DNA of 64,000 nt. It comes from Blepharisma stoltei ATCC 30299. Its lineage: Eukaryota; Protista; Ciliophora. Every line of letters begins with the position of its first letter. Within the stretch, counting starts at the first letter, position 1. Location: positions 372,001 through 436,000 of the forward strand of contig CBFDEM010000041.1 of NCBI GenBank assembly GCA_965603825.1, read 5' to 3'. Shown here piece by piece: positions 1-64,000 of this stretch. Position numbers and translations under genes: made by a program. The notes under the pieces were generated by a model. It did no database searches and was not told the origin of the DNA. It saw nothing but the letters and a program-made list of their open reading frames with translations.

Positions 1-1391
1 AAGATGGAATAATGCCTGCTATCGAAATCAATTCGAGGCGACAAGAAATAATGAGGATTCTCCCAAGGGTTCATGAAGAAATCAATGAAGAGTGAGTTCA
101 TGATAGATCACGCCACGCTTATGACGGATTAAAGCGCCAAAGGATAAATGCATGCCTGAAGAAAAATCCTGATGGAAGCTATAAAGATATATACTGGCAA
201 GAAGCCTTCGAAATTTTGGCTAGTAAAATCAATGAGGTGTCAGGGGAAGAAATACTAGGAATCATAGGTGAGCACATGGATCTCGAGTCTGTGACTGCAT
301 TCAGAGATCTCTTGTACTCTCTTGGATGTGAAAATATAGAGACAGTTTCAAATACAATTAAAATTAGCCCTGATTTCAGAAGTAATTACTTGATGAACTC
401 GAAAATTACAGGAATTGAAGAATCTGATTTAATCTTAATAGTCGGAGCGAATATGAAAATCGAGTCTCCAGTGCTTAATGCAAGAATTAAAAAAGCTATA
501 AGAGAAAATGATGCTTCAGTAGCTCTTATAGGGACACCTGATTATCTGAGTTATGATTATTTGCACCTTGGAAATTCTCTTGATATTCTTCATGATATCA
601 TTAATAAAAAACACCCTTTTTCGAAAACACTTGAAAAATCAAAATTTCCAATGATAATTGTGAGTTCTTTGCTACTCCAAAGAAATGACGGAGAAGCTAT
701 AAATGCTTTGATTTATGAATTGGCTCAAAAATTCAAAATGATTCAGCCGGAAAATAACTGAAATGGCTATAATGTTCTTCACTTCAATGTAGGCCCGATA
801 TCAACCCTAGAAGTGGGAATTACTACAGATATTGAAACAAAGGTTAAGCCAAAATTTGTGTATTTATTAGGAGCTGACAATTATAATAGGGATAAAATCC
901 CTGATGATGCTTTTGCAGTCTATCAAGGAACCCATGGAGATGAAGGAGCATACAGGGCAAATTTAATTCTTCCTGGCGCTGCTTATACTGAAAAAAATGC
1001 AAGCTATGTAAATACAGATGGAAGAGTTCTTCTGGGAAGAATTTCTTCAACAAAATTTGGCGATTCAAGAGAAGATTGGGAAATCATAAGAGCATTAAGC
1101 GAGTCTTTAGGGAAAGCACTGCCGTATGATACACTGCAAGAAATTAGGTACAGAATTGCAGAGCTTGCCCCACATTTGATTAAGTATGACTATATTGAGC
1201 CTTATAACTTAGGATGGACAACAAAACCAAGAAATGGGAAAATCGATCTGAATTGGGTTAATGATACAGTTGATAACTTTTATATGACTGATAGCATTTC
1301 TAGAGCTTCTCCAACTATGGCCAGATGCTCAGAGTTTTTAAATCCAGAAAAAAATACAAATTTCATACCTGAAATACCTTTAAGAAAATAA
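1..1391 (+). CDS. NDUFS1: NADH:ubiquinone oxidoreductase 75 kDa subunit (complex I), 5'-truncated by window edge
   Basis: One frame (codons from position 3) reads MRILPRVHEEINEE[TGA 93]VHDRSRHAYDGLKRQR...ENN[TGA 759]NGYNVLH...GAYRANLILPGAAYTEK...NFYMTDSISRASPTMARC, ending TAA 1389-1391. Both TGAs lie at conserved Trp sites (INEEW, WNG). Confidence 0.95.
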
Positions 1392-1511
1392 CTGTAAGAT
1401 AAAATATATGATTAATCTAATATTTAATAATTAATGCTTAAAATCTCCTTTTAATGTAGATAAAGTTTAATTTTGTTCAAAATTAATACCCCCTCCTAAA
1501 TAATTAAATTT

Positions 1512-2072
1512 ATGAGTGATATAAAGAAACGGAGTGAAAACAAAAGAGTGTTTGTCGGAAATGTACCCTACTCTCTGAGTAAAGCTGAGCTCCAACTGCA
1601 CATGGAGAGAGCTGGTGAAGTTATCAGGGTTGATTTATTTTTGGATGAAATGAAATATTCAAGAGGATGTGGAATAGTAGAGTATTGTACTTACTCTGAT
1701 GCACAAAGAGCAGTATCAATTTTAAATCATTCGGTACTGATGGGTCGTACTATTACAGTAAAAGAAGATGATACATATGGGAGCAGCAGAAATCGACGCA
1801 GCCCATCTCCAAAACCTCAACCGTGCCAAATTAGAATCAAAAATATGCCTCCTTCAGTAACTTGGCAGCAGTTAAAGGATGTGTGTAGAGAAATCGGAAA
1901 TGTTACAAGAGCTGACCTTTCACTTGATCGAAATGGGAAATCTAAAGGATCTGGGATTGTGACATTTGAAAAGCCAGAAGAAGCAAAGGAAGCATTACGA
2001 TTGCTTAATGGAGCCATTTTCAATGACCGAGAAGTTTTTGTGTATTTGGATTCAGGTGATATTTATAATTAG
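1512..2072 (+). CDS. Two-RRM RNA-binding protein (Gbp2/hnRNP-M-like)
   Basis: RNP2/RNP1 motifs VFVGNV...RGCGIVEY and IRIKNM...KGSGIVTF; ends TAG. Confidence 0.85.
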   Translation: MSDIKKRSENKRVFVGNVPYSLSKAELQLHMERAGEVIRVDLFLDEMKYSRGCGIVEYCTYSDAQRAVSILNHSVLMGRTITVKEDDTYGSSRNRRSPSPKPQPCQIRIKNMPPSVTWQQLKDVCREIGNVTRADLSLDRNGKSKGSGIVTFEKPEEAKEALRLLNGAIFNDREVFVYLDSGDIYN

Positions 2073-2710
2073 AAAATTAATTAGTTTTTATTTAAGAGGT
2101 TTTAAATATAAAATATTCATAAATAGATGAGTAATTAAAACAGCGAATAAAAAACAGTGTATTTTTCATATGTATAAAATTATATTAATCAATTTTGAGA
2201 AAATCTGAAACAAACGCAAAATTTCTTTTTTATAACAACATATTTATGTTTAAATGTCCCTAAAATATAAAACTATTTTAATTTAAAATATAAAACCCAA
2301 AAGAGTTTAATTGAATATTTTGATATAATAGAGCTAGCACTATATAAATGGCAAGTTTTAACTCTAGTTGACTATTATAATGGCAAGCCTGAAGGGTTAA
2401 TAATTCTCCATTTCCCAATGAAAAGTATTAAAATTGTCTATTTTAATGAGGAAATTACAAAAGTTTTGATATATCGGAACAAAGATATTAATATTTTGAA
2501 AATTAATATTTTCTAAAATCTTTTAATAGCCAATTCCCTTTTTATAGTTCTAAAAAAGTTAATATTTAAAACTTTTAATTGAAAATTAAAATACCAGAGG
2601 TTCTGTCAATGCAAAAATAGGCGTAGTTTATAAATATTTCAGCGATTCTAAATTCTTCAAAATTCACGATATTTTATTAATTATTTTTAAAACCCTTTAT
2701 ATAAAATGAT

Positions 2711-3301
2711 TTAATCAAGCTCTGATGCTTTTTTTACCCCACACAACTCATCAACTAGAGAATTATAGTTCACCTCTGGCGGAGCAGGATCAGTGGCTAT
2801 GATTTGGCTTAGCTTTTGATTTATCTCGATCACAGATGGTTCGCAGCTGTCAGTCATCATTACCCAGTAGTGATAGTTCAAGTCAAATGTAGGAATGGAT
2901 ATCCTCAAAAAAGATCTGTAAATGTCTGCATCATCATTGATGAACTGCTTGGCATTGAAGCCTGTAAAGATCAATACGTAGAAAGGGTTATTCAGTCGCT
3001 CCGCTACTGAAGTGCTTTCCAAGAGGAGAATCCAGACTGCAATTTCGATTTCGTTGAATAGCATAATGTCAGCAATCCTATTTACTATGTGATATGGGTC
3101 CCTCACCATTTGTTGAACTTCCGAACTTCAAGAAAGCTCGAGGAGTGCTTGTTGCCTCAGAAGAGAGATGCCTTGCGCAAAGAATTCTTTACGTGCATTG
3201 AGATAGCTAGCTAAATTTTCAATGCCAGGCATTTTCTTACTTATCGCATCTTGAATGCTTTCATGGCAGGGTTCACCAAGAGATATTGATTGATGGCTCA
3301 T
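2711..3301 (-). CDS. Hypothetical protein (196 aa)
   Basis: ATG at 3301 (MSHQSISLGEP...) is in frame with the 2711..3109 ORF through one TGA (LELS-W-SSEV); ends TAA. Confidence 0.7.
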
Positions 3302-4731
3302 TATAAATTTGAATTATTAATTATAACCATGAAATTAATAGAAAATTTCAAACAAGTGAATTGTGATTATTAATAAAATACTTAACAATAAAGGTTTAGT
3401 TAATCTAAGCTGTGTAAGCTTTCGTAAAGGTTGCTTAATAATTGTTATAACCATCAAAAATTTGTGATGAAATGCAAGAAGGTCACTAGTGCTAAGAAAT
3501 GGCTTGGGAGTTTTTAAGTGGCATTTGGTTTCTTTCTTCTTGACGTCATCTATTTTCGGTCCCCAAGCTTTCATTCGTAATTTCTGGGAAGAAAATTTTT
3601 GATACCTGACCATGAGCTGCTGCCTGAAAGGTGCTATATGATGTGGACATTTTTCTGTGGACTTTAGTTATTTAATTAAATTGCAGAGAAAATGAATTAT
3701 AAATAATTTGAAGCTAAGGCTGTCTGGCAAAATAGCTAGCCTTATTGAATCCGTTTTTTAAAGTATTAAAAATATGGCAGCTGGTGATGTTTTAATTAAG
3801 ATTTGCCATAAGATTAGCATTTATAAATCACAAACTATCGCTATAGTAGGTATTGGAGTAGTAATTATGGAGATCAACTTCTTTCCCAAGAACAAATAAA
3901 AAATTAAAGCACGAAAATAATAAAATAATATTACTTAGGCATCAGCTCTTCTCTAGAAGTTTCAATTTTGTGAATATTTTTAACTCAAAAATATATTCCA
4001 CTCAAAGGAGTCAAAGTTAGGTGAAGCATTCAATTCAACCATTCAAAATCATAAAAGATCCTAAATGTATAAATTTTGATTGAGATTTTAATAACAACAT
4101 TTAGAAGGACTAAAAGATACAATAAAACTGCAATAAATAAGCAAGACATAAAGAAAGAAATTGAAGAGCAGCTCTTCACCAGATGATATAAACAAAATGG
4201 AAACGAAATTAAATATAATTAGTCTATTTAATTATTTTTCTTATTTTAGCTTAAATTTGTTTTTTAATAACTTAAAGTGATTTATAATTAGGCTTTGTGT
4301 TGAAATATAAGACTCTTTAATTTCTATAGCACTAATTCGATAATTAAAATAATAAAGTATCTCTTCTTAGCTAGCAATATAGTTTAATGACAATTAGCAT
4401 GCGAATGCTAAATATTCTTATAACCATATCGATTAATACATTGGAAGGACTCTTAAATCTTGACTTATGGAATTAATAGATCGCTATCTATCATACCAGC
4501 TTCAATTATCCTAAAGCTTAGTTGCATTTTATAGCACATAAAAAGAATAACAAATGTCCTAATAACAGTGGTTTGGTAGGATTTTATTTTCGGCTAAAAT
4601 TATAAATTTTTGAATTTAATGGATGCATAGTTGATGGACTTTAAAAATAAAAATTCAGTAATTTAATGATAATCATAGAATGACAATTTTTTGGAATATT
4701 GTTTTAAGTGTTATTTTTATCATTTTTTATG

Positions 4732-5802
4732 CTAGTTTTGTGACACACTTCGCATTCTTTTGAAATCACTCCCCATCATTGTTTTAATCTGGCCCAAAGT
4801 CTTCTTTGCCTCGCCATTCTGCTTGTTAATAATGGTATTGATGATATTTTTATTCCTCAGCATTAGTCTTTTCGAGTCCATTTCTCTATGCTTTATCTGC
4901 TCATTTCTATCCCTTTCAATCCTTTTTAAAAGTGCAGCCAAGGCCAGCTGCTGATTTTGTCTCAACTTTTTTTCTTTAGCTTCAATGTATTTCTTCATAA
5001 TTGCTTCATTTTTTGCGTTTTCCCAAGCTTCAAGCTCATCTGCTTTAAATTTGATTGCTTCAGCTTCTTCATATAACTTTTGCCTCGCCAAGGTCTGCTG
5101 TTTCTTCCTCATTTCTAAAAGCTCTTTTGAGTGTTTAACTTTTTTCTCTGCTTCCTTGATAACTTTAGCTCTGAATTCTTGGTATTCCAATATATGCCTT
5201 TCTTTGAGTTTTTCAAGGGAAAGATAAGCAGTAGCTTCATAATCAGCCATGTATTCATCCCATGCTTTGGAGAATTCTGATAATTGGCTGTTTTGTGCTT
5301 CTTCTATCTCTTGCAATTCTTGTTCTTGTGCTTGCCTAACAGATTGCAATTGTCGAATGGTTTCTTTCTTTTTCAGTTCTTCATATTTTTGAATAGCCTT
5401 TTTGGCTTCTGCGTAGTTTCCTTCTCCTTCACATTTTGCTCGGTATTCTTCTAATAAGCTAAATAGTACTTACTTTAAAAAATCCAAGACTTTGGCGTCT
5501 GCTTGGACAGCTGGTAATTCAGGAGGAGGAATTTTTGGAGTATCAGCCCTCAGCCGTTTTTCCATTTCTGCAAGCATCTTCAAGAACTGGTCAAAAGTGA
5601 CCTTGTTGTCGTTTTCTGGGTCAATTTCTTTGAGGATTGATTGGGCTTCTGCAGGATCTTTTCCAAGATTTTCCATGACTTGTTCCATATCTGATAGGTC
5701 GATTTTCCCAGTTTGGTCTTTATCGAAAATTTCGAAGAGCTGCCTTAAGTTATTTATTTCGTCCTCTGAATAAGGAGTTTCGTTGGATTCTGCAGTATCC
5801 AT
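4732..5802 (-). CDS. EF-hand + long coiled-coil protein, one intron
   Basis: EF loops DKDQTGKID and DPENDNKVT. Removing the 15-nt intron 5459-5473 joins VLDFL-N-LLEEYRAKCEGEGNYAEA to the 4732..5349 ORF (352 codons in total). Confidence 0.88.
5459..5473 (-). other. 15-nt spliceosomal intron GTAAGTACTATTTAG
   Basis: GT..AG, A at position 10; removal deletes an in-frame TAA and joins two ORFs. Confidence 0.9.
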
Positions 5803-5995
5803 TGTTAAATAAATATAATGAACGATTAAATTTCAGTTGACAATGAAAATGAAAAGGGAAACATAAATTGGAAATTTAAGGATGGAATTTTTAGGGAAAC
5901 TAATCAAAAATTAAATAAAAAGATTTACTTAATAATCTCTTTTAAAGAAGAATTAAGTTAAATGCCGGATTATTTTTATATTATTCAAATTATAA

Positions 5996-6553
5996 ATGGA
6001 ATATTACCAAGATAACTTTCTAGCCGATTTCGAGCTTGAAGCCGCTCAAGGAGATTTTTACGAGCGTGAGAGGTGTAATCTATTTCAAGGCAGCTCTGAA
6101 GCTTCATTTTCACTTAATTTACAAGTAGAACCATTATGCATACCTTTAGGTGATCTTCAAGATATTTCTCTTGTTGAGCCGAGCTTGGCTGCTTCAGAAG
6201 AAGCGAGCACAGCAATATCTGAATGCTCTTCAGATGAACACTCAGATTTACTCAAAAATGCCCCAACTTATCAATTCGTTGCTAATCCGTCCTCTAACTG
6301 CAAAATTGGAGGTATCAGCTATGAAGAGCGGCAGAAAAAACTCCAAAAATACAGAGAGAAAAAGGCTAGGAGGAATTGGCGCAAAAAGATTAGCTATGAT
6401 TGCAGAAAAAGGGTAGCAGACAAGCGAATTAGAGTGAAAGGAAGATTTGTTACAAAAGAGCAAGCAATGTCTTTATTAGAAATACAAAGCTTACTTAATT
6501 TAGAAGTTGAGAAACAAGAGTTCACTGATAAGCAAGCTGGAATAAATAATTAA
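5996..6553 (+). CDS. CCT-motif (CONSTANS/CO-like/TOC1) protein
   Basis: ERQKKLQKYREKKARRNWRKKISYDCRKRVADKRIRVKGRFV matches the CCT consensus; acidic N-terminus. Confidence 0.88.
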   Translation: MEYYQDNFLADFELEAAQGDFYERERCNLFQGSSEASFSLNLQVEPLCIPLGDLQDISLVEPSLAASEEASTAISECSSDEHSDLLKNAPTYQFVANPSSNCKIGGISYEERQKKLQKYREKKARRNWRKKISYDCRKRVADKRIRVKGRFVTKEQAMSLLEIQSLLNLEVEKQEFTDKQAGINN

Positions 6554-6806
6554 CTAATTTTCGATAGCGCGGCCATTTAGAATGGAGTATAATATAATTA
6601 AAATTTATACACGGTTAGAGATTGTTCAGCTTCTTTGCATTTTTGAGGTAAAAATAAAATTAATTGCCTAAAAGTATAATTTTAAAAAATATAGTTAAAG
6701 CAAAGATGAAGGAAGGTGCATAATAAGCCAATATATTAATTATATATCATAATATCTGATATGTGTATTGCACAAATTCAGTCGGAATTTTAAAAAATCC
6801 AGACTT

Positions 6807-7343
6807 TTAGGCCTCATTCCTTAAAATTGGCCTAATCTCAATTCTTTTTTCCAGCAAGCCTTCAGATTTCCCCAACGTAACTCTTGGCCTAGTGCAGTTT
6901 TTGAGCGCATTTTTATCAATTTTTATTTTTGCAAAAGGTTTGATCGTCATTGCTAGCGGTGGCTTGGCAAACTCTACTTCTTTTCTCGACACCAGCTTGA
7001 TTTTTTCGTTGGAGGTAAGTATATCAGCTAATTCTTGGATCAAGGAATCCTCCTCTTCATAAGAATCATCGCAATGGTTTTCTTTTATGGGCTGAATATC
7101 TGTATTGAAATCATGAAAAAAAGAGCTTTGCTCCTTAAACAGGGTGTTTTCGTTTTTTAAGCCTTTTATGTTTTCACAGTTGATTAGTGATCGCGTGCTT
7201 TTATTTCTCGAGGAAATTTTATTCAACACTATATTCCTAGCAGAACGATAGGAAGATGAAGCTGTTTCTTGCTGGTCCATTAATAGTGAGCTCCGGTCCT
7301 TTAGTTTTGGTCGAAATGCGTGAGTAGATAGAGATTTGCGCAT
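6807..7343 (-). CDS. Hypothetical basic protein
   Basis: 178-aa ATG..TAA ORF with AT-rich flanks; no motif recognised. Confidence 0.65.
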   Translation of the reverse strand: MRKSLSTHAFRPKLKDRSSLLMDQQETASSSYRSARNIVLNKISSRNKSTRSLINCENIKGLKNENTLFKEQSSFFHDFNTDIQPIKENHCDDSYEEEDSLIQELADILTSNEKIKLVSRKEVEFAKPPLAMTIKPFAKIKIDKNALKNCTRPRVTLGKSEGLLEKRIEIRPILRNEA

Positions 7344-7660
7344 AAGATTTAATCTATATAATATTAAAAAATATTGAAGCTGGCTGGGATATTTTTGATG
7401 AAATTTGGAATAGATAATAGAGATAAGACCACATATTCAATAGTATCCAGGAATTAAAAAAACTACTTAGGAAATTTGAATGAAGCCTTATTTAATTATT
7501 GCTTATTAATATTTCTTTCTCTCACCGAATTTGCCTTATATTCACTTCCTTTTGTAAGAAATCTTACACAGGGCTATAAAGTTTATAAAATTAATCCTTG
7601 AATTTAATTGTCCATAATTGATATTACAATGCGTCTTATATGTATCAATATAAGCTTATG

Positions 7661-8389
7661 TTATCTATCAACTCTCACAGTCTGCGGTTCCTCAATATAT
7701 AATAATTCTTCTACTTGCCTTCTTGGAGAGTCATTTTCGCCTTCAACCTTTACCCGCTTTGCTGGTGGATTAAAGGGCAAAGGAATGGCTCCTGAGATAT
7801 TAGGTCGTAGGCTAATAATATCGCTGCTACTGTCTTTGCACTGCTGATATATCATAAGTAAAATATTTTTCACATTTTTTATTCTTTGGTTTGTCTGTCA
7901 GCACTGCTGGGCTATTAGCTTGTTTTCTTCAGAAAGGGTCTCAACCTTGTTTTTCAGTCTTTTCGCGTGCTCTTCTGACACAATAGTTTGATTATTAAGC
8001 TGAATTAATTGGCCTATTGCAGGGCCCAGCTCAGAATTTGCCAATTTTTGGCACAGCGCGAGGGTCATTCCTTTATCTTTTTTGGTAGTCATTTTTTTTA
8101 AGAGCTCTGGCTTCTCCCTTGCGAAGAAAGGGTGATGAAAAATTTGGTTGGAGTCCTTAACCTTGTGAAAACCATAGTTATTAAGTTGCCTAATAAAGCT
8201 TGAATAATTATTGTGTTTGAAATATTTGGGTAGGACTGATTCTGTAAATGCTGGGATATTTTTGATAGTGAAAGCGAGCCCATCATCAGTCCAAGTGCTT
8301 ACAGATTCAAAGGCGGCGTCGTTTAAAATAGAAAAAAGCTTTTTTAAGAAAGGAGTTGATGATACCTCAGATAAGTCAGCTGATGACAT
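7661..8389 (-). CDS. HSF-type DNA-binding domain transcription factor
   Basis: PFLKKLF...VLPKYFKHNNYSSFIRQLNNYGFHK is the HSF DBD. The frame continues through TGA 7898-7900 into the 7661..7873 ORF (coiled coil, PAKRVK NLS-like). Confidence 0.9.
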
Positions 8390-8473
8390 TATGATTTTTA
8401 TTCAATCTAGAAAAATAAAATGGAAGTGGTTCTAGAATTAAGAGACTTATCATAATAATTTTTTAAGAGCACG

Positions 8474-9796
8474 CTAGTTAGGTTTAGTGTATCTTAAGTG
8501 ATCTTTGATGATCCAGAGATAATCAATTTTTTCTAAAGCTATGGCGGAGTATTGTTCCCAGTAGATGTGAGTTTTATTGAAAACTTTTATCTTCCCGTAG
8601 CCATAGTCTTCACTCATAAATGCTGTCCAAGGCATCCAGAGAGATGGAATTGGGTCGTTGTGACCCTTTTTGTTTCCTGCATTGCCACTAATAATATATA
8701 TTGGAGCATTTGGGTTTTTATGAGTATGAGAATCATCATACTCACTTTTTACTGTTGCGTTTTTATATATAGGAGTATCTCTTTCATAGTTGTGAACATG
8801 CCCTTCGAGAATTAGATCAATGCCATAGTGATTTCATATATCTTCAAACAAGGAATTATAAAGGGCGCTTTCTTCCCAGCATTCCCGACTGAAGACATGC
8901 TCAACGGAACAGTAAAATGCATGATGGGTTGCAACAATAATCCAAGGTCTTATATTTCTCTCATCATTTGCCTTTTCTAAATCCTCCAAAAGTCAATTTG
9001 TTTCAGTTAGTTGAGAGTCTTTAAGATTTTCACTCAAATACACTTCAGTATCCATCATAATTCAATGAGCTGGGCCAAGATTGAAAGAATAGAAGCAGCT
9101 ATTCCCATCATTCGCTTCATTTATTGGCATTTTAAACCTCTCCTTATAGTGAGTGAAATTTGAAGCTAGCTCATGGTTTCCTGGAACTGTCATATAAGCA
9201 AAATTGGCAGCAATAGTCTGTATTTGATTCAAAAATTCGTCTCCATTTCTACCATCCTCTTCGTCCAAATTATAAGCAATATCTCCTAAATGAAGAATCC
9301 CTAAGAAATTTCTAATTTTTGAATGCTGATCCAGTAGTTGTTTCACATAAACTCCATTCGGGCCAGTTCCTCAATCCCCAAAAACAACAAGATCAATTTC
9401 ATTATTTGCGTCTTGATATGGCTTCTCAGAGTCTGGAGTCCTCCCGCTGAATATAAAGTTCTCACTTTTGCCTTTTTCTGTTACTATATAGTATTCATAA
9501 TAGCACTCAGGCCTTAAATCAGTCATAATTGCTGTATGTATGAATTGAAACAGAACCATGATCTCACCCTTATTGAATTTTGTAGTATTCGGAAGGATGG
9601 TTTTTCAATTATCGGAATGCTCGATGCTTGGGCATATTATTGGCCGATAGGTCACATAGGTTGTGGTGTCAATGTTCGTTATCCATGTAACTCTCATTTC
9701 ATTTTCCCTCTCAGTTCACGATAAGTGAATTTGTTCGGGCAGCAATAAACTGTGCCCTGCTTTCAAAATGCAGCTTATTATCACTAAGAATATCAT
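8474..9796 (-). CDS. Secreted purple acid phosphatase (ACP7-like metallophosphoesterase)
   Basis: Signal peptide MIFLVIISCILKAG, then PEQIHLS[W], GD[W]G, GDIAYN, VPGNHE, RPWIIVATHH, GHVHNYER. The frame is continuous with TGA=Trp; TAG at 8474-8476 (441 codons). Confidence 0.93.
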
Positions 9797-9872
9797 TATA
9801 ATTTACCTATTAACATTTTTATTATATTCTTAAAATCATTTACAAGATTAAGGAAATTATTATCGATTAATA

Positions 9873-12200
9873 ATGGAAGCAAAATATGAAAGCATTGAAA
9901 ATACAATTTGCAGTAATAATTTGGATAAAAATACAATCCCAAGCGTGCTAAGTTTAATTTTGCAAGAAAGAAATCGTGCAAATATTTTAAGATCTCTCGA
10001 AAGACTGACTGAAGTAAAGGAGACTGAAATCCATGACCTTTGCATAGAGCATAGCAGAGATCTTCTCTTAGGCGTTGAAACTGCATCAAAATTGTGCGAT
10101 TCCTTTAAAAACGCCCGCGAAGATGTAGGATTTTTACAGAGCGGAGTTCAAGAAGTTGGAAATCTTATCAATGAAGCCTATAAGAAAATTGAAATCCCAA
10201 AAAAGAAGCTGGAAAACTCAGAAAAAGCTTTGAAACACCTCTCCGATATCAGCTATGCAGTTTCTTTACTAAATAAAGCTCAGTCACAAATTGTAAGCAT
10301 GAGACATATATCAGCACTGAGAACCCTAAATAAAGTAAAAGGCTTAAAGCTATTAAAGAAATCCTCAACAGATACCTCAAAAATGATTTTTTCCTTTGTT
10401 CCAAGATTTGAAGAAATGATTGAAAGGCAAATCGAAGAAAGCTTAAGCGAATGACTAGTATCAACCAGAAAAATCGCCGAAGAACTTGGCAAGCAATTAT
10501 TTTTGCAAGCAGAAAACAGGGTTTCTTTTGAAAAAAAGAAGAAAAACAATGAGCCAAAATTTTCTGTAAAACCCCGAGAAACCAATATTTTAAGCATGCA
10601 TACAAGAGAAAGTATAAGGCCTTCAATAAAACCATCTCGAGAGCTGAACTCTTATGAGCTTAGCAAAATGGCAAGTATGAGACAATCTACACGAAACCAA
10701 TTAAAAATTGCTGACCATAAGCAAGATTTCCATTTAATTACAATCAATTTTTCGAGTTTGTGACAATTTGAATCAGTTTTCGACGTTCTTGGCAAGGCAA
10801 AAGAATATAGGGAAAAATTAAAGCACAATAGGAAGACTCAAATTTTGCAGACTACATCATTCTACCAAAACCATATCGAAAAATTCGAAGCTTTGGCTGG
10901 ACAGATAGCAATTGAGAAAGAGCTATATGAGCATGATGATAGATTTAGGTCGGAAGAAGAGCTTCAAGGATTGTGGGTTGAAACTATCTCGCAATTGGAA
11001 AGAGGTTTGCATGAAATTCTGGTGAGCTGCACAAGTGCTTTGGAAGTTCTTCAAGTTAAAAAGGCTATCGTCTTATTTATCCACTCAACTGTAAAATGTG
11101 GCTTCACACATAGATCATATGAACTTTTTCAGTTGCTGAAAGAAAACCATTGAAGATTTTTAGACACTTTATCGAAACAATTTGTAAATGAATCACAGAA
11201 AATCATAGACACAGAGACTTATCAGCCTCTTAGAGCGGACGAATTAGAAGGAGCACAGCTTGAAGCAATTGGGCTGGACCAAGAAGCTGATGAGGGCAAA
11301 TACCCATTCAGTAAAACAGTTCCTGATCTTGGAAACCTACTTAAGAAATTTGTGTGGCATGATTTGGATTATTTAGAGCAAATCACTGAAAGTCCTGGAG
11401 AAGAATTGTTTAAAACTATCGACCAAATGATACACAAAATAAACGAGCAGCTTTTTGAACAAATCAGACACTCAACTGTAATGCAAACAGCAATTTTGGC
11501 AATAAATGCAAATTTTATATATAAAACTTTCAGCCACGTCTATGAATATTTCGAAGATATCACAGGAGCCAGCCGGGATTTTTCAGCAAGAGAAGCATTC
11601 ATGCAGCTGAAAGAAAAATGTGAACATTCAATATTTTTGAAAATCCAAGAGCAGGTTGGGACTTATCTAAAGATGATAGTTGATTTCTTGCCAAGTTCTC
11701 CAAAAAGGCATGGCTGAATTGATGAAATGTTAATGTACATTGACAACACAACAGCATCTTTAGAAAAATTACTGGGAACTCAGCTCAGCTCAACTGCTAT
11801 TCTTGCAAGTTTTCAATATATTTCAACTCAATTTATAGCAATACTCAACAGTCCTACAGTGCAGCAGTTTAACATATATTTGATTGAAGAAATCAACCAG
11901 GATACAAGGATAATTGAAGAATTTATATCAAGGTCTCCAAACTGCTGCAGAATTCCAGGGCTTAATGACTCGCTTATTGAAATAAAAGAACTGATTTTTG
12001 TGTTCGTAAATAATGATTTGGAGTCTCTTAAAGACTCATCATTAAGAGATAAGAAATACTCGAGGCTGCATTTAGAATATTTAATCCCTATTCTTGAAAA
12101 GTTTAAAGAAGTCAAGGGGAAATTGCCAAAGCAGAAAACTGCAGCTAATGTTGCGAAAAAATTAAAAGAAAGCAATAACCGTGGATCAATAACTAATTAG
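9873..12200 (+). CDS. SEC15: Exocyst complex subunit Sec15
   Basis: Five ORF-track pieces share one frame, joined by TGAs at 10452, 10761, 11151 and 11715. Sec15-like motifs HISALRTL, LSE-W-LVSTR, VQQFNIYLIEEINQD, LIEIKELI and KYSRL...ILEK. Confidence 0.82.
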
Positions 12201-12300
12201 CTTATAATCATCACAGCTTACGGTGTCTTAAGTTGCTAGTGCTTAATTATTCTAAATGATTTAATAAAATACCTAGGAATGCCAAAATAATACTCTAAAA

Positions 12301-13539
12301 ATGTCAGATAAGGACACAGATTCTAAGCCGAAATTCAAAGACCTCAACATCTGCATGGAGCTCAGAAAAACTTGCAGAAAATTGAAATATTTCCACCCAA
12401 CCCCAATTCAATTAAAATCAATTCCACATGCATTAAATGGCAAAGACTTAATTTGCGCCTCTCAAACAGGGTCAGGGAAAACTTTGGCCTTTATATTACC
12501 AATTTTGCAAAAGTTCATAGAAGAGCCTCATTCATATTTTGCTTTAATTTTGACTCCTACTAGAGAGTTAGCATTGCAGACAGCTGAAACTATAGAGACT
12601 GTAGGCAAAAAAGCTGAAGTTAAAGCAGCTTCTATAATAGGGGGACTTAGCTCCTCTGAGCAAAAAGCTATACTGAAAGAAAAGCCACACATTATTGTAG
12701 GGACTCCTGGTAGAATAGTCGATTTTTTAGATAACACAAATTTGCTGAAATTAGAGAAAATCAAATTTTTGGTTTTCGACGAAGCTGATAGACTATTAAG
12801 CATGGATTTCGAAAATGATATCAAAAAAATCATAGAAAAATGCCCAGAATCAAGATCGACTTATCTTTTTTCAGCCACTATGACGAGTGGAGTGAAAAAG
12901 CTAAAAAATTATTGTCTCAAAAAAGACGCAGTAAAGATAGACTTGTCTAATAATGAAACTGTTGAAACTCTTACACAAAAATTCGCATTTTTGCCGTTTA
13001 GGTTTAAAGACACATATCTCGTCCACATCATCGAACAATTTTCTAAATCTTCAATCATAATTTTTACAGCTACAAATTTAGATGCAAAAAGACTTGAAAT
13101 TCTGCTGCAGCAGCTAAGCTACAAAGCCATTGCACTTTATGGGAAACTTACACAGAAAAAAAGGATAAAAGCTCTTAATAGGTTTAAAAACAGTAAAAAA
13201 AATATTTTGATAGCGACTGATGTGGCAAGTAGAGGCATAGATATCCCTGAAGTTGAGCTGATAGTAAACTATGATGTCCCAACAAAAACAAAAAACTATA
13301 TACATAGAGTAGGGAGAACTGCAAGAGCAGGACTGCAGGGGAATGCAATTACAATGGTAAGTCAGTATGATATACAAAATTTCCAAAGGATTGAAGAGTC
13401 TTTAGAAATAAGGATGGAGGAATATTTGATAAACCATGCAGAAGCTATGAAGCATTATGATGAAATCACATTAGCAGAAAGTTTTGTAGCGAAAAAGATT
13501 GAAGATGAAAAAATAGATAGTGAAGATAGCGATGAATAA
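12301..13539 (+). CDS. DDX47: DEAD-box RNA helicase Rrp3/DDX47-like
   Basis: Q motif PTPIQ, SQTGSGKTLAF, PTRELA, DEADRLL, SAT, TDVASRGIDIP, YIHRVGRTARAG, VSQYDI. Confidence 0.85.
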   Translation: MSDKDTDSKPKFKDLNICMELRKTCRKLKYFHPTPIQLKSIPHALNGKDLICASQTGSGKTLAFILPILQKFIEEPHSYFALILTPTRELALQTAETIETVGKKAEVKAASIIGGLSSSEQKAILKEKPHIIVGTPGRIVDFLDNTNLLKLEKIKFLVFDEADRLLSMDFENDIKKIIEKCPESRSTYLFSATMTSGVKKLKNYCLKKDAVKIDLSNNETVETLTQKFAFLPFRFKDTYLVHIIEQFSKSSIIIFTATNLDAKRLEILLQQLSYKAIALYGKLTQKKRIKALNRFKNSKKNILIATDVASRGIDIPEVELIVNYDVPTKTKNYIHRVGRTARAGLQGNAITMVSQYDIQNFQRIEESLEIRMEEYLINHAEAMKHYDEITLAESFVAKKIEDEKIDSEDSDE

Positions 13540-13619
13540 ACTTTTGGACAGATTTAGCATTAATTATCTAAAATAAAGCATGAGCGAATATTAAATTATT
13601 CATATTAGATCATCTCGGG

Positions 13620-14315
13620 ATGGAAGATTTTCATGATTGGTCTGATTCAGCCTATCGTAGTTTAAGTCGCCTAGAAGTCATTATTAAGAATTCGGAAAAG
13701 AATAGCAAAGAAAGCTCTCAGGAGTTTTTTGCAGAATGCGAAAAAGAAATAAGAAAAATTGAATTAAATTTAGAATATTGTGAGCAGTCAATCCATGAAA
13801 TAAATAGTCCAAATAAAGAAGTGTGCAAAATTAAATATAATGAATTATCAGACAAATTAAACCGCTGCAAAGCAGAACTTGAATTTAAAAATCAAAATAA
13901 AAGAAACTTATTTGGAAACAGACTTGAAGAAAATAAGGAAAACGAAAAGCAAGATTTGTCCAATGTAAGTGCACAAGAATTAATTACTAAGGGTTATAGG
14001 CTGTATCAAGAAGCTGAAGAAAGAATGCTAGGGATATATGGAAAAACAGAAGAAATCAAGTCTGTAGCTAGTGCAATTGAAGCAGGATTATATGAGCAGG
14101 AACAGAAAATAGATAAAATCGGGGATGAAGTAAACGATTTGAGAGGAGTCCTTAGAAGAACTGATAAGATCATGAATCAAATATATCGTAGATATTTGAC
14201 AGATAAATGCATACTTTGCTTGATTATTACTATTTTGATTGTACTTGTCACAATTATCATTTATGGAATTGCTAATGGCAAAAGTTTAGGCTTTCCAAAT
14301 GATACTATGAAATAA
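13620..14315 (+). CDS. NPSN-like Qb-SNARE, copy 1
   Basis: Helical N-terminal domain, SNARE motif (LYEQEQKI), TDKCI juxtamembrane motif, C-terminal TM segment. Confidence 0.8.
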   Translation: MEDFHDWSDSAYRSLSRLEVIIKNSEKNSKESSQEFFAECEKEIRKIELNLEYCEQSIHEINSPNKEVCKIKYNELSDKLNRCKAELEFKNQNKRNLFGNRLEENKENEKQDLSNVSAQELITKGYRLYQEAEERMLGIYGKTEEIKSVASAIEAGLYEQEQKIDKIGDEVNDLRGVLRRTDKIMNQIYRRYLTDKCILCLIITILIVLVTIIIYGIANGKSLGFPNDTMK

Positions 14316-14427
14316 CTTAATCAGATATTTAGCTATAGAAGTAGTTAAAAATCCACAAATATGTGTATTTCCTCTATTTCTTTTTACTAAAATATTATTT
14401 AAATAATCCGATAATATACTCGAAAGA

Positions 14428-15135
14428 ATGGAAGATTTTCAGCATTATTCCGACAGCTCCAGCAAGCGTTTAGATCGCCTTGAAGGCAACATTAAGAAGC
14501 TTGAGGATGCTCCAGTTCCCAGCGTTCCTCGTATTATAACAGAGTGCGATAATGAAATAAAACGAATCCGCAATGATTTTGAAGCCTGCGAACAAGCAAT
14601 CTCAGAATGTGATGGCCCAGACAGACAAGAATGCAAAAAAAAGCTAGCAGAACTTAACGACCGATTTGACCGCTGCCGAGCTGAACTGGAATTTAAACGT
14701 CAAAGCGGGAGCCAAAAAGCATTGTTCGGCAATGCGCTTGAAATTGATGGCCCAAAACAAGAAGCAAAGCAAAACCTCTCGCAGATGAGCGCTCAACAAG
14801 TGATTTCTAGAGGAGACGTACTATATCAAGAAGCTGAAGAAAGAATGCAAAGAGCTTTTGGGGTCACTGAACAATCAAAGCAAGTTGCAGGAGCTATTGA
14901 AGTCGAATTAAACCAGCAAGAGCAGCAAATAGGAAGGGTCGAAGATAAAACACAAGACCTGAGAGGGCACTTAAGAAGAGCTAACAAAATAATGGACCAA
15001 ATATACAGAAGATACCTGACTGACAAATGCATTTTATGCTTGATCATTTGTGTCATGATAGTCTTGGTGGTTATTATTATATATGGAGCAGTCGGTGGGA
15101 AAGATTTAGGGAGTCCTTCAGATAGTGTGAAATAA
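14428..15135 (+). CDS. NPSN-like Qb-SNARE, copy 2 (tandem paralog)
   Basis: Colinear with copy 1, sharing MEDF, RC.AELEFK, LYQEAEERM and QIYRRYLTDKCILCLII. Confidence 0.82.
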   Translation: MEDFQHYSDSSSKRLDRLEGNIKKLEDAPVPSVPRIITECDNEIKRIRNDFEACEQAISECDGPDRQECKKKLAELNDRFDRCRAELEFKRQSGSQKALFGNALEIDGPKQEAKQNLSQMSAQQVISRGDVLYQEAEERMQRAFGVTEQSKQVAGAIEVELNQQEQQIGRVEDKTQDLRGHLRRANKIMDQIYRRYLTDKCILCLIICVMIVLVVIIIYGAVGGKDLGSPSDSVK

Positions 15136-15157
15136 ATAATTTCAGAAAATAAATTAA

Positions 15158-15442
15158 TTACTCTAGTTTTTGAGACTCTCTTCTAATCAGATCATCTAAA
15201 AGCTCAGTGGTGATATTCTGATAGTCAAATGATAAAAATTTAACTGAGTTTCCTCTGATGAAACATTTTTCGACGCCTACTAGATGTGGGTCTTCAGTTG
15301 TTACATCTGTGATATTCATGTTTAGGTTTGTGTCGATATAGTGCAATTTTCCTGATAATTCGATATTATTTTTTAGAGTGATGGTAATTCTGGTGTCTCT
15401 TTCAGCTATTGTTTTAAAGAGTGGGTGAAATTGCACAGACAT
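15158..15442 (-). CDS. LSM2: Sm-like protein LSm2
   Basis: FKT..., ITITLKNN, G.LH..D..LN and PHLVGVEKCFIRGN are Sm motifs closest to LSm2. Confidence 0.75.
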   Translation of the reverse strand: MSVQFHPLFKTIAERDTRITITLKNNIELSGKLHYIDTNLNMNITDVTTEDPHLVGVEKCFIRGNSVKFLSFDYQNITTELLDDLIRRESQKLE

Positions 15443-15496
15443 GATTATATTGAATGTTTAAGTATAAAGTATAATAGTTTTATAGACCCCTTTAAT

Positions 15497-15853
15497 ATGG
15501 AAGACAATAGCAATTGGAAAAGAAAAGCCCCAGAAGAAGTTTCTCCTGCCAAGCTTTTAAGAGCTCAAACCTCAGAAAACGATCAAAGTACTCGAGAAAA
15601 ATTGGAAGCAATAATCAAAGAAAATCAGCGTCTTCAAACTGAAAACGATAATTTATCAAGAGAATTGGCAGAGAAAAAGGTAAAACTTATATAGAGAGAG
15701 CTCGAAGTGCTTCAAAGAGAGCATTCAAGTGATTCAATGGTAATAGATGAGCAAGTTAGCGAGCTTCAAATACAATATGATATTGAAGTTAGGAAATTTA
15801 AAGAAGAAATGATCAAGATGTTTGATGACTTTGAACCTCATATCAAAGTTTAG
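15497..15853 (+). CDS. Small coiled-coil protein, one intron
   Basis: ATG 15497 (MEDNSNWKRKAP). Removing intron 15680-15694 extends the frame to TAG 15851-15853 (114 codons). Confidence 0.78.
15680..15694 (+). other. 15-nt intron GTAAAACTTATATAG
   Basis: GT..AG, A at position 10, in-frame TAG if retained. Confidence 0.88.
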
Positions 15854-16244
15854 GTGAAAATAATTAAGCATGACATTAAAATAAAATATTTAAGAATATT
15901 CTCAATTTTACAATATAATTAAACTAGCTTCGATTGATTTGCGATTATAAAACACTTTTAATGCATATTTAATTTAAATATTAGAACCTAATATTAGTAT
16001 CGATTATTAACACAAGAATTTTATTATAGAATTGATCTAATCTATTAGCCTAATCTAATTATAATAATTCGGCTGGTTTTGTTAATAAATGGTTATCCAT
16101 AAAGTCACACATGCTTTAAACAATACTCAAGAAAGCAAAGGGCTTAATATGTTTGCTAAGAGGTTTCAAAAAACATGGAAATTCCTCGAGTTTAAGGCAT
16201 TTTGTGAAGATCTGTTAACTATCATTCATAGCTAAAAAAATAAA

Positions 16245-17570
16245 ATGGAAGATACTGTTGACGATGTATTCCGATTAGAATCAGAAATTAAAAATCTCAA
16301 ATTCGCATTGAGTATTATAGAGGGGAAATTACAAGACCCATTTATAGAACGCAGAGCTTCGTCTACAAATAATAAAAGAAATCCAAGCGAAGACATTAAT
16401 GAAATAATTGCTTTATTTGCAGATCGGGAAAGCGAATTAAAAGCTTGTATTGAAATCGCAAATAATTTACTTAACACAACAGAAAAATCAATCATATTAA
16501 TAAAAAACCAGAAGGAAGATAGCAAAATCCACAAAGAAATTCTCTACCAAGAAAACCAAAAAATGAAAACTCAATTATCAAAAACAGCCAAAAAATTTGA
16601 ACAAACTAGTTCTGCTTTATTTTTATCTGAAGAACAATTACAAGTTCTTAATGCAGAATATCAAAAAATTCTTTCAGAATGCAACAAACTCAAAGAAATG
16701 CCAATTTCACTTGAGGATGAAATAATTAATCTAAAAACATTTTTTCGAGAACAATTTGAAAGCATGTATAAAGAAATAGTAGGTCTTGAAAAGAAAAATA
16801 AAGAAATTGCTGATGAATACCAAAAATTGGAAATGCTTTACGATGAAAAGTGTGAAAAATTAAATAATTTAAAAAAAAAATACGAAAAGTGCAGTGAAAA
16901 GTGTAGTTTGCTCGAAAATGACATATTGGAATATAGCAACGAATTGATGGATAAGGAACAAAAATATGGCGAAATGATGGTAACCAACGAAAAACTAAGA
17001 ATTCAGGTGGAAAAGCTTGAAGAAGACCTTTCAATATTAGAAAATGTAAGAGTAAAAGCCACTGAGCCCAAAAATAATGAGAAGAGCATTTCTCTTTCTT
17101 CAGAGCTAGATATCATAGATGAAGAACAATTATTTTACAAAAATAGAAAGAAATCTGAGATTAAGCAAATAAGTATCATGCTAGATGATGATACAGAAGC
17201 ATCAGAAACCCCACAGGTAAATACGCCTAAAGCACTTACCATTTTATCAAGCCAAACCTTAAAGTCAGATCAACTGGCCAAAGATTCAAAAATTATTACA
17301 AATATAAACTCCATTCTATTAAAACCTCAAAATTCCTGTGAATTTGCTGGTCGAAAAGAGCCTGCTGAAGAATATTTCATTCTCTCTACTCAAGCAGTCA
17401 AACTAAATCTTTCATACATGGATGCTATTTGTATCATTCCTCCTAAAGATTTATATCGCAAAGCCTTGAAAGAGAACGTCCCATTCCATACATGACATCA
17501 ATGGATTGAGAAGCAGTTATACTCAGCATATATACAATTAAAATTCGCAAGAAGTTATAAAAATATTTAG
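16245..17570 (+). CDS. Coiled-coil protein with globular C-terminal motif
   Basis: The ORF continues through TGA 17493 (ENVPFHT-W-HQWIEKQL) to TAG 17568-17570. Confidence 0.8.
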
Positions 17571-17586
17571 ATTATTAATTTTAATT

Positions 17587-18483
17587 TTAGGACAATTTCA
17601 ACTTAGGAAGTTTCACTCCTTTTATTTGCTTAATTTTTTTATTTGCATCGCATAGCTGTTTCTTCGACTTGATTTCAATGAACCCATTAACATCAGTTTT
17701 TAGAGAACAACTACCTCTTCCTCTTTCTGTGGATTCTTTCATTTTCAGAATTTTTAATCGCCTTCTATGGTTTTCATACAAATCTGGCTTCTTCTTGTAA
17801 TGTAAATTTGGTGTTAGTTCAAGAAAAGATTCTTTGTCTTTGAAACTGTAATTTTCCAATGAAATATGTTTTGGCACTGATTTTACTGATTTTGAGTGGA
17901 ACTTTTCAAGGGCTTTTGACTCATAACTGTCTTCAAGATCAGAATGTGGGCTTTTTATTTTTGGGCAAACTGGTGATAAAGGCTTTAGGGATTTTTCTGT
18001 AGGCTTGCCATTCAAAATTTTATAAAAATCAATAGGAGATAGCATTTGTTTATTTCTCCATATTTTTGGTGATAAGTCAATTTTCTGAGAGTTAATAGGT
18101 GTATCTATTTGAGTGCTTTCATCTTTGAAATTACTCATAAATGATTGCTTATATAATGAGGCTATATCCTCATTAATAGTTTTATCATTTATTTCTTCAT
18201 AGAAAGTTTCTTGATCCTGCATATATCGAGCTTTTCTTGTATTTTTTTTCCTTGAGTCTTGTCGGTACGAAATAGGATTTTCTTGGCTTTTGTTAAGAAG
18301 CTCATTTAAATATTCTTTTCATGCATTTCTATATTTTATAATAGATTTATCCTCAATCTCTTTTGATTGATCAAATTTTTTTTCCCTTTGATTTGCGGAT
18401 TTTATTGTCACACTGATTATTTCTGGATTTTGGAGCTTAGCTTCCGAAGGCTTTGGGGTCCTTGGAGTTCGAGAGTAGATCAT
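17587..18483 (-). CDS. Hypothetical Lys/Ser-rich protein (298 aa)
   Basis: ATG 18483 (MIYSRTPRTPK) is in frame with the 17587..18222 ORF via one TGA at 18319-18321. Confidence 0.72.
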
Positions 18484-18970
18484 TTCTTAAATAATGCAAA
18501 AGTTGAAATGGCGAAATTATTATTATTTCAAAAAGCGTTAACGCTTTCAATAGTCTTTTCTTCAAAAGTCAATCATTTAAATGAAAAATGCAAATATAAA
18601 GATTCTTACTTTATTAAAACCTTTTTTGAGAGGTAAATTGCTTAATAAGAAAATTTTTACGCTAATAAGTTAGTAGGCAAAATAAGTTATAGATGCATTG
18701 CTAGCCAATGTAATAATGGAAACAATTTTCTTCATCAAAAACTTGGTTAAAACTATAATAATTCACCTTAGCTTTCCAATATGACAATAATTAAGTTCAC
18801 AAAATGACGTCATTAAAATGACAGAATTAATATGAAAAAGTGAGTTTGTAAATGTCTCATATAAAAATGAAAAATATGATTTTTGCATTTCCAAATAATT
18901 TTTAAAAATAAATAATTCAATCACTAAATAAAGTTTATTTTACTTTAGCTTATATGTGCTAATAATAAAA

Positions 18971-19426
18971 ATGGATGAAAACATTATCTACTTTTATGAC
19001 AAGGCTTCTGAAAGAGTTCGTGAAGATAGCATCTACTTAAACAACTATTTTGAGTCTCCATTTACGATAGGAGGTAAAGAATATCAAACTGTAGAGCATT
19101 TTTACCAGGCTAATAAATATCCCGACCATGATACATACGAAATGATTAGAAACTGCGAGACTCCAGATCAAGCCAAGAAACTTGCAAACAGCATGCAATA
19201 TGATAGAGAAAACTGGCAAGAACGAAAAGATGAAGTCATGATGAGAGCACTTTGGGCTAAATTTTTACAACATCCAGAATTAAAAGAAAAATTATTGGAA
19301 ACAGGAGATAAGGTATTGATAGAAGACAGCAATAAGGACGCTTATTGGGGCGGAGCTTTAGAAGGCTCAAGGAATAGATTAGGAGAAATGCTGATGGAAA
19401 TTAGGGTGAAATTAAGGAGTGATTAA
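18971..19426 (+). CDS. NADAR (YbiA-like) family protein
   Basis: LNNYFESPF, YQTVEHFYQANK, VMMRALWAKFLQHPELKEKLLETGD..LIE, DAYWG, GSRNRLGEMLMEIR. Confidence 0.92.
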   Translation: MDENIIYFYDKASERVREDSIYLNNYFESPFTIGGKEYQTVEHFYQANKYPDHDTYEMIRNCETPDQAKKLANSMQYDRENWQERKDEVMMRALWAKFLQHPELKEKLLETGDKVLIEDSNKDAYWGGALEGSRNRLGEMLMEIRVKLRSD

Positions 19427-20188
19427 GCTTTTTTTCTATTTTTAATTAGCAATTCTTCCAAATATTCTCAGTTTCTAATATTCAACATATTAATTTAATA
19501 TTTATTAAATCAGATATTACAATATCAATTTCTTTATTCCTTAAAAATATTGCAATATCTCTAGTCTTTCTTTAAGAGAAACTCATTCATCTGATGTGAC
19601 ATCAATTTTAAAATAATGAAGGCTTCCTGAGATAAAAAACAAGATGCTATAAAGTCACTAACTCAAACCTTGCTTAATTACGTATAGAGAAGTTCCTGCA
19701 TACTCACAGGCAATTATTACAACAATAAAATGTTTAAATTAAATTAAATCATTCTTTGAAATTTTACAAGGTTTTTATTTCTATTCAGACTCTATACTAC
19801 AAACATCATGCTGATAAGGATATAACTGTTTTTAAATTTATTGCAAATTTTCGTCAATTTATAGTAAATTAAATATAAGAAATATTAGATTTTTAAACTT
19901 TCATAAAGAATGATATTTTTATTATCATTACCACTAAAAACCAGCAATATAGACAGTCCAAGACAATCAATAAAGAAAAATTATAATTTCAATATTATCA
20001 ATGGAAGATTATCATTTAAGTTATCTTTAAATACTAGTTATAAATTGCTAGCCTATTCTATTTTAAACTTATTTTATGGTACATATGCTGATTAATATCG
20101 CCCTTACACAAAAATATAAATTTGAAAGAATAGATTTTAGAATACTCAAACTTAAACTATTTTTAATTTTAATATTAAACACCTATAA

Positions 20189-21589
20189 ATGAACGAACCG
20201 ATTTTGTCTAAAGCTAGCTTTGTTCATTCATTCACTTGCAAAATTGATGAGAGATACAAAATCTTCCATAAACTTGGAGACGGGTCATATGGCCGTGTCT
20301 TTTTAGCCCAACACAATGAGACTAATCAAGTAAGAGCAATCAAAGATATTCCAAAAAGGCGTCTAAAAAGCAGAGAAAGACTCGATAATGAAATCAAAGT
20401 TTTATCATACGCTGATCACCCAAATATATGCAGGATCTTTGAGTTTATTGAAGATGAGTCAGATATTTATTTAGTTCTTGAGCATTGCAAAGGCGGTGAA
20501 CTCTTTGACTTCATTCTCAAAAAAGGCCGCCTCAGTGAATTAGAAGCTGCTATATTATTTCGGCAATTATTACTTGCTATCAATTATTTACACTCTAATG
20601 GGGTATGCCATCGAGATATCAAGCCAGAAAATCTGATGTTTTCTGAAGCCGATTTCAATTCGTCTCTCAAATTAATTGACTTTGGACTTGCAAAGTTCGT
20701 AGATAACCCTTCAGGACTGATGTTCACTCGTGCAGGGACTCCTTTTTATATTTCACCAGAAATCCTTAAAGGATCTTACTCAATGAGTACTGATAACTGG
20801 AGCGCAGGAGTGATCCTTTATGTAATGCTCTGTGGATATCCTCCGTTTTACTCAAAATCAGATAATGAGATTTTTCGGCTGGTTTTAAATGGAAATTATA
20901 GTTTTCGTGGGAAAGAATGGACAGATGTTTCTCCTCTAGCTAAAGATCTAATAAGGCACTTGCTTGTAGTTGACCCAAGTCTTAGGCTTACAGCTGAGCA
21001 AGCATTGAAGCACGAATGGCTTTCCGGACTTACTTTGACGGATACACCTCTAGAGATTAATATTAATTCTTTAAGGAGTTTTAATATTTCAAGAAAATTC
21101 AGAAAAGCAATTTTATTATGTGTGGCTTCTCAGTGCAATGAATGTGATATCTCAAATTTAAGAACGCATTTCATGAGAATTGATAGGAATGGTAAAGGAA
21201 GCATCACTTATGATGAGCTACACCAAGTTTTGCAGCAATACTCAGCAGCTCTAGGTGATGAAATAGGGAGCATTATTGCTAGTATGGATGTAAATAGAAA
21301 TGGAATCATTGATTATACTGAATTTCTAGCAGCCTCATTAGACAAAAGCATTTATATGCAGCAAGAACGTCTTATAACCGCATTTAAAGTGTTTGATAAA
21401 AACAATAATGGATTAATATCTATAGATGATTTAAAAGAATTGCTAGGGAAAGAAGATCTGCAAGATAACGAGTATTGGGAAGAGATTATAAGAGATGCCG
21501 ATGCGAATGGAGATGGAGTTGTAGATTTTAATGATTTTATTGCAGCAATTGATTTACGGCTTTCATCTCAATATTCTTATATTCTTTAA
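20189..21589 (+). CDS. Calcium-dependent protein kinase (CDPK)
   Basis: GDGSYG, RAIK, HRDIKPEN and DFG kinase motifs, followed by a junction and four EF-hands (DRNGKG, DVNRNG, DKNNNG, DANGDG). Confidence 0.95.
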   Translation: MNEPILSKASFVHSFTCKIDERYKIFHKLGDGSYGRVFLAQHNETNQVRAIKDIPKRRLKSRERLDNEIKVLSYADHPNICRIFEFIEDESDIYLVLEHCKGGELFDFILKKGRLSELEAAILFRQLLLAINYLHSNGVCHRDIKPENLMFSEADFNSSLKLIDFGLAKFVDNPSGLMFTRAGTPFYISPEILKGSYSMSTDNWSAGVILYVMLCGYPPFYSKSDNEIFRLVLNGNYSFRGKEWTDVSPLAKDLIRHLLVVDPSLRLTAEQALKHEWLSGLTLTDTPLEININSLRSFNISRKFRKAILLCVASQCNECDISNLRTHFMRIDRNGKGSITYDELHQVLQQYSAALGDEIGSIIASMDVNRNGIIDYTEFLAASLDKSIYMQQERLITAFKVFDKNNNGLISIDDLKELLGKEDLQDNEYWEEIIRDADANGDGVVDFNDFIAAIDLRLSSQYSYIL

Positions 21590-23839
21590 TATCAATTAAT
21601 ATAAATTTTATTCTACAGGATATTCAAAATTTTTAGAAATAAACAACTTTGTTAAGATCCTCAATTTATTCAATGAGGTAAAATTTTCCCAAAATATATG
21701 CTTTTTTGATACTTTGCTCGTTAATCAAGAGTGCTTTTTATGGATTTTGTTCAAAGCCATGCACATTAGTGTAAAAATGTGAATATTATTAGTTTATAAG
21801 AAAAATAATATTGCACAATAATCTAGAAGCTTAAATTAATTAATATTTTGTCCCATTATCCTTGATATTAAATCTTGATTCTAAATCAATTCTATATTTA
21901 TCACTCTTATCAATTCATATTCTAGCTCCTTAAAATGCTTATTATTACTCAGCTTCGAAATATATCAAGCATATCCATTTCTCTTCTCGAGGCCAATAAT
22001 GCTAAGAAGAGAAATCATATACTTGACTTTCTATGTTAGATGCATTGGGAAAGAATAGCTCAATATTATCCAAAATATAGCATGTCTAAATAAAAAAGTC
22101 CATCGATAACTTATTACGATTTAATTTTAAGAAATAGGCGAATTCTATTTTTATTGTTTAAATTTTGTAAATATAGCTATTGATTTAATGATTTTGAAGA
22201 GTTTTAATAAGTTTCTGTTTAAGAATCCATTTTTGAAACAGTATAATATATGCACAAATATTCTTAATATTAAAAATAATAATTAAATAGGATTAACTAA
22301 ATGTATATAAATTTTATTTAACCCCTCAAGTTCTCAATTATTTAAATCCTTTTTGTATTAAGAATATCTCGCCATTATAAGGTAACTTCATACAGAAATA
22401 TTCATGTCAACAAGAATAAATTTAAAGTAAATCGTTTTGATTTCTTATTTTTGCGCTATATTCTCGGTTTCAAAAGAAATACTTTGCGTGGCAATTTAAA
22501 AAACATAATAATCCTGAATATGTATGCGATAAATAATTCTTTTCAAGCTTTTCAAATAATTTATTTTATGACAATCAGGCGAAATAATGTTTTATGAGCT
22601 CACTTTTGATAATTAAGCCTTTAAAATTGGTTAATTTATAGTTATATAATTAATTAATTAATATTCGTTCACTTCCAATTTTCCAGCTTCAAAAATATTT
22701 TAAATATTTCAGAGAAATACCTTTTATAAAAGAGACTTAAAATATAAGTTATTTTGATATAAAGGCGAATATATTATTAGGCAGCATTTATTTAAAGTAG
22801 CAATAATGTCTGAGACATTAATTAATGATTGTTTCAAAACCCTATAATTCCATTTTTATCATAAAAGCGATTTCACGGCTGAATTTTATTAATATAGTTA
22901 TTAATATCCAAACTACTAGATTTCAATTATTCGATATTTATTTTACAATTTTTGTTAGTATAGAGATTGAAATAACCTTTTTTTGGCATAAAATTTATAA
23001 ATAACATTATTTTGGAATGCTATTTAATGCCGCAAATTATCCAAAGATTGTGCAATGTAAGAGCTTTATTAATACAATAAGATTACTTCTAATTATAAAT
23101 AGAATTTAAATTAATTTAAAAATATACATAAAAATTAATACCATATAATTCAAAATTTATATAAGATCACTGTGGCAGAAAAGAGGATTCTTTGCATTTT
23201 GATGAGTAATCCTTAATTTGAGATCAAAAGTCTGAAGTTCTTGAAGAATGATCCAAAGAGCATAAATTCAATTTCATCAAAAATATTATATCAAAAATTT
23301 AGTTTTGATTGCTTATTATTAGAAGAAGCGATACAAAAGCAATATTACTTATCTCTACTCTTCAAACTTGCTTAGAGTTCAGCACTTTATGACAACTGAA
23401 GTCAAAATGAAGATAATTAGTCGAAGATGCTGGACATTTATTTATCTTCTTTTTAGTGTTTTTAATTCCTTCCTGCAATAAAATATTCTGATCATTTAGA
23501 TGTTACTTCCGCCAAAGATTGTGAAACTAATTCATTTGTGTGGATTAGAATTTTCAAAAGAAAATAAAAAAATCTAAAATCAAATTACCGCATTAATGAA
23601 GCCAAATTGCTACAAATATAAAACCTCTCTAGACTATTTCAAATTTTGCTTTACAAAAAATTTTAAGCTTCCTCAAAATTATAAAAAAATCACTGGCTGT
23701 TTTAATTCAAATTTATAAGAGCCATTCCACATTCTTTTTAGATTAATTCATATATCTTAAGCTTAAATTTTCAAGCATTAAATTTTAACTTTTCAAATAA
23801 ATAGTTGCAAGAAATAAATGGTATAAATTATTCCTAGAT

Positions 23840-24127
23840 ATGAATTGGCATAATTTCGATAGAAGAAATGAGAATCGCATTTTCTCTATTCCAACAGAGA
23901 CAATTGAACAAAACGAGACAGATAGCATTGAAATCAATGATTGTCCAGAAATTATATCGAATAATCGGATATATTGCTGTTCAATCTGTGATATAAACTT
24001 CTCAGGGCCAAAATCCTTACAAAAGCATTTAAGGAAGCATTTCACATCAGAAAATCCTTCGTCATTTGCATGTGAGCAATTAAGACCAGAAGGCAACGAA
24101 ACTGAAGGCGAAAACCATAACTTATAA
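23840..24127 (+). CDS. Small single C2H2 zinc-finger protein
   Basis: YCCSICDINFSGPKSLQKHLRKH matches CxxC-x3-F-x5-L-x2-H-x3-H; ends TAA. Confidence 0.62.
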   Translation: MNWHNFDRRNENRIFSIPTETIEQNETDSIEINDCPEIISNNRIYCCSICDINFSGPKSLQKHLRKHFTSENPSSFACEQLRPEGNETEGENHNL

Positions 24128-24850
24128 TTTAAAAACTTTCACCAAGATGGTTTTTATGATTATCACTCTAAAAATAATGAAATGAATTAAACCAAACCAA
24201 TAACTTTATCTTTTCTTTATGTGTGAATAATGACTCTATGTTGCATTTTTAGGTTTTTAATATTTAGCCTAAGATTTAATTAGAGATATAAATGTCTGCT
24301 TTTTTTTCTGAATACGACGTCAGCTTGATGAAAATGAATTTTTAAAATCATTCTTTTATTATAAAGAAATTTTAATAGACTAGAACTTGTGAAGTCTTGC
24401 TGAATTTTTATTATCGTTAGATAATCTTTGTTTCAAAAATAAAAATGTTGAAGATATCATTAAAACGACCCTATTTCTTCAATTGCTTATGAATTTAAAT
24501 AGATTTATGAAAATTATACTGATTTTGATACCTTAATTTGTTTCATCTATTGTTGGCTTACTTTATGGAAAAATGATGCTTAAGATCGTTATTTATGTTG
24601 CGTATTTTTAGATATAAAAAAATGTGTTAATTAAATAATAAAAGAGGTTGCATATCGTAAAGAAAGTATTTTTATAACTATTTTTCTAGATAATCTATGG
24701 CAATATATAAGCCAAATAATTGAAAATTAAAATTGATATTCAAAATTCCTGCAATTTTTTGGGTTGGATAATCTTAAATTAGATTAAATTAATTATGTGT
24801 GTCATAAGTTAATAAATGTTTAAATCAAAATTGTTTTATTTCATTTATAT

Positions 24851-24990
24851 AGGTCATTCAGCTCTTGACATCGCCTTAGCACTGGCTATCCCAACATCTT
24901 CAGATGTTGGGTTTAACAACATTTTTGGGTAAAATAACTCCCAAGATGATAAGTCCACTCCTTATAGGAGATTTCTCTCTGGAAAGCTGG
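24851..24990. ncRNA. Candidate structured non-coding RNA (unassigned)
   Basis: G+C-richer island in AT-rich intergenic DNA with four hairpins and complementary ends; I could not match it to any family. Confidence 0.3.
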
Positions 24991-25082
24991 TTAAATGTTT
25001 AAAACTCTCTATATAATGATATTTCACTTTATATCTACCTTTCAAAATATAAATTAGATCATATTAGAGTATTATAAGAAAT

Positions 25083-26204
25083 ATGTCTACGAGTTCAAGA
25101 GTTCAAGCATTTCTTCAAAGAGCTCAAGAACTTAATACTGTCCCTGCTAAACCTCAGCAGCCTCCTCCAAGACAAGTAACATCACCTCCTAGAATGAAAC
25201 CTTCTACTATCTCTCCAATAACAACTCCCAAACCACCCCGTCCTTCTGTATCTCCAATTCACGAATCCAAGCTTTCAGAATCTGACATAAAAGTTCCTGA
25301 ACTTTCTCAAACTCTTCAACCAAAGCCTCAAAAACCTTTAATTTCAACAATAAAGCCTCCTCCTATAAATATTGCCACATCTCCTCGAGGTTTAGCTACA
25401 GCTCGCCCTAGATATTCAACTCCAACTTCAACACTCCGACAAACTCCTCCAAGGAACAGACAAAGATCAGCATCTCCCGCTAGCAGATCTGCCTCTCCAG
25501 TTAATAAAAATCTTGATCCTGAAACTATTAATGAAGTCGAAAAACTAGTTGACTCATTGATTGAATCTAGACGTAAATTTGCTGAGCAGGCTAAAGCTCA
25601 AGAAGAAAACGAGCTAGAACTTATAAGCCAAATAAAAAATTCTCTACAAAAACCTGGAGAAGCTTTAGATCCGATTCAGCAAGCAGAAATGTAATTGAGA
25701 ATTAGGGCATATAAAAAGAAAACAGAAAAGCTATTGAAAGTGGTGAAAGATGAAGCATTAATTATGGATAAGAAATTATTGGTCTTGCAGCAGGAAAATG
25801 AGCAGCTAAAACAGCAACTGGCAGGTAAAGAAGAAAATAAATCGAATTCGAGATCATCAAGCAGGGGAGATGGAAATTTTAGCGGATTAAGCGAAACAGA
25901 AATAATGCAGAAACTAAATGAATTAGTTCCACCTGATAATGAAGGAGATTATACAAATTTTATTGATTCAGAAATTTTATTGCTCTTCCAACTTTGTGAA
26001 ATAAAAAATGATCCAGAAACAAATAAAAAGCTTTGTATAGCACTTTCTAAGAAACTTGTCCATGAGCAACAACAAAGATTCAAAACTGAAGAGCAAGCCC
26101 AAAAAATGATAGCAGAAGATCAGAAACTAATCTCATCATTAGAAGAAAAGTTGAAAATGCTTGAAGGGAAAGGAGGAGCCGATACAATCGAATTGCATTC
26201 TTAA
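25083..26204 (+). CDS. Pro/Ser-rich N-terminus + coiled-coil protein, one intron
   Basis: Two abutting ORFs join when intron 25691-25705 is removed (QQAEM-AYKKKTEK); 369 codons. Confidence 0.85.
25691..25705 (+). other. 15-nt intron GTAATTGAGAATTAG
   Basis: GT..AG, A at position 10, removes an in-frame TAA. Confidence 0.88.
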
Positions 26205-26243
26205 TTTAAAATATTCAATACAATTATCAACTCTGAATTTTAT

Positions 26244-26289
26244 TATATTTTGTCTGAAAATATTTTTATATTTTGTCTGAAAATATTTT
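26244..26289. repeat. Perfect 23-bp tandem duplication TATATTTTGTCTGAAAATATTTT x2
   Basis: Identical copies at 26244-26266 and 26267-26289. Confidence 0.9.
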
Positions 26290-26436
26290 AATATTTTATA
26301 AAATTTTACTGTTTTCTTTATATATTATTATAATACAATAATTTTTATTTATCTGAATTTAGCAGCTTTCATCAATCTATTTTTTTATAAATACTACTGA
26401 ATATCCAAATGGTTGCAATTTTTTAATTCTATTAAA

Positions 26437-26784
26437 ATGCTTTATCGCTATGGTAACATCGAATTTTGGAACCATGCAATTGTTATCCTTCACGAAAAAT
26501 TGCGCTCAGATCCTACACTTCGTCATTATTTTGAACGAAGAACCCCAAGTGAAGTTCAGTCTATTAATTTTGCAATATTAAAAGCAGGGCTGGGCTATGC
26601 TGATGATAATTATGAAGAAGTCTTAAAATATGCTCACCAAGATAGAGGAATCACACAAGATCATATGACAAGGTTTATCACTTATTTAAGGCAAACATTA
26701 TATGAGGTTGGAATTGAGCCAGAAGACATAAACATTATCATTGGAAGAATTTCCGAGTACACTCCATATATAGTAGATGAGTAA
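26437..26784 (+). CDS. Group I truncated (2/2) hemoglobin-like protein
   Basis: LYRYG, SDPTLRHYF (CD1 Phe), KYAHQDRGIT (proximal His F8) and YLRQTLYEVGI match the TrHb1 layout; ATG 26437. Confidence 0.82.
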   Translation: MLYRYGNIEFWNHAIVILHEKLRSDPTLRHYFERRTPSEVQSINFAILKAGLGYADDNYEEVLKYAHQDRGITQDHMTRFITYLRQTLYEVGIEPEDINIIIGRISEYTPYIVDE

Positions 26785-26798
26785 GAAGATTATAAAAT

Positions 26799-27500
26799 TT
26801 AATTAAGGCAGTCTCCTCCATCAAAGTCCAGAACTTCAGTGTTACAAGATTCATCACAAACTCCATTTCCCAATAGTTTTTCGTCACAGCAGTCCCCAAA
26901 ATCGTGGACGCATTCTTCAGTGTCACATTCTTTGTTACAAACTCCATCCCCCAGCAAGCCTTTTTCATAGCAAGGACAATCTTTTGGAGGGTTCTTGAAA
27001 CAGTCTCCTCCATCCCAGTTATTTTCTATGTTATAGCAGTACTCTTCACAACGTCCATCTCCCACTTCAAAGTAAAAGCAACAGTCACCTCCTTCCATGA
27101 GACATTCTATATGGTCGCTGCAATGCCAGTTGCAGAAACCATTACCGATATCATTCCAAGAGCATTTGCACTTGCCTAATGGTTTTTTGCAAGCGCCTTG
27201 GTCCCATTTGAATTTTTCAAGGTAGCAAGCAGCATCACAAAAATCATTATATAGCATCCAATTTTCGCAGCAGTCTCCATGGTCTCAGTTGCAAGCAAAA
27301 TTTACGCATTCCCATTGGCATATTCCGTCGCCTAGCATTGATTCATCACAGTTGCATACGTTATTTTCAGGGCAGCCTTCTGGTGGGCATTCGCCTTCAA
27401 AAAATACTGTTGCTTCCAGGTCTGGTGCAGTGATAAATTGTTGAGGAGTGCTTGATAGGGATAAGGAAATTAACGAGCAGATTAGTAAACTTCGTATCAT
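26799..27500 (-). CDS. Secreted LNR (Lin-12/Notch repeat) cysteine-rich protein
   Basis: Signal peptide MIRSLLICSLISLSLS, then repeated LGDGxCxxxC...WDGGDC units; joined through TGA 27285 (CN-W-DHGDCC). Confidence 0.87.
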
Positions 27501-27733
27501 ATTTTATATTGTCTGTTATAAATATTTTAACGATAATGGAAAAAACGGATACTGTAGAATCATATTCAATTATGGCAGAAAAAATGAAGGATATTAATAA
27601 TCAAGGCAATTTTAGTTATAAACATAAGAAAAAAAGAGATTCTAAAGAAGGGGTCAGTTTAAAAATTAATTTTCTTAAACAAATCAATTTGCCATTTTTA
27701 TTGTTTTTAATCTGAATTAAATTTATATAGCAA

Positions 27734-29467
27734 ATGTCAAATAGCTCTTTTGGAAGCCCATTGAACTTCGAGTCTGACAAAGAGAACTCATTACTAGAAT
27801 ACGGAATTACTGCTTCTGAAAGCTTTATTTCAGACTCATTTACATACTCAAATATCTCAAAGCCTTCAATAAGCGCCATTTCACAAGCTCCTGCTTGTTT
27901 AAATCCATACAAAGTCAAAATCCAAGAGCTTATTACCGAAATCAATACGCATATTCAGAAAATAGAAGAGAAACTAGAGAAAGGAAGTGATAATAATCCA
28001 GAGTATGAGCTTATTTTAAAGGAGTTGAATACTCAAAAAGATTCTTTAGTTCAAAAATGTGAATCAAATTCAGTTACCAATACATTTATTATGGTCGCTG
28101 AAAATAAGCAAAAAACACTATTAAGTGAAGCCAAAACTTTATTATCAGCTCAGTCTCGACCACCTCTTTCAGTCCCACCTTTGAAATTAAAAGATGCTCC
28201 ATTTGAAACTCAAAAATCACAGCCACTCTCTTCAAAAACTTTACCAAGAGGCAAATTTTCTTCAGAAGATGAAGAAATTGCTTCAAAAATCAATCAAATT
28301 TTTAGCCTGTGCTTAAATTCTGAAAATTTTGATGAGATTGTTAAGATTTTATCATTAGATAATTTTGGATTTAATTTTCCTAAAGTGAGAAATGCATTAT
28401 CGAACATGTATTTCAGCTTAAAAGACGTGCTTGATCAAATGTCTACAAGAGATGTAGACCAATTAAAAGCAGAAATCACCAAACTAAAGATAGAAAATTT
28501 AGCTTTTAAAAAAGATGCAGAAAATACCATAGAAAATGCTTTGGCCCTACAAGATTTGCACTATGAAATTAAATCTAAAAGGAAAACCCATGGAAATGAC
28601 AAAAGAAATGAGGAAAGAAAAGAATTGAAAGAGAAGCTATTTGAAGAATTTAGGAAACTGTTCAAAAAGCAAAATGAGCTGCACAAAGCTCAAGTGATTT
28701 TGCTCGAAAATGAATTGCAAAAACTCCAAAACACTATAAAAGAGCTGGCAGATCAGCAGGAGAATCAAGAATTTGCTAGTAAATATATCCTTGACCAGGA
28801 TTCAAGAGGAAGAAAAATTTTAAAACTTGAAGCAGAAAATAGCAAGTTGACTGAAGAGCTAAAAAAGTATAGAGACAAACAAAGGAGTTTTAAGACAAAA
28901 ATAAGGGAGCAAAAATCGAAAATAAATGAGGAAGGGATTTTTGAAGAAAAATCACTTCCGAATACCCTTTCGCTTGTAAGGCTTGAAATCACAAAGCTCA
29001 CAAAAACTATCGAGAGAGCAATACCGAGTTCTAAAGATATAACTTTCCTTGAGCAGATTTTATCTTCTCTGCATGCAATTATATTAGAACTATTAGGCCA
29101 AAATTCAGTTTTGAGCAATGACTCGATTTGCAAAAGCTATTTATCTTTAGAATGCCAAACCAAAAGATCAATGACTCCTAATATTACAAAAAGATCATCT
29201 CCATGCGTATCCCAAAGAACTTTAGCCCATGATCTGACCCAAAGATCAACTGATAGTGGAAGAAAAGACCAATTAATAAAGCCAGAGACCATTACATTTT
29301 CCAATGAAATCAATATGAAAAACCTTATTGATGGGAGCTGCGAAATTCCTGGAGCCCAAGCCATGATGGTTAAAAAAGATGGAAGATGAGCTATCGTTAG
29401 CAGTCCTAATGATTCTCCTAAGAAAACAGCTACAGAAATGCTTGAAGAATATTTGATATCCCAGTAA
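27734..29467 (+). CDS. Coiled-coil hypothetical protein
   Basis: 551-aa ORF extends via TGA 29387 (KDGR-W-AIVSSP) to TAA 29465-29467. Confidence 0.78.
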
Positions 29468-29523
29468 TAGATATTGTAATAAAATTTATAAGTAAAAAAC
29501 CTAATTATATCTAATATATAAAG

Positions 29524-32199
29524 ATGGAAGCTGACTCAATGAAATTCCATGCAGCACTTATAGATATGTGCATTTTAGCTTCAAAAGATAAAAATCTACA
29601 CTTTTCAGAAATGAGCCAGAAGTATAAAGAAGAAAGAGGCCATGATTTCACTAGATTTCTACTAATTGAAAACAAAGGCTCAATATACGTTCTCGCTGAT
29701 CATGAGAGAAGAGAATTATATTATGTGGTAATTGGCTCGATATTCGTTGAAGGACTGCAGCTTTATATAAAAAAAGTGTCGATTGATACTTTTAGTGCTT
29801 TAGAAGTGCTTGAAAAACGGAAAAAAGAGTTTAAAAATTATGATATAACTGGGGTTGGATACTCATCTGGAGCATGCATTGTTGGAGCTCTTGCAGATAT
29901 TATAAAACAAATGAGAGCAATTTGCTTCAATCCTTTAGGCTTAGGTGAAATTGCATTAAGGAATATAAACTCATTAAAAAAATTTGGCCTTACTCCAGAT
30001 CCGATTGATATAGAAGTATACAAAATTGAGGGAGACTCCCTATCAAAATACTACATTTCCCCAGGAGACTCTAACAGAGTGCATTTTCTGCCAAACCGAC
30101 CCGGCTTGCACCCTCACTCTATTCTAAATTTTCTGAACTACCAAATTCCAGAAATCCATATATCGACTTCAAAGTACTTTCCAACTATCAAAAAGATTTC
30201 TTTTGACCCAAAATCTGGGTTTCTGCTCATTGAGACAGAAAAATCTGATGAAAATTTGTATATAGAAGGAGACTTGGCGACGATATTTTATATGGCATAT
30301 GAGTATCCAAAACGATTTAGCTTTACCTTGGTCCCAAGTGACCCAAAAGCACCTCAAGGGCCATATCAAAGGAAATTCTATGATCCTCCTGAGCTGGAGG
30401 ATACAACTGTTGGGAGTGCATTGTTTGAGGCAGACTGAAAGCTGAAACAACTAGACCAAGGACTGTGGTTTGATGACACAACCCAGCAAAGATCCCCTAT
30501 ATCTCTTGATATTCCCTGGTTCAAGAGCGGTTATGATTATTATGCATCAGAGCCTGACCATAAAGGCTTCATAAGACTGTGGTTTGTGAACGACAAAGTA
30601 GATTTTGATTATTTTAATGCTGAAGATGGAATTGTAATTGATCCAAAAGACTTCAAAATACGTGTCGAAGCAATGAAGCTTCAGATGAATGTGAACTCTG
30701 AGTTTGGCTTAGAAGACACAAATGAGGAAACTATCACGAAAGAATTTGCAGCCTATGTAACTGATCATTTTGATGAATTAGCATCATTAATACCAGAATT
30801 TCACAGGCTTAAACAAATATCATTATTATCAGCAGCTGCTGAGTGGTTTCGAGATGTCCTTAAAGTCCCTAAAGATATGATTGACACACAAAGCTTGAAA
30901 CTGAGAATGCCCAAAGTTGAGGATTTTTACCCTAAAGGCCAAGTTCCAAGAATCCAAAGAAAAGAGCAAAGAATTGAAGGAGACTATGCAATGACTCTTA
31001 TAATTACTGGAGGAATAAATTTGATATCCCAGAATACCGAGTACCATTACGAAGCACATCTCCAAGAAATTTTGACAAGAGATATAGAGGTCCTTTCTCC
31101 ATTTCATATAACTCACTATGACTATGTAAATGATTTATTAGAGTATGATGAGAGCACTGAGGATGAATTTAATGAAAACGAGCCTGTAATGTGCTTAGTG
31201 CAGCTGATGCAGCCTCATAATTGTTCTTATGAAGGCTGCAACTCAATCGTTGAGTTCGATTCTAAAACAATAGAGACAACATCAGATTCCAACGCAGTTT
31301 ATAATGAAATCAATAAATATACATATTTAGGAAAACTTTATTGTCTCGAGCATCATCCATTCAGATGCGGCAGTGAAAATTGTCAGCTTGGAAAAGTTGT
31401 TATATCAGGCCAACCTTACTTTGAAGCACAAGGGAAAACATTCCATTCAGAATGCTTAATTTGTTACGCATGCAAAAAGCCAATTAATACTAGTATTGTG
31501 TTAAAAGAAAGAGGATTTTTGCATCCGCAGTGCGTAGCTTTGGATATTCAAATGGGCCAAGAGCAAAAGAGCGAAGAAGTAAAAAAAAATGATGAAAATT
31601 TTGAAATTAGAAGAAAAAAACCAATTAAAACTAAGGAAAATACAAAATGTAAAGGAGCTTCTGATAGGGTCATGAAGATGGCTGAAGAAGAAAAGGCTCC
31701 TGAAAAGCAAAAGGCTGGCGTCTTAAATGCAGGAAATGCGAGAGTTGATGATGGTTTTGTAATAAATCGAAAAATTCCACTACCAACCACTCCAAAAGCA
31801 AAAACTAATCAGCCAAAATTAATTGGAAGTAGTCCTTTGGAAAAAGAACAATCAAAAAAAGCAATTGAAGGATTAAAGGGTAATTCTTCTAAAATTCAGC
31901 CTGCAAAAAAGCCTGCTGAAGAATTAAAAAACAGAGAACCTGTAAAAAAATCATCTGAAGAGTTAAAGAACAATTCACCAAAAAAGGAGCCAGCAATTAA
32001 ATCAGTAGAAGAAAAGAAGTCTCCTGCTCAACAAAATATTTCTAATAAAAAATTGCAAGAAGACTTCATCGTTAAAAAGAAAGCATCAGCAACTCCTATA
32101 GCGAAAACTACAAAAGGCTCCAGCTTTGCAGAAACATCATCAAAATCAAATGCTGCAAATACTCCAAAATCAAAGCCAAGCCAAAACGTAAGAAAATAA
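29524..32199 (+). CDS. Multidomain protein: lipase-like hydrolase + DUF1598-like + LIM + Lys-rich tail
   Basis: Single frame via TGA 30436. Hydrolase motifs GYSSG/FNPLG/GDSLS/HSI; DUF1598-like motifs LFEAD-W-KLKQ, FAAYVTDHFDELASLIPEFHRLKQ, GGINL; LIM motif TFHSECLICYACKKPI. Confidence 0.8.
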
Positions 32200-32342
32200 T
32201 AAATAAATTATCAGGATTTATATTAATTTTTAAGATAGTTTTACTACCTACGATTATCAGTAAGCTATGCACTAATTATTTGATTAATATATTATAGTAT
32301 CATTAATGTCATTAAAATATCAGTATTAATTCAATAAAATTA

Positions 32343-33101
32343 ATGTTTCCCGCTTTTATCCCATCTAATCCTTCAGAAGTTTCATTGCATTGTTTTTCAA
32401 GTATAATGAAAGCCAAAGCAATCAAACTTTATGATAATGGTTTGATTGCAAATGGAGACAAAGGCTATCGTTCTGTATTAGGTACACAAGGTGTGACTGA
32501 AGGAAGCTATTATTATGAAGTAACTATTCTTAACCCTTCCAGCGAATCTCTCAATATTCCTTCAAACCCAATTCCTCCTTCAGCTCCAATGCTGGAGCCT
32601 TTATTGACAACTTCAAATATGCTGTATTTAGAAACACATGACACAATCTCTATACATTTTAACTCAGCTCATACAAGGATAGGCTTTGCAACAGCTCAAA
32701 CTGATTTAGAGTTGCCAATAGGAGCTGACAGCTACAGTTACTCATATAGAGACCTTGATGGAGGAGTATTTCATGAAGGCTATATAAATGAGTACGCTGA
32801 TTCATATGGATACAATGACATAATAGGATGCCTAATTAGACTTCAACCTCAAAAGCCTAAAATAAGAGGAGTTATTGAGGAAGGGCCTGTAGTTAGCGAA
32901 GGGAGCGAAATTCATTATTTTAAGAATGGAGAACATATGGGATGCGCATTTTCCAATATTTATGAAGGATGCTATTATCCAGCTGTAGGATTATACCAAT
33001 ATGCAAGAGTCGAAATAAACATGACTCCAAATCTTTTATACCCTAAAATACTAAAGCAGTACAATGCAAAACCATTTTTTAATAATCATAAATACTTTTA
33101 A
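32343..33101 (+). CDS. ASH2L: ASH2L/Bre2-like SPRY protein (COMPASS subunit)
   Basis: KGYRSV..TQGVTEGSYYYEV, HTRIGFA, PIGADSYSYSYRD, GSEIHYFKNG, GCYYPAVGLY. Confidence 0.82.
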   Translation: MFPAFIPSNPSEVSLHCFSSIMKAKAIKLYDNGLIANGDKGYRSVLGTQGVTEGSYYYEVTILNPSSESLNIPSNPIPPSAPMLEPLLTTSNMLYLETHDTISIHFNSAHTRIGFATAQTDLELPIGADSYSYSYRDLDGGVFHEGYINEYADSYGYNDIIGCLIRLQPQKPKIRGVIEEGPVVSEGSEIHYFKNGEHMGCAFSNIYEGCYYPAVGLYQYARVEINMTPNLLYPKILKQYNAKPFFNNHKYF

Positions 33102-33109
33102 CGTAATAA

Positions 33110-34312
33110 ATGTGTGAAAACGGAAGCTTTAACAGACAGACTTTTGGGCAATTTCAGCTAGAAAAAGATTCCATGATGAGGATTAATCAGTATTATATTG
33201 CACAAGTAAGCCAAATGGAAATAAAAATTAGTGAGCTAAAGGCACATTTGCAAGCAAAAGATTCAGAAATAAAATATTTAAGTGAAAAAGTTCAAGAATA
33301 TGAAAATAATAAACAGGAAAAAAATAAAACCACAGTAGGCGAAGCTTCAATAGATTATGAAGAACAACTTTTAACAATTTCTGAAGAAAATGCAAGCTTG
33401 AGAAACACTTTGATTTATTCTGAAGATGTTTTGAGCTTGAAAATCCAATTAGATCATGCTTTAAGGATGAAAGATGCATTTGAAGAAAAATATAGAGATT
33501 TATTGGAAAAAAGTTTATCAAATAAAATAGACTCTAAATTCGATCAAGAAAATGAAGGCTTGAAAGCTGAAATTATAAGCTTAACAAATGAAAATTCGCA
33601 GATTTTAATAAACCTTGAGCATGAGAAAAAAAATAATTTGGAGAGGTCTATTGAAATTGCTGATCTTAAAGAAAAGCTAAGCTCAAAAAGCGAATATATA
33701 AAACAATTGGAAATGAAGATTGAAACCTCAGATAAAAGTACAGTGTTAGAGCTTAAATTTTCAGATGAAAATTATGATGATAAAGCGTCTGCAGTCTCAC
33801 AGCTTATATCATCGCCTCGGCGAGAACAAAAAATCTTGCCAGTATCCCCTACAAATCAGCCTAAGTTACTGTTCTTTGAAGAATTAGACAAATCAATCCA
33901 AGCTATTCCAAGCTGCCAGTCGACCAAAAATTCCTTTATTTCTACTAATTTGAGACTATCTGAGTGTATGAATACATCATTTACATCAAATGAAAATAAG
34001 CTGACATTTTTATTAGAGAAAAGCACTCAAAGATCAAGAAGCATCCAACCAGTCCCAAAGCTTAATGTTTCAACTGAAAGAATTCATTCAATTTTAAGTC
34101 CTAAAAACTCAATGGAATCTACAACAAAAAGATTGCGCAAGACAAATGAAAAAATAGTTATCACAGCTCCACCAGTGGCTGAGTTTTGCCCTAACTTTTT
34201 AAGAAACAAAAAGCTAGATAAAAGTGGAAAAAAAGAAAATACCCCTCTAAGGCAAAAGGATTTATCCAAAAGCTTTATTTCCAAATCTCCATTCTTAGAA
34301 AATATGATGTAA
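33110..34312 (+). CDS. Coiled-coil protein
   Basis: 400-aa ORF with a heptad-rich N-half and Ser/Lys-rich C-half; start codon uncertain. Confidence 0.75.
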   Translation: MCENGSFNRQTFGQFQLEKDSMMRINQYYIAQVSQMEIKISELKAHLQAKDSEIKYLSEKVQEYENNKQEKNKTTVGEASIDYEEQLLTISEENASLRNTLIYSEDVLSLKIQLDHALRMKDAFEEKYRDLLEKSLSNKIDSKFDQENEGLKAEIISLTNENSQILINLEHEKKNNLERSIEIADLKEKLSSKSEYIKQLEMKIETSDKSTVLELKFSDENYDDKASAVSQLISSPRREQKILPVSPTNQPKLLFFEELDKSIQAIPSCQSTKNSFISTNLRLSECMNTSFTSNENKLTFLLEKSTQRSRSIQPVPKLNVSTERIHSILSPKNSMESTTKRLRKTNEKIVITAPPVAEFCPNFLRNKKLDKSGKKENTPLRQKDLSKSFISKSPFLENMM

Positions 34313-34392
34313 ATTAATTTAATTACTTGAGGCCATATAATTTTTTTTATTAAAATGGCTTGGATTTATTTGTACTGAGCATTCTCTCACTT

Positions 34393-35056
34393 CTATAGGG
34401 CAACTTCCCTTTTAATTTTCCCGATATAAAGCTTTCTTGGCTTTAACTGCCTCACTCATCATTTCATTCCATTGCGAAATTAATCTTACAGCCCTTATGA
34501 AAAAAAAGTAAACATTGCTCTTGGTATTCCAATAGCTCCTAATATCGCACATACAAAAAGCTTTCGACAAGTTATACTTCCTCTGTAGATAAATTATAGG
34601 AAGTTCGTAAATAGTGCAATAAGCTACTGTCGCAATTATCGGAAATTTTGTAATTACTTTTATAGCAGCTGCTTCTCTTTGACTAGGATTGTTAATATAA
34701 ACTATTTTGCACAAAAGCTGTATAGGCCCAATAACACCTACCATTATAGCCATATGATGGAAAACTACTGTAAAAAATCAATTAATTTCTGGTGAATTGG
34801 CTTTCAACTGGATTTGCTGCTCAAAAGAAGCAATTCCTGGCTATTTGGAAGGTTTCCATATAGCAAAAGATAAGCAGACTTCTAAATAGGAGCAATTTTT
34901 TGCATCATATCCTCTGCATCATAAAAGATCTTGCTCTCCGTCAGCATAGGTAAAATTAGAAAGAACCTAGTGGTAGATGTAAGGTCAGGGTCAAATATCA
35001 AGCAGCCAGTTTGGGAATAGACATTTTTTATGTCAATAACTGGAGGCCCAGCTTTT
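34393..35056 (-). pseudogene. Degenerate GltA-type citrate synthase pseudogene
   Basis: Colinear fragments in shifting frames: GPPVIDIKNVYSQTGCLIFDPDLTST, TYADGEQDLL.CRGY, YLEVC/YLLLYGNLP, HMAIMVGVIG, KVITKFPIIATVAY, then directly AIGIPRAMFT, ISQWNEMM and KPRKLYIG. Confidence 0.8.
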
Positions 35057-35277
35057 CATTATGCTATAGGAAATTTATAGATATATAAAAAGAATGGAAA
35101 CTAAATTTAATTAATAGATCATCCTGATTATTTAGCTTAATTAGCAATCAGTATATGCAGTTGTCTAAAATTATTTTCTCAGTTAGAAATATTTCTATAA
35201 GAACTATTCAATCAATCGAGCATTTAAATTTCAAAATCTTCTAAAAATACTAGTTAATATGGGATCAATTGTAATTA

Positions 35278-36549
35278 ATGGGTGAAAATTGGTCGTGCTG
35301 CAGATCTGAAGAATTTGAAAGTTTAAACTACAGACAAGAGCTGGACATGAGCTTAAATAAAATAACTTATACGAAACAAGAAGCTGGGGTTGATATCCAA
35401 GGTAACAGCAATGAAATTATTCAAGTCACTTTTAACGGGAAAATCAATCTCAAACAAGATGAAACTGTGCTTCAAAGTGCTGCAAGGGGTTATATGGCCC
35501 GTAAAGAAATCGAAAAGAAAAGAGAAGCCATAAAAGGAAGCAAAAAGTTAATAGTTACTGTTAATGAGCCAATGTATGAAGCACCGTTCAAAGTCGCTGA
35601 AAAATCTGAGAATCTTAATTCGGATTCTCCAAAAGCGACTTCTTTCCCTACACCTGAAGAGCTATATGAAGAATTAAGTTCAGCAATTACAAAACATCAA
35701 GCCAATACCGTTAGTGCTCTAGAAAACGCTCTGGGTGAATTTGATATAAGCGAACCTTTAAACGATGGAGTGCCAGTAAAAGCCAAGCCAGCATTATTAC
35801 TTAAAGATGGCACAATATACCAAGGTGAATGAAATTCAAATAGCCAAAAACACGGCCGAGGAATAGAGATAAGTCAGGACGGTTCGAAATTCATCGGATA
35901 CTTTGTAAATGGACAAAAAGAAGGTAAAGGAAGAATAATTCACATAAATTCTGACGTTTACCAAGGAGATTTTAAAAAAGACAAAGCAAATGGCTTTGGA
36001 ATTTATATCCATGAAGATGGTTCCAAGTATGAAGGGGAGTTCAAAAATGATGAACAACATGGGCATGGCAGAGAAGAGTACTCCGATGGATCTGTATATG
36101 AAGGAGATTACAGAAAAGGAATGAAAGAAGGAAAAGGAGTTTTTAAATGGGCTGATGGCAGCTATTTTGAAGGAGATTTTAAAGCAAATAATAGAGAAGG
36201 GATAGGGACTTATGTGTGGGCAGACAAAAAAGCATATACAGGAGAGTGGAAAAATGGAAAAATGAATGGGAAAGGAGTATTTAAATGGGCTGATGGGAGG
36301 GAATATTCAGGAGAGTATGTAAATGACTTAAAGGAAGGTCATGGAAAATTTGTATGGCCAGATGGGAGGATCTATGATGGAGAGTGAAAAGAAGGGAAGC
36401 AGCATGGGATTGGGACATATTCGTTTTATACCAAGCATGTTAAACATCATAAAGTCAAGCAAGGAGAATGGCATGAAGGATATAGAGTAAGATGGCTTTA
36501 TGATGAAAGCGAAGTTGGTGACTCAATAGTTAATATTAGCAAGGCTTAA
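35278..36549 (+). CDS. MORN-repeat protein with IQ motif and putative N-terminal acylation
   Basis: MGENWSCC; IQ-like LQSAARGYMARK; YxGxWxxGxxxGxG repeats with TGA at the Trp (35830, 36385); TAA 36547-36549. Confidence 0.9.
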
Positions 36550-36597
36550 ATATCGGAACGCAAATTAATTAAGAATTTTCTATCTCAGGACTGATAG

Positions 36598-37212
36598 TTA
36601 GCTTTTATGAATTGGAGAAATGTATGGATACTTGATAAATCATGGTGTATAGCTTTCAGAAGCTGTTGTCTCAAAGGTTTTTGTATCATTAAAACTGCTT
36701 GAAATGCAATTTTTCAAAGATAGGCTTCTTTTCAGTGCAGATCGACTCAATGAAATTTTAGTTGAGTTTGTCTCTTCATTATTTTCCCTTCTGTGCCCTA
36801 ACGTTAAATTTGGATTTGCTATTTTTTTCATCTTAGTCAACCCAAAGCAAATTTTTGGGGATATTGAGAGTTTTTTACTGAAATTTATATTTTGTTTAGC
36901 ATTTTCTCGTTTTTTAGACTTTTTATGATTGCATATGCTTGAAAATAAACTTTCATTAGAGTTGAATTCAGTTAGCTTTGAAAATTTATACCTCAAAAAC
37001 ATTTTGCTTGCTGATTTTTCAGGCTTTCATCTGCAAGCAAAAGGAGATGGCTTTTTTGATGATCTATGCGCAAGGCTATTACTAATCAATAAAGGCTTGT
37101 TAAGTTGAATTGAAATTCTAGCAGGTTGGACTCAAAAATTTTCAGTTTTTTTTACTGGCAAGGAGCCATTATAAGACAAGCCTAAAAATTTTATTCCATG
37201 AGAGTTCTCCAT
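36598..37212 (-). CDS. Hypothetical basic protein (204 aa)
   Basis: ATG 37212 opens a frame that runs through three TGAs to TAA 36598-36600. Confidence 0.65.
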
Positions 37213-37413
37213 AATTTTATATTACATTATTAAATCAGAAAGTATCTTATGAATTCAATTTGTCTTTTGTTAATAATTGAAAACTATTGCTAGATATCTA
37301 ATAAATATCTAATAAATATATTTCCTAAACGCTCGAGTAAAGAATGTGCCGATATTTTTATATTAAAAATATATTAACTTCGCATCAATTTTTAATCTTG
37401 AAAATGGATTTAA

Positions 37414-38277
37414 ATGCGAAGACTTTTGACAGAAAATAAATGTATACCACTTATAGGTGCCTACAATGGGTTAATTGGAAAAGCTATTAAAAGTGCAGGG
37501 TTTAAAGGTTGCTATCTAAGTGGGGGAGCTCTTCATGCATCAAAAGGGTTTCCTGATGTTGGGTTGTTAACTTATGAATCTTTTTGCCAAGCAATCAAAG
37601 AAATTCATGATAGCTGCCAGCTGCCTATTCTTGCAGACGCCGATACAGGCTTTGGAGGTCCTGAGATTATAAGAAAAGTTGTTTATGAGTACTGAAATTC
37701 AGGTGCTGGCGGATTTCATATTGAAGACCAAACTTTTCCTAAAAGATGTGGCCATTTAGATGGAAAAACCCTTGAAAGCACTGAAATAATGCAAGAAAAA
37801 GTTGAAGCTGCCAAAAAAGCATCATTAGATTTCACTAATGGAGAATTTGTTGTATGCGCTAGAACTGATGCTTTTTCGGTTGAAGGGATAGATAGCGCAA
37901 TTAAGAGAGCCCAAGCTTATATCGAAGCAGGAGCTGATATGATTTTTCCCGAAGGTCTGCATAATATTGAAGATTTTGAAAAGTTTTATAGAGAAATGAA
38001 AAACAAAGCATGGCTTTTAGCCAATTTGACAGAATTTGGCAAAACATCGCTTGATATCAATGTTGCTAAACTTGAAGAAGTAGGCTACAAAGTAGTCATT
38101 TTCCCAGTCTCTACTTTAAGAGTTGCTATGAAAGCAATAAATGATTTATTAGAAGCAATTAAAAACGAAGGATCTCAAAAATCGACTCTTCACAAAATGC
38201 AAACAAGGAAAGAACTATATAGTCTGCTTGATTATAACCCAAATCAGCCCTGGGAATATAAAATACCTAAAAATTAA
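37414..38277 (+). CDS. prpB: 2-methylisocitrate lyase
   Basis: YLSGG, GFPDVG, ADADTGFGG, HIEDQTFPKRCGHLDGK, ARTDA, ANLTEFGKT, MQTRKELY; joined via TGA 37693. Confidence 0.9.
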
Positions 38278-38299
38278 TTTATTTTTCAAAAAAATTATT

Positions 38300-39322
38300 T
38301 TAGTCATTCAGATTTCTTTTCTTATTTGAGAACTCAACCAGGGTTCTCCCTACTTGGAGCATTAGCTCACTTTCGTAGCTTAGCTTGTAGCTTTCTTCGA
38401 GCTTGACTAGAGTCCCGAATTTGCTAATATTATCTTCAAGCAAAAAATTCCCTCCCTCATATTTGATACTTGCGTGGCTTCTTGATACTGAAATATCAGA
38501 AATCCTAACATCGGAGTCATGCCCTCTTCCAAGAACTGCTATACATTTATTCATAAAAGAGACCAAATAAAGATATCTATGGCTATTATGATCTTTATTC
38601 ATTGCTTCTAGCACGATATAAGGGGTGGTTATTCCTTCTGCTATAAAAATTTCATATGTTTTTCTCCCTGACTTTACTTTTGTTGGAAAAGGCTGCTTGC
38701 ATAATTCGCAGTCCATGGATTTTCAGCAATAAATGACTGAATTTTCGCCTTCTTTAGTACTTAATTTTGAGGAAATTCATTTTTGTAAGCAAAGGACATG
38801 AATATATTTCATTGTTCCCGAACACATGCAAGGAGAGATAAGAGGATTATTTGGCTCATTAGTATCGCATAAGCAGATTCTGCACACATTTTCAGTATTT
38901 TCGGGGTTTATAGCTTCTTGGGTTATTGGCTCTATTAAATCATTGTTTAATGAGCATACTCTGAATTTTAGTCTGCCAAGTTTTATTATATCATTTTCTT
39001 TTAATGTGTATGTTTTTGGCTGAGACGATGACTTATAGTTCCTTAAAGCAAGCCACAAGGATTCCTGCTCCGCAGAATTTATTACGGCATGATACCTTAT
39101 GGGATTTACTGATAGTAGCAAGGAGCTATTTGCCAACTCTGAATTATGGGCTTGTATATGAGTTTCATTTCCAGCCCTCACAATTTTTGAATTTTCAGTA
39201 ATTTTAAAAAGCTTTTTGCTTATATGGCTGGACTCATAATCAAAAAGCCCATGAGAATCTCGAGACCATGTAAAAGTACTTGCATAAATCCTGCGTAAAA
39301 ATTACGACTGTTCTTTTTTCAT
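38300..39322 (-). CDS. RING-CH (RINGv) + FHA domain protein, one intron
   Basis: After intron 39291-39305 the frame reads TWSRDSHGLFDYE, CRICL...PCMCSGTMKYIHVLCLQK-W, CELCK, and FHA motifs LGRGHDSDVRISDISVSRSHA...SKFGT (336 codons). Confidence 0.92.
39291..39305 (-). other. 15-nt intron GTAATTTTTACGCAG
   Basis: GT..AG, A at position 10, removes an in-frame TAA near the start codon. Confidence 0.88.
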
Positions 39323-39420
39323 TTTCCTTTAAATAATTATAAATCGTTAAAGTTAACGTATAATTATTGATTAAATAAAAGTTTTCTTTGTAAAGCATTT
39401 ACTAGGGAATTCTTATTTGA

Positions 39421-42400
39421 ATGCTACTAAATTTCATAAATATGATAGCAGTTGCAATTTTTGCTGCGCTTTTCATCAATAAAACTATAGCATTAAGCTT
39501 CTCAAGGCTACCTTCAACTGATTCACCTCCTAGTAACAGGCAATATTTATGTGGAGATTACTATAGTAGCGATAAATCCATTATTCTATTCGGAGGAAAT
39601 CAAGGGATTTCTTCTACTTTTAACAGTGTATGGCAATATAACTTAACCTCAAACTTATGGCAAAAGCTCGTGCCGATTTCTTCACAAGCCCCACGTAATT
39701 TATAAATAGTTGCAAGATATACTCATGGGTGCTGAGTTGATGATACTAACTCAAAGCTATATATATTTGGAGGAAATTCTGATAATGGGCCGCAAAATGA
39801 TATGTGGGTTTATGATTTGAGCAGCTTGCAGTGGACGCAAGTGCTTCAGAAAGGATCTGTGCCTGCTTCAAGATTCAGGTTTGGCTATTCAAAGTATATA
39901 GATAGCAATGGGAAATTGAAACTTATTTTATTTGGTGGAACTTTATCTACTGGATACTCAAGCTCACTTTATATGTAAAAATTATTTAGCTTTGATGTCG
40001 AAACTACCTATTGAACGAAGATGACGAACACAACTTCATTAGTTCCTAACAAGCTTAATGGTCCATTAGTTCAATATTATGATGGGTATGTTTATGTTTT
40101 TGGTGGAGATATCACCGGAAATAAAGAACTCGGCATAGACTCAGCGAATACTGACACTCTTCGCTACAGCTTAGCATCAAGCGCGTGAACAAATATAACA
40201 AACATTAATCACAAATATGAGTACCGATACTTTTCAGGAAGTGTTGTCTACAATAAGGCTGCATATTTATTATATGGGTGGTCAGACAATACAAGCCAAG
40301 ATATAAAAAATATTATGAAGCTAGATTTCACAGATCCAGATTTTAAATGAGCAGAAGTAACAGTTTCCTATAGCTCTGGCGGACTAGATCGAATTCCCAG
40401 AGACTCGTTCGCCTATGTTCTTGCAGATTCAGCATTTTATATTTTTGGTGGATACAGCAGTAACGAAGGAATAATGAATGATTTAGTTAAGTTTGACCTC
40501 ACCCAAAATCCTGTCACTTATACAATTTTGAGCGATTTATATACAGGCCCAGATTCTCGAGAAAGCCACTCGCTTTGCGTGATGGATGGACTTTTATATT
40601 TATTTGGAGGAACTAATGGGAATAGCTTTGTGAATGACTTGTGGGTCTATGATCCAGATACTGATTTATGGGAGTCAGTCAAGGCAGAAGGTACAACGCC
40701 TTCAGCAAGATCTGGTCATGCGGCAAGTTCCCAAGGAGATGTCATGATTATTTTTGGAGGAAAAGATGACTCAGGATATTTAAATGACATGTATCAGTTC
40801 AACACTTTGTCTAATCAATGACAAGAAGTCAACCCTACATCAAGTTCTAGCCCAAGCGCAAGGACGGGGGCATGTATGCAGATTTATATGCCTTATATTA
40901 TTATTTTTGGAGGAAAAACTAGTGCAGGACTCTCAAGAGAAGTATGAAGCTATGATAGTGGGACGAATGAGTATACTTTGCTTTATGATGGGACTGGAGA
41001 TGAAGGGCCAACCCCAGTAATTGGACCAGCATGTGAGCTGCAGCTGGATGACTATGGGAATATGAATTTAATTACTATGTATGGGACTGCTGATGGAGAA
41101 GTTCCACTAGGTGACGTCGATTTGTTTAATTTGACGTCTCAAAAATGGACAAAGCTGTATACCACAAATGGAGCAACACCGTTGACTAACAGAGCTCAAG
41201 CCATTATTAAGAAGATGAATTCAACGATCGTCGTTATGGGTGGAGAGCAATGGTCTACTGATGTATTCAATGATCTTTATATTTTAAACCTCAATACAAG
41301 CACAACTACAACTATTTCAAGCCTTCCTGATTACTACTATAATGCTGCTTTTGCATACTATAAAACTATACTTTACATACATGGAGGTGGAGCTGTTTAT
41401 GGGCAAGCAATGAGAACTTCAGTGACAAAATCAAGCTTCTTAGAAGTTGATCTGAAATGTCCTAATATGAGACCTTGCCCGTATACTTGCAGTCCAGGAA
41501 CTTACTTGAATAGTACTTCATGTGTAGAATGCCCTAAAGGCAGCTACTCTGAGAATTATGGCGTAGATTCTTGCACCAAGTGCCCAAAAGGAAGCTTCAA
41601 TCCCTTAAATGGAGCAAATACAGTTAGGCAATGCTATCCTTGCAGCCAAAATTCTTTCAACAACGAAGAAGGAGCTTCTTCTTGCAAAAATTGTCCAGCC
41701 GGGAAAACTTGTCCTGTAGGCAGTACAAAGCCCTTAGATGATTCAGTTGAAATCTCTTCTTCTTCAATTCAGCCAAAGCTTTACTCAAAATCAGATGGTG
41801 ATGCCCAAAATGCTATAGATTATATGGTCATTACAATCATGATCATTACATTTTTTGTACTTGTTTCCATTTATTTTTTTAGAGGTATCAGGCTTTACTT
41901 GCAGAAAATTGATCTTTATTCTGATAAGCACAACTACATTCTAGATGCCCCAATGAAACTTATGAAAACACGTATGGGAGGCTTGTTCAGTATCTTTTTT
42001 ATTATCCTTGCTATCATCTTAATAGCTTCTGATATAATCACTTTTGAAATGGCCAATATAGAAGAAACAAAAGCGTTGGTGCCTTTGGTGACTTTGCAAA
42101 ACGAAATTTCAGTCTTTACAGGCTATATACGCGTTTATGCCACTTTTTTTAGATATGGAGGAGAGTGTGTAACTGAGAAAAACACATGCCAGGAATCAAT
42201 ATCATATAATCTTTATTATATAACCTATGATAAGCTCCAAGTCAACTGCACAAAAAGCTCAGAAAATGACTGCACGATTTCATTAGCATGCTCTAATTGT
42301 GTAGTTGAGACTGGGGCATATATACAGTATAACCTATTAGAAGTGTCGAGCTATACGTCAGCTATTAGTGTAAATGTAACATCAACATCGTCTATTCCTA

Positions 42401-42963
42401 ATGAATTAAGCAGCATTAATGAAGTATTGGTACCTAATGATAACTCAGTTTTTAGAGGATATAACCCCACACAATTCTTTTATACCATGACTCCTTCATA
42501 TTTTAGGTCGTATGTTTCGGATTGGACTGATAAAGTGACTGGCTATCATGTGTCTGTTGCTTCTTCACCTGTAGGAGGATCTCAATATACGATCACAGAG
42601 TAATTTTTATATAGGCTTCCTTTTACTTCTGATTTAAAGCTGCAAGTGTATCTTGCTAAAAGTGATACAAGTTTATACACTACAAGGGCAGCGAAACAAA
42701 CTGTCATTATCCTAATAAGCACGCTGTTGGGGTCTGTTTTTGGAGTTATGAGTGCTATTGGAGGAGTCATGAGAATTACAGAAAAGTCCTGGAATTATAC
42801 AGACACAACGGTAAAGCACAAGAAAGCTAAAAAAGGGCTTTCTAATAATAGAAATAACTATAAAAACATGCTGAAAGATGACCAGGAATTGAAAGATTTT
42901 AAATATGACGAAATCGAGCCAAATACTTCAAGAGGTGAGTGGGTTCCAAAAGAGGATAACTAA
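39421..42963 (+). CDS. Membrane protein: signal peptide, Kelch repeats, Cys-rich (TNFR/GCC2-like) repeats, three TM segments; three introns
   Basis: Many FGG Kelch units with TGA at Trp sites; CPKGSY/CPKGSF repeats; hydrophobic segments near 41820, 41980 and 42700. Removing introns 39695-39709, 39975-39989 and 42600-42614 gives 1166 codons. Confidence 0.88.
39695..39709 (+). other. 15-nt intron GTAATTTATAAATAG
   Basis: GT..AG, A at position 10, contains an in-frame TAA. Confidence 0.9.
39975..39989 (+). other. 15-nt intron GTAAAAATTATTTAG
   Basis: GT..AG, A at position 10, contains an in-frame TAA. Confidence 0.9.
42600..42614 (+). other. 15-nt intron GTAATTTTTATATAG
   Basis: GT..AG, A at position 10, contains an in-frame TAA. 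Confidence 0.9.
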
Positions 42964-43057
42964 ATTATACTTATTATTAAGCCTAGCTAATTAATAGAAT
43001 ATTTAATATTAACAATATCAAAATAAATCGTGATTTTTAATGCAGAATGCATTATAA

Positions 43058-44065
43058 TTAAATGATTTTATTTTTATACGGCTTTGATGCGACCAAAAAC
43101 GTATCTTCTTCGATTACAAGTCTTAACGGATGAGGAGTCAGAGGAAGTTTAGGAGAAATATCTAAAATATCTGCAGCCCATCTGTCAGGACTTGCAGGAC
43201 TCATGATTTCTTCAATAGCATCTGATGGCACCTCTACAACATCTTGGCAAGGTGAAGCCATTTTTCTCAATTTATTTACAATTTCAGGTATTTCGGGCTC
43301 TTGGTCTTCACTTTCAACCAAATGGAAATTTCGATTCCTTGGCCGGTCTGAGTGTCTTAGTCTTCTTGGTGACGTAGATCCAGCACTTGTAGCTCTCTCC
43401 CTGACCACTCTTGCAATAGGGAATTTTGTATTGTGGTCTGGGGGCAAAATGATGACTCTCATCCTATCGATAGCTGCATCTTTAGGTTGAATATGCTTTA
43501 CATTCGGCATAATATCTCTTGCCAGCGTATCCCCTTGATTTCCTAGTTTATGTAAATATAGACATTCTTTTTTAGGGCAAGGGTTTCCTTTGAGAAAATA
43601 TGCACAATACTTCGTAGTCCCATAAGTTGCGACCAGAGTATTTCCTTCTAGCTCGAAGTTATTTACTGCCTTCAAACAAAGTGCTGCTTCTTCGTCTGTA
43701 GAATAAGTAACGTAAGCTCCATATGTCGGTGGAGCGTCAGTTTCCCCATGTGTAATAGACTTGTTTATAGAGAACTTCTTAATGTTTCCGTACTGTCCAA
43801 AATATTCATAACGCTTCAGAAGGTCGTCGTCAGCGAATTTGGCAGGGATGTTTGTGACATAAATTAAATTGCTTTGAATTACCCTTGCATTTGACAGCTC
43901 AGCAAGGTTCAGAGGAATCGGCCTTTTCTTGTTTTTCTTATTTTTATTTTTGGGAAAAGGCTGCACAAGAGTTCCATTGGGCGGGCTTTTAGGGGTTTGA
44001 GCAGGGGGTATTGGCCTTCCAGGAAGAGAAGGGGTGATTGAGATTTGAATTACGCTTGAGTCCAT
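43058..44065 (-). CDS. NOT4/CNOT4-like RRM + C3H1 protein lacking the RING
   Basis: RVIQSNLIYV, EYFGQYGNIKK, AYVTY, ATYGTTKYCAYFLKGNPCPKKECLYLH. Confidence 0.85.
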   Translation of the reverse strand: MDSSVIQISITPSLPGRPIPPAQTPKSPPNGTLVQPFPKNKNKKNKKRPIPLNLAELSNARVIQSNLIYVTNIPAKFADDDLLKRYEYFGQYGNIKKFSINKSITHGETDAPPTYGAYVTYSTDEEAALCLKAVNNFELEGNTLVATYGTTKYCAYFLKGNPCPKKECLYLHKLGNQGDTLARDIMPNVKHIQPKDAAIDRMRVIILPPDHNTKFPIARVVRERATSAGSTSPRRLRHSDRPRNRNFHLVESEDQEPEIPEIVNKLRKMASPCQDVVEVPSDAIEEIMSPASPDRWAADILDISPKLPLTPHPLRLVIEEDTFLVASKPYKNKII

Positions 44066-44296
44066 CTTAATTTATTTATTCAACCTAGTAGAATTAATAG
44101 AAGACGATGGGAGATTATAATATTGGATTAAAAAGGATTTTAAATTAAAAAAAAAACAAACAAGAAAATATAAAATATGACTTTTAAATATGCAAAATGG
44201 TTGCAGTTAATTAATGTGGTAGAAAGAAAAATTATAATAAATTTTATTATTTAATTGCGAAATTAAGCAAAAATAAAAATCCTGTACAACATAAAA

Positions 44297-46138
44297 TTAT
44301 TTTGGTTTATTACCTCCCTCAAATTGTGAAGCCATCTCATAATCTTTTTTTGCTAACTCTATTTCTCCAATATTATCATAGCAGCATGCTCGATTAAAAT
44401 ACGCGTCCCCATAGCTTGGATCGAGCTCAATTGTCTTTCCAAAATCTTCTATAGCCTGCTCAAATTTTCCTGATCTTTCATATGCAATCCCTCTATTATA
44501 ATAATTTTCCGCTTCGTTTGGCTCATGAGAAATAGCAAAAGAATAATCATTGACTGCTTCGTTGAACTTATTGATCTTTGCATAACAATAAGCTCTACTA
44601 GTATACGCTTTTACAGTAGGATCTAATGTGATTTCTTTAGAATAATCATCAATCGCTTTATCAAATTGTTTCAGCTTCCTCCAAACCCATGCGCGGCTGT
44701 TGTAAATTTTGGAGTTTATTGGGTCGATTTCAATAGCTTTTGTGAAGTCTTCTAAGGAGTCTTCTAATAAATTCATGTTCCTCTTGCAGCATGCACGGTT
44801 GTGGAAATACGTCGCGTTTCGATTGTCAAGTCGAATACTTCTGGTGAAGTCTCCGAGTGCTTGCTCGTATTTTTTTTGCTTGTCCCAAATAATGGCTCTG
44901 CCATTGTAAGCAGGTGCATAATTGCTATCAATTTTAAGTGCTTTGTTGTAAGTTTCTATAGCTTCTTCATATTTTCCCCTATTTTCTTGGACGTTCGCAA
45001 GTCTTTCTATTATTTTGAGATTTTTAGAATCGATTTCTAGGGCGCAAAAATAATACTCCTCTGCTTCCTCTAGCCTATTAAGGGTTTCTAAGCACACTGC
45101 ACAAGAGAAAAAAGCTCTTACATGGCGAGGGTCAATTCTAATTGCATGGGAATAGTCTTGGATAGCCTTATCACACTCTTCTATTTTTTTATAAGTAAGT
45201 CCACGATTATGATAGAAATCAGCTTTATAAGGATTGAGCCTTATTGCAGTTGTGAAGTCATTTATTGCTGATAAGTATTCTTTCTTTTTATCATATGATA
45301 TCCCACGGTTGAAATAGACACTTGCATGGTTTGAGTCGATACTTAGTGCTGACGTATAATCAATAACAGCCTCTTCTAGCCTTCCCATCTTGTCATAAGA
45401 AAAGGCGCGATTGAAAAGAGATTTGAAATGTGAGGGATCAATGCTCAGTGCTTTCGTGTAATATTTAATAGCCTCCATATAATCTTCATTTTTCTGAGCT
45501 CCGACCCCTTTGGCGTACAAAGATTCCGCTGTTTCATTGCTTTCGTCTTCAAGCCTTGCAGACAAAGGCTCGTCATTTAGCGTTACATGAAAATCATCTA
45601 GTCCTGGGTTGCTAAGTCCTGTTGAGGTTGATCCAGAAATTCTATTTTTGTAAGGCGATGGTACTCTTTCTCTATCAATTTCTAAGGCCATTGAATAGTC
45701 TTCTAACGCCTTCACAAAATTTCCTATCCTGTTTTGACAGGCACCTCTAGCATAAGCTGCGTTAATGTGGTTAGGATCTAGCTGCAAAACTGTGGTGAAG
45801 TCTTCAATGCTTTTTTCAAAGTTTCCAAGTCTTTCGTTTGTGCATCCTCTGATGTAATATCCACCTACAAAGTTTTTGTCATCTTCTATAAGCTTATTAC
45901 AATCTGTCAAAGCTTCTTCCAGCATTCCTTTTTTAAGATAAGAAGAAGCTCGGAGATACAGCGCTCTTTGGTTATTTTGGTCAATTTTCAAGTTTCTTGT
46001 GCAGATATCTATTGTATTATCGAGATCCATACTTTGACGGTAATGCCGATAGTGGCCTCTTAGCTTTGGGTATCTCTGCATTTCTCTTCGGCGGTTCATG
46101 ACGCATTTTAATAGCTCGATTTCAAGCTCGCCGTCCAT
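44297..46138 (-). CDS. Multi-TPR repeat protein
   Basis: Numerous 34-aa A..NRG....g..eeA..D...AI..DP units. Confidence 0.92.
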   Translation of the reverse strand: MDGELEIELLKCVMNRRREMQRYPKLRGHYRHYRQSMDLDNTIDICTRNLKIDQNNQRALYLRASSYLKKGMLEEALTDCNKLIEDDKNFVGGYYIRGCTNERLGNFEKSIEDFTTVLQLDPNHINAAYARGACQNRIGNFVKALEDYSMALEIDRERVPSPYKNRISGSTSTGLSNPGLDDFHVTLNDEPLSARLEDESNETAESLYAKGVGAQKNEDYMEAIKYYTKALSIDPSHFKSLFNRAFSYDKMGRLEEAVIDYTSALSIDSNHASVYFNRGISYDKKKEYLSAINDFTTAIRLNPYKADFYHNRGLTYKKIEECDKAIQDYSHAIRIDPRHVRAFFSCAVCLETLNRLEEAEEYYFCALEIDSKNLKIIERLANVQENRGKYEEAIETYNKALKIDSNYAPAYNGRAIIWDKQKKYEQALGDFTRSIRLDNRNATYFHNRACCKRNMNLLEDSLEDFTKAIEIDPINSKIYNSRAWVWRKLKQFDKAIDDYSKEITLDPTVKAYTSRAYCYAKINKFNEAVNDYSFAISHEPNEAENYYNRGIAYERSGKFEQAIEDFGKTIELDPSYGDAYFNRACCYDNIGEIELAKKDYEMASQFEGGNKPK

Positions 46139-46218
46139 CTAACTGCTTTTCTTAATAAATAATTATTTCATTAGCTATAAATTAGATTAATATCTTAATC
46201 TGAAATGAGTAAAATATA

Positions 46219-47007
<789 letters not shown>

Positions 47008-47082
47008 CTCAGAGATAGATTCTTTCCTAAAAAACTATGGATCTATATTATACGTGATTTTACTCTCAAATCAAAAAATAAT

Positions 47083-47644
47083 TTAAAAAAACCTTAAACT
47101 AGGCATAATATTAAAAATCAGATACCAGAATGCTCGATCAATATTAAATCCATTTTTAGCAGATACTTCAATATATAGAATGCCAAGACTATCTGCAAGG
47201 TCCTTTGCTTCTTCATAAGTGATTTCTCTCTTATCTTCCAAATCGCATCAATTTCCTACTAAAATGCATGAATCGTTGCATCGTCAACTATTATCACAGA
47301 GATCTTTTCAAAATTTAACTTTTTCAAAAGAGCTCCTATCTGTCAAACTAAAAATAATAAAAACACCATGACGACCTCTCAGATAAGAAGTTGTTATATT
47401 AGTAAATTGAGCTTGCCCAGAAGGGTCTCATATATAAAGCTTGATACATTTTTTCTGATATTTTACATACTTCGCTTTCTATAATGAACCTTACAAAATC
47501 AATCCCAATAGTTGATTTATACTCAGTAGGTGGGTTTTCGTTCATAAATGATGAAGAAAAAAATGATTTTCCGGTAGCTGGCTCACCTAAAAGAACGATA
47601 TTTAAAAGAAAATCACTATTTAAAAAATACCAACTTAGGCTCAT
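47083..47644 (-). CDS. Divergent Rab-family small GTPase, two introns
   Basis: Spliced product reads CDFLLNIVLLGEPATGKS, STIGIDFK, IWDPSGQ, ITTSYLRG, LVGN-W-CDL, EVSAK; TAA 47083-47085 (177 codons). Confidence 0.8.
47479..47494 (-). other. 16-nt intron GTAAGGTTCATTATAG
   Basis: Removal restores the Rab frame exactly after TIGIDF. Confidence 0.88.
47616..47630 (-). other. 15-nt stop-free intron GTATTTTTTAAATAG
   Basis: GT..AG, A at position 10; removal gives the Rab-like start xDFLLNIVLLG. Confidence 0.72.
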
Positions 47645-48046
47645 TTTAATTTTATAATAAAGATGCTTCTCTACTAAGTTTACTACTCCTAATTGATGCT
47701 CTAAAAATGGTCATTAAAGTAAGCCCCATGCATAAATAGCTATTATCTTACAATGTGATTTCACTAATAAATAAATATTAGCAGAGTAATTAGAATTTGT
47801 ATATAAATCATTAATTTTAGATAAATTCATTAAAAGCTTCGCAACTTTTGCAAATATTTATTTCTTGTTAATCCAATAATTCATAGTGCAATTCAATGGT
47901 GTGATATATAAGGAATTAAATTTTCATAGATAATTTCTGCATAATTTCAAAAATCTTATCTACATTATCCATCTCTATTAATTATTTAGCGATAATCATC
48001 ATGCTTATAGTTTTTTATATCAAATGATATAAAATTATGCAAGCCA

Positions 48047-48332
48047 TTAGTCCTCAGGCTTGCGAATATTAAGTCTATTTTTTGAAGATACCTCTATATA
48101 TGGAATACCAAAACTATCAGCGAGCTCCTTTGCTTCATCGTACCTGGAAATTTAAAGCGTTTGTAAACTTTATAAGACTTATAAAACCAAATTTAATTGT
48201 TGGGTTGTATCTTTTGAAAAGTTTTTATTAATGAATGATGAGAAAAAAAAATGGTTTACTAGAGCATTGATCTTCAAGCAGATAAATATAAAAAGAATCT
48301 TTACTTAATAATATTTACAATTCCTTGCTCAT
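48047..48332 (-). pseudogene. Decayed tandem copy of the adjacent Rab gene
   Basis: ATG followed by a 15-nt intron-like GTAAATATTATTAAG (48304-48318), remnants FF..SSFIN and YNPTIKFGF, then YDEAKELADSFGIPYIEVSSKNRLNI (neighbour: YEEAKDLADSLGILYIEVSAKNGFNI). Stops, frameshifts and a central deletion. Confidence 0.75.
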
Positions 48333-48458
48333 TTTATTTATATTTTGGTAATTTTAAATAGCCTAAGTAAGAATTTACTCAAAATAATGAATGATATTTT
48401 TATAGATGCTGATTTTAATGTTTAAATGTGTAAGAGTTGCATAAAAAATAAATTAGGG

Positions 48459-50744
48459 TTAATAAAACCAAGGAACTTTCTTGAGATCAGGAAGATAATC
48501 ATCATGCACACTCTGGCCAACTATATAAGCTAACTTATGAGCCATCATAGTAGGTGCTGGAATTTTGATAGCTCCCGTCCAGTTGTAATATAAAAAGCAC
48601 AGCTTATAAGCTAGTCTAGCATAAACAATAATATCTTCGCGATTTGTGCTATCTTCAATAACTCGATAAAGAATTGGTGTGGCAACACCTTGATTAACAT
48701 TATGTGATATCAAATAAAAGCTCTTGTTGTCTGGAACCACAACAGTGTCTACAAATGTCCCATTTAGCGGATTAACAATATTTCCATCATTATCTCGTCT
48801 ATAAAGCTTGCCATTGGTTTTCTTATTAATAATAATATACGCAAGTCCAGGTACCCAGCCTTCTTTTGAAGCAATAGCATTCTTTATCCCTTCAATTTCA
48901 TAAATTCTAAGAGCGTCAATTTGTGAGTCGGAAACTCCATCTCTATATATGACTATCATTTCAGGGTAATGCCTCGAATTTTCATAATAAGCGTTTATTG
49001 CTTCAGTAAAACACACTGATACTGAGCCCGCAATTTCCTGGCCTATGTGGTCTTGCTTTTTAACAGTATTGAAATACTGGGTGAACTCTTCATTAAATGA
49101 AGCCACAAAACCCAGTATACTTTGGGCTTTGTTCACTGTGTCATGGAAAACGTCAATTCCAATAACCATGGTTCTGCTTGAAAATTCATTAATATTTGAT
49201 ATGGACCATAAACATGATCTAGTTTTTGCAGCTATTTGAAGCATAATTTTTTGAAGTGCTGATTTAAATTTTTTGTCATTTATAGTATTTTCCATTACTA
49301 CTTGTATTGGAATTCCTGACTTCATGCATGAAGTTTCTTTTATTGCATGATATAATCCTTTGAATTCCTCTGGCAGAATCACAATACAAATTTGAGGCTT
49401 TACTTCATTAATTACTCTGTCCTTCAATTCATCAATGATCTCTATAATTTCTGATTCTTTGCATGTTTCTTTTAAAGGAGCATTTGCGATATTTAACCCT
49501 AGCCTCTTTCGTTCTTCTTTAAAACCCTCTATAAACTGTTTAACAAGATTATCGCGGCGTCGAGCCCTTTCGGGGTCTTCATTGTCTTTGGAAACTTGTA
49601 GAATAATCCAAGATTTTATTTGATTTGCAAAGCGTAGAGAGTTTCTAATAGCAAAAGAGCCATTTTCAGATATTGGTGTATGAGATGAGCCATCTTGAGA
49701 GTTTAATATTCTTCCACAATCCAGCCTTTGTCCTGTAACTGCAATAGGTCTTTCCCTTATATTTAAGTTTGCCTCTTGCATTTCTCGAGATTTTTCAATT
49801 AAATTTTGTGCTAAATCCATACAGTTATTAAATCGATCTTTTGGCCTTAATCTTGTGTGTTCAGCAATATCTCTTGAATTTTTCATATCATCAGGAATCC
49901 CAGTGATATAGCACAATTCAGGTATCAGCTTTATTTCTCTCTGCCCTCTTTCTATAGTAGATTTAATTAAAGGTTGTCTAATATCGCGAATTGTTCTATT
50001 AAATCTTTCATAATAATTCACATAAGTTATATCTTGTCCTTTCCAATTAAAAGTGTTTGTTGGATTTTCATCCCAGCAAATTCCTTCTATTCTATAGCAT
50101 CTAAAATTACCATATCTAGCCATTACAATTTTCCCAATTAATTCGGACTCAATATATTCTTTTCTCTTATTTCCTTTTTTAAAGTTATTAATTGCTTGCA
50201 AAACTGTATCTGTGTTAACTATTTTGCTTGCAAAATCGATGTTTAGTAAGCACTTATCCATATGGTGGGCAAATGAAGCGGTATTTCCTTTCCATACTTC
50301 TAATTTATATCTTCTTAGTTCAACAGTATTTTTAGGATGATAAAATTTAGGCAATTTTGTGACTTGCCTCATTCCTAAATCGAAGAGCAGTCTTTTCAAA
50401 ATCCCATTGGCATACATTTTCTGCATGATGATGCCTTCTTCTCCAACATCACGAGAAATTGAGATCGTAATAATGTAAAAAAGATCATCGTAACCTTTGG
50501 ATTCAAAGGAAATTGGGCTTAATACAGGATCGTTTTGAGCTGATGCAAGGGTTTGGCCTAATTGAATAAATCGCCCAATGCGAGATTCGATTTCTGCTCT
50601 TTTGCTGGAAATTAAAAATCTTTGCAATTGCCGATTAGAAGGGTCTACAGGGGGAATAAAGTCTAAAGCATAAAATTTTATGGTAGCAGACAGTGGCTGC
50701 TCAAGCTCAAAGAAATTAGTTACAAGATCGATTCTTCTTTCCAT
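48459..50744 (-). CDS. Piwi-clade Argonaute protein
   Basis: PAZ region (YRIEGICWD, YVNYY, LIPELCYITG), MID (IPIQVV, QIAAK) and PIWI with the D-E-D-H tetrad (GIDVFHD, GQEI, YRDGVSD, AHKLA); YYNWTG. Confidence 0.96.
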   Translation of the reverse strand: MERRIDLVTNFFELEQPLSATIKFYALDFIPPVDPSNRQLQRFLISSKRAEIESRIGRFIQLGQTLASAQNDPVLSPISFESKGYDDLFYIITISISRDVGEEGIIMQKMYANGILKRLLFDLGMRQVTKLPKFYHPKNTVELRRYKLEVWKGNTASFAHHMDKCLLNIDFASKIVNTDTVLQAINNFKKGNKRKEYIESELIGKIVMARYGNFRCYRIEGICWDENPTNTFNWKGQDITYVNYYERFNRTIRDIRQPLIKSTIERGQREIKLIPELCYITGIPDDMKNSRDIAEHTRLRPKDRFNNCMDLAQNLIEKSREMQEANLNIRERPIAVTGQRLDCGRILNSQDGSSHTPISENGSFAIRNSLRFANQIKSWIILQVSKDNEDPERARRRDNLVKQFIEGFKEERKRLGLNIANAPLKETCKESEIIEIIDELKDRVINEVKPQICIVILPEEFKGLYHAIKETSCMKSGIPIQVVMENTINDKKFKSALQKIMLQIAAKTRSCLWSISNINEFSSRTMVIGIDVFHDTVNKAQSILGFVASFNEEFTQYFNTVKKQDHIGQEIAGSVSVCFTEAINAYYENSRHYPEMIVIYRDGVSDSQIDALRIYEIEGIKNAIASKEGWVPGLAYIIINKKTNGKLYRRDNDGNIVNPLNGTFVDTVVVPDNKSFYLISHNVNQGVATPILYRVIEDSTNREDIIVYARLAYKLCFLYYNWTGAIKIPAPTMMAHKLAYIVGQSVHDDYLPDLKKVPWFY

Positions 50745-51437
50745 ATATTATAATTATGGAAAAACCATCGCAATAAATTCATAAATTGAGGGAAAAATTA
50801 AAAATCTATATAATAGGAAAAAGTAGAAAATTAAAATGGACAATATAAAATATTTATTAATTGTAGAAATTTTTAATAAGAGCAGCAGTATCTAATTAAA
50901 ATTAGAAACAGAATTTACTGAAGGATTGAATATTTTAAGATGCTTATATAATATTGAGTTTTTCGCAATCGGTATTTGTTTAATTTTTTAAATTTTGTGA
51001 GAGAGCTTAATATCTTTATTATGATCTTCAAACTTTTATTAGTACTGACTAATAATACCTCATGATTCTGCAGGTATTGAAAGAAATCTTATTGGAATAA
51101 ACAAATGATTTATTTTCTTCAGCTTTATCCACAAATTGATCTTTATTTTAAATCTAGTAGAATAAATAAAATTTATTCAAGGATTTTTGATTCTATCTTT
51201 AATCTATGTCAAGATATTATAAATTAAAAGATTTGCTTATTTTAGGTATAGTAAATTATGGTTTCAAATCTAATATTTATATAGGTATATTGGCTTATTT
51301 GGGTTTTTAATTATATTATTGTTTTATAATATTTAGTAACTATAAAAAGCATTGAGATTCTATTAATGGATCTATTGATCTTTCTTTAATCTATGATGGC
51401 TATTCATGCCATTTCATCAGCATTTTATTAGTTCAAA

Positions 51438-54297
51438 ATGATTAAATATTGACTGTTTTTGGTCTTTATTGGAATTTCCTTTGCCGTAAGAAGGCATGAA
51501 TTTAAAACCTGTGAGCATTCAAGTTTCTGTGTAAGAAATCTTCACTTACATCCCAAGCTAATTTAAATGAGCACTTCTCAGTTAAGGCATCAATTATAAA
51601 AGTTATTTAAGGCTATTGCTATCAAAATTAAGTCCAAAAAAGATTTGTTTATTATTAAACGGAAGGGTAGCAAAAAACAATAGCAGGGTTAAAAGTGAAG
51701 GACTTAGATTTAGCATTGACTATGAAATTAAAGAAGGAACAGTGTCGCGGATTTCTGGAGGAATTTCCTTTGAAATTAGTAGTGTTCATGAAAAAGATTC
51801 TTTTCTTAAAGGAGAAGCTATCATGTATACAAATGGCGCACTCCATGTATACATTGATGAAATTTCCCCAATCCATAAGCGATTCAAAACTCCTCAAGAA
51901 GATTTAATCAACGAAAAAGCTATCAATAAGGTCCCAAATCAGCATGTAAAAATCGAAGCAGACAAAATAATATGGGAATTAGGGAAAATCCGGTATGTTT
52001 TAAAAATCAGTAAGTTTATGATTGAAGGATTTTATGGAAAAGATCTCACAATCATCGCGAATAAAAATTCTTTCATGAATTTTGAGAGATACCGAAATAA
52101 GAATGTGGATTTAAAGCCGAAAAATCAATCAAAAGATATAAGCAAGCCTATAAAGATTTTAGATGCCACAGGCGCATACATTGAGAAAAATGGAAATCTA
52201 GAGACTCAGCCAAACCTTTGAAACGAAAATTTCAAACAATTTAATGATAAAAAGCAATTCGGGCCTAGTAGTATTGCTTTAGATTTTACATTTGTAAATT
52301 CAACTCATATTTTTGGGATTCCTGAGCATGCTGACTCTTTAGCATTGAAAGATACAGTAAAATCGGAGCCCTATCGATTATATAACTTAGATGTATTTGA
52401 GTATGAGTTAAATGAAAGAATGGCATTATATGGGTCAATTCCTTTTATTTTATCAAGAACAATTAAAAAATTTTCAAGTGGGGTGTTTTGGTCAAATCCT
52501 TCGGAAACTTATATAGATATTAATAGCCAAAATAATGATAAAATTACCCACTGAATTTCAGAAGCAGGAGTATTAGAATTTTATTTATTCCAAGACGAGT
52601 CACCTTTAAAGATTATTGAGTCCTTTACACTCTTAACTGGGCCTCCCCAGCTTCCTCCACTGTTTTCACTAGGCTATCACCAAAGCCGCTGAAACTATAA
52701 CTCAGAAAAAGATCTCTTAGATGTAGCAGATGGTTTCAATAAGTATCAAATCCCTGTTGATGTTTTTTGGCTTGATATTGAGCATACCCCAGAGCGAACT
52801 TACTTCAAATGAGATTACAGAAACTTTCCAACTCCAACAGAAATGCAAAAAAAGCTTGAAAGCATGAACAAAAAACTAGTAACCATTGTAGACCCACATA
52901 TGAAAAGAAGTGACAGCTATTTCGTCCACAAAGAAATGCAAAGCAAAGGCTACTACGTAAAAACTGATAAAGGCTATGACTTTGAAGGACATTGCTGGCC
53001 TGGCTCTTCATCATGGCCAGATTTTACTAGGCCAGAGGTTAGGGATTATTGGAGCTCCCTATTTGATTTTTCTAAATATAAAGATTCGACTGAAATTTTG
53101 TTTGTGTGGAATGATATGAATGAGCCTTCTGTATTTTCAGGGCCTGAAATCACCATGCCCAAAGATAATTTCCATGGAAACTATGAGCATAGAGAAGTTC
53201 ATAATATTTATGGCCTTTACATGCAAAGAGCTACTAGCGAAGGGCTGGTTAAAAGACGATTGGGAGGCTATAGACCTTTTGTGCTTTCTAGAGCATTTTA
53301 CGCAGGAGTGCAGAAATATGGAGCTATATGAACTGGAGATAATAATTCTAAGTGGAGCCATTTGGAATATTCTATGCCAATGTGCTTAAGTATTGCTGTA
53401 GCTGGGCTAAGCTTTTGCGGAGCTGATGTCGGAGGGTTTTTTGGAAATCCTGATACCAATTTGTTAGTTAGATGGTATCAGCTCGGAGCTTATATGCCAT
53501 TTTTTAGAGGGCATTCTCATATAGAAACTCGAAGAAGAGAACCATGGCTGTATAATGAACCTTATTTATCACAAATTAGGCAAGCCATAAATGAGCGATA
53601 TTCTTTATTGCCTTATTGGTATACTTTATTTTATATATATCATATAAAAGGGACACCTATAATTAGGCCAATGTTTGTTGAATATCCAAATGATAATATA
53701 GCAGCAGACTTAGATAAGCAGTTCCATGTAGGGCCTGGCCTACTTGTTGCTGGCATTACAATGCCAAATCAACAAGAAATTCCAATTTATTTGCCAGAGG
53801 CTATATGGTATGATTACCACACTTTTCAAAAAATAAATGAAAATGGAGCTATTAGCTATAAAACTAATGAGAACTGGGTTCCTGTATTTATTAAAGGCGG
53901 AAATGTCATAATAAGATATGAAAAAGCCAAAATGAGCACAAGTGATATGAAATCAGATCCAATAAGTATCATAATAGTTTTGAATAAAGAAAAGAAGGCA
54001 AAAGGAATGATTTATTTAGATGATACAGAAACATTTAAGTACCAATCGGGGGAATTTGTTTATGCTGAAATTGAATTTAAGGAAAATTCTATTAGATATA
54101 AGATACTAAATCAGATGAATGCGAATATTAGTGTAGGAAAAATAACTGTGCTTGGACTTGATTTTGTACCAAAAGTAGTTGCTCTAGAAAATTCAAGTGA
54201 ACTATTTACACTAGGATACTATGTGAAAGAAGAAAGTTTGATAATAAGTGAAGTTCCTGCTAAAATTTCTGAAGAATGGACTATCTATCTAAGTTAA
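51438..54297 (+). CDS. GANAB: Glucosidase II alpha subunit (GH31); 5' region interrupted
   Basis: Signal peptide + FKTCEHSSFC from ATG 51438. Main frame has GIPEHA, PYRLYNLDVFEY, GYHQSR-W-NY, WLDIEH, WNDMNEPSVF, AI-W-TGDN, GADVGGFFGNP. There is a frame break with stops at about 51540-51600. Confidence 0.88.
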
Positions 54298-54779
54298 TTA
54301 CTCAAACACATTTATTATTAAATTGCATCTTATATTAATAATTCATAGTTTGATTGCTCCAGATCAACCAAATTTTATTAAAAAGACTGTATTGAGAATG
54401 TTTCGAGCTTATAATTCAAATTTAAATTGAAATTTATAAAAATCATTTATTTTTATAAAAATAATGTGAATTAATTTTGACGAGCATTTAATTTTTTTAA
54501 TCATCTAAACTCCAATTCATTAAATAAAAATCTAATTTTTCAGTCGACGAAAGTACTTTATAACTTAAGGTAGCTTTTCTCTTAAATCTGTTTTGCATTT
54601 TAAAAATATATTTGAAGATGCAAATAAATGAAATTGAAAATATAAATAATATTAAATTGTTTAAATATATAACTTTATCAGAAAACTCAAAGGCTTAAAT
54701 TTTTGTTTTAAAAAAATATATTTCATAACCTTATTCTTTATGTTGAATTACCTGAAAATTCATTTGACTTTTTAAATAT

Positions 54780-57700
54780 ATGAAGACTTTTTCTAAGGAG
54801 AGTTTAGTCATAAACCTTTCAAAACAAGTTGAATTTTCCACTGGAAAATCAGATCCATCATCCCATTCTTTAAATGATCAAGCATCAAAGAAAACGAGCC
54901 CCAAAGCATGCACTCCATGCATTTGTGGCTGCAATTCACCAATGCTTATGGGCAAAAGGAATCCAAACCTACGCTTTAGTAGCCCAAAAGAAAATTTTTT
55001 AGTTCTTTTGCAGTGATTCTTCGAAGAATTTAAGACATCAAAGTTCAGTTTACAAGTAATTCCAGATTCCAATTATGACATATATGACCTTTTTCATTGT
55101 ATATTGAAAGTAAGAAAGCACTTCGGAAGAATTAGTTGGCGAGCAGTTGGAAAAGTTCTGAGTCCAATCAACTCATGTCGGGAATCCAGACATGCTTTAA
55201 AAGCCTTTTATAAAAAATATTTGTCCGACTTCGAGGAATGAATTTATGAAAAAGGTCCAGTCACAGTAGGCTGCATAGACACCGAAATTATAGTGACGAT
55301 ACTAAAAGACTTTATCCCGAAACATCATATAGATAAGCAAGAGCTGGCTTCTAATGAAATCGAAAGCGCGATCACTAGTGATACGAACCATGAGGAATCT
55401 TCTGAAATAATCTCTCAAGAAGTTGTTGACACCGTTGAAGATCTAATTAAGGGAGCTGCAAAAATTATAGAGCAAGAAGGAGCTGAGAAAGCAATGAAGC
55501 AAAATATTTTTATTAAAGATAACAAACAAGATGAAAGCAAAATTGAAGAAAAACCACAAATAAGGATAAGTGAAGATGAGTGTGAAGAAGAAGTTTTGCA
55601 TAAAAAGAGAAAAATTGTGAATTATGAAGATCTTCCTGATATAAATGCAGCAAACGAATTTCCAATTTTTATTGTGCAAAAGATTGAGGTCAAAGAAGAA
55701 AAAAGAAAACTGAAGAAAAGCAAACCTAAAAGAGAAAATAATCAAGAGAAGGTAGAAGAAGAGAAAACAAAGCATGAGGCCAAAGAGAAAATTAATCAAA
55801 AAGAGTCTGTACCTAAAGAAGAAAGCCCAAAAAATGAAATTCTTAAAAAACCTAAAAAATCTGAAGAAATTAATATCTCTAATCCCATGACACCTGAATT
55901 TCGCAGCAAAAACCCCACAGATCTTGGCTACCGTACAAATTTCATCAGTCGCTATCTTCCAATAGAAATGCAAGAAAGCCATAAGCTCCAAGAAGACCTT
56001 TTAAACCAAGATAATCCTCAAAAACCTGAAAAAGAATCCAAGGCTCATTTCATCCGCAAAAAACAATCAGCGGCCAACATCAAGAGAAGCTGTGGAGTGA
56101 CCTATGTTCTTCCCACCGAAAGCACACAAACTGGAGTTTCTGATCAATTTGCCCCTCTGCCCCCACTTGCTTTTCAAGTAGGCACAGTAGATAGGATAAT
56201 CCCTTCTGAGGAAAGGGAAAAATATTTTACTATGTCTCGTGAATTAATAAAACATCTTTTTGAAAACCAAGGGGTTGTAAGGGTGACGATACAAAAAAAT
56301 TATGGAGAAACAGACTTGAAAAAATATGTCTTAGGCGAAATGGATGATGGGGATGAAGTTTTAGTTGAAGATATGAAAATCATGTGGAGAATATTGGGAA
56401 AAGATAATTTCGTGGTTATTCATTTGCAAATGGATGAAAAAACACTACTAGCTCCTACTCTTCCAGGCAATAGAGGAGATGTGATGATCGGATTTCTAGT
56501 AAAAAAAGGCCTCTGTGGGATGAAGTCTGTTAAAAAGTGCCTAGGGCTTGATGAGCTTGAGACCGACCCGTTAAATACTTATGCAACGCAAATTCGGCTA
56601 GAATTATATCTGCAAAAAAAATCGTGAAAAATTGCAATACCTCATGCCAGAAAGCTCTTATGCTCATTTATATATGAATTTGAAGCCTATATTCAGCGAT
56701 TTCTACTAGATTGAAATGCAGAACGCGAAAAGTTCTTTGTCACTAAAGTACTAGAGCCTAAGCAAGGAATATTTTTATGAAAAAAATCATGCAGCTGTCC
56801 TTTATCTCCTCTCCACACCAGCCCTACATCCTCCTGATCTCCTTCATCTTCCTGAATTCTGCCAAATTCTCGCTCCTGTCCTATATGTAGTTCCTTCACA
56901 ACAGAACCTTTATATACCTACGAAAATGGCCTTTCCAGTCTCTTAGACTCGAAAAATCCTCCTAATTGATTTTATTTAATAAATACCCGAGATTCCTTTT
57001 CTTATGATCTTCATGTCAAAAAGTCTACTATCAGATGAAATGATAGAAATATCATTAAGCAAGAGTATTACTTTAGGAAAAATGATTTGCCATCAAACTA
57101 TCATGATTGAGAAAAATGGCTTGAAGGAGACTATGTAAGGGCTGGCATTGTCACTTACCAAGGAATTTTTAGTCAAGATGAACTGTTAAAACTTGAAGAA
57201 AAAGCAAGAGGCACTGAACAAGATTTTCGAAATGGCCAATTTTTAATTAATACTGCGCAGCCTTCATATGGTGCTGGAGGGGTAATAAAAAGGACAAAGT
57301 TTTTCTTTGGGACTCGTTATATGTGGACGGCTACACAATTAGCAGAAAAGCAGTCTCGAGTAGCAGCTGGGGTAAGGGTAGACGTGAGTGATACCCCATA
57401 TTGAATGAAAAAAGAAATTTTAGACCCATTGGTGGACTCAGGAATTATTGAAAAGAATTTTATAAATTCAATTGCTATGAATATTTATCATGATGGAAAA
57501 GAAGGCTTAGCCCAGCACTTTGATGATGCTGTTAGGTTTAAACAGCCAATATATACTGTAAAATTAGGGAGTGACGCGAGGCTTTCATTTGGAAGTCAAT
57601 TTTATGGGTATTTAAATGGAGCTTTTTGCATTCCATGCCCGAGAGGGGTGGTTTGTGTTATGGAAGAATTCAGTTATGCAGCTAATTCAGCAAAGCATTG

Positions 57701-57938
57701 CGTGAGGCCTTGCGATATGTCTGGAAGATCAATCACACTAATTTTAAGGCAAATACATCCATTTATAATGGAAGAAGCAAGAAAATATGACGCTGAAATC
57801 GATTTACCGACGTGATTTTCGACGCTTTCACTAGATGATGACTCAGTGCCATATTATAAGCAAAAGGAAATGGAAGCGAAATTGCTTATGAAAGAAGAAA
57901 AAGAAGCTGGAAAAAAACTGTCTTCTAATAGCTATTAA
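54780..57938 (+). CDS. ARID domain + ALKBH5-type 2OG-Fe(II) dioxygenase fusion (1052 aa)
   Basis: One frame with no TAA/TAG from ATG 54780 to TAA 57936-57938, containing 12 TGAs. ARID-like DIYDLFHCI...SWRAVGKVL...LKAFYKKYLSDFE; ALKBH5-like RTKFFFG, FINSIAMNIY, QHFDD, F.QPI, SDARLSFG, YAANSAKHCVRP.D...R...ILR. Confidence 0.88.
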
Positions 57939-57995
57939 GTAAAATATTATCTCAATGTAGTTAACATTCACTTTCTTATTAATTTCACCAGAAAT

Positions 57996-58616
57996 ATGTC
58001 AGGCCAGTTCAGTCTTGAAAAACTATTCGAACATCTCGAAGGCGCAGGAGCAAACCTTGACGATATTAATTACCTTGATTTTGCTGATCTGATGATTGAT
58101 TTTACCCACACTTTTTCATTCATTGGAAAAGTAGTATCACTCGCCTTTTCTGACATCGCTACTAAGGCTAAATATTTGAAAAAGAATTTCAAAAGTACAA
58201 GCTTCACAGGATTACAAAGCATGATCTTAGATGAAATTAAATGCGGAACTGTCAGAAAGGAAGGAAAGCGTCCATCAACTGCGATCACTGTGCTAAAGCT
58301 GATGTGGTTTTCAGATTTTTTAAGGCAGATTGTGTTACATTTAACAACCCAGCTCCATTGGAAACTCTCGAAATGCGTGAAAGTTGCTTATAAAGAGACG
58401 CTATCAAAACATCATCCTTGGACATTCAGACTTGCAGCAAAAATTGGAATTAAGATTTTACCTAGCAGGCAGGAGTATATGAATAAACTTTTTGGGAATA
58501 TTCCTGTCGAAAAACAATTGGAATTGTTTAGGCATTTGCTTGAGCTTTCAGATCCACTGAGAGACACTCTTTGGGGATTTTATAACGAAAATAACCTGGC
58601 AAATATTGTTAAATAA
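57996..58616 (+). CDS. GLTP/ACD11-like lipid transfer protein, copy 1
   Basis: AFSDI..K, STAITVLKLMWF.DFL, AYKETLSKHHPW, LPSRQE. Confidence 0.88.
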   Translation: MSGQFSLEKLFEHLEGAGANLDDINYLDFADLMIDFTHTFSFIGKVVSLAFSDIATKAKYLKKNFKSTSFTGLQSMILDEIKCGTVRKEGKRPSTAITVLKLMWFSDFLRQIVLHLTTQLHWKLSKCVKVAYKETLSKHHPWTFRLAAKIGIKILPSRQEYMNKLFGNIPVEKQLELFRHLLELSDPLRDTLWGFYNENNLANIVK

Positions 58617-58784
58617 ATATATTTGTATTTAAATGGTAAAATTTCAAGGACATTCTGTTAGCAGAAAAAGACAAAACTATAATAAATATATTTGAAACTG
58701 CAGGAGAGCATATATTTTAATTATAACGATTTTTTTACACATGTTTATTGTAAATTTTTTATTGGCTTTAAAACGGTGATAATT

Positions 58785-59408
58785 ATGGTATCACAATTCG
58801 ATATCAACAAGCTCTTCGAGCATTTGGAGCAAGCAGCAGTAAATCTTGATGAAATTCACTACCTTCATTTTGCTGATGCAATGCTTGAGTTTTCAAACTC
58901 ATTTGCGTTTTTAGGAAGAGCTTTGTCCATGGCATTTTCTGATATCACATCAAAAGCAGCGATAATAAAAAATAATTTCCAAGGCTCCCAATTCACAGGC
59001 TTACAAAGCATGATTTCAGACGAAATTCGAAGAGGAGTTGAAAGGTTTCACCAGGACGACCACCATGCGTCTACAGCAAGAACAATATTGAGATTAATGT
59101 GGTTTTTTGATTTCCTTAGACAACTTATAATCAATTTCAGCACACATCTTGATTGGAAAATGTCAAAATGCGTCTCTGAAGCGTATGATGATGCTTTTGG
59201 GCCCCATCATCCATGGCCTGTAAGAATGGCAGCAAAAGTTGGAATTAAAACTGTACCTAATAGAGAAGAGTATGGAAGAAGATTGTTGGGGGATATTTCT
59301 TTAGAAAGACAATTGGAGCTTTTTAATAGAATGCTTGAGCTCTCAAGTCCAATTAGAGAAGCGCTTTGGAACTTTTATAAGAGAAATAACCTTACTGAGC
59401 TTCCTTAG
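58785..59408 (+). CDS. GLTP/ACD11-like lipid transfer protein, copy 2
   Basis: ATG 58785; AFSDITSK, STARTILRLMWF, AYDDAFGPHHPWPVRMA; colinear with copy 1. Confidence 0.9.
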   Translation: MVSQFDINKLFEHLEQAAVNLDEIHYLHFADAMLEFSNSFAFLGRALSMAFSDITSKAAIIKNNFQGSQFTGLQSMISDEIRRGVERFHQDDHHASTARTILRLMWFFDFLRQLIINFSTHLDWKMSKCVSEAYDDAFGPHHPWPVRMAAKVGIKTVPNREEYGRRLLGDISLERQLELFNRMLELSSPIREALWNFYKRNNLTELP

Positions 59409-59438
59409 ATATTTTAATAGAAAATGATTAAATTTAAT

Positions 59439-60008
59439 TTAAGCTTTGGGTTGGGGCTTTGCATTTGTTTTTTTCTGGTTATTTTTGTTGTTTTTTACAA
59501 TCTTAATTTCTCTCGTTTTGATTACTCCTTTCAAAAATGTCCTATTCATTTCTATTCCTGGCAGCTGCTCAATAATGTTTTGTGATAAGCAAAAGCAATG
59601 AATTTTTGGGAGTGCAAAAGCAACAAGTTTATCTATTCCTATTATTTGTCTAAAACTTAAGCAATGCTCATTTATTTCCATTCCCATCACTTTTACTCCT
59701 TTTTCTCTGCCTAGAAAAATGAGAGGCTCTAACAATACTTCAGTGCTTTTATCAATAAAACAAAAAATAGAGCTGATTTGATCAATTTCTGAGATTATTT
59801 TCTTGATACCCAGAATCAAATGTATTCTACTAAATCTATGAGTGTCGGGATTTTCTATTTTTTGCTTTTTTTCTTCGTTTCTTATTGAGGGCGACGATTG
59901 TGCTTTTATTTCTAAGCTAAGTGATTCTAATAGGGAATTAGTTTGGTCACTTGATATAATTTGTCAAGACATTGAATAAGGATTGCTTAAGATGTGTTTC
60001 TTTTTCAT
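59439..60008 (-). CDS. L7Ae-fold protein resembling RNase P/MRP subunit Rpp38/Pop3
   Basis: ATG 60008; KHILSNPYSMS-W(TGA) resembles the Rpp38 N-terminus; LILGIKKI and IGIDKLVAFAL are L7Ae-like segments. Confidence 0.6.
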
Positions 60009-60440
60009 TTATATAATAATGATCTTCGTAAGAAAAGAATAGATTATCAATGTAATGATAATCGATAAGATATATGTTGATATTAATTGCTATGCAAATT
60101 ATTGATAAAACAAGTACCTTATTCGTGGGATTATGACTAATTTAAGAATTTACTTCCTAGTTTAATCGCCATTATCTCTGATATTTGATATAACCTTATT
60201 CAATATATGCAATATCCATAACACCATTTCTCTGAATAATGTTGCATATTTTATTTTTGCATGATCTTCGAATTAGCAGCCCGTTTTATTGCATTTCCAA
60301 GCATCATATCAATTCTTAATAAGCCTTATATGGTTTTATTTACTTACTAAAACTGCCCACACCCTTATTTTGCTAACCATATATATATTTAATCATCCAA
60401 TTCTTTTTCATATATTTTCTGACCATTTATAATTTATTAT

Positions 60441-61064
60441 ATGAGCCATCCTCCAGGTCCACCACCTCCAAACTATCCTCCACCTCCTCAAGGATACCCA
60501 CCTCCTCAAGGGTATCCGCCTCAGCAGGGGTATCCACCTCCTCAAGGCTATCCTCCACAGCCTGGCTATCCTCCACAACCTGGTTATCCTCCACAACCTG
60601 GTTACCCTCCTCCACAAGGCTATCCTCCTCAGCCGGCGATGCATATGCCACCACCTCAAGGATATCCTGCTCAGCCTGGCTATCCTCCTCCACCTCAAGG
60701 ATACCCTCCACAAGCTTTTCCTCCTCAGCCTGGATTTCCAGGACAACCAATGCCTCCACATGTAGGAGTTCCACCTCCGCATGGAGTCCCTCCACAAATG
60801 GGAATGCCTCTTCATGGAGGTCCACCCATGGGAATGCCTCATGGTCAAGTTGCATTTCATGCAAATCCTAACTGCCATAAATGTCATGGTACTGGAACGA
60901 ATAAAGGAAAGCCTTGCAAGAAATGTGCTGAGCACGCTGGAGTCTGTGCAAAATGCCTTGGAACTGGTTTCAACCAGAAAAAGAATAAGCCTTGTAAATG
61001 CAGAGAGCATGGGCATGTGAAAAAGGATAAAAAGGACAAAAAGGATAAAAAGCATAAGCATTAG
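60441..61064 (+). CDS. GYPP-repeat proline-rich protein with DnaJ-type CxxCxGxG zinc finger
   Basis: Tandem (P/Q)GYPP repeats; CHKCHGTG...CKKC; CAKCLGTG...CKC; KDKKDK tail. Confidence 0.88.
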   Translation: MSHPPGPPPPNYPPPPQGYPPPQGYPPQQGYPPPQGYPPQPGYPPQPGYPPQPGYPPPQGYPPQPAMHMPPPQGYPAQPGYPPPPQGYPPQAFPPQPGFPGQPMPPHVGVPPPHGVPPQMGMPLHGGPPMGMPHGQVAFHANPNCHKCHGTGTNKGKPCKKCAEHAGVCAKCLGTGFNQKKNKPCKCREHGHVKKDKKDKKDKKHKH

Positions 61065-61268
61065 AGGGTAATTAATGATTTATGCAACAATTTGAAAATT
61101 ATTTTGTATTTTTCCAATAAACTTTAAACATTTTCTGCTTTCCGTGACCTCAAAATAATTCTATTTTATTCAAAGTGTAGTGTATGTTATAAAAACGCAT
61201 AATATTCTTAAAATTAGTTACAATTATTCAAATTTTACATATGATTAATAATAAATCAAAAGATTTCT

Positions 61269-62543
61269 ATGTCAACTTCAGTCCACTTTTTCACTCTCTT
61301 AAGTGCGAACTCATACAGCTGTAATCTGAAAGTTCCAGAGACTATTATATTAGGTTTTGGGTTTCCTAAGCCTACTTATATGAAAAATACAGAACATAAC
61401 AAGCTAGAATTTTTGACGATTGAAAAAGAAGACATCATAGGGATAATTTCGAATTGAGTTAACGGAGATATAAATTCGCCAATTATGATTGTAAAATCTC
61501 TTAAAGGGAATACTTTGTGATTTAGCACTGAAGAAATTGAAAATATCATAAAAGGTGAATGCATAATCCAGCAGTTCATATGCAATGAACTTAAATACTC
61601 GATTGCTCGAGCTATTTGAGACTATCAAAAAGGCCATACACTTGTAATGCTTCACGAAAAATCCCCAAAAATCATGATCCCAAGTGCTGAGCCAAGTGTA
61701 TCCACAGAATGATCAGAGCACACAAAAGAAAATTATGTTAAATCAATTGACTTACCATGCCCTGTAAAGCTTAAAAGCTATCTTGAGTCAATGAAAATTA
61801 TAATAAACAAAAAATTAAAGTCAATTTCTTGCAGGCTTGAGCACTTAGAGCTTGATTTTATAAAATCAACAAATCATCAATACTATTGCACTGGGATTCA
61901 CAATTACTCTTATGGTGAATGCAATTCTCTATTGAGATTTTCATCATTAGAAAACACTTCAAAGTCAAAATTAAAGCAAAGCAGACATATTAGCACAAGC
62001 TCAATGCCATCATCACCTTTTATTACATCTCCAATTTCTACCCCTGATAGGACCTCAGCAAATATTTTTTATGCCCCAAATGTCAAAATAAAACAAACTT
62101 TGGATTCAAGAATAAGGAAGCATATTTCAGATAAAGGAATCATTGGACACATGAGTTATAATTTTTGAAAAAATAAAATAGACAATGGAGAGAAAATGCT
62201 TCCAAATGAAGAAAAATATGCAAAGCTAATTGCATCTCATTCGACAAGAGTCTTAATTGAAACAAGCCAAGATTTAAAAGTTGTGAAGTCACTTGCTCAT
62301 AGAATGCAGCAACTTATAGATAGAAAACAGCAAAGAAATTTAAATGATAAAGAAAAAACAATTCAAAGTTCAGTAATCTCGAAAGAAAGGCAAAAAGCTC
62401 TAACTAGGCTAGAGAGGAGAATTATAAGACTCAAAACTATAAAAATTTTGCCTGAGGCAATCCAGAATACAGCCAAAAACACAGTGAATGATGCAGCCAT
62501 GATGCTTGATTTTGCAAAAAGTTCTATCAAAAGATCCCAATAG
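61269..62543 (+). CDS. Hypothetical protein (424 aa)
   Basis: Three ORF-track pieces share one frame, linked by TGAs; ends TAG. Confidence 0.72.
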
Positions 62544-62761
62544 TAACTTTCAGTTCTGATGCAATCTTCAGAATATTGCTATAATTTTAAAATCTAATTT
62601 ATTATAAAAATTCAATTTAATTTAAATAAATTCCAATTAATAATAGACCAATTTTTTAAATAAGTGCTGAAATATAATTTTATCTAAATTACCATGATTT
62701 CAATTAATTTTAAATTTCTCAATAAATTTCTATTTAAATTCTCCTAGCTTTCAACGAGAAA

Positions 62762-64000
62762 ATGGCAAAATCCATGTCAATAAGTCAACCATTAGTCCCA
62801 CCTCCTCAGCCACGCAAGCAAGGATGCTTCCAATCAATATTCCGTACATTATGCTGTTGTTTCGTCAAAAATAAAGTAAATTCTACACAGCTCAGCATCA
62901 GAACTGAAAGGAAGAAGTTTTGGGTCAAGATCCGCGATCGACTTTCAAAGAAAAAACATTTTGACCAAGTTTATATCACACTACTTAACTTATACTCCCA
63001 CCAACTAGTAATTTCTGACCTTATCAAATGCCAAGTCAGCCCAGATTTTCGAAAGAAAAAGCGTGAAGACTTAGAATTTTATGTTCCCCAACTTTGGTAT
63101 TTTTTATACAGCAATTTATTACTTTTTGGCTTTTTGGACCAAAATGAGGAATTAATTCGAGCGGTTTTAGAATTTTGTAAAAATTCTTTTCATTTCTCTC
63201 ATAGGGTTTACTGGTTTTTAAAATCAACTGATTTCAGTTTATTAGATTTGCCGAGTGTTGACCCTGACAGGTAAAATATTATTTAGTTTAATTGAAAGTG
63301 TTGAAAAAGTCTCTCAAGATTCACAAGCAATATTTTTAGGGAGAGGAAAAGAGCTGTTTCAGCTTATGGCCAGTATGGGAATGGAACATATCTTTGACAG
63401 CTCAAGAAAAAGTTTTTCTGATATTTTAGATGAAGAGCCAGAAGATGTGGCAGTTTTAAGAGACTTGATCCGTGAGTATAATTTGAATGGAAAAGTAGAA
63501 AGTGATATCCCGAATAAAATCAACCCAAAATACATTCCTTTAAATCCATTTCCTAAAGGAAATATAGTAGACGGCTACCACTCTACCTTATGGTTCATAG
63601 AAAAACTCACACAAATTTCTATAAAAATCCTCCATACTCCAAAAAAGTCAGAAATGCTAAAAGAAGAGCTAAAAGAACTAAACCAGCTTCTTCCTGCGTG
63701 CGCTTATATTCCATTTAACACTCCAATCGCTCGAAATTGCGCAGTTTTACACATAATCGCTAACGAAGCCAGAGTTTTTACTACAAAAGAGCGAGCTCCC
63801 TATAAAATCTGTGTAGAAATTTTTCGGCCATATGAAGAATTACTTGTTTTAGAGCCCTCAAAAAGTGCCTCAACAATGGACAGAAGGTCAGCTTCAGTCC
63901 CATCAGTGCGGTCTTTTCATTTAAGCAAAACTGTTATAGAAGAAGTCAAAACTTTAAATGATACCATAGATGATGGGTTTGATGAAATTATTAAAGCAAT
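62762..64000 (+). CDS. PI4KB: Phosphatidylinositol 4-kinase beta (PIK1-like), 3'-truncated by window edge; two introns
   Basis: LEFYVPQLCNLL, HFSHRVYWFLKS, LNQLLPACAYIPF and VLHI...EARVFTTKERAPYKICVE after removing 63097-63111 and 63271-63286. Confidence 0.85.
63097..63111 (+). other. 15-nt stop-free intron GTATTTTTTATACAG
   Basis: GT..AG, A at position 10; removal gives FYVPQLCNLLL. Confidence 0.75.
63271..63286 (+). other. 16-nt intron GTAAAATATTATTTAG
   Basis: Removal shifts into the long open PI4K frame. Confidence 0.9.

Follow-up and report, generated by a model that had tools for sequence, protein, structure and literature searches.

We propose that the gene at positions 54780-57938 of the analysed stretch of Blepharisma stoltei DNA (the window, 64,000 nucleotides) encodes a nuclear Fe(II)/2-oxoglutarate (2OG) dioxygenase of the ciliate DMT3 subclade. 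Judged from sequence relationships, this enzyme probably demethylates N6-methyladenine (6mApT) in the duplex DNA of the macronucleus. The locus is a single uninterrupted gene, transcribed and selectively constrained, that is read with UGA as tryptophan, and it is most likely the ciliate counterpart of Tetrahymena DMT3. Its features are as follows.

54706-57955, forward strand: transcription unit, spanned end to end, with neither gap nor joint, by contigs from four probable RNA runs
54780-57938, forward strand: coding sequence of 1052 codons plus TAA, with 12 TGA codons read as Trp and no intron
54918-54932, forward strand: C47-x-C49-G-C51 motif immediately 5' of the ARID, near-invariant in the ARID-bearing clade
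54987-55235, forward strand: ARID/BRIGHT DNA-binding domain (aa 70-152), recognised by PF01388 and by a family profile against the PDB
55305-55931, forward strand: charged linker of variable sequence (aa 176-384), with low conservation and many indels
55932-56084, forward strand: conserved motifs preceding the middle domain (NPMT.EFR...GY.T.F...YLPIEMQ and ESK.HFIRKKQSA.NIKR)
56085-56747, forward strand: alpha+beta middle domain (aa ~436-656, ~220 residues), conserved with DMT3, Paramecium and green algae
56790-56888, forward strand: C671-x-C673 ... W686 ... C700-x-x-C703 cluster, near-invariant in alignment A2
56952-57146, forward strand: conserved beta-rich segment preceding the catalytic core (aa 725-789, SK.PPNWFYLINTRDSFSYDL)
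57147-57794, forward strand: ALKBH5-clade Fe(II)/2-oxoglutarate dioxygenase domain (aa ~790-1005), supported by PDB matches, identity to DMT3 and dN/dS
57795-57935, forward strand: C-terminal tail with the motif EA..YD.E.DLPTWFSTLS, common to other ciliate DMT3 homologs

The first-pass annotation had joined three open reading frame pieces into one 1052-aa frame broken only by TGA, and our analysis bears this out. All 12 internal stops of the frame (1053 codons including the terminal TAA) are TGA, at codons 79, 154, 616, 645, 667, 686, 692, 730, 753, 777, 875 and 1012. Since the GC content is ~33%, a frame of 1052 codons free of TAA and TAG is far beyond chance (~1e-25 by our own estimate). In the macronuclear genome of Blepharisma stoltei, UGA encodes tryptophan. 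Ten of the 12 TGAs lie opposite Trp in a paralog on another contig (7 as TGG and 3 as TGA), and 7 of the 12 fall in columns of the family alignment in which Trp is present in at least 85% of 16-20 homologs. The pieces cut at TGA give only weak Pfam matches, and clear ones come from an uninterrupted piece of the paralog and from the public protein P0169. Because P0169 equals the table-4 translation letter for letter over all 1052 aa, the gene is not hidden from annotation as had been supposed: public protein collections already include its product.

The transcript evidence is that of one continuous, unspliced unit at 54706-57955, rather than of separate transcripts or of internal termination. 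RNA contigs at 54706-55083, 55054-55129, 55100-57497, 57468-57511 and 57482-57909/57955 overlap by 30 nt without joints, and contig cover is absent from intergenic holes at 54348-54534 and 57956-58003 in all four runs. The paralog shares two stretches of 31 nt or more without any difference, and these are exactly the two short contigs; the contig breaks are therefore branch points of the assembly graph, not transcript ends. A pattern scan for hidden micro-introns picked up a few strings of the form GT..AG, 15-18 nt long, one of them (55099-55114) near a contig break. Splicing is rejected since the contigs have no joints and the breaks are explained by the paralog-identical stretches; moreover, depth rises rather than drops on the shared contig relative to its flanks. 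Against the paralog, dN/dS is 0.14 overall, 0.03 in the catalytic domain, 0.10 in the beta-rich segment and 0.19 in the linker, which has the highest dN of the parts.

The C-terminal domain, earlier placed at about 57130-57770 and likened to ALKBH5, is confirmed as such at 57147-57794. The only PDB matches of P0169 at E<=1 are ALKBH5 structures (E 1.5e-19, aa 762-991), and a 136-aa piece alone matches them at E 1.7e-13. With the family profile, ALKBH5 is found at 1e-64 and the next protein, ALKBH8, at 1.7e-4. The iron triad HxD...H is present as H913, D915 and H973, opposite human H204, D206 and H266, so that the claim of intact Fe ligands stands. The claim of a regular 2OG-binding pair of arginines holds only in part: in the NxY...Rx5R motif, N901, Y903 and R990 (human R283) are kept, but the first Arg (human R277) is replaced by Ser984, preceded by Arg983. 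A basic residue always precedes this position, Arg here and Lys in other ciliates. Taken together, these matches identify an ALKBH5-type catalytic core with an intact metal site. The alignment to human ALKBH5, an RNA m6A demethylase (PDB 4NJ4, 4NRM and others), takes in the double-stranded beta-helix core at aa 762-991, with HxD...H, NxY and the second Arg preserved. The human protein differs in its length of 394 aa, in having neither ARID nor middle domain, and in its canonical R277. It also has Cys230, whereas in the window protein Ser stands in place of both C227 and C230 (S939 is the equivalent of C230, and C974 that of C267). PMC12974511 describes the human Cys230-C267 disulfide as enforcing the preference for single strands.

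In a catalytic-domain tree, obtained by a quick search with SH-aLRT support and no bootstrap, the protein falls in a clade of 36 rows with Tetrahymena, Paramecium and Ichthyophthirius (SH-aLRT 99); it thus groups with DMT3, not with animal-like sequences. Its identity to DMT3 (TtALKBH5, TTHERM_00371220) is 53% over aa 731-1038, a catalytic region of ~300 residues. The two share the flip3 sequence SDARLSFGSQ without change, Ser in place of C230 beside a retained C267, the middle domain and the C-terminal DLPTW.STLS tail, and both are long proteins in which conserved regions precede the catalytic domain. DMT3 differs in being 1881 aa long, in giving no ARID match with Pfam or the family N-terminal profile, in having no CxC...CxxC cluster and in carrying an insertion of ~425 residues within its middle domain.

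What is reported for DMT3 is the main guide to function. According to PMC12974511 (2026), 6mA rises on DMT3 knockout and falls on overexpression, and this effect is lost in the S1775C mutant; the Ser 1775 named there is residue 1775 of TTHERM_00371220. The same paper links the change of C230 to Ser with activity on double-stranded DNA, citing a human C230S protein that reportedly gains 6mA activity on dsDNA. The evidence presented there for DMT3 is in vivo rather than in vitro, and the protein could not be purified. On the writer side, AMT1, of the MT-A70 type, is the methyltransferase expected alongside DMT3-type enzymes; the Blepharisma genome has at least two MT-A70 loci that exceed the Pfam cut-off, assigned at the family level. 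Membership in the DMT3 clade and the Ser at C230 make the chromatin or DNA 6mA eraser suggested by the first-pass annotation the best reading of our protein. The N6-methyl group would be removed oxidatively from 6mApT in duplex macronuclear DNA. The ARID, a binder of AT-rich DNA in other proteins, would hold the enzyme on DNA or chromatin, possibly together with the Cys clusters; the middle domain may help an otherwise single-strand-specific core to work on duplex DNA, and the basic runs of the linker could act in nuclear import.

Alternatively, the protein may demethylate m6A in RNA, as animal ALKBH5 and plant ALKBH9B/10B do, with the ARID recruiting it to chromatin and nascent transcripts. 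Its only relatives of solved structure are RNA demethylases, and a green-algal relative that shares both the middle and the catalytic domain carries the label "RNA demethylase" in its source, assigned automatically. Our gene and its paralog are the only ALKBH5-clade genes in the genome, so that both could act on RNA m6A, alone or in addition to DNA, and at least three YTH-domain loci make a role on RNA conceivable. We nevertheless consider an RNA demethylase unlikely: the grouping with DMT3 rather than with animal-like sequences argues against it, as do the Ser at C230, tied to double-strand DNA activity, and the unchanged RNA m6A of DMT3 S1775C cells, both from PMC12974511.

The loss of the first 2OG Arg suggests another scheme, in which a catalytically weakened or inactive protein recognises methyladenine as a chromatin scaffold or reader and leaves the methyl group in place. 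Ser984 and the low Pfam 2OG-FeII_Oxy_2 score (17-19 bits) would agree with this. However, H913, D915, H973, N901, Y903 and R990 are all retained, a basic residue always precedes the altered position and the catalytic-domain dN/dS is as low as 0.03. DMT3 itself has Asn in place of this Arg, yet catalytic inactivation abolishes the in-vivo effect that DMT3 has on 6mA (PMC12974511). We therefore think an inactive scaffold very improbable. Repair of 1-methyladenine or 3-methylcytosine in DNA or RNA, in the manner of AlkB or ALKBH2/3, would suit a member of the AlkB superfamily that an ARID could bring to DNA, but it is scarcely credible given the membership in the DMT3 clade and the solved-structure matches, which include ALKBH5, with ALKBH8 far behind, and neither AlkB nor ALKBH1-3.

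The reading as a 6mA eraser acting on chromatin gains from the N-terminal region, where an ARID-like domain had been noticed at about 54990-55240. PF01388 gives 20.1 bits over its full profile with the whole of P0169, below the cut-off of 24.1, and 24.8 bits (profile positions 2-89) with the ARID segment alone. The paralog scores 26 bits and orthologs 30-32 bits, and 17 of 20 family members match. In the PDB, the family ARID profile matches the Drosophila Lid/KDM5 ARID best (E 1.1e-6), with further matches to ARID4A, ARID1A/B, ARID5B, Dead ringer and JARID1A/C/D. On these profile matches the ARID is genuine, and by analogy with other ARIDs it is predicted to bind DNA. The C47-x-C49-G-C51 motif before it (C8, C10, G11 and C12 of alignment A1) is kept in at least 90% and is a putative zinc-binding site. 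The charged linker that had been described after the ARID is present and variable, with KKRK-type basic runs at aa 275, 312 and 356 as putative nuclear-localisation signals.

The ARID is confined to a clade of ~20 collinear proteins, which probably represents heterotrich-type ciliates. The fusion thus recurs beyond this gene, but not in all ciliates: the Tetrahymena, Paramecium and Ichthyophthirius homologs have no ARID by Pfam or the family N-terminal profile, and no AT-hook by motif. The Cys/His cluster reported at about 56787-56890 resolves into a four-Cys CxC...CxxC arrangement (C671, C673, C700 and C703), modelled at pLDDT 85-95, which is probably a zinc site. It is restricted to the ARID-bearing clade and is missing from the Tetrahymena, Paramecium and green-algal rows. 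In the beta-rich segment that follows, R358, D359, S360, F361 and Y363 (alignment A2 numbering) are invariant.

Between the linker and this cluster lies the globular region that the first-pass annotation had left unassigned. The conserved motifs at 55932-56084 are modelled as mostly disordered with one helix, and the middle domain itself is modelled with confidence (pLDDT 91.8, pTM 0.90). It is also found in DMT3 at aa 706-926 and 1352-1631 (HMM 6e-36 and 5e-19), and BLAST gives 31% identity to the DMT3 middle region over aa 366-597 (E 2.5e-19). The green alga Chloropicon matches it at E 2e-106. Residues K435/R436 and E447/S448/Q450 are invariant. From this distribution, the domain is common to the whole long protist ALKBH5 family. 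Fold searches detected no structural relative: Foldseek gave nothing at E<=0.001, the best Z by VIA was only 3.4-3.5, the TM against Atlas was at most 0.25 and a sequence search of the PDB had no match. Rows with Z 2.4-3.5 repeatedly name thymidylate synthase/dCMP hydroxymethylase and START/Bet v1 helix-grip proteins, too weakly for a fold to be assigned; MutM/Fpg rows in Foldseek, at a TM of ~0.1, are meaningless, and the one look-alike from a protein language model (0.75) is below the noise level of that tool. PMC12974511 describes two AlkB-like domains in many protist homologs. Within the reach of our tools, we reject the idea that the middle domain is a second, degenerate AlkB-like domain, because hhalign against the catalytic domain gave a probability of 0.1% and the fold searches returned no jelly-roll enzyme. 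As a tentative idea, this domain, which from green algae to ciliates always stands N-terminal to the core, might be a new fold that enables the otherwise single-strand-specific core to recognise 6mApT in a duplex and to flip the base; the ARID and Cys clusters might then set the AT-rich chromatin sites in heterotrich-type ciliates.

The architecture had been thought undescribed, and the texts that we searched for an ARID-ALKBH5 fusion make no mention of one. The ARID fusion may therefore be undescribed, as a variant of a known theme: that such enzymes, joined to chromatin modules, erase DNA 6mA was predicted in 2015, and erasure was shown for DMT3 in 2026. The prediction concerned protist AlkBH5-clade enzymes fused to PHD or AT-hook modules as DNA 6mA erasers (PMC4738411; Iyer, Zhang and Aravind 2016). 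Those fusions resemble ours in linking an AlkBH5-clade dioxygenase with modules that bind chromatin or DNA, in organisms whose DNA carries 6mA, and differ in the tether, which here is an ARID with Cys clusters, unlisted there for AlkB enzymes. Among the homologs collected here, the Caulerpa protein P0017 has NSD-type PHD fingers, RGRP AT-hook cores occur in some members of the ARID clade and in P0205, and the green-algal proteins have the same middle domain as the ARID-bearing clade. KDM5/JARID1 (ARID + JmjC) also joins an ARID to a chromatin-acting Fe(II)/2OG demethylase, but the likeness is one of analogy only: the catalytic family is JmjC there and AlkB here, P0169 gives no Pfam match to JmjN, JmjC or PHD at E<=1, and the window protein is not a member of that family.

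DMT3 became the first genetically supported DNA 6mA eraser of ciliates only in 2026, and the questions around it concern its recruitment to transcription start sites and its handling of duplex DNA. The Blepharisma-type version is half the size of DMT3, has a recognisable DNA-binding domain and carries the middle domain without the long Tetrahymena insertion; it is therefore a candidate better suited to biochemical and structural work. It also offers a hypothesis for targeting, in which the ARID would bind AT-rich DNA. If its fold is truly new, the middle domain would be the likeliest source of new insight.

Our analysis supports a single, publicly known gene for an ARID-bearing ALKBH5 homolog at 54780-57938 on the forward strand. 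Translation confirmed the first-pass annotation in that the frame has 1052 codons and is interrupted solely by 12 TGA codons; it ends in TAA. Since TAA and TAG are absent over more than 3 kb of DNA with about 33% GC, chance is ruled out as the source of the frame. The genome used here has 41,464,486 bases in 64 contigs; the published macronuclear assembly of B. stoltei ATCC 30299 is described as 41 Mbp, 64 telomere-to-telomere contigs and 66% AT, with UGA reassigned to Trp and introns of 15-16 bp (PMC9942806). The gene has a full-length paralog:

G000:C9:399857-403105 (positions 2358-5606 of L003, a stretch of contig C9), forward strand, 1082 codons with 3 TGA

Pairwise alignment places 10 of the 12 TGAs opposite Trp in this paralog (7 TGG and 3 TGA), and in the 21-protein family alignment 7 of the 12 lie in columns with Trp in 85-100% of homologs. 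The choice of Trp codon differs sharply between the two genes (TGA in 12/16 in the window gene vs 3/14 in the paralog). The queries for our searches were, in turn, TGA-bounded segments of the window, a 674-aa segment of the paralog free of interruptions, and P0169, a public protein from the homolog search. The table-4 translation equals P0169 residue for residue, and the ESM Atlas also holds it; the gene, which had been called "hidden", is therefore already correctly called in public data.

Four runs of a single study, whose RNA nature is the tool's guess only, gave contigs that cover the gene between 54706 and 57909-57955, each at ≥99% identity and with no joints or indels over the gene. Each run leaves 54348-54534 and 57956-58003 uncovered, and the depth of the genes beside it is very different; the pattern of gaps and depth fits RNA rather than DNA. 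Because the internal contig breaks (55054-55129 and 57468-57511) coincide exactly with the only two stretches of ≥31 nt identical between the gene and its paralog, they mark branch points in the assembly rather than introns or the ends of transcripts. At the level of contigs, not single molecules, one unit covers all 12 TGAs, from about 74 nt before the ATG to about 17 nt past the stop. In k-mer depth, the 5' contig (54706-55083) exceeds the main contig (55100-57497) by a factor of 2.5-5 in all four runs. Sharing with the paralog accounts for a 76-nt short contig only, not for this excess, which could reflect coverage bias at the 5' end or a short 5' transcript; ranking by contig depth is something the tool cautions against.

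Judged by profile comparisons, the N-terminal ARID proposed earlier is real. Matches to the Pfam ARID model were as follows.

PF01388 matches
TGA-bounded piece of the window: 20.7 bits, partial
Full-length window protein: 20.1 bits over profile positions 2-89
Isolated window domain: 24.8 bits, against a cut-off of 24.1
Paralog: 26 bits
Orthologs P0003 and P0007: 30.1 and 31.6 bits
Family N-termini: match in 17/20

Nearly all matches of the family N-terminal profile among solved structures are ARID domains, the best being Lid/KDM5 (1.1e-6) and a 1301-aa ARID protein (1.9e-6), followed by ARID4A, ARID1A/B, ARID5B, Dead ringer and JARID1A/C/D. Directly ahead of the ARID lies a CxCGC motif that hardly varies. 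Among the relatives collected, the profile finds an ARID solely in about 20 collinear homologs (the ARID clade); by this profile and by Pfam, it is absent from Tetrahymena, Paramecium, Ichthyophthirius and the other collected relatives.

The C-terminal domain is of ALKBH5 type, as had been suggested. Among all solved structures, the whole protein matches ALKBH5 only (E 1.5e-19, aa 762-991), and a 136-aa piece bounded by two TGAs does so by itself (1.7e-13). The family profile matches ALKBH5 at 1e-64 and ALKBH8 far more weakly (1.7e-4). The generic Pfam model 2OG-FeII_Oxy_2 gives 17-19 bits only, a low score that is usual given the distance of the ALKBH5 clade from that model. Of the motifs read by eye in the first-pass annotation, the H-F-D...H ligands stand (H913/D915/H973); the R..R is not canonical, with S984, preceded by R983, at the position of human R277 and with R990 kept.

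Window protein residues and human ALKBH5 equivalents (human numbering from the printed alignment and residue numbers in PMC12974511)
N901: N193
Y903: Y195
H913: H204
D915: D206
S936: C227
S939: C230
H973: H266
C974: C267
R983: R276
S984: R277
R990: R283

PMC12974511 (2026) used genetics to identify DMT3 of Tetrahymena (TtALKBH5) as an enzyme that demethylates 6mA in DNA. As marks of the ciliate subclade it gives great protein length, Ser for C230 with C267 kept, and an Rx5R motif whose first Arg is lost (Asn in DMT3). Our homolog search recovered TTHERM_00371220 (1881 aa), which we take as DMT3 because its residue 1775 is the Ser of SDARLSFGSQ, as is the paper's S1775. This flip3 sequence is common to DMT3 and the window protein; the two are 53% identical over aa 731-1038 and 31% over aa 366-597, and the window protein has Ser at the position of the DMT3 Asn. 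In a maximum-likelihood tree of 84 catalytic domains (quick search without bootstraps, several long branches elsewhere being unreliable), the window protein and paralog fall within a 21-row clade (SH-aLRT 100), every full-length member of which has an ARID. This clade is nested in a larger one of 36 rows that also holds Tetrahymena, Paramecium and Ichthyophthirius (SH-aLRT 99); green-algal, foraminiferal and animal-like sequences lie outside the larger clade.

The middle region (aa ~385-790) is conserved family-wide. Its HMM matches DMT3 in two parts about 425 residues apart, as well as Paramecium, Ichthyophthirius, many unnamed relatives and green algae (Chloropicon, E 2e-106 at full length; Caulerpa and Bryopsis too). 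Since it matches both ciliates and green algae, the region has long accompanied the ALKBH5 core in protists and is no heterotrich novelty. A first model (aa 380-795) reached pLDDT 79, and a second (aa 432-728, broader alignment) pLDDT 91.8 and pTM 0.90. For these models, Foldseek gave no PDB match at E≤0.001 (TM at most 0.17) and VIA-align against 48,161 representative chains a best Z of 3.4-3.5, with none ≥5. The ESM Atlas shape search gave TM at most 0.25, the sequence profile did not match the PDB, and hhalign against the catalytic domain gave a probability of 0.1%. This blank is unusual, because, as the tool notes, a model that lacks a clear match will usually still score Z 7-8; a new fold is not thereby proven. 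The Cys/His cluster noted earlier is seen as CxC...W...CxxC (C671, C673, W686, C700, C703), nearly invariant in the ARID clade; Tetrahymena, Paramecium and the algae lack it. From its sequence, the cluster looks like a putative lineage-specific zinc site.

The paralog shares 67% amino-acid identity and the layout of ARID, middle region and ALKBH5 domain with the window gene, and its flanks are not homologous to those of the window gene. With synonymous sites near saturation, dN/dS between the two is 0.14 overall (ARID region 0.18, middle domain 0.12, catalytic domain 0.03). Both genes are maintained. The neighbours of the window gene are unrelated to it:

52843-54297, forward strand: glycoside hydrolase family 31 (GH31) gene, upstream, broken into several ORFs under the standard code, presumably by TGA=Trp codons or micro-introns
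57996-58616 and 58692-59408, forward strand: two tandem glycolipid transfer protein (GLTP) genes directly downstream, the first beginning about 60 nt past the demethylase stop codon

Above Pfam cut-offs, the genome holds at least two MT-A70 and at least three YTH-domain loci:

G000:C23:258009-258506, reverse strand: MT-A70
G000:C43:365955-366494, reverse strand: MT-A70
G000:C21:514006-514404: YTH domain
G000:C23:637687-638073: YTH domain
G000:C28:518659-519024: YTH domain

Therefore, parts for DNA 6mA and RNA m6A systems may both exist. Since the window gene and paralog, both with an ARID, are the sole ALKBH5-clade genes found in the genome, they could, judged by genome content, serve RNA m6A instead of DNA 6mA or along with it.

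Iyer, Zhang and Aravind (2015; PMC4738411) described fusions of AlkBH5-clade proteins with PHD fingers and AT-hooks in organisms with DNA m6A and proposed these proteins as DNA demethylases. The same pattern is seen here in NSD-type PHD fingers on the Caulerpa homolog and in RGRP cores on several ARID-clade members and P0205. A KRGRP AT-hook core stands just before the middle domain in four homologs (P0004 aa 285, P0007 aa 438, P0172 aa 450, P0175 aa 300) and near the N-terminus of P0205 (aa 56); the window protein has none ahead of its middle domain. An ARID on an AlkB enzyme is unmentioned in PMC4738411, PMC12974511 and the preprint of the latter, and among the matches listed there was no literature on ALKBH5 in Stentor, Blepharisma or heterotrichs. 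Because AlkBH5-clade fusions to PHD fingers and AT-hooks have already been described, the ARID fusion adds one more variant to a known theme.
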